This document shows positions 1 through 64,000 of a stretch of 64,000 nt of DNA, piece after piece. The stretch is from Paracoccaceae bacterium (GTDB lineage: Bacteria > Pseudomonadota > Alphaproteobacteria > Rhodobacterales > Rhodobacteraceae), in the NCBI GenBank assembly GCA_031400505.1, contig JANNPZ010000023.1:4277-68276 (forward strand), in the 5' to 3' direction. The position numbers and the translations under genes were made by a program. Position 1 is the first letter of the stretch. The number at the start of each line of letters is the position of its first letter. Below the pieces are notes generated by a model. That model did not search any database. It saw nothing but the letters and a program-made list of their open reading frames with translations, and had not been told where the DNA came from.

Positions 1-1
1 G

Positions 2-307
2 CATGGTGGGGTCACGGCAGCGTTTCTGGAGGTGTCGGCGATCATCGAACTGGCCTGGTCCGTGCAATGGGATGCAATGGAGTCAGGCGCGCCGTCCGGT
101 CCACTGCCCAAGACGATTGATTTTACTGTTGATTTTCTGCGCACCGGTCTGCCCCGCGACGCATTTGCGCGCGCGCGCGTTGTGCGGTCCGGCAGGCGCT
201 ATGCAAGCGTTCACGTCGAAGCTTGGCAAGATAACCGGGCGCGCCTTTTCGCCCAGGCAACGGGGCACTTTCTGATGCCGCCGATTTCCGGAGAACGTTC
301 TGACTAG
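2..307 (+). CDS. PaaI-family hotdog-fold thioesterase (5' end cut by window edge)
   Basis: Frame 2 from nt 2 reads HGGVTAAFLEVSAIIELAWS..., the HGG motif region typical of PaaI-type thioesterases. The listed ORF 32..307 is the same frame from an internal GTG. Confidence 0.65.
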   Translation, partial: HGGVTAAFLEVSAIIELAWSVQWDAMESGAPSGPLPKTIDFTVDFLRTGLPRDAFARARVVRSGRRYASVHVEAWQDNRARLFAQATGHFLMPPISGERSD

Positions 308-317
308 CGTTGCCTTT

Positions 318-1088
318 TCAGGACCGGATCAGCCGGAACGCAGCCGATGCCCCCCAGCCAGCCAAAGCAGCCAGCGACAACGCGAGAAGCGCGTAACGCA
401 GCGGCGTCTCATGCGCCATGTTGAAAAGCACGCGTTCAAGTCCAGCCTTGCGCACGCCGATCTTCCGCTCTTGCCGGTCAACCACCCGCCCGTCACGGGT
501 CAGGAAAATGCGCACCCGGTAGTCGCCCTCGGTCAGGTTGGCGGGCAGGATCACGTCAGATCGAAACAGCGTCTCGGCCGTCAACTCGACCGCATTTTCC
601 TCTAGTCGATAGCGGTCTTCGGACTGTCGGATGCGCCTCAGCGCCTCGACGAAATCTGGTGCACCTGCGGCTTCGTCGGTGATCCCCACGGCACGGATCA
701 CCCGGTCGATCGTGATTCGGTGCCGAAGATCGTCCGTGGCATTCAGGATATCGGCAATCGGCCCGGTGGTCGCCACGGCATAGAAACTGGGGGCTGCGTC
801 AATCCTTACGGATGCGTTGTTGATCCAGACGCCTGCCACCCGCTCTTTGCGGCGAATCACCAGCGGGGTGGCCGGACCTTCTACGGTGATGATAACTTGC
901 AGTTGCCCGCCATCGGGCGGCGGGGCCACGCGTCGCACCGCGCCATAGATCAGGATTTCCGATCCGTCGAAATTCGCGGTGATCGCTACACGGTTCTGCG
1001 ACAGGCCCGACACGATCTCTTCGCCCGTTGCGCTTTGCCCTACGACCGGCAATGACAAACAGAGCCATAGCACCAGAACCCGGATCAT
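318..1088 (-). CDS. TIGR02186/Alph_Pro_TM-like conserved membrane-anchored protein
   Basis: Signal peptide MIRVLVLWLCLSLPVVGQS and a C-terminal TM helix. Overlaps the stop of the upstream TauE gene by 4 nt. This pairing is how I remember the family occurring. Confidence 0.55.
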   Translation of the reverse strand: MIRVLVLWLCLSLPVVGQSATGEEIVSGLSQNRVAITANFDGSEILIYGAVRRVAPPPDGGQLQVIITVEGPATPLVIRRKERVAGVWINNASVRIDAAPSFYAVATTGPIADILNATDDLRHRITIDRVIRAVGITDEAAGAPDFVEALRRIRQSEDRYRLEENAVELTAETLFRSDVILPANLTEGDYRVRIFLTRDGRVVDRQERKIGVRKAGLERVLFNMAHETPLRYALLALSLAALAGWGASAAFRLIRS

Positions 1089-2011
1089 GGCCGTTTCACC
1101 GTGAAGGCAACCGAATAGGTTTCGGACGGCGTCAACAGCAGATCCAGCGCGATCTTGCCTGCGACGGCCAGCACCAGAACCGCAAGCAGGATGCGCAACT
1201 GTTCAGCCTTCAGGCGCACCCCCAACCTGGCGCCGATCTGCGCCCCGACCACACCGCCCAGAATAAGCAACAGGGCCAGAAGGATATCAAGCGTCTGACT
1301 GGTCACCGCATGTGCAGCGGTGGTGAAGGCCGTGACAAAGATGATCTGAAACAACGAGGTGCCAATGACCACCTTGGTCTGCATCCCCAAAAGGTAGATC
1401 ATTGCGGGCACCATGATGAATCCGCCACCCACCCCCATGATCGCAGACAGAAACCCGATCGCTGCCCCGATCATCGCCGGCGGCAGCACCGAGATGTAAA
1501 GTCCCGACGCCCGGAATTTCATCTTGAACGGCATCCGATGAACCCAAGTGTGCACATTGGCGCGCCGTACCGGGCTGACCCCCGCTTGCCGTGCCGCCAG
1601 CAGCGACCGCAGGCTTTCCTGAAACATCAGCCCGCCGACCAGCCCGAGGAACACGACGTAACTCAGTTGCACGAACAGATCGATCTGTCCGGCTGCGGTC
1701 AAAAGCGAAAACACCCAAACCCCTAAAACCGAACCGATCACACCGCCCACGAGCATCACCGTACCCATCGCGAAATCGACGCCCCGCCTGCGCACCTGCG
1801 CCAGAACGCCGGACACCGACGAGGCGACCACCAGGTTTGCCCCGGTCGCCACTGCCACGGCCGGGGGAATACCGATGAAAAACAAGAGAGGCGTGATCAG
1901 AAATCCGCCACCAACCCCGAACATCCCAGACAGCACACCCACCAGCCCGCCCATCCCGAGCAGAAGGAACGCGTTGACCGAAACCTCGGCGATGGGAAGG
2001 TATAGTTGCAT
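1085..2011 (-). CDS. TauE/SafE (DUF81) family anion exporter-like permease
   Basis: 308-aa polytopic protein with Gly-rich TM repeats (GVGGGFLITPLL, GVGGGFIMVPAMIY). Confidence 0.8.
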   Translation of the reverse strand: MQLYLPIAEVSVNAFLLLGMGGLVGVLSGMFGVGGGFLITPLLFFIGIPPAVAVATGANLVVASSVSGVLAQVRRRGVDFAMGTVMLVGGVIGSVLGVWVFSLLTAAGQIDLFVQLSYVVFLGLVGGLMFQESLRSLLAARQAGVSPVRRANVHTWVHRMPFKMKFRASGLYISVLPPAMIGAAIGFLSAIMGVGGGFIMVPAMIYLLGMQTKVVIGTSLFQIIFVTAFTTAAHAVTSQTLDILLALLLILGGVVGAQIGARLGVRLKAEQLRILLAVLVLAVAGKIALDLLLTPSETYSVAFTVKRP

Positions 2012-2085
2012 CGGGCCGCCGCGGGTCTGTGCGTTTGACCAAAGCGTTGCGCCCCAATGGCTACGGAGTCAAATGCTGCGGTGCA

Positions 2086-2880
2086 TCATCGCAACTGGCG
2101 CAGGTATTGCCGCAAGATGCGTTCCAGTTTTGCCGCACCCAGGGGGGCCATTGCCTTGGTATGCTCATGGCTGATCTGCTCGTCAGACAGGCCCGCCGCC
2201 ATGTTGGTAATGGTGGAAATCGCCGCAACGCGCAGCCCGAGAAACCGCGCGAGGATCACTTCTGGAACAGTCGACATCCCGACCGCATCCGCCCCCAGCG
2301 TGCGGATCGCCCGGATTTCCGCAGGCGTCTCGAACGAGGGCCCGGAATACCAGGCGTAAACGCCGTCGGGCAGGGACAGGCCTTCGGCGGCCGCTGCCGC
2401 CTGCAAGCCTGCGCGCATTGCGGGATCATGCGCCGCCGTCATCGGGACAAACCGCGCATCGGTCCGCTCGCCGATCAGCGGATTCAGACCGGAAAAATTG
2501 ATATGATCGGACAGAAGCATCAGATCGCCGGGGCGCAGATTGCCTTGCAGCGACCCCGCAGCATTGGTCGCAATCAGCATTCCCGCGCCGAGTTGCTGCA
2601 ACATCTCCAACGCGGGCCGCATCGCCGCCGGGTTGCCGTTTTCATAGTAATGCTCGCGCGCGCCAAACACGGCAACGCGCACACCCTCCAGATCCCCGAT
2701 CACCAGGTTCGGGTTGTGCCCCGAAACGCCGACATGGGGAAATCCCGGCAGTTCGGCATAGGGGATCGACACGCCGTCCACAGCCGATGCCAGATGGCCC
2801 AGCCCAGACCCCAGGATCAGGCCCAGCGTGACCGGCGCTTCCCCTGCGCGCGCCCGGATCAGATCAACGCTCTTTGACAT
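2086..2880 (-). CDS. purine nucleoside phosphorylase (trimeric PNP/MTAP family)
   Basis: Motifs GLILGSGLG, VGVSGH, ATNAAGSL, GPSFETPAEIR and GADAVGMSTVPE. Start moved to MSKSVDLI. Last gene of the nucleoside ABC operon. Confidence 0.85.
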   Translation of the reverse strand: MSKSVDLIRARAGEAPVTLGLILGSGLGHLASAVDGVSIPYAELPGFPHVGVSGHNPNLVIGDLEGVRVAVFGAREHYYENGNPAAMRPALEMLQQLGAGMLIATNAAGSLQGNLRPGDLMLLSDHINFSGLNPLIGERTDARFVPMTAAHDPAMRAGLQAAAAAEGLSLPDGVYAWYSGPSFETPAEIRAIRTLGADAVGMSTVPEVILARFLGLRVAAISTITNMAAGLSDEQISHEHTKAMAPLGAAKLERILRQYLRQLR

Positions 2881-3826
2881 AGGGCTCGCCCCCGGCGCGT
2901 GGCGGTATTGCCTTGCCGACAAAGCCCGCCAGAATGACAACCGTGATTATGTAGGGCAGGGCTTGCGTGAACTGGACAGGGATCACGAACACGCCAAGAT
3001 CGATGTTCTGAAACCGGATCGCCACCGCATCCAGAAATCCGAACAAAAGGCAGGCCGACAGCGCATACCACGGACGCCATTTGGCAAAGATCAGTGCGGC
3101 CAGCGCGATGAATCCCCGCCCCGCCGTCATGTCGCGCCCGAACTGCGCCGCAAGGCTCGACAGATAAGCCCCCGCCAACCCGCACAACACGCCACAGATC
3201 AGAACGGCGGCAAACCGGATCGCCACCACCGAAACCCCCGCCGTATCGACCGCCGCCGGGTTTTCGCCCACCGCCCGCAGCCGCAACCCAAACCGCGTCG
3301 AATAAAGCAACCACGCTGATGCCGGCACCAATGCCAAGGCAACATAGACCAGAATAGTGTGGCCCGAGATCAGGTCGGAATAGATCGGCCCCAGAATCGG
3401 CACGTCCTTGAGGCTGTTGGCAAACGGCAGCGTAATCTCGGAAAACCGCGCCGCGCCTTCCAGCGATGGCGTGCGACCGCCAAGCCCGAACCAGCTTTGC
3501 GCCAGCAGCACGGTCAGCCCCGAGGCCAGAAAGTTGATCGCCACCCCGGAAATCAACTGGTTGCCGCGAAAGGTGATCGCTGCAAGCCCATGAATGACGG
3601 CCAGCATCATTGACGCTGCGATCCCTGCAAACAGCCCCACCCAGACCGACCCCGACAGCACGGAAATAGCCGCCGAGACAAAGGCCGCCACCAGCATCTT
3701 GCCTTCCAGCCCGATGTCAAACACCCCGGCCCGTTCCGAAAACAGCCCCGCAAGACACGCAAGCAGCAAGGGCGTCGCCAAACGCACCGAACTGTCCAGC
3801 ATCTGGATGACGGCTACGAAATCCAT
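2864..3826 (-). CDS. ABC transporter permease (BMP/nucleoside type, YufQ-like)
   Basis: Hydrophobic multi-TM protein. Start chosen at MDFVAVIQMLDSS, abutting the stop of the upstream permease. Confidence 0.85.
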   Translation of the reverse strand: MDFVAVIQMLDSSVRLATPLLLACLAGLFSERAGVFDIGLEGKMLVAAFVSAAISVLSGSVWVGLFAGIAASMMLAVIHGLAAITFRGNQLISGVAINFLASGLTVLLAQSWFGLGGRTPSLEGAARFSEITLPFANSLKDVPILGPIYSDLISGHTILVYVALALVPASAWLLYSTRFGLRLRAVGENPAAVDTAGVSVVAIRFAAVLICGVLCGLAGAYLSSLAAQFGRDMTAGRGFIALAALIFAKWRPWYALSACLLFGFLDAVAIRFQNIDLGVFVIPVQFTQALPYIITVVILAGFVGKAIPPRAGGEPYVKER

Positions 3827-4917
3827 CAGCGTGCCCTCCGCAACCGCAGGAACACCGCCTCGACGGGCTTTCGCACCATATAGTCCAGCGCGCCGGTGAA
3901 CAGGATCACCAGCCCCTGGATCACGGTGATCAGCTCTCGTGGGATGCTGGTCCACAAGGCAAGCTCTGCCCCGCCCTGATACAGGAACCCGAACAGGATC
4001 GACGCCAGCACCACCCCGAAAGGATGGTTCCGCCCCATCAGCGCCACCGCGATGCCGATGAAACCCGCGCCTTCAACAGAACTCAAAAGCAGCCGGTTCG
4101 CCTCGCCCTGCACGGTGTTGATCGCCATCATTCCGGCCAGTGCGCCGGAAATAAGCATGGCGATCATGGTGATCCGCATCGGGTTGATGCCAGCATACTG
4201 CGCCGCCTTCTGCGACTTGCCGAAGGACCGGATCTCATACCCGACGCGTGTGTGCCACAGCAGCAGCCAAACCGCCACTGCACAGACCAGCGCCAACAGC
4301 AAAGAGATATTCGCAGGCGTCCCCTTGGCAAAAGGTATCCCCACCGCGTTCAGCATCGCCCCCAGTTCCGGCAATTGGGTAGGCTCGGGGAACCGTGCCG
4401 AGGCCGGATCCATGTTGCCTTGCGGACGCATCACGTTGACCAGCAGGTAGTTCAGAAACGCCGCTGCGATGAAATTGAACATGATCGTGGTGATCACGAT
4501 GTGACTGCCACGTTTCGCCTGCAAATAGGCAGGGATCATGGCCCAGATTGCCCCGAACGCCGCGGAGGCCACCATTGCTGCCGCCAAAGCCAGCGCCCAG
4601 TGTGGCCACGGGATCAGCAAGCACACCAGTGCCACGCCCAGACCGCCCAGTGTCGCCTGCCCTTCGCCGCCGATGTTGAACAGGCTCGCGTGAAACGCCA
4701 CCGACACCGCCAGCCCGGTGAACATGAAGTTGGTCGCGTAATAAAGCGTATAACCCCAGCCATAGCTTGATCCCAACGCGCCCGTCACCATGACCCGCAT
4801 CGCCTCGACCGGGTTCTGCCCAATGGCCAAGATCACCAACCCGGAAATTGTGAACGCGATTAAAAGACTGACAAGCGGCACCAAGAACACATCGGCCCAC
4901 CGCGGCATGCTTTCCAT
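3826..4917 (-). CDS. ABC transporter permease (BMP/nucleoside type, YufP-like)
   Basis: 363-aa multi-TM protein in the same operon. Start abuts the ATPase stop. Confidence 0.85.
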   Translation of the reverse strand: MESMPRWADVFLVPLVSLLIAFTISGLVILAIGQNPVEAMRVMVTGALGSSYGWGYTLYYATNFMFTGLAVSVAFHASLFNIGGEGQATLGGLGVALVCLLIPWPHWALALAAAMVASAAFGAIWAMIPAYLQAKRGSHIVITTIMFNFIAAAFLNYLLVNVMRPQGNMDPASARFPEPTQLPELGAMLNAVGIPFAKGTPANISLLLALVCAVAVWLLLWHTRVGYEIRSFGKSQKAAQYAGINPMRITMIAMLISGALAGMMAINTVQGEANRLLLSSVEGAGFIGIAVALMGRNHPFGVVLASILFGFLYQGGAELALWTSIPRELITVIQGLVILFTGALDYMVRKPVEAVFLRLRRAR

Positions 4918-6494
4918 CAGACGATCCCCGCCATCAACAGCCCCAATGCGCGCTCGTCCGTCGTTTCGGGGTCTGCCGTCCCCATGATCTGCCCGTCGAA
5001 AATCACTGCAATCCGGTCGGACAGCGACATGATTTCATCAAGTTCCACACTTATCAGCAAGATGGCTTTCCCTGCATCGCGCAACGCCACGATCTGCTTG
5101 TGGATGAACTCGATCGCGCCGATATCCACACCCCGCGTCGGTTGCCCGATCAGCAGCAGGTCCGGATTGCAGTCGATTTCGCGCGCGACCACGATCTTTT
5201 GCTGGTTGCCGCCCGAGAAGCTGCTGGCTTTCAGCCCCGGGATCGGCGGGCGCACGTCATAGCGCTCCATCTTGATCGCCGTATCCGCCTTGATCGCAGC
5301 GTTGTCCAAAATCAATGCATTCTTCTGATACTGCGGTGCCGTGTGATAACCGAAGGCGACATTCTCCCAGGCCGCAAAATCCATGACCAGCCCCAGGGCC
5401 TGACGATCCTCGGGCACATGTGCGATCCCTGCCGCCCGCCTGGTTTTCCCGTTGGCCGCCGCACCCGTCAGCGGCAGATCGACGCCGTTCAGGGTGATTT
5501 GCCCCGTCGCCCGCGAAATCCCGCCCAACGCCTCGAGCAATTCAGACTGTCCGTTTCCGGCCACACCGGCGATGCCCAGAATTTCCCCGGCGCGGATGTT
5601 GAAGCTGACGCCCTTTAGCCGCTCGACCCCCGCCTCATCCTGCACCCGCAGATCGCGGACCGACAGCACGACTGCCCCCGGTGTGGCGGGCCGCTTTTCC
5701 ACCTCGAGCAGCACCTTGCGCCCCACCATCAACTCTGCCAGCGCGGCCGGGTCGGTTTCGGCGGTCTTGACAGTACCGACCATCGTGCCGCGCCGCATCA
5801 CCGAAACATTGTCGGAGGCCTCCATGATCTCGCGCAGCTTGTGGGTGATCAGGATGATCGTCTTTCCCTGATCGCGCAGGCCCTTGAGGATGCGAAACAG
5901 ATGGTCGGCCTCGTCCGGGGTCAGCACGCCCGTCGGTTCGTCAAGGATCAGGATATCCGCCTGCCGATAAAGCGCCTTCAGGATTTCCACCCGCTGCTGG
6001 TGACCCACCGACAGGTCTTCGACCAGCGCATCGGGGTCCACGTCCAGTTCATATTCGCGGCTCAACTCGGCCAGCACCTTGCGCGCTCGGCCTAGCGAAG
6101 TGGCGAGCAGCGCGCCATCCTCGGCCCCCAGGATGATATTCTCGAGCACCGTGAAATTCGGCACCAGTTTGAAATGCTGGAACACCATCCCGATACCGGC
6201 GCGAATGGCGCTCTGGCTGTCTGGAATGGCGGTCAGCTTGCCATTGATGAAAATCTGCCCCGCATCGGCTTTGTAAAAGCCGTACAGGATCGACATCAGC
6301 GTGGATTTTCCCGCGCCGTTTTCGCCGATGATCCCGTGAATGGTCCCTTTCGGCACCGCAATATTGATGTCGCGGTTGGCCTGCACCGGGCCGAACGCCT
6401 TGGATATTCCCCGCAGTTCGATGGCAAACGGGGCGGCAGTTGCCTGCCGCCCCCCTATGCCCTGTTCCCGGGCGCCCTGTGGGGCTGCTGTCAT
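4917..6494 (-). CDS. ABC transporter ATP-binding protein with duplicated cassettes
   Basis: Two cassettes: GENGAGKST / LSVGHQQRVEILKAL / LILDEPT, then GVAGNGQSEL / FSGGNQQK. Start taken at MTAAPQG, touching the SBP stop. Confidence 0.9.
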   Translation of the reverse strand: MTAAPQGAREQGIGGRQATAAPFAIELRGISKAFGPVQANRDINIAVPKGTIHGIIGENGAGKSTLMSILYGFYKADAGQIFINGKLTAIPDSQSAIRAGIGMVFQHFKLVPNFTVLENIILGAEDGALLATSLGRARKVLAELSREYELDVDPDALVEDLSVGHQQRVEILKALYRQADILILDEPTGVLTPDEADHLFRILKGLRDQGKTIILITHKLREIMEASDNVSVMRRGTMVGTVKTAETDPAALAELMVGRKVLLEVEKRPATPGAVVLSVRDLRVQDEAGVERLKGVSFNIRAGEILGIAGVAGNGQSELLEALGGISRATGQITLNGVDLPLTGAAANGKTRRAAGIAHVPEDRQALGLVMDFAAWENVAFGYHTAPQYQKNALILDNAAIKADTAIKMERYDVRPPIPGLKASSFSGGNQQKIVVAREIDCNPDLLLIGQPTRGVDIGAIEFIHKQIVALRDAGKAILLISVELDEIMSLSDRIAVIFDGQIMGTADPETTDERALGLLMAGIV

Positions 6495-7498
6495 CAGAAC
6501 TGTGCAGCGGGGCAAGTGTTGTCGGACATGTAGTCGTGCACGACCAACTCGCCCGACTTGATCTTGGCGGCCGCTGCATCGACCGCCGCGATCATCTCGG
6601 GGGTCACGAGGCTCGCGTTGTTTTCGTCCAACGCATAGCCGACGCCGTCAGACGCAAGGTTCAGGCCCATCACGCCAGTCTTCAGGTCCGCCCCGGCCTT
6701 CATCGCATCAAAGACCGCAACATCGACGCGCTTCAGCATCGAGGTCAGGACCGAGCCCGGGAACAGATAGTTCTGGTTGCTGTCCACGCCGATCGAGAGG
6801 ATCCCCTGATCCTTGGCCGATTGCAGAACGCCCATTCCGGTGCCGCCGGCCGCGGCAAAGATCACATCCGCGCCCTGCGACTTTTGTGCCTGGGCGATTT
6901 CTGCACCCTTGGTCGGGTTGTTCCAGGCGGTCGGATCGGTGCCCGTCATGTTGAGGATGATCTTGGCATCAGCCTTGGCAGCCAGGACGCCTTGTGCATA
7001 GCCGCAGCCGAACTTGCGGATCAGCGGAATATCCATGCCGCCAATAAAGCCGACCGTTCCGGTGGTCGATTTCATGCCGGCCATCATACCGACGAGGTAC
7101 GAGCCTTCATGCTCTGCAAAGCCGATCGAAAGCACGTTCGGATGTGCAGCCGGATCGACGTAGCCGTCGATCGTCACGAACTTTGTGTCGGGAAAATCGG
7201 CGGCAACGGTGGCGATCGGGTCGCTCATGCCGAAACCGGTGGTCACGATCGGGTTGAAGCCTGCACCGGCCAGCTGGCGCAACGCCTGTTCGCGTTGGGC
7301 TTCAGAGGTAAGCTCAAGATCCTTGAAGGTGCCGCCGGTTTCGGTGGCCCATTTGGTGGCACCGTTGAACGCGGCTTCGTTGAACGACTTGTCGAACTTG
7401 CCGCCCAAGTCATAGATCAATGCAGGTTCGGCAGCAGCGGCGCCAGCGAACAGCGCGAGGCTGGCGGCGGCACCAAGAAGGGTTTTCATCAGGGTCAT
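6494..7498 (-). CDS. BMP-family (basic membrane protein) ABC substrate-binding protein, probably for nucleosides
   Basis: Signal peptide MTLMKTLLGAAASLALFAGAAAA. SD GGGAGAG lies upstream of the ATG at 7498. First gene of the operon. Confidence 0.9.
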   Translation of the reverse strand: MTLMKTLLGAAASLALFAGAAAAEPALIYDLGGKFDKSFNEAAFNGATKWATETGGTFKDLELTSEAQREQALRQLAGAGFNPIVTTGFGMSDPIATVAADFPDTKFVTIDGYVDPAAHPNVLSIGFAEHEGSYLVGMMAGMKSTTGTVGFIGGMDIPLIRKFGCGYAQGVLAAKADAKIILNMTGTDPTAWNNPTKGAEIAQAQKSQGADVIFAAAGGTGMGVLQSAKDQGILSIGVDSNQNYLFPGSVLTSMLKRVDVAVFDAMKAGADLKTGVMGLNLASDGVGYALDENNASLVTPEMIAAVDAAAAKIKSGELVVHDYMSDNTCPAAQF

Positions 7499-7680
7499 GG
7501 GTCTCTCCCGGTTGGATGTCTGGCTTTGCCTTGTCCGGATGCCCTGATTTTCAGGGTCAGCCGTTGCGGGGCAAATCGTTGGCAATCTAGGGCGGATGGC
7601 GGCATGCCGGTCAATAGCTATTTGTCCGCTTGGGCCAATGTCTTGATCGGGCGGTCAAGAATCGAGCCGTCAGGATGGTG

Positions 7681-8091
7681 CTACAGCGACCGGACCATCA
7701 CCAGGGCATCGGTTGGCGGGCCGTCGGGCCTAGGGTAATAGCCGTGGCGGCGCCCGCAAACCGAAAAACCTGCCTGCAAATACAGACCAACCGCCGCAGT
7801 GTTGTCGGCAGCGACTTCCAGGAAAACTCGAGAAGCGCCGCGCGTCCGAGCCTTCTCAAGAAGCGTTGCCAGCAGACGTGCGCCAACCCCCTGCCTGCGT
7901 GCGGCGGGGGCAACTGCCAGCGTGAGAAGTTCGACTTCGTCAGCGGCAATCCGGCCCATCGCAAACCCAAATGATTCGCTTGCCACGAAAACTGCGGGAC
8001 TGTCTGACAGTCTGGCGAATTCGGCCGCCGACCAGGGGCGGGGCAGGGTGAAGCTGGCATGATGGAGTGCTGCCATAGCTTCGGGTGTCAT
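7681..8091 (-). CDS. rimI: ribosomal-protein-alanine N-acetyltransferase (GNAT)
   Basis: GNAT motif RRQGVGARLL. 4-nt overlap with upstream tsaB, the classical tsaB-rimI pairing. Confidence 0.75.
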   Translation of the reverse strand: MTPEAMAALHHASFTLPRPWSAAEFARLSDSPAVFVASESFGFAMGRIAADEVELLTLAVAPAARRQGVGARLLATLLEKARTRGASRVFLEVAADNTAAVGLYLQAGFSVCGRRHGYYPRPDGPPTDALVMVRSL

Positions 8092-8774
8092 GGAAGGGTC
8101 ACCGGCGGCGGGTCAGATGGCGGCAAGGCATCGGCTGCGCGGACATAAAGCACCGCGGGGCGATCGGGCGTCTCGCCGCGCGCAAGGCGCCACAGCGCGA
8201 CAGCGCCGATCCGCGATGCGACATCTTTCAGCGACGCCTCTTCCGACGTCGCGTTGAACGCTCTGGCGATGGTTATCGCGCGAAAGCCGCTGACGCGCAT
8301 GTTTCCGGGTAGTTCAAGATCGGCAGGCGGGGCATCGGGGTCGATCAGCCGGGGGCTGCCTTGCGGCACGCCATTGCGAAAGGCCTGCACATAGGCTTGA
8401 CCGCGTGGTGCCTCCAGGCTGACGATCTCCACCGGGTGTGCGCCAAGTGCTTCGGGATCTCGCATCGTCTCGAACGCCGAGACCCCGATTCCCGGAATGC
8501 CAAGCCCCAGAGCCAGTCCGCGTGCCGCACTGACCGCAATCCGGACTCCGGTGAAGTTACCCGGACCGACCCCGACCGCTATCGCGGCAACATCTTTCCA
8601 GGCGCAACCCGTCTCTGCGAGCGACGCCTGCAGCATCGGCATAAGCCGTTCTGCCTGTCCTTTCGCCATGGGCTCGGTGCGCTCAGCCAGAACGAGGCCA
8701 CCGCGTCGGACTGCCACCGCACAATGCGACCCAGCAGTGTCAAAGCAAAGCAACAGCCGTCGGTCGACGTCCAA
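8088..8774 (-). CDS. tsaB: tRNA t6A37 threonylcarbamoyl-transfer protein TsaB
   Basis: N-terminus LLLCFDTAGSHCAVAV and GVGPGNFTGVRIAVSAARGLAL are typical of TsaB/YeaZ. Confidence 0.8.
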   Translation of the reverse strand: MDVDRRLLLCFDTAGSHCAVAVRRGGLVLAERTEPMAKGQAERLMPMLQASLAETGCAWKDVAAIAVGVGPGNFTGVRIAVSAARGLALGLGIPGIGVSAFETMRDPEALGAHPVEIVSLEAPRGQAYVQAFRNGVPQGSPRLIDPDAPPADLELPGNMRVSGFRAITIARAFNATSEEASLKDVASRIGAVALWRLARGETPDRPAVLYVRAADALPPSDPPPVTLP

Positions 8775-8780
8775 ACCGGG

Positions 8781-9341
8781 TCAGGCCGCTACCGGGCGCA
8801 CTTCAAGGACTTCCGGGATGTAATGCCTCAGCAGGTTTTCGATCCCCATTTTCAGGGTCAGCGTGCTGGACGGGCAGCCCGCGCAAGCCCCTTGCATGTG
8901 CAGGTAGACCACGCCACGGTCAAAGCCGTGAAACGTGATGTCGCCACCGTCCTGCGCCACGGCCGGGCGTACACGCGTATCAAGCAACTCTTTGATCTGC
9001 CTGACGATGTCGCCATTTTCGCCGGTGTGTTCCTTGTGGCCACCCGCCGCAGCGTCCCCGTCGATCACTGCCGCACCCGACTGGAAATGCTCCATGATCG
9101 CGCCAAGGATCGCGGGTTTGATGTGCTGCCATTCCGTGGCGTCGGCTTTGGTGACCGTCACGAAATCAGTCCCCAGAAACACGCCTGTCACACCGCCTGC
9201 CGCAAAGATGCGCTTGGCCAATGGCGATTTTTCTGCCGCCGCGACGCTGGGGAAATCCGCAGTACCAAGTTCCAGCACGGTCTGGCCGGGCAGAAACTTC
9301 AGCGTTGCCGGGTTCGGCGTTGACTCGGTCTGGATGAACAT
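8781..9341 (-). CDS. NifU/Nfu-type Fe-S cluster scaffold protein
   Basis: MFIQTESTPNPATLKFLPG (Nfu_N) plus a C-terminal CAGCPSS motif. Confidence 0.85.
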   Translation of the reverse strand: MFIQTESTPNPATLKFLPGQTVLELGTADFPSVAAAEKSPLAKRIFAAGGVTGVFLGTDFVTVTKADATEWQHIKPAILGAIMEHFQSGAAVIDGDAAAGGHKEHTGENGDIVRQIKELLDTRVRPAVAQDGGDITFHGFDRGVVYLHMQGACAGCPSSTLTLKMGIENLLRHYIPEVLEVRPVAA

Positions 9342-9434
9342 TGGGTATCTCCGACAATTCCACTAAGATATGCGCGCCGCCACAAGCGGAGTCAAGTTTG
9401 GACTGATCCTGGCCGCCGCACTTGGCATTCTTCG

Positions 9435-9590
9435 CTATTGGGCAGAATAGTACTCATACATCTGTTCCAGCACGCTTTTTGTCGACGCGTCTCTTTGGCT
9501 GGATAGCGCGCGCACCTTTGGCGCCGACAATGCCGAAAAATAGGCCAGAGGTTCCTCTGCGCGCAGCGGTTCGCGTGGGATGCAAGCCAT
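9435..9590 (-). CDS. hypothetical small protein (51 aa)
   Basis: ATG at 9590 is preceded by GGAAGGA at about 7 nt. Product is MACIPREPLRAEEPLAYFSALSAPKVRALSSQRDASTKSVLEQMYEYYSAQ. No family recognised. Confidence 0.35.
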   Translation of the reverse strand: MACIPREPLRAEEPLAYFSALSAPKVRALSSQRDASTKSVLEQMYEYYSAQ

Positions 9591-9704
9591 GTTGAAGTCC
9601 TTCCCATTCTTGGTACCCCCAATTTGTACGCAATGCCGCAGCGCAGAAAGGGGCGAAGAAGAATAGGCGCCATGTGTCACACGCATGGCTGGCCGCGGCT
9701 TTCG

Positions 9705-10160
9705 TCAGGTAATCGACTCCAGCCGCTCTTTGCTCATGTCACCCGGTACGATGGTGATGGGGATGGGAAGACTGCCCGAGGTGCGTGTCATTTGCGTAAC
9801 CAGCGGGCCGGGGCCGGATTTTTCGTGACTTGCACCCAGCACCAGAATGCCGATGTTCTTGTCCTCGTTGACCTGCGCCAGGATCTCGGTCACGGCATCG
9901 CCCTCGCGGATCACCAATTCGGGGTCCACCCCAAGCTTTTCGCGCATCCATTTGGCAAACACCCCGAAATGCGTCTCGATCCGTTCGCGCGCCTCGGCCC
10001 GCATCAGGTCGGTGACCCCTATCCAGAGTTGATACTCTTCCGGCGGGATGACTGACAGAATCAACACCCCCTCTCCTGTATGCGAGGCCCGCATTGCCGC
10101 AAACCGCATCGCGTTTAGACACTCGCGCGTGTCATCCAGCACGACCATGAACTTGCGCAT
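9705..10160 (-). CDS. universal stress protein (UspA family)
   Basis: MRKFMVVLDDTRE...ILVLGASHEKSGPGPLV. The start was moved inward from the 198-aa ORF. Confidence 0.8.
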   Translation of the reverse strand: MRKFMVVLDDTRECLNAMRFAAMRASHTGEGVLILSVIPPEEYQLWIGVTDLMRAEARERIETHFGVFAKWMREKLGVDPELVIREGDAVTEILAQVNEDKNIGILVLGASHEKSGPGPLVTQMTRTSGSLPIPITIVPGDMSKERLESIT

Positions 10161-10299
10161 CTGATCTCTCCTGTGGAACGTCATCATGGCGCTGCTCGGT
10201 TGGGCTGGCAACCCCGGCATAAAACGACACGCGCTGTCGCGTGCGTCACAGACCGCAGGCCGAAAAACGCCGCACCTTGCCGCATAGCGGAAAGTAGCC

Positions 10300-11514
10300 A
10301 TGGCCCTGCACCACCCCCCTGAAAACCTGAGTTATTTGCCCAGTCCGGGCGTCCGCAGTTTTGCGATGCTCGCGGGGTTGGACGCTGCGGTGCGTGGAAC
10401 CCTGATTTCCGCAATGCCACTGGTGGTTTATGACGCGATGGGCAGTGCCGCGATCACTTCGCAGGCCTATTTCGCCGCCGGATTTGTCGCCTTGGCCTGG
10501 GGCCTGCTGGTGCCTTGGGCTACAGGGCGCATTCCGCGCCGCTGGATGTATTCGATTGGCTGCATGTTGTATCTGACAGGGATGGCGCTGGCGGTTTATG
10601 GCACGCAGACCACGGTACTTTTGTCGGTGATGTGCAACGCGATGGCCGCAGTCACATTGTTCATCTGCCTGAACGCCTATGTGATGGACTATGTCGCCCG
10701 GGCCGATCTGGGGCGAAGCCAGTCTACCCAGATGTTCTATGCGGCAGCGTCCTGGGCGGGGGGGCCTTTGCTGGGGGTCTGGCTTTACGATCTTTGGGCG
10801 CCGGCGCCCTTTCTGCTGGCGGGGGGATTTGCTGCGGTCCTGCTTGGCGTTTTCTGGTGGCTCAGGCTTGGCAATGGCAAGGCTATTGCGCGGGCGAGCG
10901 GGGGGACGTTGAATCCCCTGGCCTATCTGGGGCGGTTCGCGGCACAGCCCCGGTTGATTGCGGGCTGGATCTTTGCGGTGATGCGCAGCTGCGGCTGGTG
11001 GGTTTATGTGGTCTATCTGCCGATTTTCTGCGTCGAGGCGGGTCTGGGCAAGCATCTGGGCGGGGCGGCGCTGTCGGTGACGAACCTTTTGTTGTTCGCG
11101 GCTCCGTTCATGCTGCGCTATGTCGGGCGCAATTCGGTGCGCTTGTCGGTGCGGTTGGGGTTTGGTCTGGCGGCGGGGCTGTTCTTTGGGGCTGCGCTGG
11201 CCTCTCCCCTGCCATGGGTCACGGTCGGATTCTGCATGGCGGCTTCGGTGTTTCTGGTGCTGCTCGATGTGGTTGGCGGCTTGCCGTTTCTGATGGCTGT
11301 GAAGCCGTCGGAACGCACAGAGATGTCGGCGGTCTATTCAAGCTTTCGCGATGTGTCGGGCATCTTGACACCCGGAGCGGCGTATCTGGTGTTGCTGGTG
11401 GCCCCGCTGCCGGGCATCTTTGCCGCCGCCGGCCTGGGTTTGGGTGCGGCATGGCTGATTTCGGGTCGGTTGCACCCACGCCTGGGGCGGTCGAGATTAG
11501 CCAGGCATAGCTAG
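10300..11514 (+). CDS. MFS transporter
   Basis: 404-aa protein with about 12 predicted TM segments. Confidence 0.8.
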   Translation: MALHHPPENLSYLPSPGVRSFAMLAGLDAAVRGTLISAMPLVVYDAMGSAAITSQAYFAAGFVALAWGLLVPWATGRIPRRWMYSIGCMLYLTGMALAVYGTQTTVLLSVMCNAMAAVTLFICLNAYVMDYVARADLGRSQSTQMFYAAASWAGGPLLGVWLYDLWAPAPFLLAGGFAAVLLGVFWWLRLGNGKAIARASGGTLNPLAYLGRFAAQPRLIAGWIFAVMRSCGWWVYVVYLPIFCVEAGLGKHLGGAALSVTNLLLFAAPFMLRYVGRNSVRLSVRLGFGLAAGLFFGAALASPLPWVTVGFCMAASVFLVLLDVVGGLPFLMAVKPSERTEMSAVYSSFRDVSGILTPGAAYLVLLVAPLPGIFAAAGLGLGAAWLISGRLHPRLGRSRLARHS

Positions 11515-11520
11515 AGTCGC

Positions 11521-12624
11521 CTAGAATGCTTCGGGAGGGCGTTGCAGGACCCAAGCCTCGAACAGTGGATCTGCGAGCCGCCATTCCCGCTCGAACTGAT
11601 CGGCATGGCCCTGTCGCCGCAACAGCCGGATGGCGGACTGGCGCACAGATGGCGCGGGCGCATGTCCGATGAGTTTGGTCAGCCGCGCCTCGACGGCGCT
11701 GCCGAACAGACCCTGCGCCCGTTCGGCCAGTAACCGCGCCATGGCCCGGTGTTCTACGCCAAACCCCAGCCAGGCCCCGTCAAAATCCAGTTGCGCCGCC
11801 AGATCGCGCAGCACCTGTGCCTCGGCATCCTGATCCGTCAAGGCCGGGTTCGTTCCCATCGCAGTCAGCCAGTGTTGAAACAGAAACGGATTGGACTTGA
11901 ACCGGGCAAAGGCATGCAACGCGGATTCGCGGGGAAGTTTGCGCCGGTAGGTGGCCCGAAAGGCGGCGCGTTGATGATCGACAAACTCGTCGCCCAAAGG
12001 CGGCAGGGTCAGCGGCGTGGCGAAACGGTAGAAGGGGGCGGCCCGTGCCGAGAAGACCTTGTTCAGGCCGAGTTGCGATGACCCGGTAAAGACTGTCCGC
12101 ACTCCGTCCCGTCGTTTGTCCAGCCCGGTGCGCAAGGCCGCCATCACGGTTTGGCCCTGCGCGTGGTTTGCCAGTTCCTGCACCTCGTCCAAAAGCAGAA
12201 GGGTGGGTTTTGCGGGGTTCGACAGGCGTTCAAGATACTGATCCAGCGCCAGGACCTGATCGTCGGACGCGGTCTTTGCCCGGGCCGAGAAATCCACCTC
12301 GATGATCGCCTTGCCCAAGCCCAGCTTGGCTTTCACAGGCAGGTTGGCGACCCAGGCCGCCAATCCCGCCTTGACCTGCAAGGCCCTGTCACATTCGTAA
12401 AGAAGCACCGCAAGGGGCGCGCTCGGGTTTTGCCAGAACGACGCGTAAACAACTCGGTGCCCCGCGCGTTCGGCAACCTCGGCCAAGTCACGGCGTAGAA
12501 ATTCGGTCTTGCCGGTGCGCCGCGCCCCGAACAGACTTTGCGCAACGATCGGGCCGCGCGTCAGGCCCGTCAACGTGGCACGCGCGAAGTCAGCCCTTGG
12601 AAAGTGCCAGATATCTGTTGTCAT
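11521..12624 (-). CDS. orphan P-loop ATPase (Arch_ATPase/STAND-like)
   Basis: Walker A GARRTGKT and Walker B LLLLDEVQ, followed by a long helical C-terminal region. ATG at 12624 is preferred over the listed TTG at 12642. Confidence 0.7.
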   Translation of the reverse strand: MTTDIWHFPRADFARATLTGLTRGPIVAQSLFGARRTGKTEFLRRDLAEVAERAGHRVVYASFWQNPSAPLAVLLYECDRALQVKAGLAAWVANLPVKAKLGLGKAIIEVDFSARAKTASDDQVLALDQYLERLSNPAKPTLLLLDEVQELANHAQGQTVMAALRTGLDKRRDGVRTVFTGSSQLGLNKVFSARAAPFYRFATPLTLPPLGDEFVDHQRAAFRATYRRKLPRESALHAFARFKSNPFLFQHWLTAMGTNPALTDQDAEAQVLRDLAAQLDFDGAWLGFGVEHRAMARLLAERAQGLFGSAVEARLTKLIGHAPAPSVRQSAIRLLRRQGHADQFEREWRLADPLFEAWVLQRPPEAF

Positions 12625-12644
12625 CAGCCATGAATAGCGCAACC

Positions 12645-12658
12645 TGCCTAATTAGGCA
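12645..12658. promoter_or_regulatory. perfect 14-bp palindrome TGCCTAATTAGGCA (candidate operator)
   Basis: Read directly. Sits in an AT-rich 50-nt spacer between the acyl-CoA dehydrogenase stop and the ATPase start. Confidence 0.35.
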
Positions 12659-12675
12659 ATTACAGCTAATTGCGG

Positions 12676-14340
12676 CTAATCCAGCAAACGCCTTGCGATG
12701 ACCTGCGCCTGGATCTCGGCAGCTCCTTCGAAGATGTTCAGGATGCGGGCGTCACACAGGATGCGGGAAATCTGATATTCCAGCGCAAAGCCGTTGCCGC
12801 CGTGGATCTGCAACGCATTGTCGGCGCAGGACCACGCCACCCGCGCCCCCAGCAGCTTGGCCATGCCGGCCTCAAGGTCACAGCGCTTGTCGTTGTCTTT
12901 CTGCCAGGCGCTGAAATAGGTCAGCTGACGCGCCACCATGATCTCGACCGCCATCATCGCCAGCTTGCCCGCCACGCGCGGGAACGAAATCAACGACTTG
13001 CCGAACTGCTTGCGGTCGATGGCATATTGCATGCCAACCTCAAGCGCGCTCTGCGCCACACCCACGGCACGCGCCGCTGTCTGGATGCGGGCGCTCTCGA
13101 AGGTCTGCATCAACTGCTTGAACCCTTGCCCGGTGACGCCGCCCAAAAGGTTTTCACCCTTGACCGCAAAGCCATCGAACGCCAGTTCATATTCCTTCAT
13201 GCCGCGATAGCCCAGCACCGCGATCTCGCCACCGGTCATGCCGGGGGTAGGAAAAGGCACGGCATCGGTGCCGGGTGTCTTTTCGGCCAGAAACATCGAC
13301 AGACCCTTGTAGTCGCTGGTCGCAGGGTCCGTCCGCGCCAGCAGGGTCATCACATGCGTGCGGGCGGCATGGGTGATCCAGGTCTTGTTGCCGGTGATTT
13401 CCCAGTCATCGCCAACCTGAAGCGCCCGGGTGCGCAGGGACCCAAGGTCGGACCCGGTGTTTGGTTCGGTAAACACGGCTGTCGGCAAGGTCTCGCCCGA
13501 AGCAAGACGCGGAAGCCACTTGGCCTTCTGCTCGGGCGTGCCACCGCACAGGATCAATTCGGCCGCAATCTCGGTTCGCGTCGCAAGGGAGCCGACGCCG
13601 ATATAGCCGCGCGACAATTCCTCGGACACCACGACCATCGAGGCTTTGGATAGGCCAAGGCCGCCGAATTTCTCTGGAATCGTCAGGCCGAACACGCCCA
13701 TGTCGGCCAGCGCGTCGAGGACCTCCATCGGGATCAATTCGTCGCGCAGATGCCAGCCATGCGCATGCGGGATCACCTTTTCATCGGCAAAGCGGCGGAA
13801 CTGGTCGCGGATCATCTCCAACTCGGCGTCCAGACCGGTCGCCCCGAACGTTGCACGCCCGTGGTTGTCCTGCATCAGCGTCACCAGCCGGTCGCGTACC
13901 GCCGCAGTGTTGCCCTTTGCGATCATCAACTGCGCGGCTGGCCCTGGAGCCCAGGACACGCATAGGTCGCAAAGCCGCGTGACCTCGCCCTGGCTCATCG
14001 CGATACCGCCCGCGATCTGGGCCAGATATTCGCCAAACGCGATCTGCAGCAGCAGCGCTTCGATTTCGCCGAAGCCGCCGTCGGCCTGCAGCCGGTCAGC
14101 CCACGCCTGCATCTGGCGCAGGGATTCGGTGTAAGTCGCCAGCCAAGCCAGTGCATGTGCCCGGAACTGGTGAATTTCCAGTGCTGGCGCCTGAACTTTG
14201 CCGCCCGATGTCACCTCGGCTCGCAATCCTTCGCGCGCGGCGACGAACAACGCCTCAATTTCGGGCAGCGTCTGAGCCGTCAACCGAGTAAGATCGGAGA
14301 GCACAACGGCTTCGGTCCGTATTTGTCCATCATGCGCCAT
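12676..14340 (-). CDS. acyl-CoA dehydrogenase family protein with N-terminal extension
   Basis: 554 aa. The core has ACAD hallmarks (TEPNTGSDLGSL, GGNGFALEY), preceded by an extra domain of about 160 aa. Confidence 0.9.
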   Translation of the reverse strand: MAHDGQIRTEAVVLSDLTRLTAQTLPEIEALFVAAREGLRAEVTSGGKVQAPALEIHQFRAHALAWLATYTESLRQMQAWADRLQADGGFGEIEALLLQIAFGEYLAQIAGGIAMSQGEVTRLCDLCVSWAPGPAAQLMIAKGNTAAVRDRLVTLMQDNHGRATFGATGLDAELEMIRDQFRRFADEKVIPHAHGWHLRDELIPMEVLDALADMGVFGLTIPEKFGGLGLSKASMVVVSEELSRGYIGVGSLATRTEIAAELILCGGTPEQKAKWLPRLASGETLPTAVFTEPNTGSDLGSLRTRALQVGDDWEITGNKTWITHAARTHVMTLLARTDPATSDYKGLSMFLAEKTPGTDAVPFPTPGMTGGEIAVLGYRGMKEYELAFDGFAVKGENLLGGVTGQGFKQLMQTFESARIQTAARAVGVAQSALEVGMQYAIDRKQFGKSLISFPRVAGKLAMMAVEIMVARQLTYFSAWQKDNDKRCDLEAGMAKLLGARVAWSCADNALQIHGGNGFALEYQISRILCDARILNIFEGAAEIQAQVIARRLLD

Positions 14341-14485
14341 CGGAAACCCCCTTTATTGCGGCTTTCGAGATACCGTCTTCGCAGTTGCAGCGCAACATAA
14401 TTTCGTCCGCGCATGCCGGGTCGACCAAAAATGTCGCAGGCAATTTTCAGATGCGCTGTCTGCGCAAGCCGGTTACATCCGATGT

Positions 14486-15253
14486 ATGGTTTTGCCCGAT
14501 GATATCTCGCACGCGGCTTTGCTGGCTGCCGTTGTCATCACATGCTTTGCAGGCTTTGTGAAAGGCATGGTGGGCTTTGCGATGCCGCTGATCCTCATTT
14601 CGGCCTTTTCCAGTTTCATGACAACGCAGGACGCACTGGCCGGGTTGATCCTGCCCACCCTGATCACCAACATCTACCAGGCGTTCCGTCAAGGCGTGCC
14701 TGCCGCTGCGGCATCAGCCCGACGCTATTGGCGATTTGTCTTGGCGACTGTGGTCCTGCTGATTGTATCTGCGCAGTTTGCAGGGGTCATCCCGCGCAAT
14801 GCATTTCTTGTGTTGCTTGGCGTGCCGGTGACTGCTTTCGCGGCTTTGCAACTGATGGGTTGCAATCTGGCGCTGCAACTTGCGCATCGAACGCGGGCCG
14901 AGTGGGTGCTTGGCATTGTTGGCGGGCTTTATGGCGGTGTTGCAGGCGTCTGGGGGCCGCCATTGATGGTGTACTTGCTGTCGGTAGGAGCCAGCAAAGT
15001 GGAAACGATCCGCGTTCAGGGCGTGGTGTTTTTGCTGGGGGCGGTGGTTTTGCTTGGCGCACATCTTCAGACCGGCCTTTTGACGGCACCGCGCTTGTGG
15101 TTTTCGGCGATGCTTGTGGTTCCGGCGGTTCTTGGACAAATCCTTGGTCTGCAACTGCAAGACCGTCTGGACCAGGCGCGTTTTCGGCAGTGGACGCAAA
15201 TCCTGCTTGTGCTGAGCGGCCTCAATCTGGTCCGGCAGGCTGTCTGGGGGTAG
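14486..15253 (+). CDS. TauE/SafE (DUF81) family permease, second paralogue
   Basis: 255-aa polytopic protein with FVKGMVGFAMPLILI and GGLYGGVAGVWGPPLMVYLL. Confidence 0.8.
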   Translation: MVLPDDISHAALLAAVVITCFAGFVKGMVGFAMPLILISAFSSFMTTQDALAGLILPTLITNIYQAFRQGVPAAAASARRYWRFVLATVVLLIVSAQFAGVIPRNAFLVLLGVPVTAFAALQLMGCNLALQLAHRTRAEWVLGIVGGLYGGVAGVWGPPLMVYLLSVGASKVETIRVQGVVFLLGAVVLLGAHLQTGLLTAPRLWFSAMLVVPAVLGQILGLQLQDRLDQARFRQWTQILLVLSGLNLVRQAVWG

Positions 15254-15353
15254 CCGCGCCGTCCCATCTTCCCCAATGCTTCCCGGCCCAAGGCTGCCGG
15301 GCCAACCCGTTTGCGCATCTTTCATGCGGTGTCGCGCGCCGGAACGCCCAGTT

Positions 15354-16952
15354 TTACCCGATCGCGGCCGCCCGTATGTCCGCATCGATGAATGGCAGGT
15401 ACTGCTCGAAGTTGCTGGCAAACAACCCCACCAGCTTGGCTGCCTGCACACCATAGGCCGCGCTATCTGCCCAGGTACTGCGCGGGTCGAGCAAAGCCGG
15501 ATCAACGCCCGCAACCGCCACAGGCACGTCGAACCCGAAATTCGGATCGCGCCGGAACGAACCGCTTGACAGCGACCCATCAAGCGCTGCCTGCAACAAG
15601 GCCCGCGTCGCCTTGATCGGCATCCGCTGCCCAGTGCCATACGCGCCGCCGGTCCAACCGGTATTGACGAGCCAGCACGTGGCACCGTGATTGGCAATCT
15701 TGGCTTGCAACAGCTTGCCGTAAACCTCGGGACGGCGCGGCATGAAAGGAGCGCCAAAGCAGGTCGAGAAGGTCGGCGTAGGTTCTGTCACGCCTCGTTC
15801 CGTTCCGGCAACCTTCGACGTGAATCCCGACAGGAAATGATACATTGCCTGCGCCGGAGACAAGCGCGCGATCGGCGGCAGCACTCCGAACGCATCGCAA
15901 GTCAGCATGACGACGTGACGCGGATGCCCGCCCAGACCGGTTGCCGAAGCGTTGGGGATGTAGTCGAGCGGATATGCACAGCGCGTGTTGGCCGTCAGGC
16001 TGGCATCGTCGAAGTCGATCTCTAGCGTTTCGGGGTCATAGACCATGTTTTCCACCACCGTGCCAAAACGGTGCGTGGTGGCAAAAATATCCGGTTCTGC
16101 CAAAGAGTTGAGATTAATCGTTTTGGCATAGCAACCGCCTTCGAAGTTGAAGGTCCCGCGATCCGACCAGCCATGCTCGTCGTCACCGATCAACGTGCGG
16201 TCGGGCGACGCCGAAAGAGTGGTCTTTCCGGTGCCTGACAGGCCGAAGAAAACGGCCGCATCGACCGGGTTGCCAATTGCATGATTGGCAGAGCAATGCA
16301 TCGGCATCACGCCCTTTTCGGGCAGCAGGTAATTCAGCAGGGTGAACACGGATTTCTTGTTTTCCCCTGCATAAGCCGTGTTGGCGATCAGGATCAGTTT
16401 CGCATCGAAGTTCATCGCAATGACTGTCGTCGTCCGGCAGCCGTGCCGGGCGGGATCAGCCTGAAAGGTGGGACAGTTGATGACCGTCCATTGCGGCACA
16501 AAGTGATCGAGTTCTGCCGGTTCGGGTCTGCGCATCAGATGCCGGATGAAAAGCCCGTGCCATGCCAACTCTGTCACCATCCGCACATCAAGGCGATGAA
16601 CCGGATCGGCACCGGCGTACAGGTCTTGCACAAAGTAATCCCGGCCTTGCATGTGGCTTAGCATGTCCGCGTAAAGTCGGTCGAACGCCGCCGCGTCCAT
16701 GGCTGCATTGTTTTCCCACCAGATTGAGTTTTCGACGGAACCGGTCCGGACAACGAATTTGTCTTTTGGCGACCGTCCGGTGAATTGCCCGGTTGTGCAC
16801 AAGAACGCACCACCGTTGCCCAGACGTCCTTCGCCGCGCGCCACCGCTTCCGAGACCAAATTCGGTTCGGTCTGATTGTAGTAGACCGCGCCAAGGCCCG
16901 AAATGCCCTGATGGTCCAGATTGTATGACGGGTTCACGCGACCATTGGTCAT
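15354..16952 (-). CDS. pckA: phosphoenolpyruvate carboxykinase (ATP)
   Basis: 532 aa with [13 protein letters not shown], the kinase-1a motif of ATP-dependent PEPCK. Similar to PckA along its full length. Confidence 0.95.
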
Positions 16953-17107
16953 TTTGCAAGTTCCTCAAAATCACTTACGTGATGGCCGGCTGCGCTTTAT
17001 TGCGCTTGGCGCGCCAAACAGCGCACTTTCCGGACGGATCGGGCCAACGAACGCCACGGACCGACTATAACACGCGGTTTTCAAAGGGGAATAGCAGCGC
17101 CGCCGCA

Positions 17108-17137
17108 GTTAGCGCAACCATTTGCAGGTTAGCGCAA
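17108..17137. promoter_or_regulatory. two direct GTTAGCGCAA decamers 20 bp apart in the pckA/chvI divergent intergenic region
   Basis: GTTAGCGCAA at 17108-17117 and 17128-17137. Followed by the inverted repeat ATCAAT-N4-ATTGAT at about 17137-17152. Confidence 0.3.
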
Positions 17138-17309
17138 TCAATCGACATTGATCGCAGTACTGCGGCAAATTAGTCATTCTTTGATGAATTTCGGATCGTA
17201 TGATTCGAACGCTTGGCGCGTTTCGCACATTCCAGTTGATTCTGAAGGCCAGACAACCGAATGTATCAAGAAAATCAGGCAAAGCCGAGCAGCATAAGGA
17301 AACCATACC

Positions 17310-18011
17310 ATGGCAAGGATCGCCCTTGTGGACGATGACAGGAACATCCTGACGTCAGTTTCGATGACACTGGAGGCCGAAGGGTTCGAGGTAGAGACGT
17401 TCAACGACGGACAGTCCGCGCTCGATGCCTTTAGCCGCCGCATGCCGGACATGGCCGTGTTGGACATAAAGATGCCCCGGATGGATGGTATGGACCTTTT
17501 GCAAAGGTTGCGCCTGAAATCCACCATGCCGGTGATCTTCCTGACTTCAAAAGATGATGAGATCGACGAAGTTCTGGGGCTGCGCATGGGCGCGGACGAC
17601 TACGTGAAAAAGCCTTTCAGCCAGCGCTTGCTGGTTGAACGCATTCGCACGTTGCTGCGCCGTCAAGATGCAATCGCAACTGGCGAAGTGGCCGTCACCG
17701 AAGAAACCAAGATCATGGAGCGTGGCCAGCTGCGGATGGATCCGCTGCGCCATTCGGTGTCTTGGAAGGGGTTGGATGTCTCGCTGACGGTGACCGAATT
17801 CATGCTGCTTCAGGCGCTTGCCCAACGCCCCGGCTTCGTGAAGTCGCGCGATCAATTGATGGACGTGGCATATGACGATCAAGTCTACGTCGATGATCGG
17901 ACGATCGACAGCCACATCAAGCGTCTTCGCAAGAAGATGCGATCGGTCGACGATGATTTTTCGGCCATCGAAACGCTGTATGGAATTGGCTATCGCTATA
18001 ACGAGGAATGA
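17310..18011 (+). CDS. chvI: OmpR-family response regulator ChvI
   Basis: Receiver domain plus winged helix. Conserved alphaproteobacterial context pckA / chvI-chvG-hprK. Confidence 0.9.
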
Positions 18012-19711
18012 CAGCTCTGCCTCGCCCTTCGATGACTGACAGCCGCCCGAAAGGCGGAGACCTGCTTTTGGGCGAGGACTGGGTTTCCCCCGATATCGTC
18101 GCAGAGACCGGTCTGCAAGAAGGTCGTCGCCCGCGCGGCGTGCTGGCACTGAACAGCTCGCCCTTGGCGCGCAAGATCATCATTTTCAACTTGATGGCTC
18201 TGGTCGTCCTGGTGGCTGGTGTGCTGTTCATGAACCCGTTCCGCGACAGCTTGGTGCTACAGCGCGAACAGGGACTGGTGACGGAAGCCGAACTGATTGC
18301 CGATGTGTTCGAAGCGAGCCTGGCAGCGGGCGGCCCGCTGACCCCCGAGTTCACGCAGAAAATGCCCCAGCAACTTGCCAACATAAAGATCGCGCCTGGC
18401 GTCGAAGTCTTTGTGTTCGATACGTTCGGCGAACTGCTGGAGTCGGGCGTCGGATCGGCGCAGGCGGAAACAGCGGCCGGCAAACGATCAACCATAATCA
18501 CCGATTTTCTGAATGGAATTTGGGATTTCATCTCGAACATTCTGTCCTCCTCGCGGCAAGGGGCCGACAAGGTCGACGGACAAGATCGCGCGCGAAGCCT
18601 ATTTGCCGAAGCCCGAGCCGGACAAACCGCGGTCAACACGGGGCAAGGGGCGGAAGGGGGCACGCAGTTTGCAGTCGCTACACCCGTCTTGCTGGCCGGT
18701 GAAGTGCTGGCGGTCGTCGCCTTGACCTCAGCCGAAGGCGAGATAGACCGGCTGGTCCGCTATGAACGTGAACAGATCCTGCAGATGTTCGTGATTGCCT
18801 TGCTGGTGTCGATTGGCCTCAGCCTTGTGTTGGCTTCGACTATCGCCAACCCGTTGTCCGATCTGGCAGCCGCAGCGGAATTGGGCCGCGACCGTGACGC
18901 CCGCAAGATGGCGCCGGGACGCGTGCGTATTCCGGATCTGGCTGCCCGACCGGATGAGATCGGGCGGCTTTCCGTTGCGATGCGCGGCATGGTTGCTGCA
19001 CTTTATGACCGGATTGATGCGAACGAACAGTTTGCAGCCGATGTGTCGCATGAAATCAAGAATCCGCTGGCCAGCCTGCGATCTGCGGTCGGCACGCTTC
19101 GCATGGCCAAACGCGAGGATCACCGTACCAAATTGCTGGATGTTATCGAGCATGACGTCCGCAGACTGGATCGACTGGTCTCAGACATCTCGAACGCGTC
19201 GCGATTGGACAGTGAATTGGTCAAGGAAGAAGAAGAAGAATTCAGCCTGTCTAAGACGCTGGTGAACCTGACCGAATATCTGTCTGCGCAAGCCCGCGAA
19301 AAGGGCGTCGAGTTCATCACGGATTTTCCGCCCGATGCGATCATCGTCCGCGGACTTGAAGCCCGGTTGGCGCAGGTGTTTGTCAACCTGATCACAAACG
19401 CTGTGTCATTTTGCGACGAAGGTGATGCCGTTCGCGTTTGGGCGCGCAAACGCGAGAACCGGATTCTGGTTGTGGTCGAGGACACTGGTCCGGGAATTCC
19501 GGAGCAAGCGCTGGAGAAAGTGTTCGAGCGTTTTTACTCCGAACGCCCTCAGGGTGATTTCGGCAACCATTCCGGATTGGGGCTGGCGATTTCCAAGCAG
19601 ATCATCGAGGCGCATGGCGGGGTGATCTGGGCAGAGAACATTCGACCGACGAACGCCGACGTGACATCAGAGCCTTTGGGCGCGCGGTTTGTGGTGGGTT
19701 TGCCGGTGTGA
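18008..19711 (+). CDS. chvG: sensor histidine kinase ChvG/ExoS
   Basis: TM, periplasmic domain, TM, HAMP, H-box SHEIKNPL and an ATPase domain. 4-nt overlap with chvI. Confidence 0.85.
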
Positions 19712-20127
19712 CAACCGCGATCCTGCACGCAAGTTGCGTCGCGGTCGATCAACGCGGAGTGGTGATCCTTGGGCCCTCCGGATCGGGCAAGTCAGGGCTG
19801 GCACTGTCTCTGATCGCTTTGGGTGCCGTTCTTGTGGCAGACGACCAAACAGAAATTTTCCTGCGCGACGGTGTGGTGACGGCACGGTGCCCCACCCCGT
19901 TGCGCGGTATGATCGAGGCGCGCGGGGTCGGTATTCTGCAGGCCCCCGTGCTGGCAGAGGCGAAGGTTGCCTTGGTGATCGATCTCGGGTGCAAGGAAAC
20001 AGATCGTTTGCCGCCACGACGCAGCGTGACCTTGTTGGGCGTCGCTTGCGATCTTGTACATGCCGGGTTCACTGACCATTTTCCAGCCGCGATCCTGTGC
20101 TACGTAAGGCATGGGCGTGTGGCTTAA
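19708..20127 (+). CDS. hprK: truncated alphaproteobacterial HPr kinase/phosphorylase
   Basis: 139 aa with P-loop GPSGSGKS. Lacks the N-terminal domain, as is usual in this clade. Confidence 0.85.
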
Positions 20128-21058
20128 CGGGTTGGGTGCAATGCCGGCGGTGACAGAACATTGGCCAGAGCATCGGTTGGTGCTGGTGACAGGTCCGTCG
20201 GGCGCAGGGCGCACGACGGCGATCCATGCCTTCGAGGACATGGGCTATGAAGTAATTGACAACCTGCCGCTAAGCCTCGTGCCGCATCTGACAGATGGAC
20301 CGGGGCTTGGACGCCCGATCGCGTTGGGTCTGGATGTGCGCAACCGTGATTTCGCGGCCACTGCGTTGATCGAATTGATCGACGTGCTGACCAGAAATCC
20401 GCGCGTGGCGCTTGAGGTGCTTTACCTTGATTGCTCGACTTCAGCCTTGATCCGCCGTTACTCTGAAACCCGACGTCGGCATCCGCTGGCGCCGCATGAC
20501 ACGCCGACGCGCGGCATCGACCGCGAAAATGACCTGCTTGCGCCAATCAAGGCCAGAGCGGATCATCTGATCGATACAACCGAAATGTCCCCCCGCGCAC
20601 TCAAATCCGAGATCATCCGCTGGTTCGGGCGTGGGTTGGCTGATCGGTTGGCGGTGTCCGTCCAGTCGTTCAGCTACAAACGTGGAATACCGCGCGGCAT
20701 GGACATGGTTTTTGATTGCCGTTTTCTGGCGAATCCCCATTGGACGCCAGGTTTGCGAGAGATGGATGGCCGCAATGGACAGGTGCAGGCGCATGTTCAA
20801 AACGACCCGCGATTTGACGAATTCTTCCGCAGGTTGCATGAGCTGATCCTGATGCTGCTTCCGGCACATCGTGATGAGGGGAAGGCCTATCTTTCGATCG
20901 CGTTTGGGTGTTCCGGCGGGCAACACCGGTCGGTTGCTGTTGTCGAATTGTTGGGGAAGGTCCTTGCGGAAGCGGGCTGGCCGGTGTCAAAACGTCACCG
21001 AGAGCTGGAACGCCGCAGTGCGGCACAGCCAAAAGTATCTGATGAGGAACGGGTTTGA
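20111..21058 (+). CDS. rapZ: RNase adapter protein RapZ
   Basis: [15 protein letters not shown] and the C-terminal CSGGQHRSV motif. The start could instead be MPAVTEH at 20141. Confidence 0.9.
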
Positions 21059-21453
21059 TCGGCATCGTCATTGTCGCACATGGCGGCCTCGCGCGTGAGT
21101 ATCTCGCGGCGGTCGAGCATGTGGTGGGTCCACAACAGGCGATGCGGGCGATTGCCATCGAGGACGATCACGACCGCAACAAAAAGCAGGCCGAAATTCA
21201 CGAAGCGACCGATGCCGTAGATCAGGGTAGTGGCGTGGTTGTGGTGACAGACATGTTCGGCGGGTCGCCGTCGAATCTGTCGTTGATGGCTTGCGCGGGC
21301 GGGTCAGAGCGCCGGATTGTCTATGGCGCGAACCTGCCCATGTTGATCAAGCTGGCCAAGTCGCGCGAACTTCCGCTGCCCGAAGCGGTGGCAGCCGCAT
21401 TGGATGCCGGGCGCAAATATATCAACAGTCTTGACCTTGGTTCGGGGGTTTAG
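21055..21453 (+). CDS. PTS EIIA component, mannose type
   Basis: [13 protein letters not shown], the His-containing N-terminus of EIIA-Man. TTGA overlap with rapZ. Confidence 0.85.
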
Positions 21454-21459
21454 ACTGGA

Positions 21460-21729
21460 ATGCCGGTTTTGGAACTGAGGATTGTCAATGAAAAAGGCCT
21501 TCATGCCCGCGCTTCTGCGAAATTCGTCGAGATCGTCGAGAGATTTGACGCTGATGCAGAGGTGACCAAAGATGGCATGTCGGTGTCCGGTGACAGCATC
21601 ATGGGTCTTTTGATGTTGGCAGCCTCGCGCGGAACCTCTATTGAAGTTCGAACGAGTGGCCGTCAACAGCAAGAGCTTGCCGAAGCATTGCTGACGCTTG
21701 TGGCCAATCGATTCGGGGAAGACTATTGA
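21460..21729 (+). CDS. ptsH: HPr-family phosphocarrier protein
   Basis: 89 aa with the GLHARAS active-site His and SVSGDSIMGLL regulatory Ser region. Confidence 0.9.
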   Translation: MPVLELRIVNEKGLHARASAKFVEIVERFDADAEVTKDGMSVSGDSIMGLLMLAASRGTSIEVRTSGRQQQELAEALLTLVANRFGEDY

Positions 21730-21757
21730 AGTGCTGCGACAAGAAGGCTGACGCTTC

Positions 21758-22636
21758 GTGACAGATACTCCGCAGATCAGACCGATTGTAGGCGCCGTTG
21801 CCGCAAAGGCGGGCGGCAAGAAGTATGACATGCGCCGACTGTCATATGCCGGCACATTCACAAACCCGTTCAAGGCAGGGTCGATTCGGGCAATCGAATG
21901 GCTGACGGCGAAGGTGCAGCTGTTGTCCCTGATTCGCAGCTTTGAAAAGTCGGGCGCACCGCACGGTTCCGCGTTCTGGTCCAAAGCAGTCAAACACATG
22001 GGCATCCGTGTGGAAACGCCGGCAGACCAGATTGCCCGTATACCTGCAACCGGGCCCGTGGTGGTTGTCGCCAATCATCCGTCCGGTCTGGTTGACGGCA
22101 TGATCATGGCCGAAATGGTCAACCGTGTGCGTTCTGATTTCCGGATCCTGACGCGGTCCCTTCTGACGGGTATCCCGGAAGTCGAAGAGTTCATGATCCC
22201 GGTGCCTTTCCCCCACGAGGAAAACTCGCGTGAACTTGGTCTGGAAATGCGCAGTCTTGCCATGGCGCACTTGAAACGGGGTGGGGTGATAATCGTGTTT
22301 CCCGCTGGCCGGGTGGCTTGCTCTGAGACGTGGTTCGGCACCGCGGTAGAAGCTGAATGGAACGTTTTCACCCACAAGATGATTCACCGATCAGGCGCCG
22401 CCATTCTGCCGATCTTTTTTCCCGGACAGAATTCCCGCGTCTATCAGATTGCCAACCTGGTTTCGGCGACCTTGCGCCAGGGGCTCTTGCTGTATGAAAT
22501 CAAACGCAGCCTGTTCAAACCGCAGCGCCCCGTCATTGGCGAGCCGCTGTCACCGGATGTTTTGAAGGACTGGGACGGTAACCCGCGCGGGTTCCTGGCG
22601 TGGCTGCGACAGCATACGCTTGATCTGGGCAAGTAG
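21758..22636 (+). CDS. lysophospholipid/glycerolipid acyltransferase family protein
   Basis: VVVANHPSGLVDG (acyltransferase His box) and VFPAGRV. GTG start. Confidence 0.65.
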   Translation: MTDTPQIRPIVGAVAAKAGGKKYDMRRLSYAGTFTNPFKAGSIRAIEWLTAKVQLLSLIRSFEKSGAPHGSAFWSKAVKHMGIRVETPADQIARIPATGPVVVVANHPSGLVDGMIMAEMVNRVRSDFRILTRSLLTGIPEVEEFMIPVPFPHEENSRELGLEMRSLAMAHLKRGGVIIVFPAGRVACSETWFGTAVEAEWNVFTHKMIHRSGAAILPIFFPGQNSRVYQIANLVSATLRQGLLLYEIKRSLFKPQRPVIGEPLSPDVLKDWDGNPRGFLAWLRQHTLDLGK

Positions 22637-22680
22637 CGGCTTGTGCAGAACCGCCCGCAGGTAGCTAGCCCTTCGGATGG

Positions 22681-23556
22681 TCAACGCGTTGGCAGTGGTA
22701 CTTCGCCCCGATAGTCATAAAAGCCGCGTTGGCTTTTGCGTCCCAGCCAGCCGGCCTCGACATATTTGGTCAACAGCGGGCAGGGGCGGTATTTCGTATC
22801 GGCCAAACCTTCGTGCAGCACGTTCATGATTGCAAGGCAGGTATCCAGACCGATGAAATCTGCAAGCTCCAGTGGCCCCATCGGATGATTCGCACCAAGT
22901 TTCAGTGCCTGGTCGATAGAGTTGACCGACCCTACGCCCTCGTAAAGCGTATAGACCGCTTCGTTGATCATCGGCATCAGAATGCGGTTGACGATAAACG
23001 CTGGAAAATCTTCGGCACTTGCCGCCGTCTTGCCCAGCTTGACCACAACTGCGTGCAGCGCGTCGTAGGTTTCCTTGTCCGTAGCGATGCCCCGGATCAA
23101 TTCTACAAGTTGCATCACCGGGACCGGGTTCATGAAATGGAAGCCCATGAATTTTTCGGGCCGATCTGTGCGGCTAGCTAGACGAGTGATCGAAATCGAT
23201 GAGGTATTCGAGGTCAGGATTGTCTGCGGGCCCAGATGGCTGGCAAGCTTTTCAAAGATTGCCTGCTTGATGGTTTCCTTCTCGGTTGCCGCCTCGATGA
23301 TCAGATCGCATGGGCCAAGCAAGGTCAGGTCCAGTGTCGTTCGGATGCGCGCAATTGCAGCAGCCTTTTCCTGATCGGTCACTTTGCCGCGCGACACTTG
23401 CCGTTCGATGTTGCGATCGATCGTCACCAAAGCCTTGTCCAGACTGTCCTGTGCGACGTCGTTCAGCAGGATGTCAAAGCCCGCGAGGGCAAAGACATGC
23501 GCAATTCCGCTTCCCATCTGGCCGGCACCGACAACTCCGACTGTCTGAATGGGCAT
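22681..23556 (-). CDS. hbd: 3-hydroxybutyryl-CoA dehydrogenase
   Basis: VGVVGAGQMGSGIA Rossmann motif and 3HCDH N- and C-terminal domains over the full length. Confidence 0.9.
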   Translation of the reverse strand: MPIQTVGVVGAGQMGSGIAHVFALAGFDILLNDVAQDSLDKALVTIDRNIERQVSRGKVTDQEKAAAIARIRTTLDLTLLGPCDLIIEAATEKETIKQAIFEKLASHLGPQTILTSNTSSISITRLASRTDRPEKFMGFHFMNPVPVMQLVELIRGIATDKETYDALHAVVVKLGKTAASAEDFPAFIVNRILMPMINEAVYTLYEGVGSVNSIDQALKLGANHPMGPLELADFIGLDTCLAIMNVLHEGLADTKYRPCPLLTKYVEAGWLGRKSQRGFYDYRGEVPLPTR

Positions 23557-23718
23557 GACTTTTCTCCTGATGTGTTGAACGCACCTTACGCAGTGCCGGC
23601 ATCGCCGCGCAAGAGCGCCGCGGCGCAGCAGAGTAAGGAGGATTTGTGGCGAAAACGCGATTTAGGCAATTGGAAAGGGATTTGGCGCAGTCTGCAAAAC
23701 GGGTGAGATGACAAGTGG

Positions 23719-24555
23719 GTGTGTTCTATGGCTTACGCTTTTCCGGGCGCGGGGGCGCTCGACTATTTTCCGTGCCGGTATGGCACATCGCGGCTTCTGT
23801 TTCGGGGGCCGCGGCGTGCGCTCGAAAGGCCATATGTCGCCGTTCTTGGCGGGACCGAGACATATGGAAAATACCTGCCGCGACCCTATCCGGCCCTTGT
23901 CGAGGCTGAAACCGGGTTGCGTATGGTCAATCTTGCTTGCGTGAACGCGGGGTTGGATGTGTACCTCAATGAACCGGAGGTGACGCAGATCGCAGCCGCT
24001 GCCGATGTCGTGGTCGTGCAGTTGATCGGGGCGCATAACCTGACGAACCGTTTCTACACGGTTCACCCACGGCGAAATGACCGGTTTCTTGGGGCGACAC
24101 CGTTGCTGCGGTCGATGTTTCGGGATGTGGAGTTTACTGATTTCCACTTTACGCGCCATATGTTGACGACTTTGCAGGTCACTTCAGCCGAGCGGTTCGA
24201 GCTGGTCGTCGAAGAACTGCGGGCGGCTTGGGTTGGTCGGATGAAGCTGTTGCTAGCGCGGTTGCCGACCAAGATCGTGCTGCTTTGGATGGCTGGACAA
24301 AGTCCGATCGCGGCGACAAAGTCGACCCGTCTGACCGACGAGCCGCTTTTGATTGACGCGCGGATGATTGCCGAAATCAAACCTTTGGCGACCGCCTATG
24401 TCGAAGCGATCAGCAGTCCTGCAGCGCGGGCGATGGGTGTGGCGGGGATGAGCTTTGCGCCACTTGAACAGCCCGCAGCGTCCGGCCTTCCCGGACCGGC
24501 AGTGCATGACGAAGTTGCAAAAAAACTGGCACCGGTCATCGAGGGTTTGATTTGA
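23719..24555 (+). CDS. conserved hypothetical protein (I recall it as DUF6473-like)
   Basis: 278-aa ORF with native composition. The first ATG is at 23728 (MAYAFPGAG). No catalytic motif recognised. Confidence 0.5.
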   Translation: MCSMAYAFPGAGALDYFPCRYGTSRLLFRGPRRALERPYVAVLGGTETYGKYLPRPYPALVEAETGLRMVNLACVNAGLDVYLNEPEVTQIAAAADVVVVQLIGAHNLTNRFYTVHPRRNDRFLGATPLLRSMFRDVEFTDFHFTRHMLTTLQVTSAERFELVVEELRAAWVGRMKLLLARLPTKIVLLWMAGQSPIAATKSTRLTDEPLLIDARMIAEIKPLATAYVEAISSPAARAMGVAGMSFAPLEQPAASGLPGPAVHDEVAKKLAPVIEGLI

Positions 24556-24685
24556 ACGCAAACACGCATTGCGAGCAGTCTGCTGATCAATGGCCAGGCG
24601 CCGTGCTTTGTCGCAACTGCGAAACATGATGCGCGCGAGCAGGCACCATGTTCCACTTCAAAATCGACGATGGGCCCGAGGCTCC

Positions 24686-25612
24686 CTACAGCTTTTCAAT
24701 CATCTCGGGTACGGCACTGAACAGATCGGCGACCAGACCATAATCGGCAACCTGAAAGATCGGTGCTTCTTCGTCCTTGTTGATCGCGACGATAACCTTG
24801 CTGTCTTTCATGCCGGCCAGATGCTGGATCGCACCTGAAATGCCCACGGCGACATACAGGTTTGGCGCAACCACTTTGCCGGTTTGCCCGACCTGCCAGT
24901 CGTTGGGCGCATAGCCGCTGTCAACGGCGGCACGCGATGCCCCTACCGCCGCGTTCAGCTTTGCCGCGAGCGATTCGATCAGATCGAAGCTCTCCTTGGA
25001 CCCCAGGCCACGCCCCCCCGACACGACAACGCCAGCGCTGGTCAGTTCCGGACGGTCGGAAGTCGCCACGCGATCCTCGACCCATTCCGAAAGGCTGCCA
25101 TCCGCCGAAATCCCGATTTTTTCAACGGAAGCCGCGCCGCCTTTGGCTGCGGCCTCGAATGTCGCAGTGCGAATTGTCATCACCTTGATCGGGTCGGTTG
25201 ACCGCACCGTCTGGATCGCATTGCCGGCGTAGATCGGCCGATCGAACGTCTCAGCATCGATGACCGCCAGCACCTCCGAAATCACCATCACATCCAGCAA
25301 GGCTGCGACGCGCGGCAGCACGGATTTTGAAAACGCACCGGATGGCGCGGCGATGTGGCTGTAGTCCTTTGCCAATGCCACGATCAGGGCAGCATTCGCT
25401 TCGGCCATGGAATGGCAGTACACATGATCGTCGGCGAAAAGCACTTTCGCCACATCCGACAGGGTTGCCGCTTCGGCAGCCGCTGCCTCGCCGCCGGCGC
25501 CGGCAACCAAAATGGTCACAGCCCCAAGGCTGCGCACAGCCGTCAGCGCTTTTGCAACCTGATCGATTGCAAGCTGACCGTCGACAACATCTGCAAGCAG
25601 AAGAACAGCCAT
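24686..25612 (-). CDS. etfA: electron transfer flavoprotein subunit alpha
   Basis: 308 aa with the C-terminal FAD-binding region [29 protein letters not shown]. Confidence 0.95.
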
Positions 25613-26373
25613 CAGATCACTCCTGCTTCATCTTTGAGTTTCGAAATCAGTTCGGCCACCGAGGCAACTTTGACGCCAGCTTTGCGGCCAGCCGGTTCAA
25701 CCGTCTTGAGGACCGACAAACGAGGCGCCACATCGACACCGTAATCGGCAGGTGTCTTGGTTGCCAACGGCTTTGCCTTGGCTTTCATGATGTTTGGCAG
25801 TGATGCATAGCGCGGCTCGTTCAGACGCAGATCAACGGTGATTATCGCGGGCATCTTCACCGTGATGCATTGCAAGCCGCTGTCCACTTCGCGGGTCACC
25901 GTCGCCGTGTCGCCCGCAATCGCCAATTCGCTGACAAAGGTGCCCTGCGACCAGCCCAAAAGCGCCGCCAGCATTTGCCCCGTCGCGTTCATGTCATTGT
26001 CGATCGCCTGCTTGCCGCACAACACAAGCCCCGGCCCTTCGGCCTTGACAACGGCCGCCAGAAGTTTTGCCACCGCCAAGGGTTCGATGTCAGTTTGCAC
26101 ATTGTCCGTCGCTTCGATCAGGATGGCCCGGTCGGCCCCCATGGCAAGCGCGGTCCGCAGCGTTTCCTGCGCCTGCTTCACGCCGATCGACACCACGATC
26201 ACCTCGGTTGCGATACCCTTTTCCTTCAGACGTATCGCTTCTTCGACCGCAATTTCGTCAAACGGGTTCATCGACATCTTGACGTTGGCAAGGTCAACCC
26301 CCGACCCGTCCGCCTTGACACGAACCTTGACGTTATAGTCGATTACCCGTTTGACAGGCACCAGAACCTTCAT
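25612..26373 (-). CDS. etfB: electron transfer flavoprotein subunit beta
   Basis: [20 protein letters not shown]-terminus. Abuts etfA. Confidence 0.95.
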
Positions 26374-26492
26374 CGGCGCAAATCCCATATATGCCCGAAC
26401 GGGCGTTTCCTGCAGTGTGTGCTGTTACCTCTACAGCACCCAACAGCGCAGATCAAATGCGACACCCGGATGTGTCGCCACGTCGCGTATCG

Positions 26493-26544
26493 TATCATCT
26501 GTTCACAAATATCCCACGGGGGTGCGGAAGTGTGAAACCCCCAC
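26493..26544 (-). repeat. intergenic repeat family copy D (degenerate)
   Basis: Reverse complement reads GGGGG...CCCCCGTGGGATATTTGTGAACAGATGATA. Lies 21 nt downstream of the adenosyltransferase stop. Confidence 0.55.
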
Positions 26545-26564
26545 TGTGCCCACGGCACGACAGA

Positions 26565-27137
26565 TCAGCGCGTGAGGCCCGGCACCCAAAGCACATCGTC
26601 CTTTCCATCGTTGTTCGCGATCCGGCCCACAACAAAGAACCAATCCGACAGGCGATTGAGGTATTTCACCGCCTCGGGGTTGACCTCCTCCATCGTCGCC
26701 AGTTCCACCACAAGTCGTTCGGCACGCCGGCAAACCGTTCGGCACAGGTGCATCTGTGCGGCCAGCGGACTGCCACCGGGCAGGATGAAGCTGCGCAAAG
26801 GTTGCAACTTTGTGTTCATTGCGTCGATTTCGCGTTCCAGCCGCAGCACCTGACCTTCGATCATCCGCAATGGCGGATATTCGGCCTTGGCGTCGTTGAA
26901 CATGTCGGGCGTACACAGATCCGCGCCCAGATCGAACAGGTCGTTGGAAATCCGTGCGAGCGCCGCCTCAATGTCGCCAGACGAATGCTGACGTGCCAGC
27001 CCGACGGTCGCGTTGGTTTCGTCGACGGTGCCATAGGCCGACACCCGCATCGAATGTTTCGCCACCCGCGCACCGTTGCCAAGTGAGGTCTCGCCGGCGT
27101 CTCCGGTTTTCGTGTAGATTTTGGACAGAACGACCAT
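26565..27137 (-). CDS. PduO-type ATP:cob(I)alamin adenosyltransferase
   Basis: [20 protein letters not shown]-terminus. The start shares one nucleotide with the stop of the upstream small gene. Confidence 0.9.
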
Positions 27138-27346
27138 CAGTTTCCCCCTGCGCTGTTCAACCAGGCAAACCCGACAATCATGATCACGGCAAAGGCTTGT
27201 GCTGCAATGCGATAGCGCATCAGGCGGTTGGAGTGTTTGCAATGAAACTCACCGCCCTTGGCAAAGCTGCCGATGCCGATCATCAGGATGATCAAAACCA
27301 CCAGGCAGGCCAGAATGGCCAGAATGAAAATCGGATCGTTGCCCAT
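27137..27346 (-). CDS. HIG1-like twin-transmembrane-helix small protein
   Basis: 69 aa with two TM helices and a RLMRYRIAAQ linker. Confidence 0.7.
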   Translation of the reverse strand: MGNDPIFILAILACLVVLIILMIGIGSFAKGGEFHCKHSNRLMRYRIAAQAFAVIMIVGFAWLNSAGGN

Positions 27347-27413
27347 CTATGCGCGGCTCCCGTTGCATTGTACGTGATTTAGGGGGCTTCAGGAAAAAAG
27401 CGAAGGATAAACT

Positions 27414-28244
27414 TCAACCGCGCGACAAGATCCAATCAAGAAGCCGCGTCGGCAGCAGCCGCTTCAGCCAGGCAGAGATATATGTCGGTGTGGTCACGAA
27501 ATAACGCGCCTCGGGGCGGGGACTCTCCAGCGCGCGGATCAATTTTGCAGTGACGGCTGCAACAGGCAGTTCGAACCGGTCAGGGGGACCTTTTTCATAT
27601 AGCCTTGCCCGCAGCGCTTCGTACTCCTCTCGACGGGCCGAATTCTTCCAATCGATCCACCGCTCGAAATGTGGGATGGCGTTTTCGCGGATACGGGTAC
27701 CGATCGGTCCCGGTTCGATCAGGATCACGTCGATGCCCGTTCCGGCCATTTCCATGCGCAGCACGTCGGTCAGTCCCTCCATCGCGAATTTGGTTGCAAC
27801 ATAGGCCCCGCGCCACTTGTACCCGACCAAACCCAGGACGGACGAGCAGTTGACGATCCGTCCATGCCCTTGCGCGCGCATCATTGGTATCACCTGACGG
27901 GTCAGATCATGGTAGCCAAAGAGGTTGGTCTCAAAAATCGCACGCAACGCACCGCGTGGCAGATCTTCCACCGCGCCAGGGCAGGCGAAAGCCCCGTTGT
28001 TGAACACTGCATCCAGCGTGCCCCCGGTGCGGGCCTTCACCTCTGCTACAGCGGCCAGAATGCTGGCTTCGTCGTCATAGTCGAGCGCAAAGCTTTCAAG
28101 TCCTTCGGCAATCAACCGGTCGCAGTCCGCAGGATTTCGGCAGGTCGCAAACACGCGCCAGTTGCGTGCCGACAATCCGCGTGCGGCATCCAGCCCGATA
28201 CCCGAAGAACATCCGGTGATCAGAATGGATCGTTGCGTCATGCT
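27414..28244 (-). CDS. SDR-family oxidoreductase
   Basis: ILITGCSSGIG, NNGAF and YVATKFAMEG (YxxxK). Confidence 0.85.
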   Translation of the reverse strand, partial: SMTQRSILITGCSSGIGLDAARGLSARNWRVFATCRNPADCDRLIAEGLESFALDYDDEASILAAVAEVKARTGGTLDAVFNNGAFACPGAVEDLPRGALRAIFETNLFGYHDLTRQVIPMMRAQGHGRIVNCSSVLGLVGYKWRGAYVATKFAMEGLTDVLRMEMAGTGIDVILIEPGPIGTRIRENAIPHFERWIDWKNSARREEYEALRARLYEKGPPDRFELPVAAVTAKLIRALESPRPEARYFVTTPTYISAWLKRLLPTRLLDWILSRG

Positions 28245-28291
28245 GCAACTCCGCTTTTCGCGCATGTCGTGGATGAAGAGCCGATGATGAT

Positions 28292-28828
28292 CTAGCGCTC
28301 GTCCAGTGGCTGCAAAAGGCGTGTTGCCACGTAGCCCGTGATGCCGTCACCCTCGATGCGGACCACGCTCCAGCCCTCGACGGTGTTTTGATCAACGACG
28401 ATCAGCACTTGTTCGCCACGTGTCAGGCGACCAATGATTTCATGTTCGGTAGATGGACCTGCGCGAACATTGATCGCCTTGGTATTAACAACAGCAAGGC
28501 GGTTGTCGGGCTGCGGTTCGGCTTGCAACGCGACGGGGGCCGCCTCGACAGATGTTTCTGCCGCTGTTTCTGTGCGCCGTGCAGTCGTGGCGATCGCCGC
28601 TGTTTCGGGCTTTTGCACGACCCGTACTGGTTGCAGCGGCACAAACACTGCCTTCTGGATTTCCGCCTGCTGTTGCGTGTGCGTCACCGCAGCGTCTTGC
28701 ACTTCGGCTTGTGTTGCATCTGGCAGCGGCCGCGAAATCAGTCCCTGGCGCATCTGGCCATGATCTTGCCCTGCGATCAAAAGAAAGAGGAATAGCCCGC
28801 CGCACAGAACCACTGTCAACCGTATCAT
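28292..28828 (-). CDS. membrane-anchored SH3b domain protein
   Basis: N-terminal TM helix MIRLTVVLCGGLFLFLLIAG. C-terminal INVRAGPSTEHEIIGRLTRGEQV...GWSVV is SH3_3-like. Confidence 0.6.
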   Translation of the reverse strand: MIRLTVVLCGGLFLFLLIAGQDHGQMRQGLISRPLPDATQAEVQDAAVTHTQQQAEIQKAVFVPLQPVRVVQKPETAAIATTARRTETAAETSVEAAPVALQAEPQPDNRLAVVNTKAINVRAGPSTEHEIIGRLTRGEQVLIVVDQNTVEGWSVVRIEGDGITGYVATRLLQPLDER

Positions 28829-28973
28829 GATACATCCAAAGAACACTTTAGCGGTCGCGATAGCATATCCGTAACAGATTCGCTTTGTAAAAGGTGATCG
28901 CGACTTACAGTTGTTGTCCCGCAAATCCGTTTTCCGACTGGACCGGAACTGAAGCGGGATCTACACCACCTGC

Positions 28974-31277
28974 ATGTCCGAAAGCTCCGACGACGCCAAG
29001 ATAGAACCGGTCACGCTGGCCGAGCCGCTAAGCCGTGCCATCGGCGAGCGCTATCTGACCTATGCCTTGTCCACGATCATGCACCGCGCCTTGCCCGATG
29101 CGCGTGACGGGCTGAAGCCGGTACACCGCCGCATCCTTTATGCAATGCGCGAGCTGCGCCTGACGGCGACCTCGGCCTTCCGCAAGTCGGCCAAAATCAG
29201 CGGCGATGTGATGGGCAACTATCATCCGCATGGCGATGTCGCGATTTATGATGCGATGGCGCGGTTGGCGCAGGATTTCAACGTTCGCTATCCGCTGGTC
29301 GACGGGCAGGGAAACTTTGGCAACATCGATGGCGATAATCCGGCAGCGTCGCGGTACACCGAGGCGCGCCTGACCGCGATTGCCGAAACGCTGATGGAAG
29401 GACTGGCGGAAGACGCTGTCGATTTCCGGCCCAACTACGATGGCACCCTGGAAGAACCGGTTGTGATGCCGGCGGCGTTTCCAAATCTGCTGGCCAATGG
29501 GTCAAGTGGCATCGCGGTCGGCATGGCCACCAACATCCCGCCGCACAATCTGGACGAACTGATCCTTGGCTGCCAGGCGCTGATCCGCGACCCCGCCTTG
29601 CCGTTGGAACAGCTCGTCACCCTGATCCCTGGCCCGGATTTCCCGACGGGTGGTATCATCGTCGAAAGTGGCGCTGCGATTGTGGATGCCTATCGCACGG
29701 GGCGTGGGGCGTTTCGGACGCGGGCGAAATGGGCCGTCGAGGATCTGGGGCGCGGGCAGTGGCAGATCGTCGTCACAGAGATCCCGTATCAGGTGCAAAA
29801 ATCGCGGCTGATCGAGAAACTCGCGGACCTAATTCAAACCAAAAAGATACCGCTTCTGGCCGATGTGCGCGACGAATCCGCCGACGATTTGCGCATCGTG
29901 CTGGAACCGCGCGCACGGACCGTGGATGCGGACATGCTAATGGGGATGCTGTTTCGCAGTTCCGACCTCGAGACGAGATTTTCGATGAACCTGAACGTGC
30001 TGATCGACGGGCGCGAGCCGCGCGTTTGCAGCCTGCCAGAGGTGTTGATCGCGTTTCTGGACCACCGCCGCGATGTTCTGACCCGCCGGTCGGCCCATAG
30101 GATCGAAAAGATCAATGCGCGGCTGGAGGTGCTGGAAGGCTTCATCATCACCTTTCTGAACCTGGACCGGGTTATCGACATCATCCGCTATGATGATGAT
30201 CCCAAACGGGCGCTGATGGCCGAAACCTGGGGCCGGACGCACAAGCGCGCAGCATCCGAGGCCGACTATGTGCCGCCCAAACCCGGCCCCGGTGAATTGT
30301 CGGATGTTCAGGCCGAGGCGATCTTGAACATGCGCCTGCGATCCTTGCGCCGGCTGGAGGAGATGGAGTTGCGGGCCGAGCGGGAGGCACTGCGCAACGA
30401 ACGTGCCGGATTGGCCGATCTGCTTGCCAGCCGCGATCTGCAGTCGGCCCAGATCAGTACGGATCTTGACGATATCTGGCGCCGGTTCGGCAAATCCGCG
30501 CCCGGTGGCGCGCGTCGCAGCCTGCTGGCGGAGGCAGCGCCTGCCGAAGAGGTCAGCTTCGAGGCGATGATCGACAAAGAGCCGATCACAGTGATCTGTT
30601 CACGCATGGGTTGGATCCGTGCGCTGAAAGGCCACGTTGATCTTGGCGCAGAGCAGAAGTTCAAGGACGGCGACGCCGCGCGCTTTGCGTTTCATGCTGA
30701 GACGACGGACAAGTTTCTGCTGATTGCCGATAACGGCCGGTTCTTTACACTGGCGGGCCACAGTTTGCCGGGCGGGCGTGGCATGGGCGAGCCAGTGCGC
30801 CTGATGGTCGATTTGCCGACCGATGCCGAAATCCTCGACTTGATGATCTTCCGGGGCGGTGAGAAGCTGTTGCTGGCGTCGTCTGCGGGTGATGGGTTCG
30901 TTGTGCTTTCCGACGAGGTTCTGGCGCAAACGCGCGCGGGAAAACAGGTGATGACGCTGGGGGCCGGGATCAAGACGGCGCTCTGCCGTCGCGTTGCGGG
31001 GGATCATGTGGCCGTTGTTGGCGACAACCGCAAGGTATTGGTTTTTGCCATCGCCGATTTGCCGGAAATGATCCGCGGCAAGGGCGTGCGATTGCAGAAA
31101 TACAAGGATGGTGGGCTGTCGGACGCAACCACTTTCTTTCTGGCGCAGGGGCTGACCTGGAAAGACCCGGCCGGGCGGACCAGGACCGAGGCCAACTTGA
31201 CGGAATGGATCGCTGCGCGGGCTACCGCTGGACGCATGGCGCCACGTGGGTTTCCGAGGAACAACAGGTTTACCTGA
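28974..31277 (+). CDS. parC: DNA topoisomerase IV subunit A
   Basis: 767 aa with [16 protein letters not shown] and the catalytic [10 protein letters not shown] region. C-terminal beta-pinwheel. Confidence 0.95.
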
Positions 31278-31287
31278 CGGCGCGATT

Positions 31288-31338
31288 TCTGCGGGGGCCA
31301 GCCCCCGCGCCCCCGGGATATTTGAGCCAAGATGAAAC
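31288..31338 (+). repeat. intergenic repeat family copy A
   Basis: GC hairpin GCGGGGGCCAGCCCCCGC followed by CCCCCGGGATATTTGAGCCAAGATGAAA. Starts 11 nt after the parC stop. Confidence 0.7.
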
Positions 31339-31357
31339 CGTGGATGGCGTATGTTTG

Positions 31358-31690
31358 TCATCCGCTGTTCGGCTTCGGCGCGCACGATGCCCAGTGACGC
31401 GGCGCCGTCAGGCCGAAGGACCAGGATTTTCGCGACTGTCGGCATTTTTCGGGGATCGGGGTGAAGCGGAAGCGCGCAGGCAAGCTGGCGAGGATCTTCG
31501 AGGTCTCTTGGCATGCAAACCGCGCGCCGGTGCAGATGGCGCGGCGTTGTCGCCAAACCGGCAGGTAGGCGCAATGGTTGAGGGGCCTGGGTTGGAGCGC
31601 CATCTGGTCGAAGATATCCGAATTTGCACGTGACGCTATGTCGCGGCGCAGAGCGGCGTCGCCAAGGCCGGTCGGTCTTTGCAGCCTCAA
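31358..31690 (-). pseudogene. possible relic of a cytochrome P450 C-terminus
   Basis: The 110-aa ORF has LRLQRP (ExxR-region-like) and AYLPVWRQRRAICTGARFACQE, resembling the heme loop PFGxGxRxCxGxxxAxxE but off by one residue. There is room for only about 110-130 codons before the next gene. Confidence 0.3.
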
Positions 31691-32083
31691 ACAGCCTTTC
31701 TGAAGGCCGGTTCAGGGATAAATTCGCCGCCTGCTGTTTGGGTCATTCCTTGTTCTTGACGCTGGATGTGTGACGCAGCCCCTCGGGGTCTGGCTATGCG
31801 TGCCGGCGGACCTTACTGGATCGGCACTTGCGTTGCGATTTCCGGTGCAAGGTTTGGCATCTTGCATCGGTTGCCCCCTGCAGACCCCCAGTCGCGCGAC
31901 TGCCCATTCGACGGCTGCATTTTGGGAGGCAATGAGGTGATCTTGTTGCTTTTTGTTTTGGCTGCGGCAATTCAGTTTGAAATCAGATCGAGAACGCCTG
32001 CCGGACCGTCTGAGCGGGCGGGATTGCGTGGTCTGCCAGCAGTCGCTATTGCGGAGGTAAAGTAAGGGTTCCGTGACAAGGGG

Positions 32084-32665
32084 ATGCATCGGATGAGGAT
32101 GTTGCGCGGCGGTGTGGCGCTGTTGGCGGTCGTTGTGCTGGCCGCATGTCAGACCAACGATCTGTTGGAGCCGGCGGTTCCGCTTGGTGAATTCGCGTTG
32201 GGACTGAATGTGGCGGTTGCCGACAAAGTTCAGATGGTTCCGTTGTCGCGCAAAGCAACGCCGGAGGCTTGGGAACTCGCCATGGAAAAGGCCATCGACG
32301 ATCGGTTTGGCCGGTACGAGGGTGCGAAGCTTTATAACATCGGAATTGCCGTCGAAGCCTATGCGTTGGCGCCCCCCGGTGTGCCGCTGGTCCTTAAACC
32401 CAAGTCAATTCTTGTGGTTACGGCCACGGTCTGGGACGATGCGACGCAAACCAAACTGAATGAAGAGGGCAAGCAGTTTCACATCTTCGAGAAGAACTCT
32501 CCTGAAACCGTGGTCGGGTCCGGTTTGACCCAATCCAAGGCACGGCAGATGGAGATCCTGTCCTACAACGCCGCTAAGCGGATCGAGCAGTGGTTTCTCG
32601 AGAATCCGGAATGGTTCGGGCTGTCGGCGAAACCCGAAACGCCAGACAGGGGTTCGGTAAAGTAG
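32084..32665 (+). CDS. hypothetical lipoprotein
   Basis: Lipobox LLAVVVLAAC at residues 13-22. 193 aa. No family recognised. Confidence 0.55.
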   Translation: MHRMRMLRGGVALLAVVVLAACQTNDLLEPAVPLGEFALGLNVAVADKVQMVPLSRKATPEAWELAMEKAIDDRFGRYEGAKLYNIGIAVEAYALAPPGVPLVLKPKSILVVTATVWDDATQTKLNEEGKQFHIFEKNSPETVVGSGLTQSKARQMEILSYNAAKRIEQWFLENPEWFGLSAKPETPDRGSVK

Positions 32666-33155
32666 CGACTGAATACGCCAACCACGTCGCAAGAACGGCG
32701 TGGGGGTTGAACGCGGCTGGCTGTTTCTGGACGCAAGGAAAGCTGTGCGGCGGGGTGCATGGCAAGCGGCCGGTACCCTTACCCTGCCAGTGGAGCCAAT
32801 GGCGCAGGCGACACGGCGCCTTTTGGGCGCGCGTCCTGCATCACGTCACGGGCGTAAAAGGGTTGATCAGAACGCCTTGCGAAACCTTGTTGCTTCGGGG
32901 GCGGGTTGCGGGTGGGTCAGACCGCTACGGCAAAAGTGGTGTCTAGAACTATTCTTTTCAGATTGTGCAGCAATTGCATGGAGATACCGCGCAGAAAACT
33001 GTGCGACGGCTGTGGCGTGTGCCACGGTTCTTTGGTGATGTAGCCCGCCGGATGGGCGGACGTTTGCAGTTTGCGGGCCAGAACGGCGGGGCGGCTTGCA
33101 TCTGACCACCTCTTGATTTCCACGCGGCACTGCCTTAGGAGACTGCTTAGGCCTT

Positions 33156-33231
33156 AGGAGTTTAGCTCAGTTGGTAGAGCATCGGTCTCCAAAACCGAGG
33201 GTCGTGGGTTCGAGTCCCCCAACTCCTGCCA
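33156..33231 (+). tRNA. trnW: tRNA-Trp (anticodon CCA)
   Basis: 76 nt. Acceptor AGGAGTT/AACTCCT, D-loop AGCTCAGTTGGTAGAGC, anticodon loop CTCCAAA, T-arm GGTTCGAGTCC, encoded CCA end. Confidence 0.95.
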
Positions 33232-33320
33232 GCCTTTCCATTCATCGTTGATTAGGGCTGCAACGGGCCGTTTGGCCTGTATGCCTGCTGTACACCCCCC
33301 GTACACCCCCTGTGCATACG

Positions 33321-33359
33321 AAAACGCCGCCGGACGCGCGTCAAGCTGTCCGGCGGGCG
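33321..33359 (-). terminator. rho-independent terminator of the small peptide gene
   Basis: The minus strand reads CGCCCGCCGGAC-12 nt loop-GTCCGGCGGCG followed by TTTTCG, directly after the stop at 33382. Confidence 0.5.
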
Positions 33360-33381
33360 TCAGGAGTTTGGACACCTTCGG

Positions 33382-33459
33382 TCAGAAAATGTCGGTCACA
33401 TAAAGCAGGATGATGACAACGACGGGAATGCCGAGGAACCAGGCGATGATGCCTTTCAT
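33382..33459 (-). CDS. 25-aa hydrophobic peptide (single TM)
   Basis: MKGIIAWFLGIPVVVIILLYVTDIF. SD AAAGGAGA lies 5 nt before the ATG. Followed by a terminator. Confidence 0.5.
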   Translation of the reverse strand: MKGIIAWFLGIPVVVIILLYVTDIF

Positions 33460-33581
33460 GGACGTCTCCTTTGGGTCGAGCGATGCGCCGGGGCCACGGG
33501 GGCCGACAAGGCGCGGAACGCGGTCCGACGTTGCGGTCCATGCGGACCCTTGATATGGGGATGCCGGGCGCAAGACCAAGG

Positions 33582-33595
33582 TAAGGAATTCCTTA
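33582..33595. promoter_or_regulatory. perfect 14-bp palindrome TAAGGAATTCCTTA
   Basis: Read directly. About 120 nt upstream of the peptide-gene ATG, in the spacer between the orphan gene and the peptide gene. Confidence 0.3.
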
Positions 33596-33791
33596 ACGGC
33601 GCGGGCGGGGTGGGGGAACCCGGTGAAGCATGGGTAAGTGGAGGGGGCCGTCGATTGGTCGCAATCGCAGGTCCAACGGGATATGCGGTTGGGGCGGGTG
33701 AAATCTGACTGGTTAGGGTCGTGCCCGACGGCAGGTTCCGGGATTAGGGTTGGTGGAACCCACCTGTGGTGCGGTGGTTACCGGAGGGAAT

Positions 33792-33814
33792 GGTGGGTTG
33801 GCACCCACCCTACG
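33792..33814. repeat. REP-like hairpin GGTGGGT-TGGC-ACCCACC followed by CTACG
   Basis: Perfect 7-bp stem, 14 nt beyond the orphan gene stop. A smaller GGTGG-AAC-CCACC hairpin lies at 33752-33764. Confidence 0.55.
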
Positions 33815-33828
33815 CTTGCTAAAGATGA

Positions 33829-34854
33829 TCAGCTTGCGTTTGTCTTGAAATCAACAATAGCGTTTTCTGGCATGTTGACACGAAAGGCCAGCAAATTCGG
33901 ATCGCGACTCTCGTCCATAACTCCACTCTTCATCAAGGTAACAACTTTTTCCTTATCAGTCTCTGGCATCGACTGATACCAACTTGGACGCAAAAAGCAA
34001 TTTTCAGAGTATGCTGTCGATACAGTAAACAGCGGCGAGGGGCCTTGACAATTGATTGGACAAAGCGATTTAACAAACTTATCGATGCGATGATCTTTGT
34101 ATTGTTGAACACCGCTCACGCATGATACTAGCCTTCCGCCCAAATTTCCGCAAAATAGCGCTACAGTATTCCACTTAACTCGGAATGGGTCTGCCCGAAA
34201 CAAATACTGACCGCTCAAATTCCATTCAGGCTCAAATGCTCCGGTGACAGCAAAAGGAGCTTCGTGTGCGTATTGAGTCAAGCAATAGAGATAGTTCGGT
34301 GGGGCTTGACGAAAATGGAACTTAAAGAATGCTCTAAGGCGACTTTCACCAGCGGTTCTAGCTCTGCTGGCCCCTTCCAATACCCATCCAGCAAATTTTA
34401 CTTTTTCCAAATCTCCATTTTCTAAACTATCCCTTATCAAACTTTTTTGTAGCTCGACCATAACTCCTTTCTGATAATGCTCGAACGCAAATGATCTGAT
34501 CGCGAACAGAACTGCGTTTCTTTCTGTAAGTTGCACATCTCTCTCTTCGATCTCCGAAAAGATCTCTGAGTCGTGCTTGTTGCAGAATCCTTGGAATGTT
34601 GACGCCTTTCGGACGCCCACTTTTTCGAAGAAGCGGCGATCCTCAAACTTTTGCGCGCGAAGGGCGTGCGAAATCCGAATAACATGACCATCTTCAGCTA
34701 TTGACGCTAATGGACCGTTCCTTTGGAGTGAGTGTGACTCAATCGAGTCATTCCTACATCGATTGCCGTCCCGGTCAAAGTACAGGCAGCGAGAGTCTGC
34801 AGCCTCTTTGGCGGTTGAAATCCATTCATGAATTTTGCCAACGTATGCGGCCAT
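33829..34854 (-). CDS. low-GC orphan protein of unknown function (341 aa)
   Basis: Uninterrupted 1026-nt ORF. The ATG is 6 nt after the ettA stop, preceded by a GAGGG SD. K/E/N/F/S-rich composition unlike its neighbours. Cys/His motifs CLYFDRDGNRC, ESHSLQ and FCNKHD. No family recognised. Confidence 0.8.
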   Translation of the reverse strand: MAAYVGKIHEWISTAKEAADSRCLYFDRDGNRCRNDSIESHSLQRNGPLASIAEDGHVIRISHALRAQKFEDRRFFEKVGVRKASTFQGFCNKHDSEIFSEIEERDVQLTERNAVLFAIRSFAFEHYQKGVMVELQKSLIRDSLENGDLEKVKFAGWVLEGASRARTAGESRLRAFFKFHFRQAPPNYLYCLTQYAHEAPFAVTGAFEPEWNLSGQYLFRADPFRVKWNTVALFCGNLGGRLVSCVSGVQQYKDHRIDKFVKSLCPINCQGPSPLFTVSTAYSENCFLRPSWYQSMPETDKEKVVTLMKSGVMDESRDPNLLAFRVNMPENAIVDFKTNAS

Positions 34855-34860
34855 TCACCC

Positions 34861-36516
34861 TCACCGGCTGAACCGCTTGTACTTCACCCGTTTCGGCTCC
34901 ACCGCGTCCGGGCCCAGACGGCGGATCTTGTCCTGCTCGTAGGCCTCGAAGTTCCCCTCGAACCACTCCACATGCGCGTCGCCTTCAAACGCCAGGATAT
35001 GCGTGCACAACCGGTCCAGGAAGAAGCGGTCGTGGCTGATGATGATGGCGCAGCCGGCGAAGTCTTCGATGGCGGCTTCCAGCGCTTGCAGGGTTTCGAC
35101 GTCGAGATCGTTGGTCGGTTCGTCGAGCAGCAGGACGTTGCCGCCCGAGCGCAGCAGTTTGGCCATGTGGACGCGGTTGCGCTCTCCGCCTGACAGGAGC
35201 CCGACCTTTTTCTGCTGATCGGTGCCCTTGAAGTTGAAGGCCCCGGTATAAACGCGGGAGTTCATCTGCATGTCGCCCAGCACGATCACTTCCGACCCGC
35301 CAGAGATTTCTTCCCAGACGTTTTTCGCGGGATCCAAAGCGTCACGCGACTGATCGACGTAGGCCAGTTGCACGGTCTTTCCCAGCGTGATGGTGCCGCT
35401 GTCGGGTTGTTCTGCGCCCACAAGCATGCGGAACAGGGTGGATTTGCCTGCCCCATTCGGGCCGATGACGCCGACGATGGCGCCGGGCGGCACGGTGAAG
35501 GACAGGTTTTCGATCAGCAGGCGGTCGCCCATGGATTTGGTCAGGCCTTCAACCTCGATCACCTTTCCGCCCAGACGTTCGCCGTTGGGGATGATGATCT
35601 GTGCGGAGGATGAGCGTTCGAGAACGGTCTGCCCGGCCATTTCATTGTATTTCGAAATACGCGCCTTGGATTTGGCCTGACGGGCCTTGGCCCCGGACCG
35701 GATCCATTCCAGTTCCTTTTCCAGCGCTTTCTGCTTGGATTTGTCCTCGCGCGCTTCCTGCATCATCCGTTTGGCTTTTTGCTCCAGCCATGCCGAATAG
35801 TTGCCCTCATAGGGGATGCCGCGGCCGCGGTCCAGTTCGAGGATCCAGGACGTGATGTCGTCGAGGAAATAGCGGTCGTGGGTGACGATCAGGATGGTGC
35901 CCTTGTAGGCGATCAGGTGCTTTTGCAGCCAAGCGATGGATTCGGCATCAAGGTGGTTGGTGGGTTCGTCCAAGAGCAGCATGTCGGGCGCCTCGAGCAG
36001 GAGTTTGCACAAGGCAACCCGGCGGCGCTCGCCGCCCGACAGGGTTTCGACGTCCGCGTCATCGGGCGGGCAGCGCAGCGCGTCCATTGCCACGCCCACG
36101 CTCGCCTCCAGCTCCCACAGGTTGCCGGCGTCGATCTGGTCTTGCAGCTGCGCCATCTCGTCGGCGGTCTCGTCGGAATAGTTCATCGCCAGTTCGTTGT
36201 AGCGTTCAAGGATCGCGGTCTGTTTGGCGACGCCCAGCATCACGTTGCCCTTAACGTCCAGCGTGGGGTCAAGGTGGGGTTCCTGCGCAAGGTAGCCGAC
36301 CTTGGCCCCCTTGGCGGCCCAAGCCTCGCCTTTGAAGTCGGTGTCCATGCCGGCCATGATCTTCAGAAGCGTCGATTTGCCCGAGCCGTTGATGCCGACG
36401 ACGCCGATCTTGACGCCGGGCAGGAAGTTCAGGTGGATGTTTTCGAAACACTTCTTGCCGCCGGGATAGGTCTTGGACACGCCTTCCATGTGATAGACAT
36501 ACTGATAGCTGGCCAT
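34861..36516 (-). CDS. ettA: energy-dependent translational throttle protein EttA (ABC-F)
   Basis: MASYQYVYHMEGVSKTYPGGK..., two ABC cassettes (GINGSGKST, GPNGAGKST) and an arm/linker region. 551 aa. Confidence 0.95.
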   Translation of the reverse strand: MASYQYVYHMEGVSKTYPGGKKCFENIHLNFLPGVKIGVVGINGSGKSTLLKIMAGMDTDFKGEAWAAKGAKVGYLAQEPHLDPTLDVKGNVMLGVAKQTAILERYNELAMNYSDETADEMAQLQDQIDAGNLWELEASVGVAMDALRCPPDDADVETLSGGERRRVALCKLLLEAPDMLLLDEPTNHLDAESIAWLQKHLIAYKGTILIVTHDRYFLDDITSWILELDRGRGIPYEGNYSAWLEQKAKRMMQEAREDKSKQKALEKELEWIRSGAKARQAKSKARISKYNEMAGQTVLERSSSAQIIIPNGERLGGKVIEVEGLTKSMGDRLLIENLSFTVPPGAIVGVIGPNGAGKSTLFRMLVGAEQPDSGTITLGKTVQLAYVDQSRDALDPAKNVWEEISGGSEVIVLGDMQMNSRVYTGAFNFKGTDQQKKVGLLSGGERNRVHMAKLLRSGGNVLLLDEPTNDLDVETLQALEAAIEDFAGCAIIISHDRFFLDRLCTHILAFEGDAHVEWFEGNFEAYEQDKIRRLGPDAVEPKRVKYKRFSR

Positions 36517-36580
36517 GATGCATCTCCGAACGATCTGGGGTTGGGCGCTGTGTAGCGGCGATAGGGCGGGGCTGCAACGT

Positions 36581-37084
36581 CTAGAGGTGCTTGGCGAACC
36601 AGTCGGTAGCGGGGAAAGCCTTGGTGAAGGGGGTGGTCGGCTCCCATCCCGTCGCTCGGTACAGAGCGAGGGCTTCGGTCAGGGCGTTGTTGGTGTCGAG
36701 GCGGAGGCGGGTGAGGCCTGAGGCGCAGGCAAAGGTCTCGACCTCGGACATCAAGCGGCGGGCGAGGCCCTGGCCACGGGCAGCGGGAGCAACCCAGAGG
36801 CGCTTGACCTCGCCGAGGGTCGGGTCGACGGATTTGAGCGAGACGCAGCCGAGAACTTCGGTCTGCGAACGGGCGATGAGGAAGATGCCCTGCGGGGGCC
36901 GGTAGGCGTCGGCTTCGGGGTCGGGGTCGGGGACATGGGAGGCGTCGACGCCTGGGATCCGCTCGGCGAGGAGCGCGAAATAGGCGCGCAGGCAAGCCCG
37001 GGCGGCGGGGGAAACGGGGTCTTCGGGTGTGACGAGGATCGGGGTCGGGGGCATCGGCAGGCCATGTTCGCGCAAGGCAGGCAT
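36581..37084 (-). CDS. GNAT-family N-acetyltransferase
   Basis: RLWVAPAARGQGLARRLM motif A. The listed 381-aa ORF is an N-terminal over-extension. ATG at 37084. Confidence 0.8.
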   Translation of the reverse strand: MPALREHGLPMPPTPILVTPEDPVSPAARACLRAYFALLAERIPGVDASHVPDPDPEADAYRPPQGIFLIARSQTEVLGCVSLKSVDPTLGEVKRLWVAPAARGQGLARRLMSEVETFACASGLTRLRLDTNNALTEALALYRATGWEPTTPFTKAFPATDWFAKHL

Positions 37085-37177
37085 AGGCCATGATGCGTGG
37101 TGCGGCAAGGGACAGCGCTTGACCTTCAGGGCGGCTACAGCAAGGTGGGCGGGGGCAAGGGCAGGAAGACAGCGCAG

Positions 37178-37774
37178 ATGCGGCAAGGGTTTCCTATTGC
37201 AACCGGGGGCATGGTCGTAGGCTTGCTCGGCGGGTCGTTCGACCCTGCACATGACGGACATGCCCACATCACCCGCGAGGCGATCAGGCGGTTGGGGCTG
37301 GACCGGGTTTGGTGGCTGGTCAGTCCCGGCAATCCCTTGAAGGCGCGGCAGCCTGCCCCCATGGCTGAGCGGTTGGCGCGGGCGAAGGTCGTGATGAATG
37401 ACCCCCGCGTGGTCGTGACCGATTTGGAGGTGCGGCTTGGCACGCGGTATACGGCCGAGACGATTGCGCGGTTGCAGGCGATCTATCCCGGTGTGCGGTT
37501 TGTCTGGCTGATGGGAGCGGACAACCTTGTGCAGTTTCATAAGTGGGAGCGGTGGCGGGATATCCTGCGCGCCGTGCCTGTTGCGGTGCTGGCGCGGCCG
37601 GGGTCCGGGGTTTCGGCCCGGCTGTCGGTCGCGGCGCGGGCGTTTCAGGTGTATCAAAGCGGGCGGGGCGAGGGGTTGGGGCACAGGCGCCCCCCGGCCT
37701 GGGCATTCGTGAACCTGCCGCTGCATCCGGCCTCGTCATCCGAAATCAGGGCGCAGGGTGGGTGGCGCAAGTAG
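37178..37774 (+). CDS. nadD: nicotinate-nucleotide adenylyltransferase
   Basis: [14 protein letters not shown] (HxGH) and [10 protein letters not shown]. The start could instead be 37211 (MVVGLLGG). Confidence 0.9.
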
Positions 37775-37843
37775 GGGGGGCTCGCCCCCCCACCCGATTG
37801 CATCGGGTTCCCCCCGAGGATATTTGTGCCAATGTGAAAGAGG
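37774..37843 (+). repeat. intergenic repeat family copy B
   Basis: G7-CTC-C7 hairpin, a second hairpin ACCCGAT-TGC-ATCGGGT, then CCCCCGAGGATATTTGTGCCAATGTGAAAGAGG. Fills the nadD-dacB spacer. Confidence 0.7.
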
Positions 37844-37852
37844 AAAAGCAGG

Positions 37853-39307
37853 ATGATTTCTCGGCGGGAGGCGTTGGCGGGGCTGATCGGGTCGGCATCT
37901 GCGGGGCTTGCGGGGCCGGTCTGGGCCGAGGGGCTGGTGCGGCCGCAGCGGCGGCCATCGCGGCAAGCGGCATCGGAGCGGTTTGTCGAGGCAGCCAAGC
38001 TGGGGGGAGTGACCGGCTTTGCGCTGGCGGATCTGGCGACCGGGCGGATGATCGAGGCGCAGTCCGAAGCGGTTCCGCTGCCCCCTGCCAGCGTGGCCAA
38101 GGCAATCACCGCGCTGTTTGCGCTGGAGAAGCTTGGGCAGGATCGGCGGTTTGCCACGCAAGTGCTGGCCTTGGGGCCGATTGTCGGCGACCGGCTGGAG
38201 GGGGATCTGATCCTGTCAGGCGGGGGCGACCCGGCGCTGGACACCGATCAGCTTGGCGATCTGGTGGCCGCACTGGCCGCGACCGGGTTGCGCCGGGTGA
38301 CGGGGCGGTTTCTGGCGCATGCAGGCAGCTTGCCGCAATTGGACCGTCTTTCGGGCGAGCAGCCGGAGCATGTGGGCTACAACCCCGGCTTGTCGGGGCT
38401 GAACCTGAACTTCAACCGGGTGCATTTCGAATGGCGGCTTGCGCAGGGTGACTGGGCAATATCGATGGATGCGCGGGCAGAGCGGTTTGTACCGACCGTC
38501 CGCATGGCGCGGATGAAGATCGTGGCACGCGAAGCGCCACTTTTTACGCTCGATATTGACGAAGGGCACGAGGACTGGACCGTGGCGCGGGCGGCCTTGG
38601 GGCAGGATGGCAGCCGGTGGTTGCCGGTGCGCCAGCCGGGCGTTTATGCGGCGGAAGTGTTTCAGACGCTGGCGCGGGGGCAAGGGATTGAACTGCCGGG
38701 GGCCGAGATTGTGGGGTCCTTGCCCGTGGGGGCGCGCAGGATTGTGGATCGCTTTGGCGAGCCATTGCCGGAGGTGCTGCGCGACATGTTGCGGTTTTCG
38801 ACCAATCTGACGGCTGAAGCGGTGGGATTGGCGGCTTCGGGCGCGGGCACCTTGCGGGGGTCGGGGGCAGTGATGACCGGCTGGGCAGCGCGGCGGTTGG
38901 GCATGTCGTCGCGGTTTGTCGATCACTCGGGCCTTGGGGGGGGCAGCCGGGTGACGGCGGCGGACGTGGTGCGTGGTTTGATGGCGGGGGATCGGGCGGG
39001 TTTCGGTCTGCGGGGGGTGATGCGCGATGTGGGGGTAAGAAACGACAAGGGCGCGGTGATCGAGGGACACCCGGTGACGGTTCTGGCCAAATCCGGCACG
39101 CTGAATTTCGTCAGCGGTCTGGCGGGGTTCATCCTGCCGCCGTCTGGGCGCGAGATGTGCTTTGCCGTGTTCAGCGCCGATGTGCCGCGCCGTGAGGCTT
39201 TGGCCCTGACAGAGCGCGAGGACCCGCCGGGGGGGATCGGCTGGACAAGACGGGCGCGCCTGTTGCAGGGCCAGTTGGTGCGGCGTTGGGCCGAAACGAG
39301 GGTCTAG
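37853..39307 (+). CDS. dacB: D-alanyl-D-alanine carboxypeptidase/endopeptidase (PBP4, peptidase S13)
   Basis: Tat-like signal MISRREALAGLIGSASAGLAGPVWA, active-site ASVAK (SxxK), SGL and KSGTL motifs. Confidence 0.85.
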   Translation: MISRREALAGLIGSASAGLAGPVWAEGLVRPQRRPSRQAASERFVEAAKLGGVTGFALADLATGRMIEAQSEAVPLPPASVAKAITALFALEKLGQDRRFATQVLALGPIVGDRLEGDLILSGGGDPALDTDQLGDLVAALAATGLRRVTGRFLAHAGSLPQLDRLSGEQPEHVGYNPGLSGLNLNFNRVHFEWRLAQGDWAISMDARAERFVPTVRMARMKIVAREAPLFTLDIDEGHEDWTVARAALGQDGSRWLPVRQPGVYAAEVFQTLARGQGIELPGAEIVGSLPVGARRIVDRFGEPLPEVLRDMLRFSTNLTAEAVGLAASGAGTLRGSGAVMTGWAARRLGMSSRFVDHSGLGGGSRVTAADVVRGLMAGDRAGFGLRGVMRDVGVRNDKGAVIEGHPVTVLAKSGTLNFVSGLAGFILPPSGREMCFAVFSADVPRREALALTEREDPPGGIGWTRRARLLQGQLVRRWAETRV

Positions 39308-39308
39308 G

Positions 39309-39731
39309 TCACGGCTTCATGTGGCGCACCCGCGCGCCCCATTCGATGGCGGCTGCGTGCAGGCGGTCGATCTGGAGTTCTTCGCGCACCTCTTCGAGCA
39401 TGCGCAACTCGACTTCGCGCAGGCGGCCGTCGGCGGCGGCGGCATCGCAAGCCAGTGCGTAGGCGGTTTCATGCAGGCGTTCGGGCAGCCCGTCGCGGAT
39501 CAGGCCGAACAGGGCGGCGAGGCCGTCTTCCTCTTCGAACAGGTCGAACACGGTTTGCGCGATGATGCGAATGCGGTCCACATCATAGCCGGCAAAGATC
39601 GGCATCGAATGGACCATGCGCTGTATTGCCACCATTTCAACTGTGCGCAACTGCGCATCTGCCGCAGATGTGGCGATCATCACCGCGACAAGGGCGTCCT
39701 GCGGGGACAATGAGGCGGGGATGTCGGTCAC
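39309..39731 (-). CDS. TerB-family (tellurite-resistance-like) protein
   Basis: Helical protein with the TerB-like pattern SAADAQL...E...I and ACDAAAADGRLREVE. GTG at 39731 with SD AGGAGA 6 nt upstream is preferred over the listed TTG. Confidence 0.65.
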   Translation of the reverse strand: MTDIPASLSPQDALVAVMIATSAADAQLRTVEMVAIQRMVHSMPIFAGYDVDRIRIIAQTVFDLFEEEDGLAALFGLIRDGLPERLHETAYALACDAAAADGRLREVELRMLEEVREELQIDRLHAAAIEWGARVRHMKP

Positions 39732-39819
39732 GGGAAGTCTCCTGATGTTTCGGGCCAAGATTATTGACCCGGGTGCTGCGCGGCAATAGACGACTGGCAG
39801 ATTGGCAGGAGATGCGACA

Positions 39820-41415
39820 ATGACGGTTCTGCGCGACGCGGCGATGAAATCGAAGGCCTGGCCATTTGAGGAAGCGCGCGCTGTGTTGAAGCGGTATGAA
39901 AAGGTGCCGCCCGCAAAGGGATATGTGCTGTTCGAGACCGGCTATGGCCCCTCGGGCCTGCCCCATATCGGCACCTTCGGCGAGGTGGCGCGCACCACGA
40001 TGATCCGCCGCGCCTTCGAAGTGATCAGCGACATCCCGACCCGGCTGATCTGCTTTTCCGACGATGTGGACGGCATGCGCAAGGTGCCCGACAACGTGCC
40101 GGACCGTGCCATGCTGATGGAACACTTGCAGCGCCCGCTGACTTCGGTGCCTGATCCCTTTGGCCTGTATGACAGCTTCGGTGCGCATAACAACGCGATG
40201 CTGCGCCGGTTTCTGGATACGTTCGGGTTTCAGTATGACTTCATCAGCGCGACCGAGTTCTACCGCTCGGGCAAGTTCGACGACACGTTGCGGCTGGCTT
40301 GCGAGCGGTATGACGCGATCATGGCAATCATGCTGGCGTCCTTGCGCGAAGAGCGCCAGCAGACCTATTCGTGCTTTTTGCCGATCCATCCCGAAACCGG
40401 CCGGGTTCTGTATGTGCCGATGAAGAACGTCGATGCCGTGAACCACGAGATCACCTTTGACGACGAGGATGGCCGGGAATGGACGCTGCCGGTGACGGGG
40501 GGCCGCGTCAAACTGCAATGGAAGCCCGATTTCGGCGCGCGTTGGGCCGCGCTGGATGTGGACTTTGAGATGTACGGCAAGGACCATTCCACCAACACCC
40601 CGATCTATGACAGCATCTGCGAGGTTTTGGGCGGGCGCAAACCCAACCACATGAGCTATGAGCTGTTTCTGGATGAGGAAGGCCAGAAGATCAGCAAATC
40701 CAAGGGCAACGGGTTGACGATCGACGAATGGCTGACTTATGCATCGTCCGAAAGCCTGTCGTATTTCATGTATCAAAAGCCCAAGACGGCCAAACGGATG
40801 CATTTCGACGTGATCCCGCGTGCGGTCGATGAATACCACCAGCAACTGCGCGCCTTTCCCACCCAGGACGCCGAGGCGCAGGTGAACAACCCGGTCTGGC
40901 ATATCCACGGCGGGCAGGTGCCGGTGTCGATGATGGTCATTCCGTTCTCGATGCTGCTCAATCTCGCGTCGGTGGCGGGGGCCAAGGACAAGTCCGGCCT
41001 GTGGGGCTTCATCCGCCGCTATATGCCCGATGCCTCGCCTGAAACGCACCCCGACCTTGATGCGGCGGCGGGCTATGCGCTGGCCTATTTCAACGACCGC
41101 ATCCTGCCGACGCGGCAGTTCCGCCTGCCCACCGACCGCGAGGCGGCTGCGATGGCCGACCTGCGCGCCCGGCTCGCGGCCTGGAATGGCGGCCTCGATG
41201 CCGAGGCGCTGCAAACCATGGTCTTTGCCGTAGGTACCGAAGCCAGGTTCGAACCGCTGCGCGACTGGTTCACCGCCCTTTACGAGGTGCTTCTTGGCGC
41301 AAGCCAAGGCCCGCGCTTTGGCGGCTTCATCGCGCTTTACGGTATCAGCGAAACCATTGCGCTCATCGACCAGGGGCTTGCCGGAGGACTGATCCCGCCA
41401 GCACCGAAAACGTGA
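39820..41415 (+). CDS. lysK: class I lysine--tRNA ligase
   Basis: [16 protein letters not shown] (HIGH-like) and KISKSKGNG (KMSKS). About 530 aa, typical of class I LysRS in alphaproteobacteria. Confidence 0.9.
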
Positions 41416-41470
41416 TTTGACAGGCCTTCTGCGCGTCATAGGCTTCTGCTCACAAAAAAGGAGAGCTAGG

Positions 41471-41878
41471 ATGCGCAGACTACTTACGGGACTTGCGATG
41501 TTGGCGCTCGTGACCACAGCGCACGCGGACGAGCCGCAGAACCCGGCGATCGAAGGTGTGATCGAAAATCAGATCACCGCTCTTCAGACCGATGATTTTG
41601 CCACGGCCTTCACCTTTGCCTCACCCACGATCAAGGGCATCTTTGGTACGCCCGAAAACTTCGGCGCGATGGTGGCGCAAGGCTATCCGATGGTCTACCG
41701 CCCCGATGCTGTGCAGATGCTGGAATTGCGACGGGTCGCGGGCAATTTGTGGCAGCGCGTTCTGATCACCGATCAGACCGGCAAGACCCATATGCTCGAT
41801 TACATGATGATCGACACACCTGACGGCTGGCAGATCAACGCCGTCCAACTGCTGCCGCAGGCGGGTGTCGGCGCCTGA
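41471..41878 (+). CDS. secreted DUF4864-like protein
   Basis: Signal peptide MRRLLTGLAMLALVTTAHA. SD AGGAGAG. NTF2-like size. Confidence 0.55.
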   Translation: MRRLLTGLAMLALVTTAHADEPQNPAIEGVIENQITALQTDDFATAFTFASPTIKGIFGTPENFGAMVAQGYPMVYRPDAVQMLELRRVAGNLWQRVLITDQTGKTHMLDYMMIDTPDGWQINAVQLLPQAGVGA

Positions 41879-41881
41879 TCC

Positions 41882-41929
41882 CTTTCATCTTGGCGGAAAT
41901 ATCCCGGGGGTGTGGGGGCTGGCCCCCAC
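41882..41929 (-). repeat. intergenic repeat family copy C
   Basis: Reverse complement reads GTGGGGGCCAGCCCCCAC ACCCCCGGGATATTTCCGCCAAGATGAAAGG. Starts 4 nt after the DUF4864 stop. Confidence 0.7.
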
Positions 41930-42052
41930 TTGGTGTTGCAACGGCGCTTGCTGATCGCACGCATGAATGATCCGCCGTTAACGATCCGTTGATAAATCCC
42001 TCGCCACAGAAGGCCCCCCCGGGCTGTGCTGCAATCAAGGCGAGGATCAAGG

Positions 42053-44341
42053 ATGAACAAGGCGATTACCGAAGGTCTGGTGCTGATGCCACCGCCGTTC
42101 TCTGCAGGCTTGAATCTGTGGTCGCGCGAGGACGGGCGGACGGGGCAGGGGTCCTATGCCGCGCAGGCGAACGCTGCTTTCGTCACGGCAGATGCGGATT
42201 TCGCCGGCTGTCTGGAACTGCAAAAGATTGAAAGCACCCAGCGCGTCCGTTCATTCCAACAAATCCCGATGCAACCGGGGTTGTACCTGAAGGTGACCGT
42301 CCGGATCAAGGCGGTCTCCGGCGCGTTGCCGTCTGTACGGATCGCCGGTTGGGCCGGGTCTTCGTCAGGCAGCAATGTCGCAACAGCCGACCAGCAAGGC
42401 CCGTCAGTTGCGCTGACCAGCTATGGCCAGGTCGTTACCGTCTCTGCGATCATCGGATCGGGCAACCGGCAGGGTGTCGATATGGTCTGGGGGCTTGCCC
42501 CGGCTTATGGCCATATCGGACTGGACCTGATCGGGGCCAATAACGGCATTGTCCGGATCGACGACATCACCATTGAAGATGTCAGCGCGATTTTTCACTC
42601 GGTCCTGTTCGACTGGGTGGATGTCCGTGACTATGGTGCCATCGGTGATGGGGTGACCGACGACTACGCGGCCTTCGCCGCTGCCGACGACGCGGCATCT
42701 GGCAAGCGTGTGGTGGTGCCGCCGGGCACCTATTTCATTTCCTCGAACCTGACATTTGAAAACCCGGTGCAATTCGAAGGCACGCTTGCCATGCCGGCAG
42801 CGGTTCGGCTGACCTGCACGCGCAACTACAACCTTGACACCTATGCGGCCGCATTCGGGACCGAGTTGCAGGGGTTCAAGAAGGCTTTGCAGGCACTGTT
42901 TTACTTCACCGACCATGTCCAGCTTGATCTTTCAGGCCGCCGGGTCGAACTGAGCGAGCCGATTGATGTGGCAGCACTGGCGGGGCTTTCGACGTTTGCG
43001 CAGCGCCGGCAAGTTGCGAACGGCCAGTTTTCGGTGTTGGAAGGTGCCGCATGGGACACCACGGTTGTCACCGCAACCGCGACCTATTCGACGGCGCAAT
43101 CCGCGATTCTGACGGCTGTTTCCAACATCGCCAGCATCCCGGTTGGTGCGCGCGTCACCGGCAACGGTCTGGGGAGAGAGGTCTATGTCAAATCCAAGAA
43201 CATCAGTGCCGCGACACTCGAGCTGAGCCGTCCGCTGGTCGGGGGCAGCGGCACGCGCAGTCTGACCTTTACCCGATACAAATACATGTTCGATTTTGGC
43301 GGTTTTGCCGGACTTTCAAAATTCGAGTTCAGCAATCTCGAGTTTCTGTGCAATGGCCTGGCCAGCTGCATCAATCTTGCCATGTCGGGTGATACGTTCA
43401 AGATCGTGGATTGCGTTGTCAACAAACCGCTTGACAAGGGCATCACTTCGACCGGGAGCGGGTGTCAGGACCTGATCATCGACCAATGCCAATTCATCTC
43501 GAACGAGCAGGAACTGCCGGTTGAAAGCCGCAAGTCGATCGTATTCAACGTCAACGCCAATGATGCCAAGATCCGCAACAACCGGGCGTCGCGTTGGGCG
43601 CATTTCGGCATTGTTGCCGGGTCCGGGCATATCTTTCTGGGCAACCACTTCTTTGGGGGCGATGATTTCACGACCGGGGTGCGCAAGGCCGGTCTGGTGT
43701 TTACCGACATCAACCTGAAGACGTTCATCACCGGGAACTACATCGACAACTCGTTTATCGAGTTGACCAATGAACATGACAATCTTCCCAACAACGTGAA
43801 CGAGTTTTCGTTTGGCGGGCTGACGGTTACGGGAAATACCTTTACGGCCGCCAACGTCGCTCCGTGGTTCCGGTGGCTGGTGGTCAGCCCGTATGGCTCT
43901 GGCCACTACGTGACTGGGCTGACCGTCAGCAGCAACGTGTTTCGCGTCGTTTCCGCGTCCGTGGACCGGATCGAAGCGGTGGACACCACGTACGGGACGC
44001 TTGCCTATACCAGTTTCCGAAACGTGATTTTCGAAAACAACTCCTTCACCAACGTCTCGCAGCCGACATCAAGTCCGGTGATGGTCGAGCACACCCAAAG
44101 CACGGCATCGGATACCTGGGTGGTGGACGCCTCGGCCTATCTGCCATTCGCCAGCCGTGCGCGCAACGTGGTGGCACTGGTTGCCGAAGGGGCGATCAGC
44201 AATGCCGCAAACGTCGCACAGAACGTGATGCCTTGGGTGGCGGTCGAACAGGGGGCCGAAGGCAATCTTGTCAACATCCGATGGTCGACGGCGGTAAAAG
44301 GCAAGATGCAGGTCACGTTGCGTTGCGACAATCCGGTCTAA
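42053..44341 (+). CDS. pectate-lyase-superfamily (GH28-related, tailspike-like) right-handed beta-helix protein
   Basis: WVDVRDYGAIGDGVTDDYAAFAAA, the hallmark N-terminus of the Pectate_lyase_3 domain, follows a jelly-roll-like N-terminal region of about 190 aa. Later PbH1-like repeats: ITGNYIDNSFIEL, LTVTGNTFTAAN, VIFENNSFTNVS. No signal peptide. Confidence 0.75.
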   Translation: MNKAITEGLVLMPPPFSAGLNLWSREDGRTGQGSYAAQANAAFVTADADFAGCLELQKIESTQRVRSFQQIPMQPGLYLKVTVRIKAVSGALPSVRIAGWAGSSSGSNVATADQQGPSVALTSYGQVVTVSAIIGSGNRQGVDMVWGLAPAYGHIGLDLIGANNGIVRIDDITIEDVSAIFHSVLFDWVDVRDYGAIGDGVTDDYAAFAAADDAASGKRVVVPPGTYFISSNLTFENPVQFEGTLAMPAAVRLTCTRNYNLDTYAAAFGTELQGFKKALQALFYFTDHVQLDLSGRRVELSEPIDVAALAGLSTFAQRRQVANGQFSVLEGAAWDTTVVTATATYSTAQSAILTAVSNIASIPVGARVTGNGLGREVYVKSKNISAATLELSRPLVGGSGTRSLTFTRYKYMFDFGGFAGLSKFEFSNLEFLCNGLASCINLAMSGDTFKIVDCVVNKPLDKGITSTGSGCQDLIIDQCQFISNEQELPVESRKSIVFNVNANDAKIRNNRASRWAHFGIVAGSGHIFLGNHFFGGDDFTTGVRKAGLVFTDINLKTFITGNYIDNSFIELTNEHDNLPNNVNEFSFGGLTVTGNTFTAANVAPWFRWLVVSPYGSGHYVTGLTVSSNVFRVVSASVDRIEAVDTTYGTLAYTSFRNVIFENNSFTNVSQPTSSPVMVEHTQSTASDTWVVDASAYLPFASRARNVVALVAEGAISNAANVAQNVMPWVAVEQGAEGNLVNIRWSTAVKGKMQVTLRCDNPV

Positions 44342-44868
44342 CTGCGCAGGGCCTCGGGCGGGATGTTGAACGCCCGCCCGAAGCCGCCGTTAAGCAGACC
44401 ACGTGAAATGCTCAGGCGCACAAACGCGAAATCCGCAAAATCGACATACAGCGCGGATTTGGGGTGGTCGCGCAGCCACCGCGCGCGCAATGCGCCGCGC
44501 GTTGGATCATCGGCGGCGACAAAATGGGCGCAGGCTTGCAACATCAGCCGCGGATGGGTCAGTGGATCACCCTTCGGTCCCGGCTCTCCGACCAAGAGCG
44601 CGCAGGCCGGCTGCACGCAAAGAGCGGCAAAATGCTGGCTGAGTGCCGAGATGAGTGTGATCGCCCCGGCATCCGGATCAAGGCCAAACGCAATGCGGCT
44701 GATACCGGGGTTCGTGGTGTCGGGGTCGGAATAGGCAAGAGCAGCAAAGCGCGCGGTCTGCATCAGGCCGCGCGCCTGTGCGATTTCGGCGGCCTCTGCG
44801 GGGCGCACCCGGTCTTGATTTGGCGGTAGGGCCGGATCAGGCATGATGGCGCGAAGTCCCGTTGACAA
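44338..44868 (-). CDS. pyridoxamine 5'-phosphate oxidase-fold (HugZ-like) protein
   Basis: 176 aa with the pattern ARGLMQTARFAALAY...ISRIAF...DFAFVRL, typical of split-barrel FMN-binding proteins. Convergent 4-nt overlap with the beta-helix gene. Confidence 0.55.
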   Translation of the reverse strand: MSTGLRAIMPDPALPPNQDRVRPAEAAEIAQARGLMQTARFAALAYSDPDTTNPGISRIAFGLDPDAGAITLISALSQHFAALCVQPACALLVGEPGPKGDPLTHPRLMLQACAHFVAADDPTRGALRARWLRDHPKSALYVDFADFAFVRLSISRGLLNGGFGRAFNIPPEALRS

Positions 44869-44948
44869 TCATGATGGGCGGGCGTCTGGTCGAGCAAAGT
44901 CGACACCGCGATACCAGCATCTTCGGGATTGACAGCTAAGGCGAGCCA

Positions 44949-46610
44949 ATGAGCCAAGCAAGCGCGTTGCCCAGAAAACCCTCTCAGAGACGCCGCGAAT
45001 CCGAGTTCACGCCGAAACTGTTCACGCGTCTGCGCGAGGGCTACAGCCTGGCCGACCTGCGTGCCGACGCACTGGCCGGGCTGACTGTGGCCATTGTGGC
45101 CCTGCCATTGTCGATGGCGATTGCGATTGCCAGCGGGGTTGGGCCCGAGCGTGGGCTTTACACGACGATCATCGGCGGTTTCTTGGTGTCGGCGCTGGGC
45201 GGCAGCCGGCATCAGGTCGGTGGACCGGCGGGGGCGTTCATCGTGCTGGTGACGTCTTGCGTGATGGCGATCGGGATCGAGGGGTTGATCCTGGCCACGT
45301 TCCTGTCGGGGTTCGTGCTGATGGCGGCGGGACTGCTGCGGCTGGGCACCTACGTGCGCTTCATCCCCTATCCGGTGACGGTGGGCTTTACCGCCGGGAT
45401 CGCCGTGATCATCTTTGCAAGCCAGATCAAGGATCTGTTCGGTCTGACCCTGATTGCGCCCGAGCCTGCCGAGATCATTGAAAAGGCGCAGGTGCTGTGG
45501 GCGTCGGCGGGATCGTTCACGCCTGCGGCGGCAGCGGTTGCGACAGGCACAATTCTGGTGATCGTGGGGATCAAGAAAGCTGCACCGGCCGCGCCGAATT
45601 TGCTGATCGCGGTTGTGCTGGCGGGATTGTCGGTCGCGGTGTTTGATCTGCCGGTGGAAACCATCGAAAGCAAGTTCGGCGAATTGCCGCGCTTGCCACC
45701 CGTGCCCGCCTTGCCCGGTCTGGGCCTTGAGGCGATCACCGCAGCCTTGCCCTTTGCGCTTGGCTTTGCCCTGTTGGGAGCGATTGAATCGCTGCTGTCG
45801 GCGGTGGTGGCCGACGGGATGAGCGGGCGGCGGCACCGCAGCAATGGCGAGTTGATGGCGCAAGGTGTTGCCAATATCGGCTCGGCGCTGTTTGGCGGCT
45901 TTTGCGTGACAGGAACAATCGCGCGCACCGCGACCAACGTGAAGGCCGGTTCGCGCGGGCCGGTTTCGGGGATGCTGCATGCGCTGTTCGTGCTGTTGGC
46001 GATGTTGGTGGCCGCACCGCTGGCCGGGCACATCCCCTTGGCTGCGCTGGCCGGGTTGCTGGCAGTGGTCGCCTGGAACATGGCCGAGAAGGACGAGTTG
46101 TGGGCTTTGATCCGCCATTCACGCGCCGATGCGGTGGTGGTGGTCGTGACGTTCCTGCTGGTGATTTTTGTCGATCTGCCCACTGGGATCGTCGTCGGGT
46201 TTGCGTTGGGGGGCCTTGTGTTCGTTCAGCGCATGTCGGACGCCGCCCGCATGAAGGACCCGCCACAGGATGAAGCCGACAGCGATGCAGACATGTTGGT
46301 TTACAGAATGTCAGGCCCATACTTCTTTGGCGCGGCAGCCCAGTTGGGTGCCGCACTTGACGAGATGGCCGATCATCGCCGGTTGCTTGTGATTGACTTT
46401 GCGGATGTGCCGTTCATCGACAGCACCGGGGCACGTTCGATAGCCCTTCTGGCAAAGAAGACGGCCCGGAAAGGTGGGCAGTTGTGCCTGACGTCGGCTG
46501 CGCCCGAAGTATGCCGTTCATTGAAGGCAGCCGGGGCACAGGAACCCGAGGTGCAGTTCTGGCCCGACGTCGCGTCGGTTCCGCGTCCCAAGCCGCCGTC
46601 AGATTCATAG
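44949..46610 (+). CDS. SulP-family anion transporter with C-terminal STAS domain
   Basis: N-terminal DLRADALAGLTVAIVALPLSMAIAIASG, multiple TM segments, and a STAS tail (LVIDFADVPFIDSTGARS). Confidence 0.9.
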   Translation: MSQASALPRKPSQRRRESEFTPKLFTRLREGYSLADLRADALAGLTVAIVALPLSMAIAIASGVGPERGLYTTIIGGFLVSALGGSRHQVGGPAGAFIVLVTSCVMAIGIEGLILATFLSGFVLMAAGLLRLGTYVRFIPYPVTVGFTAGIAVIIFASQIKDLFGLTLIAPEPAEIIEKAQVLWASAGSFTPAAAAVATGTILVIVGIKKAAPAAPNLLIAVVLAGLSVAVFDLPVETIESKFGELPRLPPVPALPGLGLEAITAALPFALGFALLGAIESLLSAVVADGMSGRRHRSNGELMAQGVANIGSALFGGFCVTGTIARTATNVKAGSRGPVSGMLHALFVLLAMLVAAPLAGHIPLAALAGLLAVVAWNMAEKDELWALIRHSRADAVVVVVTFLLVIFVDLPTGIVVGFALGGLVFVQRMSDAARMKDPPQDEADSDADMLVYRMSGPYFFGAAAQLGAALDEMADHRRLLVIDFADVPFIDSTGARSIALLAKKTARKGGQLCLTSAAPEVCRSLKAAGAQEPEVQFWPDVASVPRPKPPSDS

Positions 46611-46737
46611 GCAGCGACAGCGACCAAATGGGACCCAGGAATGTCCCGAACACCGGTGCACTGAATTGGGGCCTAGGTGTGGCTGACCGGGCGACCGGCG
46701 GCGATCCCGCCATCCGAGTGCGAACCGTAGCCAGGCC

Positions 46738-47025
46738 CTATTTCCGAATACGCTGAATGACCTGCCATCCGGCCAAAGCAACGGCCAGCAGGATTGCATT
46801 GGCAATCAACCCCACCCAAACAACGGTCCATTGGCCCAAGGCCGCTGCGGAGCCAAGGCCCATCGTGGTCGGCAAGATCACTGCAACGAATGCCAGCCCC
46901 GCCACCAGTGGCAGGGCCATTCCCGTCACGGCCCGGTTTTGCACCGCAGTGTACAACAGCGCCACGATCAGCCCGATCCGGAACGGGTCGGTCAGCTGGC
47001 TTTGCAAAAGGTCGAACAGGGTCAT
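46738..47025 (-). CDS. hypothetical small membrane protein (95 aa, 3 TM)
   Basis: Hydrophobic ORF with native composition. No family recognised. Confidence 0.45.
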   Translation of the reverse strand: MTLFDLLQSQLTDPFRIGLIVALLYTAVQNRAVTGMALPLVAGLAFVAVILPTTMGLGSAAALGQWTVVWVGLIANAILLAVALAGWQVIQRIRK

Positions 47026-47079
47026 GCGAATTGGGCTCCGAAGGGGATGACGGATGATAGTCCACGCCCAGAGCGCGGT

Positions 47080-47859
47080 CTATGGCTGCGCGGCAAACGG
47101 ATCGCAAGGATAGCCAACTGCGGTCAGATACAACCCCTGCGGCGGGCAAACCGGCCCGCAGGCGGTACGATCCCGCGCCAGAAGGGCCTCTTGCATCTGT
47201 TGTGGGGGCCATTTTCCACTGCCGACCCGCTCCAGACTGCCGACGATCGATCGGACCTGATTGTGCAGAAAGCTGCGGGCCCGAAGGGCAAAGCGGTATT
47301 CGACCCCGCCCGGAACGGGGGCTTCTACAATCGTGATTTCATCCAGCGTTTTCACCGGACTTGCCGCCTGACACAGCGCCGAGCGGAAGGTGGTGAAGTC
47401 GTGCTTGCCGAGCAAATGCGCAGCGGCTGCCTGCATCGCGGGCAGATCGAGCGGATGGGGCAGTTGCCAGACCTTGCCGCGGTCGATCACCGATGGCGCG
47501 CGCCGCGCCAAAATGCGGAACAGATAGCGCCGCTCACGCGCGGAAAACCGGGCGTGAAAATCGTCCGCCACCGGCGCACAGGCGATCACCGCCACGGGCC
47601 AGGGCCGCAAATGCGCATTGATCGCCCCTGCCAGCCGGAACGGGTCCCACGCGCGCGGCAGATCGACATGCGCGACCTGCCCCGTCGCATGAACCCCGGC
47701 GTCAGTGCGCCCTGCACCTGCCACCACATGCGGGCCGGGATGCAGCCGCGCCAGCGCCTCCTCCAGCGCGCCTTGCACCGAAGGCTGGCTTTCCGACTGC
47801 CGCTGCCAGCCCTGAAACGGGCCTCCGTCATATTCGATCATCAAAGCATATCTCGGCAT
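47080..47859 (-). CDS. truA: tRNA pseudouridine(38-40) synthase
   Basis: [21 protein letters not shown] and [19 protein letters not shown] (catalytic Asp). Confidence 0.9.
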
Positions 47860-47965
47860 GACCTCTGCGTTAGCGAAAGCGGCCTGCCCTGTCCATCCTG
47901 CCGCTTTCCCCCTTAACAGCCCCCGCCCGCCCCCCTATGGTTCGCGGGCAAATGAGGAGCAGCCC

Positions 47966-49381
47966 TTGGTCATCGCGTCCATCACCGACGGGATCACACG
48001 CCAGATCGAAGGGGTCAGTGCGGCACTGTCCGAGACGTTCTTCGAACCTGTCCTGCGGCTGGGGGTGACCGGGCTTTCCCGTGCGGGCAAGACAGTGTTC
48101 ATCACCGGGCTGGTGGCGAACCTTTTGTACCACGGCCGGATGCCACAGTTGCGCGCGGCGGCGGAGGGCCGGATCGAGGCGGTCTATCTGCAACCACAGC
48201 CCGACGATACGCTGCCACGGTTCGACTATGAATCCCACCTTGCCGCGCTGACCGGCGACGATCCACGCTGGCCGCAATCGACCCGCGCGATCAGCGAGCT
48301 GCGCCTGTCGTTCCGGGTCCGGCCTTCGGGGTTTCTGGCGGGGTTTCTGGGCCCGCATGTGCTGCATGTGGACATCATCGACTATCCGGGCGAATGGCTC
48401 TTGGACCTTGCCTTGATGGAGAAATCCTACGAAGCGTGGTCGGATGAAACCCTGTCCCGGCTGGCCAAGCGCTCGCAGGCCGCCGACTACATGGCAACCG
48501 CCCGGGCCGAGGATGGCGCGCAGCAACTGACCGAGGCGCGCGCGGCAGGGCTGGCCGCAGGCTTTACCCGCTATCTGCAGGCCGCCCGCGATGCAGGCTA
48601 TTCCGACTGCACGCCGGGGCGGTTCCTGCTGCCGGGTGATCTGGCGGGCAGCCCGGTTCTGACCTTTGCCCCACTGTCGCGCCCGGCGATGACCCCTCGC
48701 GGGTGCCTCTGGCGCGAAATGGCGCGGCGCTATGACGCCTACAAGGCCCGCGTCGTGCAGCCGTTCTTCCGCGATCATTTCGCCCGCATCGACCGCCAGA
48801 TTGTGCTGATGGATGTGCTGGGGGCGATCCATCAGGGCCCCCCCGCCGTCGAGGATCTGCGCCGCACCATGGCCGAGGTGTTGGCGGCGTTTCGCCCCGG
48901 ACGCAACGGCTGGCTGTCGGGCCTTCTGGGCGGGCGGCGTGTGGAACGCATCCTTTTTGCCGCGACCAAGGCCGATCATCTGCACCACAGCCAGCACGCA
49001 GCCCTGACCACAATCGTGCAGGCAATGCTGGCCGAGGCGAAATCGCGCGCCGATTTCGCCGGGGCGCAGACCCAGGCGATGGCCCTGGCAGGCCTGCGCA
49101 CCACGGTCGAGGAAACTGTGACGCGCGACGGGGCAGCACTCGATTGCGTCAAGGGGCGGCTTCTGGCCACCGGCAAGCAGGCGGTTATGTATCCGGGCAC
49201 GCTGCCCGCAGACCCTGCACGTCTGCTTGCGCCCGCACGCGAAGGGGCCGAACGCTGGCTGGATGCGGAGTACGGGCTGATGGCTTTTGCCCCCGCCCGG
49301 TTTACCGCCAAGCCCGGCGAAGGCCCGCCGCACATCCGGCTTGACCGCGCCGCCGATTTTCTGATCGGAGACCGGCTGTGA
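47966..49381 (+). CDS. ycjX: YcjX-family P-loop NTPase
   Basis: RLGVTGLSRAGKTVFITGL Walker A. Start placed at TTG 47966, 6 nt after GAGGAG. The listed ATG at 47858 would overlap the truA start codon. Confidence 0.8.
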   Translation: MVIASITDGITRQIEGVSAALSETFFEPVLRLGVTGLSRAGKTVFITGLVANLLYHGRMPQLRAAAEGRIEAVYLQPQPDDTLPRFDYESHLAALTGDDPRWPQSTRAISELRLSFRVRPSGFLAGFLGPHVLHVDIIDYPGEWLLDLALMEKSYEAWSDETLSRLAKRSQAADYMATARAEDGAQQLTEARAAGLAAGFTRYLQAARDAGYSDCTPGRFLLPGDLAGSPVLTFAPLSRPAMTPRGCLWREMARRYDAYKARVVQPFFRDHFARIDRQIVLMDVLGAIHQGPPAVEDLRRTMAEVLAAFRPGRNGWLSGLLGGRRVERILFAATKADHLHHSQHAALTTIVQAMLAEAKSRADFAGAQTQAMALAGLRTTVEETVTRDGAALDCVKGRLLATGKQAVMYPGTLPADPARLLAPAREGAERWLDAEYGLMAFAPARFTAKPGEGPPHIRLDRAADFLIGDRL

Positions 49382-49821
49382 TCGTCGTGCTGCGAGAGGG
49401 GTCTGCAAGAGATGTGGCGGGGCTTGCCGCAATCCTTGGCGGCTGGATCGATGAAACGCCCTGGATGCCCAAACTGCATAGCTCTGACGACCATCTGCAC
49501 TTTCTGCGCCGCCTTGTCGGCGCAGGCGGGGTGCGCGTCGCGGATGCTGACGGGACGCCGGTCGGTTTTCTGTCACGCGACGGGTCCGAGATCGCCGCTC
49601 TTTATCCGCTCGCTGCTGTGCGGCGACAGGGTATCGGGGCCGCCTTGCTGCAAGAAGCGCAAACGTCCGTTGCGGCACTGCACCTTTGGACCTTTCAGGC
49701 CAACGCTGGGGCGCAGCGATTCTATGCCCGGCATGGGTTTGTCGAGGTGGGCCGTGGGGCCGGGGCCGACAATGACGAGGGCCTCCCCGACCTGCGCCTA
49801 AGCTGGAGGAGACCGCTGTGA
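49378..49821 (+). CDS. GNAT-family N-acetyltransferase embedded in the ycjX-ycjF operon
   Basis: RRQGIGAALL motif A and NAGAQRFYARHGF. GTGA overlaps at both ends. Confidence 0.75.
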   Translation: MIVVLREGSARDVAGLAAILGGWIDETPWMPKLHSSDDHLHFLRRLVGAGGVRVADADGTPVGFLSRDGSEIAALYPLAAVRRQGIGAALLQEAQTSVAALHLWTFQANAGAQRFYARHGFVEVGRGAGADNDEGLPDLRLSWRRPL

Positions 49822-50825
49822 CCGTCGATCCGCCAGTTCCACCCCGCCCGCTGCTGATCACGTTGGAAGACGATGCCGTCCCCGCCGACCCGTCCGCCGT
49901 GCCCGCTGTGCCAGACCTTGATCCGCAAGGTCGCGCGATGGTGCAGGCGGCCAGGTTGGCCACCTTGCGTCCTTCAGCCTTTGCGCGGCTGGGGGCTTGG
50001 GTCATCGGCGGGCTGGTCAGCTTTGTGCTGTCTGTCGCCGCCTGGGATTTCGTGACCGGGCTTTTTCACCGCAGCCCGGTGCTGGGATGGATCGCCTTTG
50101 CGCTGACGCTGGGGGCCGTGGCCGTTCTGGGCATTCTTGCCTTGCGCGAATGGGCCGGCTACGCGCGGCTGACCCGGCTTGACCGGTTGCGCAGTATGGC
50201 CGTTGCCGCGCATGCCTCTGCCGATCTGGCGGCGGCGCGGGGCGTCGTGGCGGGGATTGCGCGGCTATATGGCGCCCGCGCCGACACCGCCTGGGGCAGA
50301 CAACGGTTGGCCGAGCGGCAGGCCGAGGTGCTGGACGCCGACGGTCTGCTGGCACTGGCGGAAACCGAGGTGCTGGCACCGCTTGATGCCCTGGCGCGCA
50401 CAGAGGTCGAGATTGCAGCGCGAAGGGTTGCCACGGTCACCGCACTGGTGCCGATTGCGCTCGCCGATGTGGCGGCGGCGCTTTTCTCGAATGTGACGAT
50501 GATCCGGCGGATTGCCGAGATTTATGGCGGGCGGTCGGGCACGCTGGGGTCGTGGAGCCTGCTGCGAAAAGTCTTTTCATCCATGCTGGCGACGGGGGCA
50601 ATCGCGCTGACCGATGATCTTGTGGGGTCGGTGGCGGGGGGCGGGGTCATCTCGAAAATCTCGCGCCGGTTTGGCGAAGGCGTGGTCAACGGCGCGCTGA
50701 CCGCAAGGGTCGGCATCGCCGCGATAGAGCAGTGCCGCCCCCTGCCCTTTGTCGCCCAGACCCGGCCCACGGTCAGCGCGCTTGTGCGACGGGCGGTGTC
50801 GGGTCTGTTCACCGAAGGCCGCTAG
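49818..50825 (+). CDS. ycjF: YcjF-family (UPF0283) membrane protein
   Basis: N-terminal Pro-rich region, two TM helices, then the conserved C-terminal block IAEIYGGRSGTLGSWSLLRKV...GEGVVNGALTARVG. Confidence 0.8.
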   Translation: MTVDPPVPPRPLLITLEDDAVPADPSAVPAVPDLDPQGRAMVQAARLATLRPSAFARLGAWVIGGLVSFVLSVAAWDFVTGLFHRSPVLGWIAFALTLGAVAVLGILALREWAGYARLTRLDRLRSMAVAAHASADLAAARGVVAGIARLYGARADTAWGRQRLAERQAEVLDADGLLALAETEVLAPLDALARTEVEIAARRVATVTALVPIALADVAAALFSNVTMIRRIAEIYGGRSGTLGSWSLLRKVFSSMLATGAIALTDDLVGSVAGGGVISKISRRFGEGVVNGALTARVGIAAIEQCRPLPFVAQTRPTVSALVRRAVSGLFTEGR

Positions 50826-51865
50826 TGCGGTGCGGGTGCGCGCCAGTCAACCCAACGGCCATGAAAGTCGATGCGGCCAAGATTGATCGTTTGCTTGTCG
50901 CCTTGCCATAAAATCAGCGTCAGCGCTGCACCCGGGCTCTGCCCGTCGGCCTCCATTGCCAGCCGGGCCAACGGGGCCTGCGGGGTGGCGCGCGCGCCGG
51001 CGGCATCAAACATCTCTTCGCCCGTTGCCTGCACGGCGGTCGGAAAGTACTGCCATGCGACCGTGTGAAACACCAGATGCACCGCCCCCGGATGCGGCTC
51101 GGCCAGGCGCGTACCCAGCCAGTCGATCGCGTCGCCCCGGCTGACCTGCGGGCGTAGCTTTGCAGCCAGGTCCAGCGCTTGCAGCGTGCGGGCAATCCTG
51201 TCGGCCTGATCGGGCCAGACATAAGCCAGCAACCGCGCCCGGTCGGCAACGGGATCGACCGGCGCAAGGTCAACGCCCGCACGCGCACCGATCCGTGGGG
51301 CGGCAAGGGGCGGCGGCGGGCCGCGCCATTCGGGGGCAAGCAAGACCGCGCCTGGGGGCCCGAAATCCTGCGGCCCGATCCGCAGGCAATAGTGATTCCA
51401 CAACAGGTTCAAACCCGCGCTCGCGCCCAGTTCCGACAAGACAAGCGGCTTCCCGAACCGCGCATGCAGCCAGTGGCCCACAGCGATCAGTGCCGCCGAA
51501 CGGCGCACTTCGTTGGTTTGGGGCGGGCTATCGAGCCAGCGCAGCAGAAACTCTGCCTCCTGTGGCAGTGCGCGCAGGACCGCGCGGGACAGGGTTGCGT
51601 CATCGACGCTGCAAGGGGGATAGACCGCCGCCAGACCAGCCCGCCCCGCGCGCGCGAGCAGGTGCAGCCCGCCCGCCAGCCGCAGGGCCAGCGCATCCCC
51701 CCGGCTTGACGGATCGCCCGTCCAGCCAAGTACCCGGTCGGCCACGGGCGTACCCGGTTGCAAAGCCTCGGCCAGTCCGCGAAGCAGCCGCGCGGTAAAA
51801 GGCGACCCCAACGCCCGGCAGGCCTCTGCCTGATCACGGAAAGCGGCCCGAATGCGGTCAGTCAT
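50822..51865 (-). CDS. DUF2332-family protein
   Basis: MTDRIRAAFRDQAEACRALGSPFTARLL N-terminus as I recall for DUF2332. ATGA overlap with upstream pth. Confidence 0.65.
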   Translation of the reverse strand: MTDRIRAAFRDQAEACRALGSPFTARLLRGLAEALQPGTPVADRVLGWTGDPSSRGDALALRLAGGLHLLARAGRAGLAAVYPPCSVDDATLSRAVLRALPQEAEFLLRWLDSPPQTNEVRRSAALIAVGHWLHARFGKPLVLSELGASAGLNLLWNHYCLRIGPQDFGPPGAVLLAPEWRGPPPPLAAPRIGARAGVDLAPVDPVADRARLLAYVWPDQADRIARTLQALDLAAKLRPQVSRGDAIDWLGTRLAEPHPGAVHLVFHTVAWQYFPTAVQATGEEMFDAAGARATPQAPLARLAMEADGQSPGAALTLILWQGDKQTINLGRIDFHGRWVDWRAPAPH

Positions 51866-52578
51866 CTGAACTTGTCCAACAGGCGTTGCATGGCCGAGCG
51901 GGGATCGGGTTCGGGCTGTACTTTGGGTTTGGGCGCTTTGAGTTCCCCTCTGCGGTCTGGTTCGAGCGGCGGCGCGACCACGGTCGGGTCGGACGAGATC
52001 GAGGATCGCGGCGGTGAAGTGCGCAGGGCCACCGCGTTCTGGAATTTCACCAGATCACCGGCCGCAAGCGCAGGCGCGCCTTCGGAAATTCCGCGTAACA
52101 AATCCTCCAGCCAATCCGCATCCGCCTTTGCGAAATCGTTCAGCACATAGCCTGCCACCGCATCCTTATGCCCCGGATGCCCGATGCCCAGGCGCACACG
52201 CCCGTAAGCCTCGCCCAGATGTCCGTGGATCGACCGCAGGCCGTTGTGCCCGGCATGCCCACCGCCCTGTTTCACGCGCATCTTGCCCGGGGCAAGGTCA
52301 AGCTCGTCATGAAAGACCACCACCTCGTTCAAGGCCAGCTTGTAGAACGCTACCGCCCCCTGCACCGACTGGCCCGACAGGTTCATGAACGTCTCTGGCT
52401 TCAACAGCACGACCTTTTCCTGCCCCAGCCGCCCCTCGGCCATTAGCCCGGAAAACGCCTTCTTCCACGGCCCGAACCCGTGATCGGCGGCGATCCGGTC
52501 CAGCGCCATGAAGCCGATATTGTGCCGGTTGCGCGCATACTTCGCACCCGGATTGCCAAGGCCTACAAACAATCGCAT
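51862..52578 (-). CDS. pth: peptidyl-tRNA hydrolase with Pro/Lys-rich C-terminal tail
   Basis: MRLFVGLGNPGAKYARNRHNIGFM, plus GHNGLRS. Confidence 0.9.
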   Translation of the reverse strand: MRLFVGLGNPGAKYARNRHNIGFMALDRIAADHGFGPWKKAFSGLMAEGRLGQEKVVLLKPETFMNLSGQSVQGAVAFYKLALNEVVVFHDELDLAPGKMRVKQGGGHAGHNGLRSIHGHLGEAYGRVRLGIGHPGHKDAVAGYVLNDFAKADADWLEDLLRGISEGAPALAAGDLVKFQNAVALRTSPPRSSISSDPTVVAPPLEPDRRGELKAPKPKVQPEPDPRSAMQRLLDKFR

Positions 52579-52664
52579 CGGTATCGCCTTGTGTCTGATC
52601 GGGTGCAGTATGCCCCGGATTGCTGGCGGGCGGCAAGGCGGGGTGCTTGACTTGACGCGCGGGC

Positions 52665-53726
52665 TTGGGCAGCGTCACGGGCCAATCAGGAAAGCCCAAC
52701 TTGCGCCGCCACCGCACCACTGTTGTCTGCTCGATGCGAAACGAGGGGCCGTTCATTGTCGAATGGGTGGCCTGGTATCGACGGTTGGGTTTCAGCGACA
52801 TCGTGGTGGTGACCAACAATTGCACCGACCGTTCGTGCGACTTGCTGGACGCGCTGCAGGCGGCCGGATGGGTGCATCACATCCGTCACGATGTGCCACC
52901 GGGCCAACCGATCACCGCGCAGAAACTGGCAGCGGCTAAGCGGCATGTGGCGGTGCGGCGCGCGGCCTGGGTGATGGTGTGCGATGTCGATGAGTTTCTG
53001 GTGATCCACCGGGGCGAAGGGTTGCTGGTTGACCTTCTGGCCCCGCATCTGGCCGCTGATGGCACGCCGCAGTTTCTGGGCATGTCGATCAACTGGCGGG
53101 TGTTTGGCACGGACGGGCAACGGCAGTTTGTGGACACGCTGGTGCATCGGCAGTTCTTCTGGGCGCGCAACGCGCAGGCGCGACTTTCCTCGGCGGTCAA
53201 GTCGCTGCACCGCGCTCCGAAATGGTTTCAGGCCCTGGGCGAACATGGGCCCAAGGGTCTGTCACTGCGCCGTGCCAGCCGGGCATGGGGCGAGACAGGG
53301 ATGCACTGGATCGCCGCTGACGGAACGCCCCTGCCGGATTGGCAACCCGACGGCGATTACCTGCGTATTCTGGCACCCGGTCAGGCCAGCCATGCCGTGG
53401 CGCAGATCAACCATTACATGCTGCGGTCGATCGAAACCTTCAGCCTTAAACAAGGCACCCTGTCGCCGGTGGCGTTAAAGAACCGCTATGTGCCGAAATA
53501 CTTTGACGAAGCGAACCAGTCAGACGAGATGGACAACAGCGCGCTGCGCCATGCGGCGGCCTTCGATGCGGTGCACCTTGTGGCGATGGCCTTGCCGGAT
53601 GTCGCGCGGCTGCATCATCTGTGCTGCGCCGACCACCTGCGGCTGATTGCCGAAAAGGCCGGGCGGGACGTTCGCCAGGACCCGCGCCATGCAGCCCATC
53701 TGGCCAGGGCGGCCGAATTCATGTGA
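52665..53726 (+). CDS. glycosyltransferase (GT2/GT92-like, Glyco_tranf_2_4)
   Basis: VVCSMRNEGPFIVEWVAWYRRLGF...VVTNNCTD...VCDVDEFL (DxD). A more likely start is TTG 52701, after AGGAAAG. Confidence 0.7.
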   Translation: MGSVTGQSGKPNLRRHRTTVVCSMRNEGPFIVEWVAWYRRLGFSDIVVVTNNCTDRSCDLLDALQAAGWVHHIRHDVPPGQPITAQKLAAAKRHVAVRRAAWVMVCDVDEFLVIHRGEGLLVDLLAPHLAADGTPQFLGMSINWRVFGTDGQRQFVDTLVHRQFFWARNAQARLSSAVKSLHRAPKWFQALGEHGPKGLSLRRASRAWGETGMHWIAADGTPLPDWQPDGDYLRILAPGQASHAVAQINHYMLRSIETFSLKQGTLSPVALKNRYVPKYFDEANQSDEMDNSALRHAAAFDAVHLVAMALPDVARLHHLCCADHLRLIAEKAGRDVRQDPRHAAHLARAAEFM

Positions 53727-53779
53727 AAAGGGCGACAGGTTGCCCTGCCGCCCCAGTCTCGTCTGGCCGAGACAACGGG

Positions 53780-54367
53780 TTATTCGGTGTCAACAAACCC
53801 GGCAGGCGCCGCGATGTTGGCGATCACGAAATTCCGCGCGATTGTCGGCTTGGCGCCTTCGGGCAGCACGACGTCGCTGATGTGGATCACATCACCGATG
53901 TTTTTGCCGGACAGGTCCACGGTCACGTGATCCGGGATCTCTCCGGCGGTCACTTCCAGCTCGACTTCCGAACGCACCACGGTCAGCGTGCCGCCGCGCT
54001 TCAGGCCGGGGCAGGCGTCCTGATTGGCGAAATCGACGTGGATGAACAACTCGATCCGGCTGGTCCTGCGCAGGCGCATCAGGTCCACATGGGTCGGAAG
54101 ATCCTTGACCACGTCGCGCTGCACCGCGCGGCAAATGACGCGGACATCGTCCTGGCCTTCGACCTTGAGGTTGAACAGTGTTTGCAGGAAGCGGCCTTTG
54201 CGCAGCAGCTTCAGCAGATAGTTGTAGTTCAGATTGACCGGCAGCGGATCTTTGCCGCCACCATACACAATACCGGGCACGTAGCTCTCACGACGAGCTT
54301 GACGGGCGGCCCCCTTGCCTGTCCCCATCCGTGCCACGGCGATCAGATCGGGGATCTCACCAGCCAT
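53780..54367 (-). CDS. rplY: 50S ribosomal protein L25/general stress protein Ctc
   Basis: [24 protein letters not shown]-terminal L25 domain plus the Ctc C-terminal domain. Confidence 0.9.
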
Positions 54368-54522
54368 AGACATTTCTCCATATATACATCCGCCGCCCTC
54401 CAAGGGTGTGCGACGCGATGGGGGGCTATAGCCGCGATTCGGTTGGATGGAAAGTGGAAAGGGGCTTGTCAGTCGAAATCCCCGGGCGGAAGCTGAGGTG
54501 TCTGACGGATCAGGAGGATGGC

Positions 54523-55683
54523 ATGCCGCAGGTCACAGTGCTGTTGGGAACCACCAAGGGGGCGTTTTTGCTGACGGGGGATCAAGCGCGCGACGGCTGG
54601 CAGGTCAGCGGGCCGCATTGCGACGGCTGGCCGATCAACCATGTGGTGGCCGACCCTGCCACGGGCACGATCTGGGCGGGGGGCGGTGGTGAATGGCCGG
54701 GGGCGGGGGTCTGGCGGTCCGTCGATGGCGGGGCCTCGTGGGATTTGTCGTTGCTGGCAAACGGCTCGCTGGATGACATGCTGCGCAATGATCCGGACGT
54801 TGCCGCTTATCTGGGCCGGGGGCCTGCGCCCGATGCGCCGTTCAAGGGCGATGTTCAGGCGGTCTGGTCGCTGGCGCTGGCGGGCGACACGCTTTACGCC
54901 GGGGGCAAGCCGGGCAAGCTTTACCGCAGCACCGACAGGGGCGTGTCATGGGCCGATGTGCCCGGCATCAACGCCCATCCCGACCGGCAGGGCTGGCAGC
55001 CGGGCGGGGCGGGGCTGGTGTTGCATTCCATCGTGACCGATCCGGGTGATCCGGCCAAGCTGTGGGTCGGGATTTCGGCCGCCGGGGTCTTTGCGACCGA
55101 AGATGGCGGGGCGACGTGGGAGGGGCGCAACCGGCTGTCCAACGCGGGCCACGCCCATGTGCATATCGGGTCTGAGGCGACGCATGCGCCGCATGAAACC
55201 GGGCTTTGCGTGCACAACATCGTGCGGGCACCGGGCAGCCCGGATGTGATGTACCAGCAGAACCACCATGGGGTCTATTCCAGCCAGGACGGCGGACGCA
55301 GCTGGCAAGAGATCAGCGACGGTTTGCCTTCGACATTCGGCTTTCCCATTGCGGTCGATCCGGCGGATCCTGCAACGATCTGGGTGCTGCCCTTGAACGG
55401 CGACACTCAGGGCCGTTTTCCGCCCGGCGCCTCGGCTGCCGTCTGGGGGTCGCGCGATGGCGGGCAGACCTGGACAACCGGGCGGGCCGGCCTGCCACAG
55501 CAGAATTGCTTCTTTACCGTCCTGCGGCAAGCGATGTCGGTAGACCGCGCCACCCCCACTGGCGTCTATTTCGGCACCAACTCCGGATCGGTCTTTGCCA
55601 GTCTGGACGGCGGCATCGAATGGAGCGAGATCGCGCGCCACCTGCCTACCGTTCTGTGCGTCGAAACCCTGACCACGCAATGA
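54523..55683 (+). CDS. BNR/Asp-box repeat beta-propeller protein (sialidase-like fold)
   Basis: Asp-box repeats [57 protein letters not shown] precedes ATG 54523. No signal peptide. Confidence 0.7.
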
Positions 55684-57282
55684 CCGCGCGCCCCAACGTC
55701 ATCCTGATCCTGGCCGATCACCTCGGCTTTGCGGATCTTGGCGTGACGGGATCGGAAATCCGCACGCCCCATATTGACGCGCTGGCCAAGGGCGGCGCGC
55801 TGCTGACCGCGATGTACAACTGCGCGCGGTGTTACCCTACGCGGGCGTCACTGCTGACCGGGCTTTACCCGCATCAGGCCGGGGTCGGGCATATGGGCGC
55901 GCATCTGGGCACGCCCGCCTATCAGGGCTTCTTGCGCAACGACACCGCCACCATTGCCGAACACCTGCGCGCCGCCGGATACCGCACGCTGATGTCAGGC
56001 AAATGGCATGTCGCGGGGGATTTCATGGCGCGCGAGGTTGACAGCTGGCGCGTCGGCGACATGGACCACCCCGCGCCAGCGTGGGTTCGATCGGTTCTAT
56101 GGCATCGTTGACGGGGTCACCCATTTCTTCAGCCCACATTTCATGCTGGAGGATGACGCCCGCGTCGATGTCTATCCCGATGATTTCTATTTCACGGATG
56201 CGATCACCGACAAGGCGGTCGGGATGATCGACGAGGCGCTGGCCGACGAGGTGCCGTTCTTCCTCTACCTCGCCCAGACCGCCCCACATTGGCCGCTGCA
56301 TGCCCACCCCGAGGATATCGCCCGTTATGACGGGGTCTATCGCGGCGACTGGGACGCGATCCGCACCGCGCGCCACGAGACGATGAACGCGATGGGCCTG
56401 TTCCAGACCAACTGGGATATCTCGCCCCGCGACGCGGGCGTGCGCCCCTGGGACGCCGAGACGCATCGCGATTGGGAAGCCGCCAAGATGGCGACCTATG
56501 CCGCGATGGTGGACCGGATGGACCAGTCTATCGGGCGGCTGGTGGCGGCGCTGAAGGCGCGCGGGCAGTTTGACAACACCCTGATCCTGTTTTTGTCCGA
56601 TAACGGCGGCTGTGCGGAATTCATGGCCGAGGACGGCTGGGCCAAGTTCTTTCCCGATACGCTGCGCGGTGGCCGCAAGATCGCCATGGGCAACCGCCCC
56701 GACATCCGCCCCGGCGACGCGCAGACCTATCAAAGCTATGACAAACCCTGGGCCAACGTCTCGAATGCGCCGTTCCGGCTGTTCAAGCATTATGTCCACG
56801 AGGGCGGCATCTCGACCCCGCTGATCGCGCATTGGCCTGCCGGGCTGGCGCCGCAACCCCCTCGCCATGCCGCCTGCCATGTGGTGGACCTGTTGCCTAC
56901 GATCCTAGATGTCACCGGCGCGCAATACCTGGCCGAACTCGGCGGGACGGCCATCCAGCCCGTCGAAGGGGAATCGCTGCTGGCCCTGCTGCAAGGGCAG
57001 GACTGGACACGCGCCGCCCCGATCTTCTTTGAACATGAAGGCAACGCAGCCATCCGCACTGGCGAATTCAAGCTGGTGCGGCAGTACGGGCAGACGTGGG
57101 AGCTATACGACATGTCGGTGGACCGCACAGAGTTGCACGATCTGGCAGGGCAGTGCGGTCGCATCGAGACGGACCTGCTGCTGAGCTACGACGCATGGGC
57201 GCAACGTGTCGGTGTGCTGGACTGGTCGGTGGCGTTGCCGCGTCTGATTGATGCGTGGAAAATCGGGTCTGCCGAAGGCTGA
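55680..57282 (+). pseudogene. Cys-type arylsulfatase interrupted by a +1 frameshift (or sequencing error)
   Basis: Frame 0 gives [21 protein letters not shown]...CARCYPTRASLLTG...GKWH...GDMDHP. Frame 1 continues RQRGFDRFYG...LSDNGG... to 57282. Total length is 1603 nt (3n+1). Removing one C from the C4 run at 56069-56072 restores DHPRQRGFDRFYG. Confidence 0.8.
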
Positions 57283-57372
57283 TGCGGTTTCGCTTCTGCC
57301 ATGCCGCGTGTCGTTGGCAGACGTGCCACAGCGCCGGGCAGCGGCTATCCCCATGCTGACCCCGGAGATTGC

Positions 57373-58536
57373 ATGTCGCCCCAGATCCTGATCACTGCCC
57401 GCGTGCCCTTGGCCGCCTTTGCGGCGATGGGCATCTGCTGGGGCAGCTTTGCAGCCGAATTGCCGGATCTCAAGGCAATGCTGGGTGTCGACGAGGCGCA
57501 GCTTGGTTTGCTGATCCTGTTCACGCCGATTGCCGCGGTGCTCTCGATGCTGCTGGCCCCGCGCGTGGGGCATGCCCTGGGCAGGCACGCCCTGTTGATT
57601 GCGACGCTTGCCATGGGGCTGGCCTTTGTGCTGCCCGGACAGGCATCGGCGATCTGGGTCTTTCCGATTGCCATGATGTGCTGCGGGGCGGCGACGGGGT
57701 TGACCGATGTGCTGATGACCGCGCGGGTGTCACAGATCGAGGCGGAACGCGGGCTGCATCTGATGAACCTGTCGCATGCCGCCTATTCCTTTGGCTATGC
57801 GGGCGCAGCCGTCGCGGTGGGCGCGATGCGCAGTGCCGCATGGCCACCGTCCTGGGTGATGCTGGCGATTTCGCTGGCAGCGGTGCTGCTGGCGCTTGGG
57901 ACGATGGAACGCGACGGCACCATTCACGGGCTGCTGCGCCCCAAAGGGGCGGGGGCCGGGCATCTTGGCCTGATCCCGGTGATCGGCGGCGGGATCGTGC
58001 TGATCGCCTTTCTGACCGAGAACGCCGCCGAGAACTGGTCGGCCCTGCATATCGAGCAGACGCTGGGTGGCAGCCCGGCGCAAGGCTCGGCGGGGCCTGC
58101 GGTCATCGCACTGACCATGGGATTCGCGCGGCTTGCCGGGCAAGGGCTGGTCGGGCGTTTTGGCGCGTTCCGGTTGCTGGCTGGGGGGGCGATGCTGTCG
58201 GGGTCGGGGGCGCTTGTTGCAGCAGCGGCGGTCAACCCAGGCATGGCCTATGCGGGGTTCATCATCATGGGCGTCGGCGCGTCAGTGATCTCGCCCACCG
58301 CTTTCTCGCTGGTGGGGCAATTGGCAGAGCCTTCGGCACGCGCCCGCGCGGTGGCACGGGCGACCCTGTTTGGCTATTTCGGCTACTTCTTTGGTCCGCC
58401 GATGCTTGGGCTGATCGCGGGCAGCTTCGGGCTGCGCTTCGCCTTCGTGTTTGCTGCGATCATGCTCATGTCGGTGCTGGTGCTGGCGCCCCTGATGGCC
58501 CGCCAACAAGGCGCAGGCGGCGTCATTTCTCGGTGA
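57373..58536 (+). CDS. MFS transporter
   Basis: About 387 aa with 12 predicted TM segments. Start at MSPQILITARV. Confidence 0.8.
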   Translation: MSPQILITARVPLAAFAAMGICWGSFAAELPDLKAMLGVDEAQLGLLILFTPIAAVLSMLLAPRVGHALGRHALLIATLAMGLAFVLPGQASAIWVFPIAMMCCGAATGLTDVLMTARVSQIEAERGLHLMNLSHAAYSFGYAGAAVAVGAMRSAAWPPSWVMLAISLAAVLLALGTMERDGTIHGLLRPKGAGAGHLGLIPVIGGGIVLIAFLTENAAENWSALHIEQTLGGSPAQGSAGPAVIALTMGFARLAGQGLVGRFGAFRLLAGGAMLSGSGALVAAAAVNPGMAYAGFIIMGVGASVISPTAFSLVGQLAEPSARARAVARATLFGYFGYFFGPPMLGLIAGSFGLRFAFVFAAIMLMSVLVLAPLMARQQGAGGVISR

Positions 58537-59377
58537 TCCGCACACCGTTGATCCGGCCCAGGGCCGAGTCTTGCCAGACGGATTGCCGCAGATGCCGCAG
58601 GTATTCGCCCGCAAGCCGACCGGCCTTGTTTTGCAGCGATGCATTGCCGCGCCCGCCCAGATTGAAATGCGAGGCCCCTTCGATCACCGCAAGCCGCTTT
58701 TGCCCGGGGGGAAGGCCCTCCCACGCGGTAAGCCGGGTTTGCCACGATCCGTCATAGCCATCGTCTTCGGTGCCTGTCAGCATCAGAACCGGCGCCGTGA
58801 CGTCTGCCCAGGCCCCGGTATCGGAAAAGGCCCAGCCGGTTCCTTGCGGCGACACCGCGATATAGGCGTCAAAACGCTGCTTTCCGCGAAAGGGAAGCCC
58901 GCTTTGTGCGCCCGCCTCGATCATCGTCAGGGCGGCCCCCATCGAATGACCGCCCAGCACGAAGGGGTCGGGGCGGCAATCCTTGGTGGCATAGTCGATG
59001 GCGGCCTGCAGATCGCGCGCGCGCCCGGTCCAGATGGCCGGGTCTTGCAACTGCGCCTCGATTGCGCCACGCCGCTTGATCCCAAAAAGTGCCCGCGGCC
59101 CCGAGTCGCGATGCTCCATCGCCAGAACTCGGTAGCCTTCCGCCACCGCGAGCGCATCCAGATATTCCATCGCCCGTTCGTCTCCGCCCAACCCATGCGA
59201 CAGGATCAGCGTCGGCGCACAAACGCCGTCCCAGTCACCGGCCAGCCGTGCCGCATAGCTCTGGCCATCGGCAAGGCGGATTTCCACGGTTTCGGCATTG
59301 CCGGTGGCGGGAATGCTGCCCGTTGCGAACAGACAGATGGCAAACGAAGTGAGATACGATTTCATCGACAAAAGCAT
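58523..59377 (-). CDS. secreted alpha/beta hydrolase (dienelactone hydrolase / PAF-acetylhydrolase-like)
   Basis: Signal peptide MLLSMKSYLTSFAICLFATGSIPATGNA. Nucleophile elbow GGHSMGA. SD GAGGA before ATG 59377. Confidence 0.7.
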   Translation of the reverse strand: MLLSMKSYLTSFAICLFATGSIPATGNAETVEIRLADGQSYAARLAGDWDGVCAPTLILSHGLGGDERAMEYLDALAVAEGYRVLAMEHRDSGPRALFGIKRRGAIEAQLQDPAIWTGRARDLQAAIDYATKDCRPDPFVLGGHSMGAALTMIEAGAQSGLPFRGKQRFDAYIAVSPQGTGWAFSDTGAWADVTAPVLMLTGTEDDGYDGSWQTRLTAWEGLPPGQKRLAVIEGASHFNLGGRGNASLQNKAGRLAGEYLRHLRQSVWQDSALGRINGVRITEK

Positions 59378-59496
59378 GACAGTCCTCGTTGCCGTCCTGG
59401 CGCCGGGCACCATCGCCCGATCGCTCTCAGGAACGCTGCGAGTGGCCGTTTCCGCCGCGGGTCGCTGTCACAGCTTCGTGAAGCGGGCTGGCGGGT

Positions 59497-60660
59497 TCAG
59501 GCCCAAACCCCTTGGAAATCCGCCGGCACCAGCAGATTATCGCGGGAAAGATCGGTCGCCTTGCGCTCGCCACACAGCGCCATCGAGATGTCGAGTTCCT
59601 TGTGAATGATCTGCAGCGCCTTCGTGACACCGGCCTGCCCCATCGCGCCAAGTCCATAGATGCAGGACCGCCCGATCATCACGCCCTTGGCTCCCATGGC
59701 CAGGGCCTTGAGCACGTCCTGCCCCGACCGGATGCCGCTGTCCATCAGGACTTCGGTCTTGTCGCCGACCGCCGCGACAATTCCGGGCAAGGCCCGGATC
59801 GACGAAATCGCCCCGTCAAGCTGCCGCCCGCCGTGGTTTGACACCACGATCGCATCCGCCCCGACCGACAGCGCCTTTTGCGCGTCCTCGACATCGAGGA
59901 TCCCCTTCAGGATCACCTTGCCGCCCCACATCTCCTTGATGCGCGCGATGCGGTTCCAATCAAGGCTGAGGTCAAACGCCTCTGCCGTCCAGCTTGACAG
60001 CGAGGATGGATCGGTCACGCCCTTGGCGTGGCCCACGATGTTGCCGAAGAACCGCCGCTTGGTGCCCAGCATGCCCAGACCCCATTGCACCCGGGTCATC
60101 ATGTCGGCAACCGAGGACACCGTCAGCTTGGGCGGGGCAGAGAGGCCGTTTTTCAGATCCTTGTGCCGCTGGCCCAACAGTTGCAGATCGACGGTGATCA
60201 CCAGCGCCGAGCATTTGGCCGCGCGGGCCCGCTCGATCAGGCGACGCATGAAATCGTCATCTTTCAGCGTATAGACCTGAAACCAGAAGGGGGCGCTGGT
60301 GTTCGCTGCCACATCCTCGATCGAGCAGATCGACATGGTGGAGAGCGTGAAGGGTATCCCGAAGGCCTCGGCTGCGCGGGCCGCCTTGATCTCGCCGTCG
60401 GCACTGTTCATGCCCGTCATGCCGACCGGGGCGATGGCCACCGGCATGGCGACCTTTTCGCCCAGCATCGTGCTTTCCGTGCTGCGCCCCGACATGTCCA
60501 CCGCAACTCTTTGGCGCAGCCGCAGCTTGGCAAAATCCGAGGTGTTGTCCCGGAAGGTCTGCTCGGTGTAGCTGCCGCTTTCGCAGTAGTCGTAGAACAT
60601 CTTCGGCACCCGGCGTTTGTAGATCCGCTTCAGATCCTCGATGCAGGTCACGACGGGCAT
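59497..60660 (-). CDS. lldD: FMN-dependent alpha-hydroxy acid (L-lactate) dehydrogenase
   Basis: MPVVTCIEDLKRIYKRRVPKMFYDY..., VSNHGGRQLD and SGIRSGQDVLKALA motifs. Confidence 0.85.
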   Translation of the reverse strand: MPVVTCIEDLKRIYKRRVPKMFYDYCESGSYTEQTFRDNTSDFAKLRLRQRVAVDMSGRSTESTMLGEKVAMPVAIAPVGMTGMNSADGEIKAARAAEAFGIPFTLSTMSICSIEDVAANTSAPFWFQVYTLKDDDFMRRLIERARAAKCSALVITVDLQLLGQRHKDLKNGLSAPPKLTVSSVADMMTRVQWGLGMLGTKRRFFGNIVGHAKGVTDPSSLSSWTAEAFDLSLDWNRIARIKEMWGGKVILKGILDVEDAQKALSVGADAIVVSNHGGRQLDGAISSIRALPGIVAAVGDKTEVLMDSGIRSGQDVLKALAMGAKGVMIGRSCIYGLGAMGQAGVTKALQIIHKELDISMALCGERKATDLSRDNLLVPADFQGVWA

Positions 60661-60681
60661 GGGACGGTCCTTTCGGCTGTA

Positions 60682-60702
60682 TTGGTAAAAAGTGTTTACC
60701 AA
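60682..60702. promoter_or_regulatory. GntR/FadR-type operator-like palindrome TTGGTAAA-N5-TTTACCAA upstream of lldD
   Basis: Perfect 8-bp arms, 22-42 nt upstream of the ATG at 60660. An extra half-site TTTGGTAAT lies at 60726-60734. Confidence 0.4.
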
Positions 60703-60884
60703 AGAAGCCCGTCGAAAGCAATCACTTTGGTAATCCCGGATCCACCCGTGCGGCGGTATGCGCAGCACCTGGCTGCCGATGGGTTGACCACGCCATCGGC
60801 GGCCGCGTCGCGTCGCGCAGGTTGCAAAGACCAAAATTGGGGCGGCGCGTGAGATGGCGAAGGGTCACGCCCGGGAAAGCCGCA

Positions 60885-61676
60885 CTACGCCGAATGCGCC
60901 CCTGCGGCCAAGGCGGCCACGCTGGCCAGCACCTCGGCAACGCTGCGCCCCTCGCCGATCTGTTTGACGATGGCCGACCCGACGACACAGCCATCCGCCA
61001 CCGCGGCAATCGCGCGGGCCTGGTCGGGCGTGTTGATCCCGAAGCCGACCACGACCGGCAGGTCGGTCGAGGCCTTGATCCGCGCCACCTCGGGTGCCAC
61101 GTCCCCTGCCTCGGCCGCCGCAGCCCCGGTGATCCCGGTGATCGAGACGTAATAGACAAAGCCCGAGGTGTTCTGTAGCACCTTCGGCAGGCGCTTGGCG
61201 TCCGTTGTGGGCGTGGCCAGCCGGATGAAGTTCAACCCCGCCGCCTGCGCGGGCAGGCACAGTTCGGCATCTTCCTCGGGCGGCAGATCGACGATGATCA
61301 ACCCGTCGATCCCGGCTTCGGTCGCTTCCTTCAGGAACCGCTCCACCCCGCGCGCATAGATCGGGTTGTAATAGCCCATCAACACGATCGGCGTCACCGT
61401 GTCGCCCGCCCGAAAGTCGCGCACCATCTGCAAGGTCGCGTCCAGCGTCATCCCGCCCTCCAGCGCGCGCTGGCCGGCCAGCTGGATCGTCGGGCCATCG
61501 GCCATCGGATCGGTAAAGGGCAGGCCCAACTCGATGATGTCCACCCCGGCACCCGGCAGGCCCCTCATCACCGCAAGGGCTGTCGCCACATCGGGGTCGC
61601 CCGCCATGATGTAGGAAACGAAGGCCTTCTTTCCCGCGGCGCGCAGCCGGGCAAACGTGTCGTCGATCCGTGTCAT
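60885..61676 (-). CDS. trpA: tryptophan synthase subunit alpha
   Basis: [46 protein letters not shown] and YVSITGITG. Confidence 0.9.
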
Positions 61677-61773
61677 GAGGCTCCCCTGCCGCTGCATGGT
61701 CCGATGTGCCACGGCACAAGGTGGGAAATCAATGGGGCCCGGCCCGTGCTGCCGCACGACCCGCAGGCGCAGG

Positions 61774-62565
61774 CTATACCTCGAGCGTCAGCGGGCAATG
61801 GTCCGACACTTCGGGATCACGCACAACGTCGAACGCGCGCACGGCGTCGGGGCGGTCGATCAGCATGTAGTCGGCATATCTGCCGGCTTTGCCGTAATGC
61901 GATGTGCGGGTGCCGGGGAACCCGCCGCTGGTCACCAGTTCGACCATCCCCGCGGCTTTGAGCAGGTTCAGCGTCTCGCTGTCCGGCCCGACGTTGAAAT
62001 CGCCGCAGATGACCCGCAAATCACCTGCCTGCGTCAGCTGATCAGACAGCGCAAGCAGCCGCCGGGCCTGTGCCAGCCGTTCGGGCGTGTCGCCCTTGCC
62101 CGCCAGATCGCGCAACCCGTGCATATGGGTGATGCCGACAAATCCGCGCCGGGACGGGTCATGGATCCGTACCCCATGCGCACAGCGCGCGCGCGGATGA
62201 TCGCCATAGCCGTCGGGCGCATAGTCCTTGTGCACAAAGCCCTGCACCTGCCCTACGACGGCCAATGACCGGTGGACAAAGGTGGCAAGACCCCATTGCG
62301 AGGGCACGGCCTGCGCGCCGTCCCACAACACACCTTCGGCCGCGGGGCAGAACGTGGCGGTGTGGTCCGGCAAGGCCCGGCAGACATCGCGAAAGAAGTT
62401 CGCGCGCTGGTCCAGCACATGGTCGCCATCGCGGTAGGTCAGCCAGTCCCGGGCGGTCTGCGGGCTGTGGACCACCTCTTGCAGGCACAGCACCTGTGGC
62501 GCCTGTGCGGCCAGATAGGGAAGAAGCCGGTCGCACAGCTTGCCGCCCCAGCCATTCAAACACAT
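61774..62565 (-). CDS. endonuclease/exonuclease/phosphatase (EEP) family protein
   Basis: (R)IMCLNGWGG...LCLQEV...ICGDFN...SDHCPL motifs. The start may be GTG 62574. The listed 470-aa ORF is over-extended. Confidence 0.75.
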
Positions 62566-62716
62566 GATCCGCACGACGCGGCCCCTTTCCCGGCAACCCC
62601 CTGCCGCCCAGACTTTCGCACAAGGCGGCGCGGCGCAACCCGAAAGAACGGGCCGCAGAAGCTTGATCCTTTCCCCCGCCCTGCGTAGAAGCGGCGCGTC
62701 GGCAATGGAGGGTAGC

Positions 62717-63814
62717 ATGGGTTTCAAGATGGGCATCGTGGGTTTGCCGAACGTCGGCAAGTCCACCCTCTTCAACGCGCTGACCCGGACGGCGGCGGCG
62801 CAGGCGGCGAACTTTCCGTTCTGCACCATCGAGCCGAACGTGGGCGAGGTCGCGGTGCCCGACAGCCGGCTTGACAAGTTGGCGGCGATTGCGGGGTCCA
62901 AGCAGATCATACCGACGCGGATGACCTTTGTTGACATTGCCGGCCTCGTGCGGGGGGCGTCGAAGGGCGAGGGGTTGGGCAACCAGTTTCTGGCCAACAT
63001 CCGGGAATGTGACGCGGTGGCCCATGTGCTGCGCTGTTTCGAGGATGGCGACATCACCCATGTCGAGGGGCGCATCGACCCGGTGGCGGATGCCGAGACC
63101 ATCGAGACCGAGCTGATGCTGGCCGATCTTGAATCGATCGAGCGGCGGCTGGCGGGGCTCGCGCGCAAGATAAAGGGCGGCGACAAAGAGGCGGTCGATC
63201 AGGACCGCCTACTGCGTATCGCGTTGAAATTGCTGGAGGATGGCAAGCCCGCGCGGTTTGCGAAGGTGGCAGAGGATGACCTGCGGGCCTGGCGGTTGTT
63301 GCAGCTTTTGACGTCAAAGCCGGTGCTTTATGTCTGCAACGTCGAGGAATCTTCGGCGGCAGAGGGCAACAGCCAGTCGGCGCGGGTGGCCGTGATGGCG
63401 GCGGCACAGGGGGCGGCGTCGGTGGTGATCAGCGCCCGGATCGAGGAAGAGATCAGCCAGCTTCCCCCCGACGAGGCTGCGATGTTTCTGGAAGAGATGG
63501 GGTTGGCCGAGGCGGGGTTGGACCGGCTGATCAAGGCGGGTTACAAGCTGTTGGGATTGCAGACCTATTTCACCGTCGGCCCCAAAGAGGCCCGCGCCTG
63601 GACGATCAACGCAGGCACGCTGGCCCCGCAGGCGGCGGGGGTGATCCACGGCGATTTCGAGAAGGGGTTCATCCGGTCCGAGACGATTGCCTATGACGAT
63701 TACATCGCAGGTCGCGGCGAGGCGGGGGCCAAGGAAGCGGGCAAGTTCCGGGTCGAGGGGAAGACCTATGAGGTGAAGGACGGGGATGTGCTGCACTTCC
63801 TGTTTTCCGGCTGA
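62717..63814 (+). CDS. ychF: redox-regulated ribosome-binding ATPase YchF
   Basis: MGFKMGIVGLPNVGKSTLFNALT and the C-terminal TGS-like YEVKDGDVLHFLF. 365 aa. Confidence 0.95.
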   Translation: MGFKMGIVGLPNVGKSTLFNALTRTAAAQAANFPFCTIEPNVGEVAVPDSRLDKLAAIAGSKQIIPTRMTFVDIAGLVRGASKGEGLGNQFLANIRECDAVAHVLRCFEDGDITHVEGRIDPVADAETIETELMLADLESIERRLAGLARKIKGGDKEAVDQDRLLRIALKLLEDGKPARFAKVAEDDLRAWRLLQLLTSKPVLYVCNVEESSAAEGNSQSARVAVMAAAQGAASVVISARIEEEISQLPPDEAAMFLEEMGLAEAGLDRLIKAGYKLLGLQTYFTVGPKEARAWTINAGTLAPQAAGVIHGDFEKGFIRSETIAYDDYIAGRGEAGAKEAGKFRVEGKTYEVKDGDVLHFLFSG

Positions 63815-63862
63815 ACCCCTTGGGAACGCGGCGTTAATCCGGCAGGATCGGCGCGGGGGGGT

Positions 63863-63906
63863 GTATGGCGGAGGTATGCGGCGCGTATGGCTTGCGTATG
63901 GCGAAC
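63863..63906. repeat. four imperfect 11-bp tandem repeats (GTATGGCGGAG / GTATGCGGCGC / GTATGGCTTGC / GTATGGCGAAC)
   Basis: Read directly, downstream of ychF. Confidence 0.6.
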
Positions 63907-63964
63907 GGCATGACGTTCCGCGCGCGGCGGCCGGGTTAACGATTGCGGGCGAATCGGGGGGGAT

Positions 63965-63988
63965 GGCGGGCTGAAGCCCGCCCTACGG
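63965..63988. repeat. REP-like hairpin GGCGGGC-TGAA-GCCCGCC followed by CTACGG
   Basis: Same architecture as 33792-33814. A further GGCGGGC starts at 63991, at the window edge. Confidence 0.55.
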
Positions 63989-64000
63989 TTGGCGGGCGGT

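Follow-up and report, generated by a model that had tools for sequence, protein, structure and literature searches.

Rugutis is a validated single-gene, Abi-like antiphage system of Lactococcus (PMC11381338, Grafakou et al. 2024; PMC12184496, Mosterd et al. 2025). Assayed from a high-copy vector (PMC11381338), it lowers the plating of lactococcal phages (PMC11381338, PMC12184496). [quoted passage not shown] The c2 large terminase is toxic solely in cells that carry Rugutis, and in the trigger assay the mutated terminase was still toxic (PMC12184496).

Here we describe a relative of Rugutis encoded on a 64-kb stretch of DNA from a Paracoccaceae bacterium (the window). The open reading frame (ORF; 33829..34854, minus strand, 341 amino acids, ATG start), predicted to encode a single-gene antiphage protein, directly follows ettA, the gene of an ABC-F translation factor of 551 amino acids (34861..36516, minus strand). 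The original prediction, made from the letters of this DNA alone, had guessed at a single-gene defence or abortive-infection function, and this guess now finds backing, at the level of sequence comparison, in the homology with Rugutis and in the defence candidates that occupy the same place in related genomes. With a probability of roughly 0.6, we read the ORF as a core-only defence gene of the Rugutis family that resides in an ettA-linked defence hotspot and is probably expressed by read-through from ettA.

Relationship to Rugutis

A tblastn search with the ORF against PLSDB (7.3 Gb of plasmids) returned a 359-residue SEC-C protein of plasmid pUCCL633A (E 1e-9, 82% of the query covered), which matches Rugutis (pUCCL633_059) by length, plasmid and motif as given in PMC11381338. 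The Rugutis sequence used for comparisons (pUCCL633_059 / WP_137016746.1) was taken from PLSDB. Pairwise BLASTP aligned the two proteins over 293 residues at 25% identity (E 5e-17), and hhalign matched the family profile to Rugutis with a probability of 100% (E 5e-46, 324 columns). The two proteins are homologous across their whole body of about 320 residues and have in common the motifs C..C, SHxxQ, GFCxxHD, R..E...K and EN. They are also alike in their single-gene arrangement and in their low-GC, mobile or accessory setting. Rugutis differs in carrying an N-terminal SEC-C motif (PF02810, 3e-6), its sole annotated feature, whereas the window protein has no Pfam match and shows in that place a plain helix, 22 residues ahead of the first conserved Cys. 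Rugutis is borne on a plasmid of Lactococcus with its own expression signals, whereas the ORF lies on an alphaproteobacterial chromosome and abuts the housekeeping gene ettA. At 25% identity, the function of Rugutis may not carry over to the window protein.

The original prediction had described the gene as an orphan that could be assigned to no family. Curated libraries are indeed empty in this respect, as the ORF protein matched nothing at E <= 10 in Pfam, NCBIfam, PHROGs or PADLOC-DB v2.0.0, and a word-indexed protein search with the ORF, which yielded 6 relatives only, had suggested the same. Orphan status was overturned by an exhaustive HMMER search of 1.84 billion cluster representatives, which gave 2,561 matches with a cutoff of E <= 1e-3, of which 765 reached E <= 1e-10; these representatives stand for clusters at 50% identity and their number is a lower bound. 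The PADLOC comparison, proposed along with the original prediction, failed to place the protein: this version of the library dates from 2023 and is older than Rugutis, and since it predates Rugutis, even Rugutis itself is matched there through its SEC-C motif only. In a sequence-profile search of the PDB, nothing but the SEC-C peptide carried by distant members was matched; the family core has no sequence relative in the PDB and no Pfam model. Scanning metagenomes with the subfamily alignment identified a single locus, which was already in the homologue set.

Most of the distant members (365-400 residues; Vibrio, Pseudomonas, Halomonas, Psychrobacter, Providencia and others) have an N-terminal SEC-C motif and are named “SEC-C domain-containing” or “YecA family” proteins in databases. 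Such proteobacterial proteins (Vibrio, Pseudomonas, Psychrobacter, Shinella, Sphingomonas and others) belong to the same family as the window protein, to which they are 22-29% identical in full-length matches, and differ from it by the presence of SEC-C. Their “YecA” label stems solely from the 20-residue SEC-C motif. The true YecA of Escherichia coli has a different body (UPF0149), and this body was found by Pfam neither in these family members nor in the window protein. Among 152 representatives, SEC-C was present in 68, another N-terminal extension in 20, and 49 consisted of the core only, like the window protein. Since only 68 of the 152 have it, we consider SEC-C an accessory module of the family. 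By these sequence comparisons, the ORF protein is a core-only, divergent, SEC-C-less member of the large and uncurated Rugutis family.

An alignment of 137 members revealed twelve near-invariant positions, namely C23, C33, H41, C91, H94, D95, R120, E125, K129, E284, N285 and W292 (numbering of the window protein). Each of them except the last occurs in the window ORF, in Rugutis and in 125 or more of the 137 members; thus, 11 of the 12 align identically in Rugutis, with the conserved Trp one position off. The most conserved module (residues 19-135; 34450..34800, minus strand) contains C23, C33, H41 (within SHSLQ), C91, H94 and D95 (GFCxxHD), R120, E125 and K129. The first Cys pair had earlier been given as C23-x8-C32; the second Cys is C33 and the spacing C23-x9-C33. 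This pattern suggests a putative Zn site of the Cys3-His type (C23, C33, C91, H94), either structural or catalytic, and a putative catalytic centre that would comprise H41, D95, R120, E125, K129, E284 and N285.

The AlphaFold2 model of the window protein is confident (pLDDT 95.4, pTM 0.93). The Foldseek comparison that had been recommended for such a model gave no significant match with the full model, either in the PDB (best E 0.058, TM 0.15) or in BFVD (best E 0.014, TM 0.22), and residues 19-135, modelled separately (pLDDT 89.5), did no better against the PDB (best E = 1.7). The window protein resembles Rugutis in this respect too, as the confident model of the latter is likewise without a match among solved structures (PMC11381338, PMC13064643). 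No HNH, GIY-YIG, LAGLIDADG, ββα-Me or other nuclease domain or fold was detected in searches of Pfam, NCBIfam and PHROG models or in the PDB fold search.

Composition and the junction with ettA

The claim that the ORF is compositionally foreign stands. Its G+C is 0.458 and its GC3 0.444, against 0.609 and 0.815 in ettA, and it is the lowest-GC stretch of 1,026 nt in the window (z = -4.3; window mean 0.618, sd 0.037); no other stretch of this length falls below 0.53. The drop is also bounded by the ORF, as had been noted: G+C is 0.40-0.52 within it and 0.58-0.70 in its flanks, and the shift takes place inside about 200 nt of either end, from about 0.64 to about 0.46 at the 3' end and from about 0.52 back up to about 0.63 at the 5' end. 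The ORF copy is identical in two independent sequencing runs.

The upstream gene is confirmed as ettA by its match to TIGR03719/NF008775 (930 bits vs a cutoff of 807), and the tight joining of the two genes described in the original prediction is borne out. The junction reads TGA GGGTGA ATG, with a 6-nt spacer (GGGTGA; 34855..34860, minus strand) and an SD-like GAGG that overlaps the ettA stop codon. The spacer is too short for a promoter or a terminator, and a terminator-like site was looked for between the two genes without success. A sigma-70-like site inside the ORF (34424-34395) was taken as an artefact of its AT-richness. The presumed source of transcription is ettA, and the spacing, as the sole basis, indicates that the ORF is probably co-transcribed and translationally coupled with it.

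The hairpin previously noticed past the ORF stop is real and REP-like. It is a REP-type palindrome (AGCAAGC GTAG GGTGGGT GCCA ACCCACC; 33792..33820, minus strand) that starts 9 nt after the stop codon and occurs once in the window, where 0 copies are expected by chance. An identical 29-mer directly follows an unrelated DUF3800 cargo gene in another locus (L048), which had raised the idea of a cassette-boundary or attC-like site. The same 29-mer also occurs in locus L036, about 0.7 kb from a RAYT-like ORF, and in locus L029 ettA is directly followed by similar palindromes and a RAYT-like ORF (both ORFs judged by eye); because of its GTAG head and these nearby RAYT-like ORFs, the element was re-read as an ordinary REP. 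As a T-tract is absent after it, it is probably a 3' mRNA hairpin.

The gene for tRNA-Trp (CCA; 33156-33231, plus strand, predicted by ARAGORN) is close to the ORF as reported, 598 nt beyond its stop, although this proximity proved irrelevant, because there is no repeat and the tRNA is on the opposite strand. No repeat of tRNA-Trp of 11 nt or more was found within about 13 kb, and the translated ORFs at 31000-38000, read by eye, include no integrase-like product, in agreement with the earlier statement that no integrase or tRNA-type island is visible. An island targeted to tRNA-Trp was rejected, as there is no tRNA repeat and it is at the ettA stop, away from the tRNA, that the similarity to relatives breaks off; tRNA-Trp is a neighbour and not an integration site.

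The ettA 3' flank in related genomes

Comparison of the window with 80 species-representative genomes of Rhodobacterales (EttA 77-94% identical) showed that homology ends at the ettA stop codon, and none of the 80 has a close homologue of the ORF. Orthologues of host-like composition at the same position in most relatives are therefore not what is seen: the copies that do exist are all low in G+C (0.41-0.49), next to ettA genes with GC3 of 0.68-0.92. Nor is the ORF a single insertion at a random place, since close homologues occupy the same position in at least 6 other lineages. Seven of the nine close homologues with visible context lie directly 3' of ettA. This includes all six retrievable contexts of homologues that are 40-57% identical to the window protein (P0002, P0004, P0005, P0006, P0007, P0008), in each of which the gene is immediately after ettA; two subfamily members (P0003 and P0012; loci L015 and L109) are away from it. 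The junctions with ettA, as called, range from a 4-nt overlap to 22 nt, with one of about 70 nt (L013), whose true start, by manual reading, is probably a GTG that overlaps the ettA stop. EttA itself is merely 75-90% identical among the lineages with ettA-linked homologues. The downstream neighbours vary among homologue loci, ettA is the only constant neighbour, and no conserved partner gene was seen in the comparison of gene contexts.

Decay is evident at some of these loci, which lends something to the reading of the ORF as a non-functional remnant of an old transfer. Genes of this kind do decay, since the homologue in locus L008 holds a nonsense codon at the conserved Trp; in L028, a SEC-C-bearing family member from another clade sits in the ettA slot and is broken by two frameshifts. 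The window ORF, with its intact frame of 341 codons, every invariant residue in place, a model with pLDDT of 95 and the same sequence in both sequencing runs, makes such an explanation highly improbable.

The position after ettA is also used by genes unrelated to the ORF. Low-GC DNA (a 300-nt window at least 0.09 under the locus mean, no more than 1.2 kb 3' of ettA) was found in 29 of 73 related Rhodobacterales loci, compared with 5 of 75 on the upstream side and 6 of 138 far controls. The ORFs in this slot are mostly co-oriented with ettA, and seven of them begin 0-11 nt past its stop. Their products include PDC-S14/DUF4357 (L026 and L081; E 6e-107 and 4e-110), PD-Lambda-5_A (L064 and L093; E 6e-70 and 7e-59), SIR2-like/PDC-S21 (L073 and L077), PIN_12/PDC-S34 (L061), PDC-S33 (L054) and DUF3800 (L048). 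Defence models matched 8 of the 20 cargo ORFs tested, and the remainder had no match or a non-defence one, such as the MORN-repeat protein of L024, whose gene lies about 670 nt beyond ettA. About half of the slot cargo ORFs match nothing known.

The right flank of the slot is marked by a conserved gene for a hydrophobic peptide of 25 residues (MKGIIAWFLGIPVVVIILLYVTDIF; 33382..33459, minus strand), which is located 3' of ettA in loci with the ORF (L001-L006) and in loci without it (L019, L026, L024, L085). A type II toxin-antitoxin pair was considered and rejected: the upstream gene is ettA, and the downstream peptide gene also occurs in genomes that lack the ORF. Exchange within the slot can be seen by comparing two loci with EttA proteins that are 98.2% identical, one with Rugutis-like cargo (L001) and the other with PDC-S14 cargo (L026). 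They are collinear to 6 nt past the ettA stop, and collinearity returns 44 nt (L001) and 15 nt (L026) beyond the stop of the cargo gene, a clean one-gene replacement. On these comparisons, the slot between ettA and the peptide gene is a Rhodobacterales hotspot for interchangeable, low-GC, single-gene defence candidates, and homologous recombination across the conserved flanks is the most likely means by which its cassettes are swapped.

Defence hotspots flanked by core genes are known from Pseudomonas aeruginosa, E. coli and Vibrio. The ettA slot is similar to them in its conserved core flanks, in its variable, low-GC defence cargo, in the absence of mobility genes and in cargo that differs between near-identical strains. 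It differs from them in that it usually holds one gene, oriented as ettA is, with a start codon that often lies 0-12 nt after the ettA stop. We found no description of an ettA-linked hotspot in the searchable literature.

The near-constant linkage of the subfamily to ettA could also mean that the ORF protein is a dedicated partner of EttA that acts on the ribosome or on EttA itself, with coupling to ettA compensating for the loss of SEC-C. The seven tightly joined homologues among nine, found beside EttA proteins that are only 75-90% identical, and the presence of SEC-C in most distant relatives fit this reading. We regard it as very unlikely, given that unrelated genes occupy the very same slot and are joined to ettA just as tightly, that two subfamily members are not beside ettA, that all 80 related species do without the ORF, and that members of the family found elsewhere stand alone in unrelated settings. 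Unrelated genes make the same use of the slot, and descent and exchange inside the hotspot therefore explain the linkage better than a functional tie to EttA.

Occupancy of one slot by unrelated cargo is likewise the reason for which we reject a homing endonuclease aimed at ettA. More broadly, a selfish gene (homing-endonuclease-like or addiction) that targets the 3' end of ettA and spreads by cutting empty sites would account for the constant place beside a conserved gene, the sporadic spread, the foreign composition and the absence of mobility genes, and the conserved Cys/His/Asp cluster could fit a nuclease. Its probability is very small in view of the many unrelated genes that share the slot, the occurrence of the family in many other contexts, the failure to detect HNH, GIY-YIG, LAGLIDADG or other nuclease families and folds, and the homology to a protein with demonstrated antiphage activity.

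A different question is whether the ORF protein is involved in immunity at all. It might be an accessory enzyme with a non-immune role, in which case the activity of Rugutis would not be general to the SEC-C-less branch and the slot would be a hotspot for accessory genes of any kind. In its favour are the great size and diversity of the family (2,561 representatives, three N-terminal architectures), the lack of a defence signature in several of the genes carried within or close to the slot, and the fact that the antiphage activity of Rugutis was obtained from a high-copy vector (PMC11381338). This explanation deserves to be kept in mind but seems to us unlikely on balance, as the ORF protein keeps all near-invariant residues, the slot cargo includes strong matches to defence candidates, and a sporadic distribution combined with low G+C is typical of defence genes. 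The contexts of the distant members point the same way: while others are solitary genes in unrelated contexts, some are found among toxin-antitoxin and restriction genes in cargo regions of ICEs and plasmids, beside genes for Mrr, RES-Xre, Fic and zeta toxin.

Proposed mode of action and implications

By analogy with Rugutis, we infer an antiphage role of the abortive-infection type for the ORF protein. In the mechanism that we propose, the ORF has no promoter of its own and would be transcribed by read-through from ettA, and its translation, either coupled to that of ettA or re-initiated at the ettA stop, would maintain a steady, low level of protein; it is the 6-nt junction that leads us to this mode of expression. 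As no conserved partner gene accompanies the family, the protein alone would serve as both sensor and effector. [quoted passage not shown]

A further idea concerns the choice of this position. The 3' end of ettA might be a dedicated “expression dock” for unrelated single-gene immune cassettes, with start codons abutting the ettA stop and a dosage coupled to that of EttA, and in the Rugutis-like clade this coupling might replace the function of SEC-C. EttA is a translation factor described as sensing the ATP/ADP state of the cell, and the SEC-C motif of SecA mediates contacts with SecB and the ribosome. We consider this idea speculative and improbable; if true, coupling to EttA standing in for SEC-C would point to the ribosome as the site of action of the family.

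What is new here is a core-only, ettA-coupled, alphaproteobacterial form of an already known antiphage family. With at least 2,561 clusters at 50% identity, the family defined by the Rugutis core is very large; it reaches into Alphaproteobacteria, its SEC-C-less form is common, and its eleven near-invariant residues are the obvious set for mutation. The ORF leaves current concepts unchanged, and the hotspot at the 3' end of ettA is the most reusable by-product of the analysis. In marine and freshwater Rhodobacterales, this compact flank, mostly limited to one gene, would be a cheap hunting ground for new defence candidates of the single-gene type, since about half of its cargo has no known relatives.

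The ettA 3' flank and its cargo

Low-GC DNA was found in approximately the first kilobase 3' of ettA in 29 of 73 Rhodobacterales loci, compared with 5 of 75 upstream of the gene. This low-GC hotspot occupies locus coordinates of about 7656-9000 in the ettA loci of related Rhodobacterales (L018-L097) and 33463-34860 in the window, and most occupied loci hold a single gene in the slot directly 3' of ettA. About half of the slot cargo ORFs (e.g. in loci L045, L056, L074, L075, L086 and L087) matched no Pfam or PADLOC model, which makes these hotspot genes candidate new defence genes.

Comparison of locus L001, carrying a Rugutis-like gene (3578-4646), with locus L026, carrying the PADLOC defence candidate PDC-S14 (7663-8578), revealed a clean replacement of a one-gene cassette. 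The EttA proteins of these two genomes are 98.2% identical, and the GGAATG directly 3' of the ettA stop codon is the same in both.

Two family members in this position have interrupted reading frames. Directly 3' of ettA, locus L028 (7660-8800) contains a Rugutis-family gene from another clade, which has the N-terminal SEC-C motif and is spread over three reading frames; it is thus either a pseudogene or the product of a sequencing error in a metagenome-assembled genome (MAG). The record is titled Exiguobacterium profundum, yet the locus, with an EttA 86% identical to that of the window and a GC content of 0.68, is clearly from Rhodobacterales, pointing to a mislabelled or contaminated MAG. 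The ettA-linked homologue in locus L008 (10001-11029) is probably a recent pseudogene, because its GAFEPEW motif has an in-frame stop codon at the position of the conserved Trp. Beyond this homologue the L008 contig switches abruptly to ribosomal protein genes.

Sequences around ettA and the slot

On the right flank of the slot lies a gene for a 25-amino acid hydrophobic peptide, MKGIIAWFLGIPVVVIILLYVTDIF (window 33382-33459, minus strand), which is served by a separate Shine-Dalgarno sequence, AGGAGA. The gene is kept 3' of ettA in several genera, with or without cargo, and the peptide had no match in a Pfam search. A palindrome of the REP type, headed by GTAG (window 33792-33820, minus strand; L048 7931-7959; L036 12875-12903), is kept across genera at 29 of 29 nucleotides, and similar palindromes lie in L029 (6860-6915). 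RAYT-like ORFs, called by eye from the sequence, lie near these palindromes on the minus strand in L029 (6915-7439) and L036 (11572-12192).

The nadD-ettA interval, on the 5' side of ettA, likewise varies between loci: it holds a KAP-family P-loop NTPase gene and a 111-amino acid gene in L001 (439-1820) and in L002-L005, a GNAT acetyltransferase gene in the window (36581-37726) and a MOSC-domain gene in L008.

Distant members of the family

In Psychrobacter (L104 5553-9119), a SEC-C family member follows another housekeeping gene, parC, by 81 nucleotides. The window also has parC (28974-31277), just some 2.5 kb away from its own family member; the proximity of parC in both cases is probably coincidental.

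Two Vibrio loci (L098 and L100, 4380-9116) encode an identical SEC-C family protein within conjugative-element cargo, between TraG_N and a type IV secretion system coupling protein or relaxase, with Mrr_cat, Xre-RES and Fic genes adjoining. The same protein also occurs at unrelated chromosomal sites, indicating recent mobility.

Several plasmid proteins (matches H23-H31; hosts Klebsiella, Vibrio, Bacillus, Staphylococcus and Bradyrhizobium) showed detectable similarity limited to the N-terminal ~110 residues, the Cys/His module, at 30-36% identity. Annotation was checked for two of them (L111 3453-4595 and L112 3405-4382; 325-380 amino acids). Genes adjoining these plasmid matches include P-loop NTPase and FRG-domain genes. 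Similarity confined to the N-terminus identifies this module as the conserved functional core and shows that the C-terminal half diverges fast; the latter may serve as the sensor.
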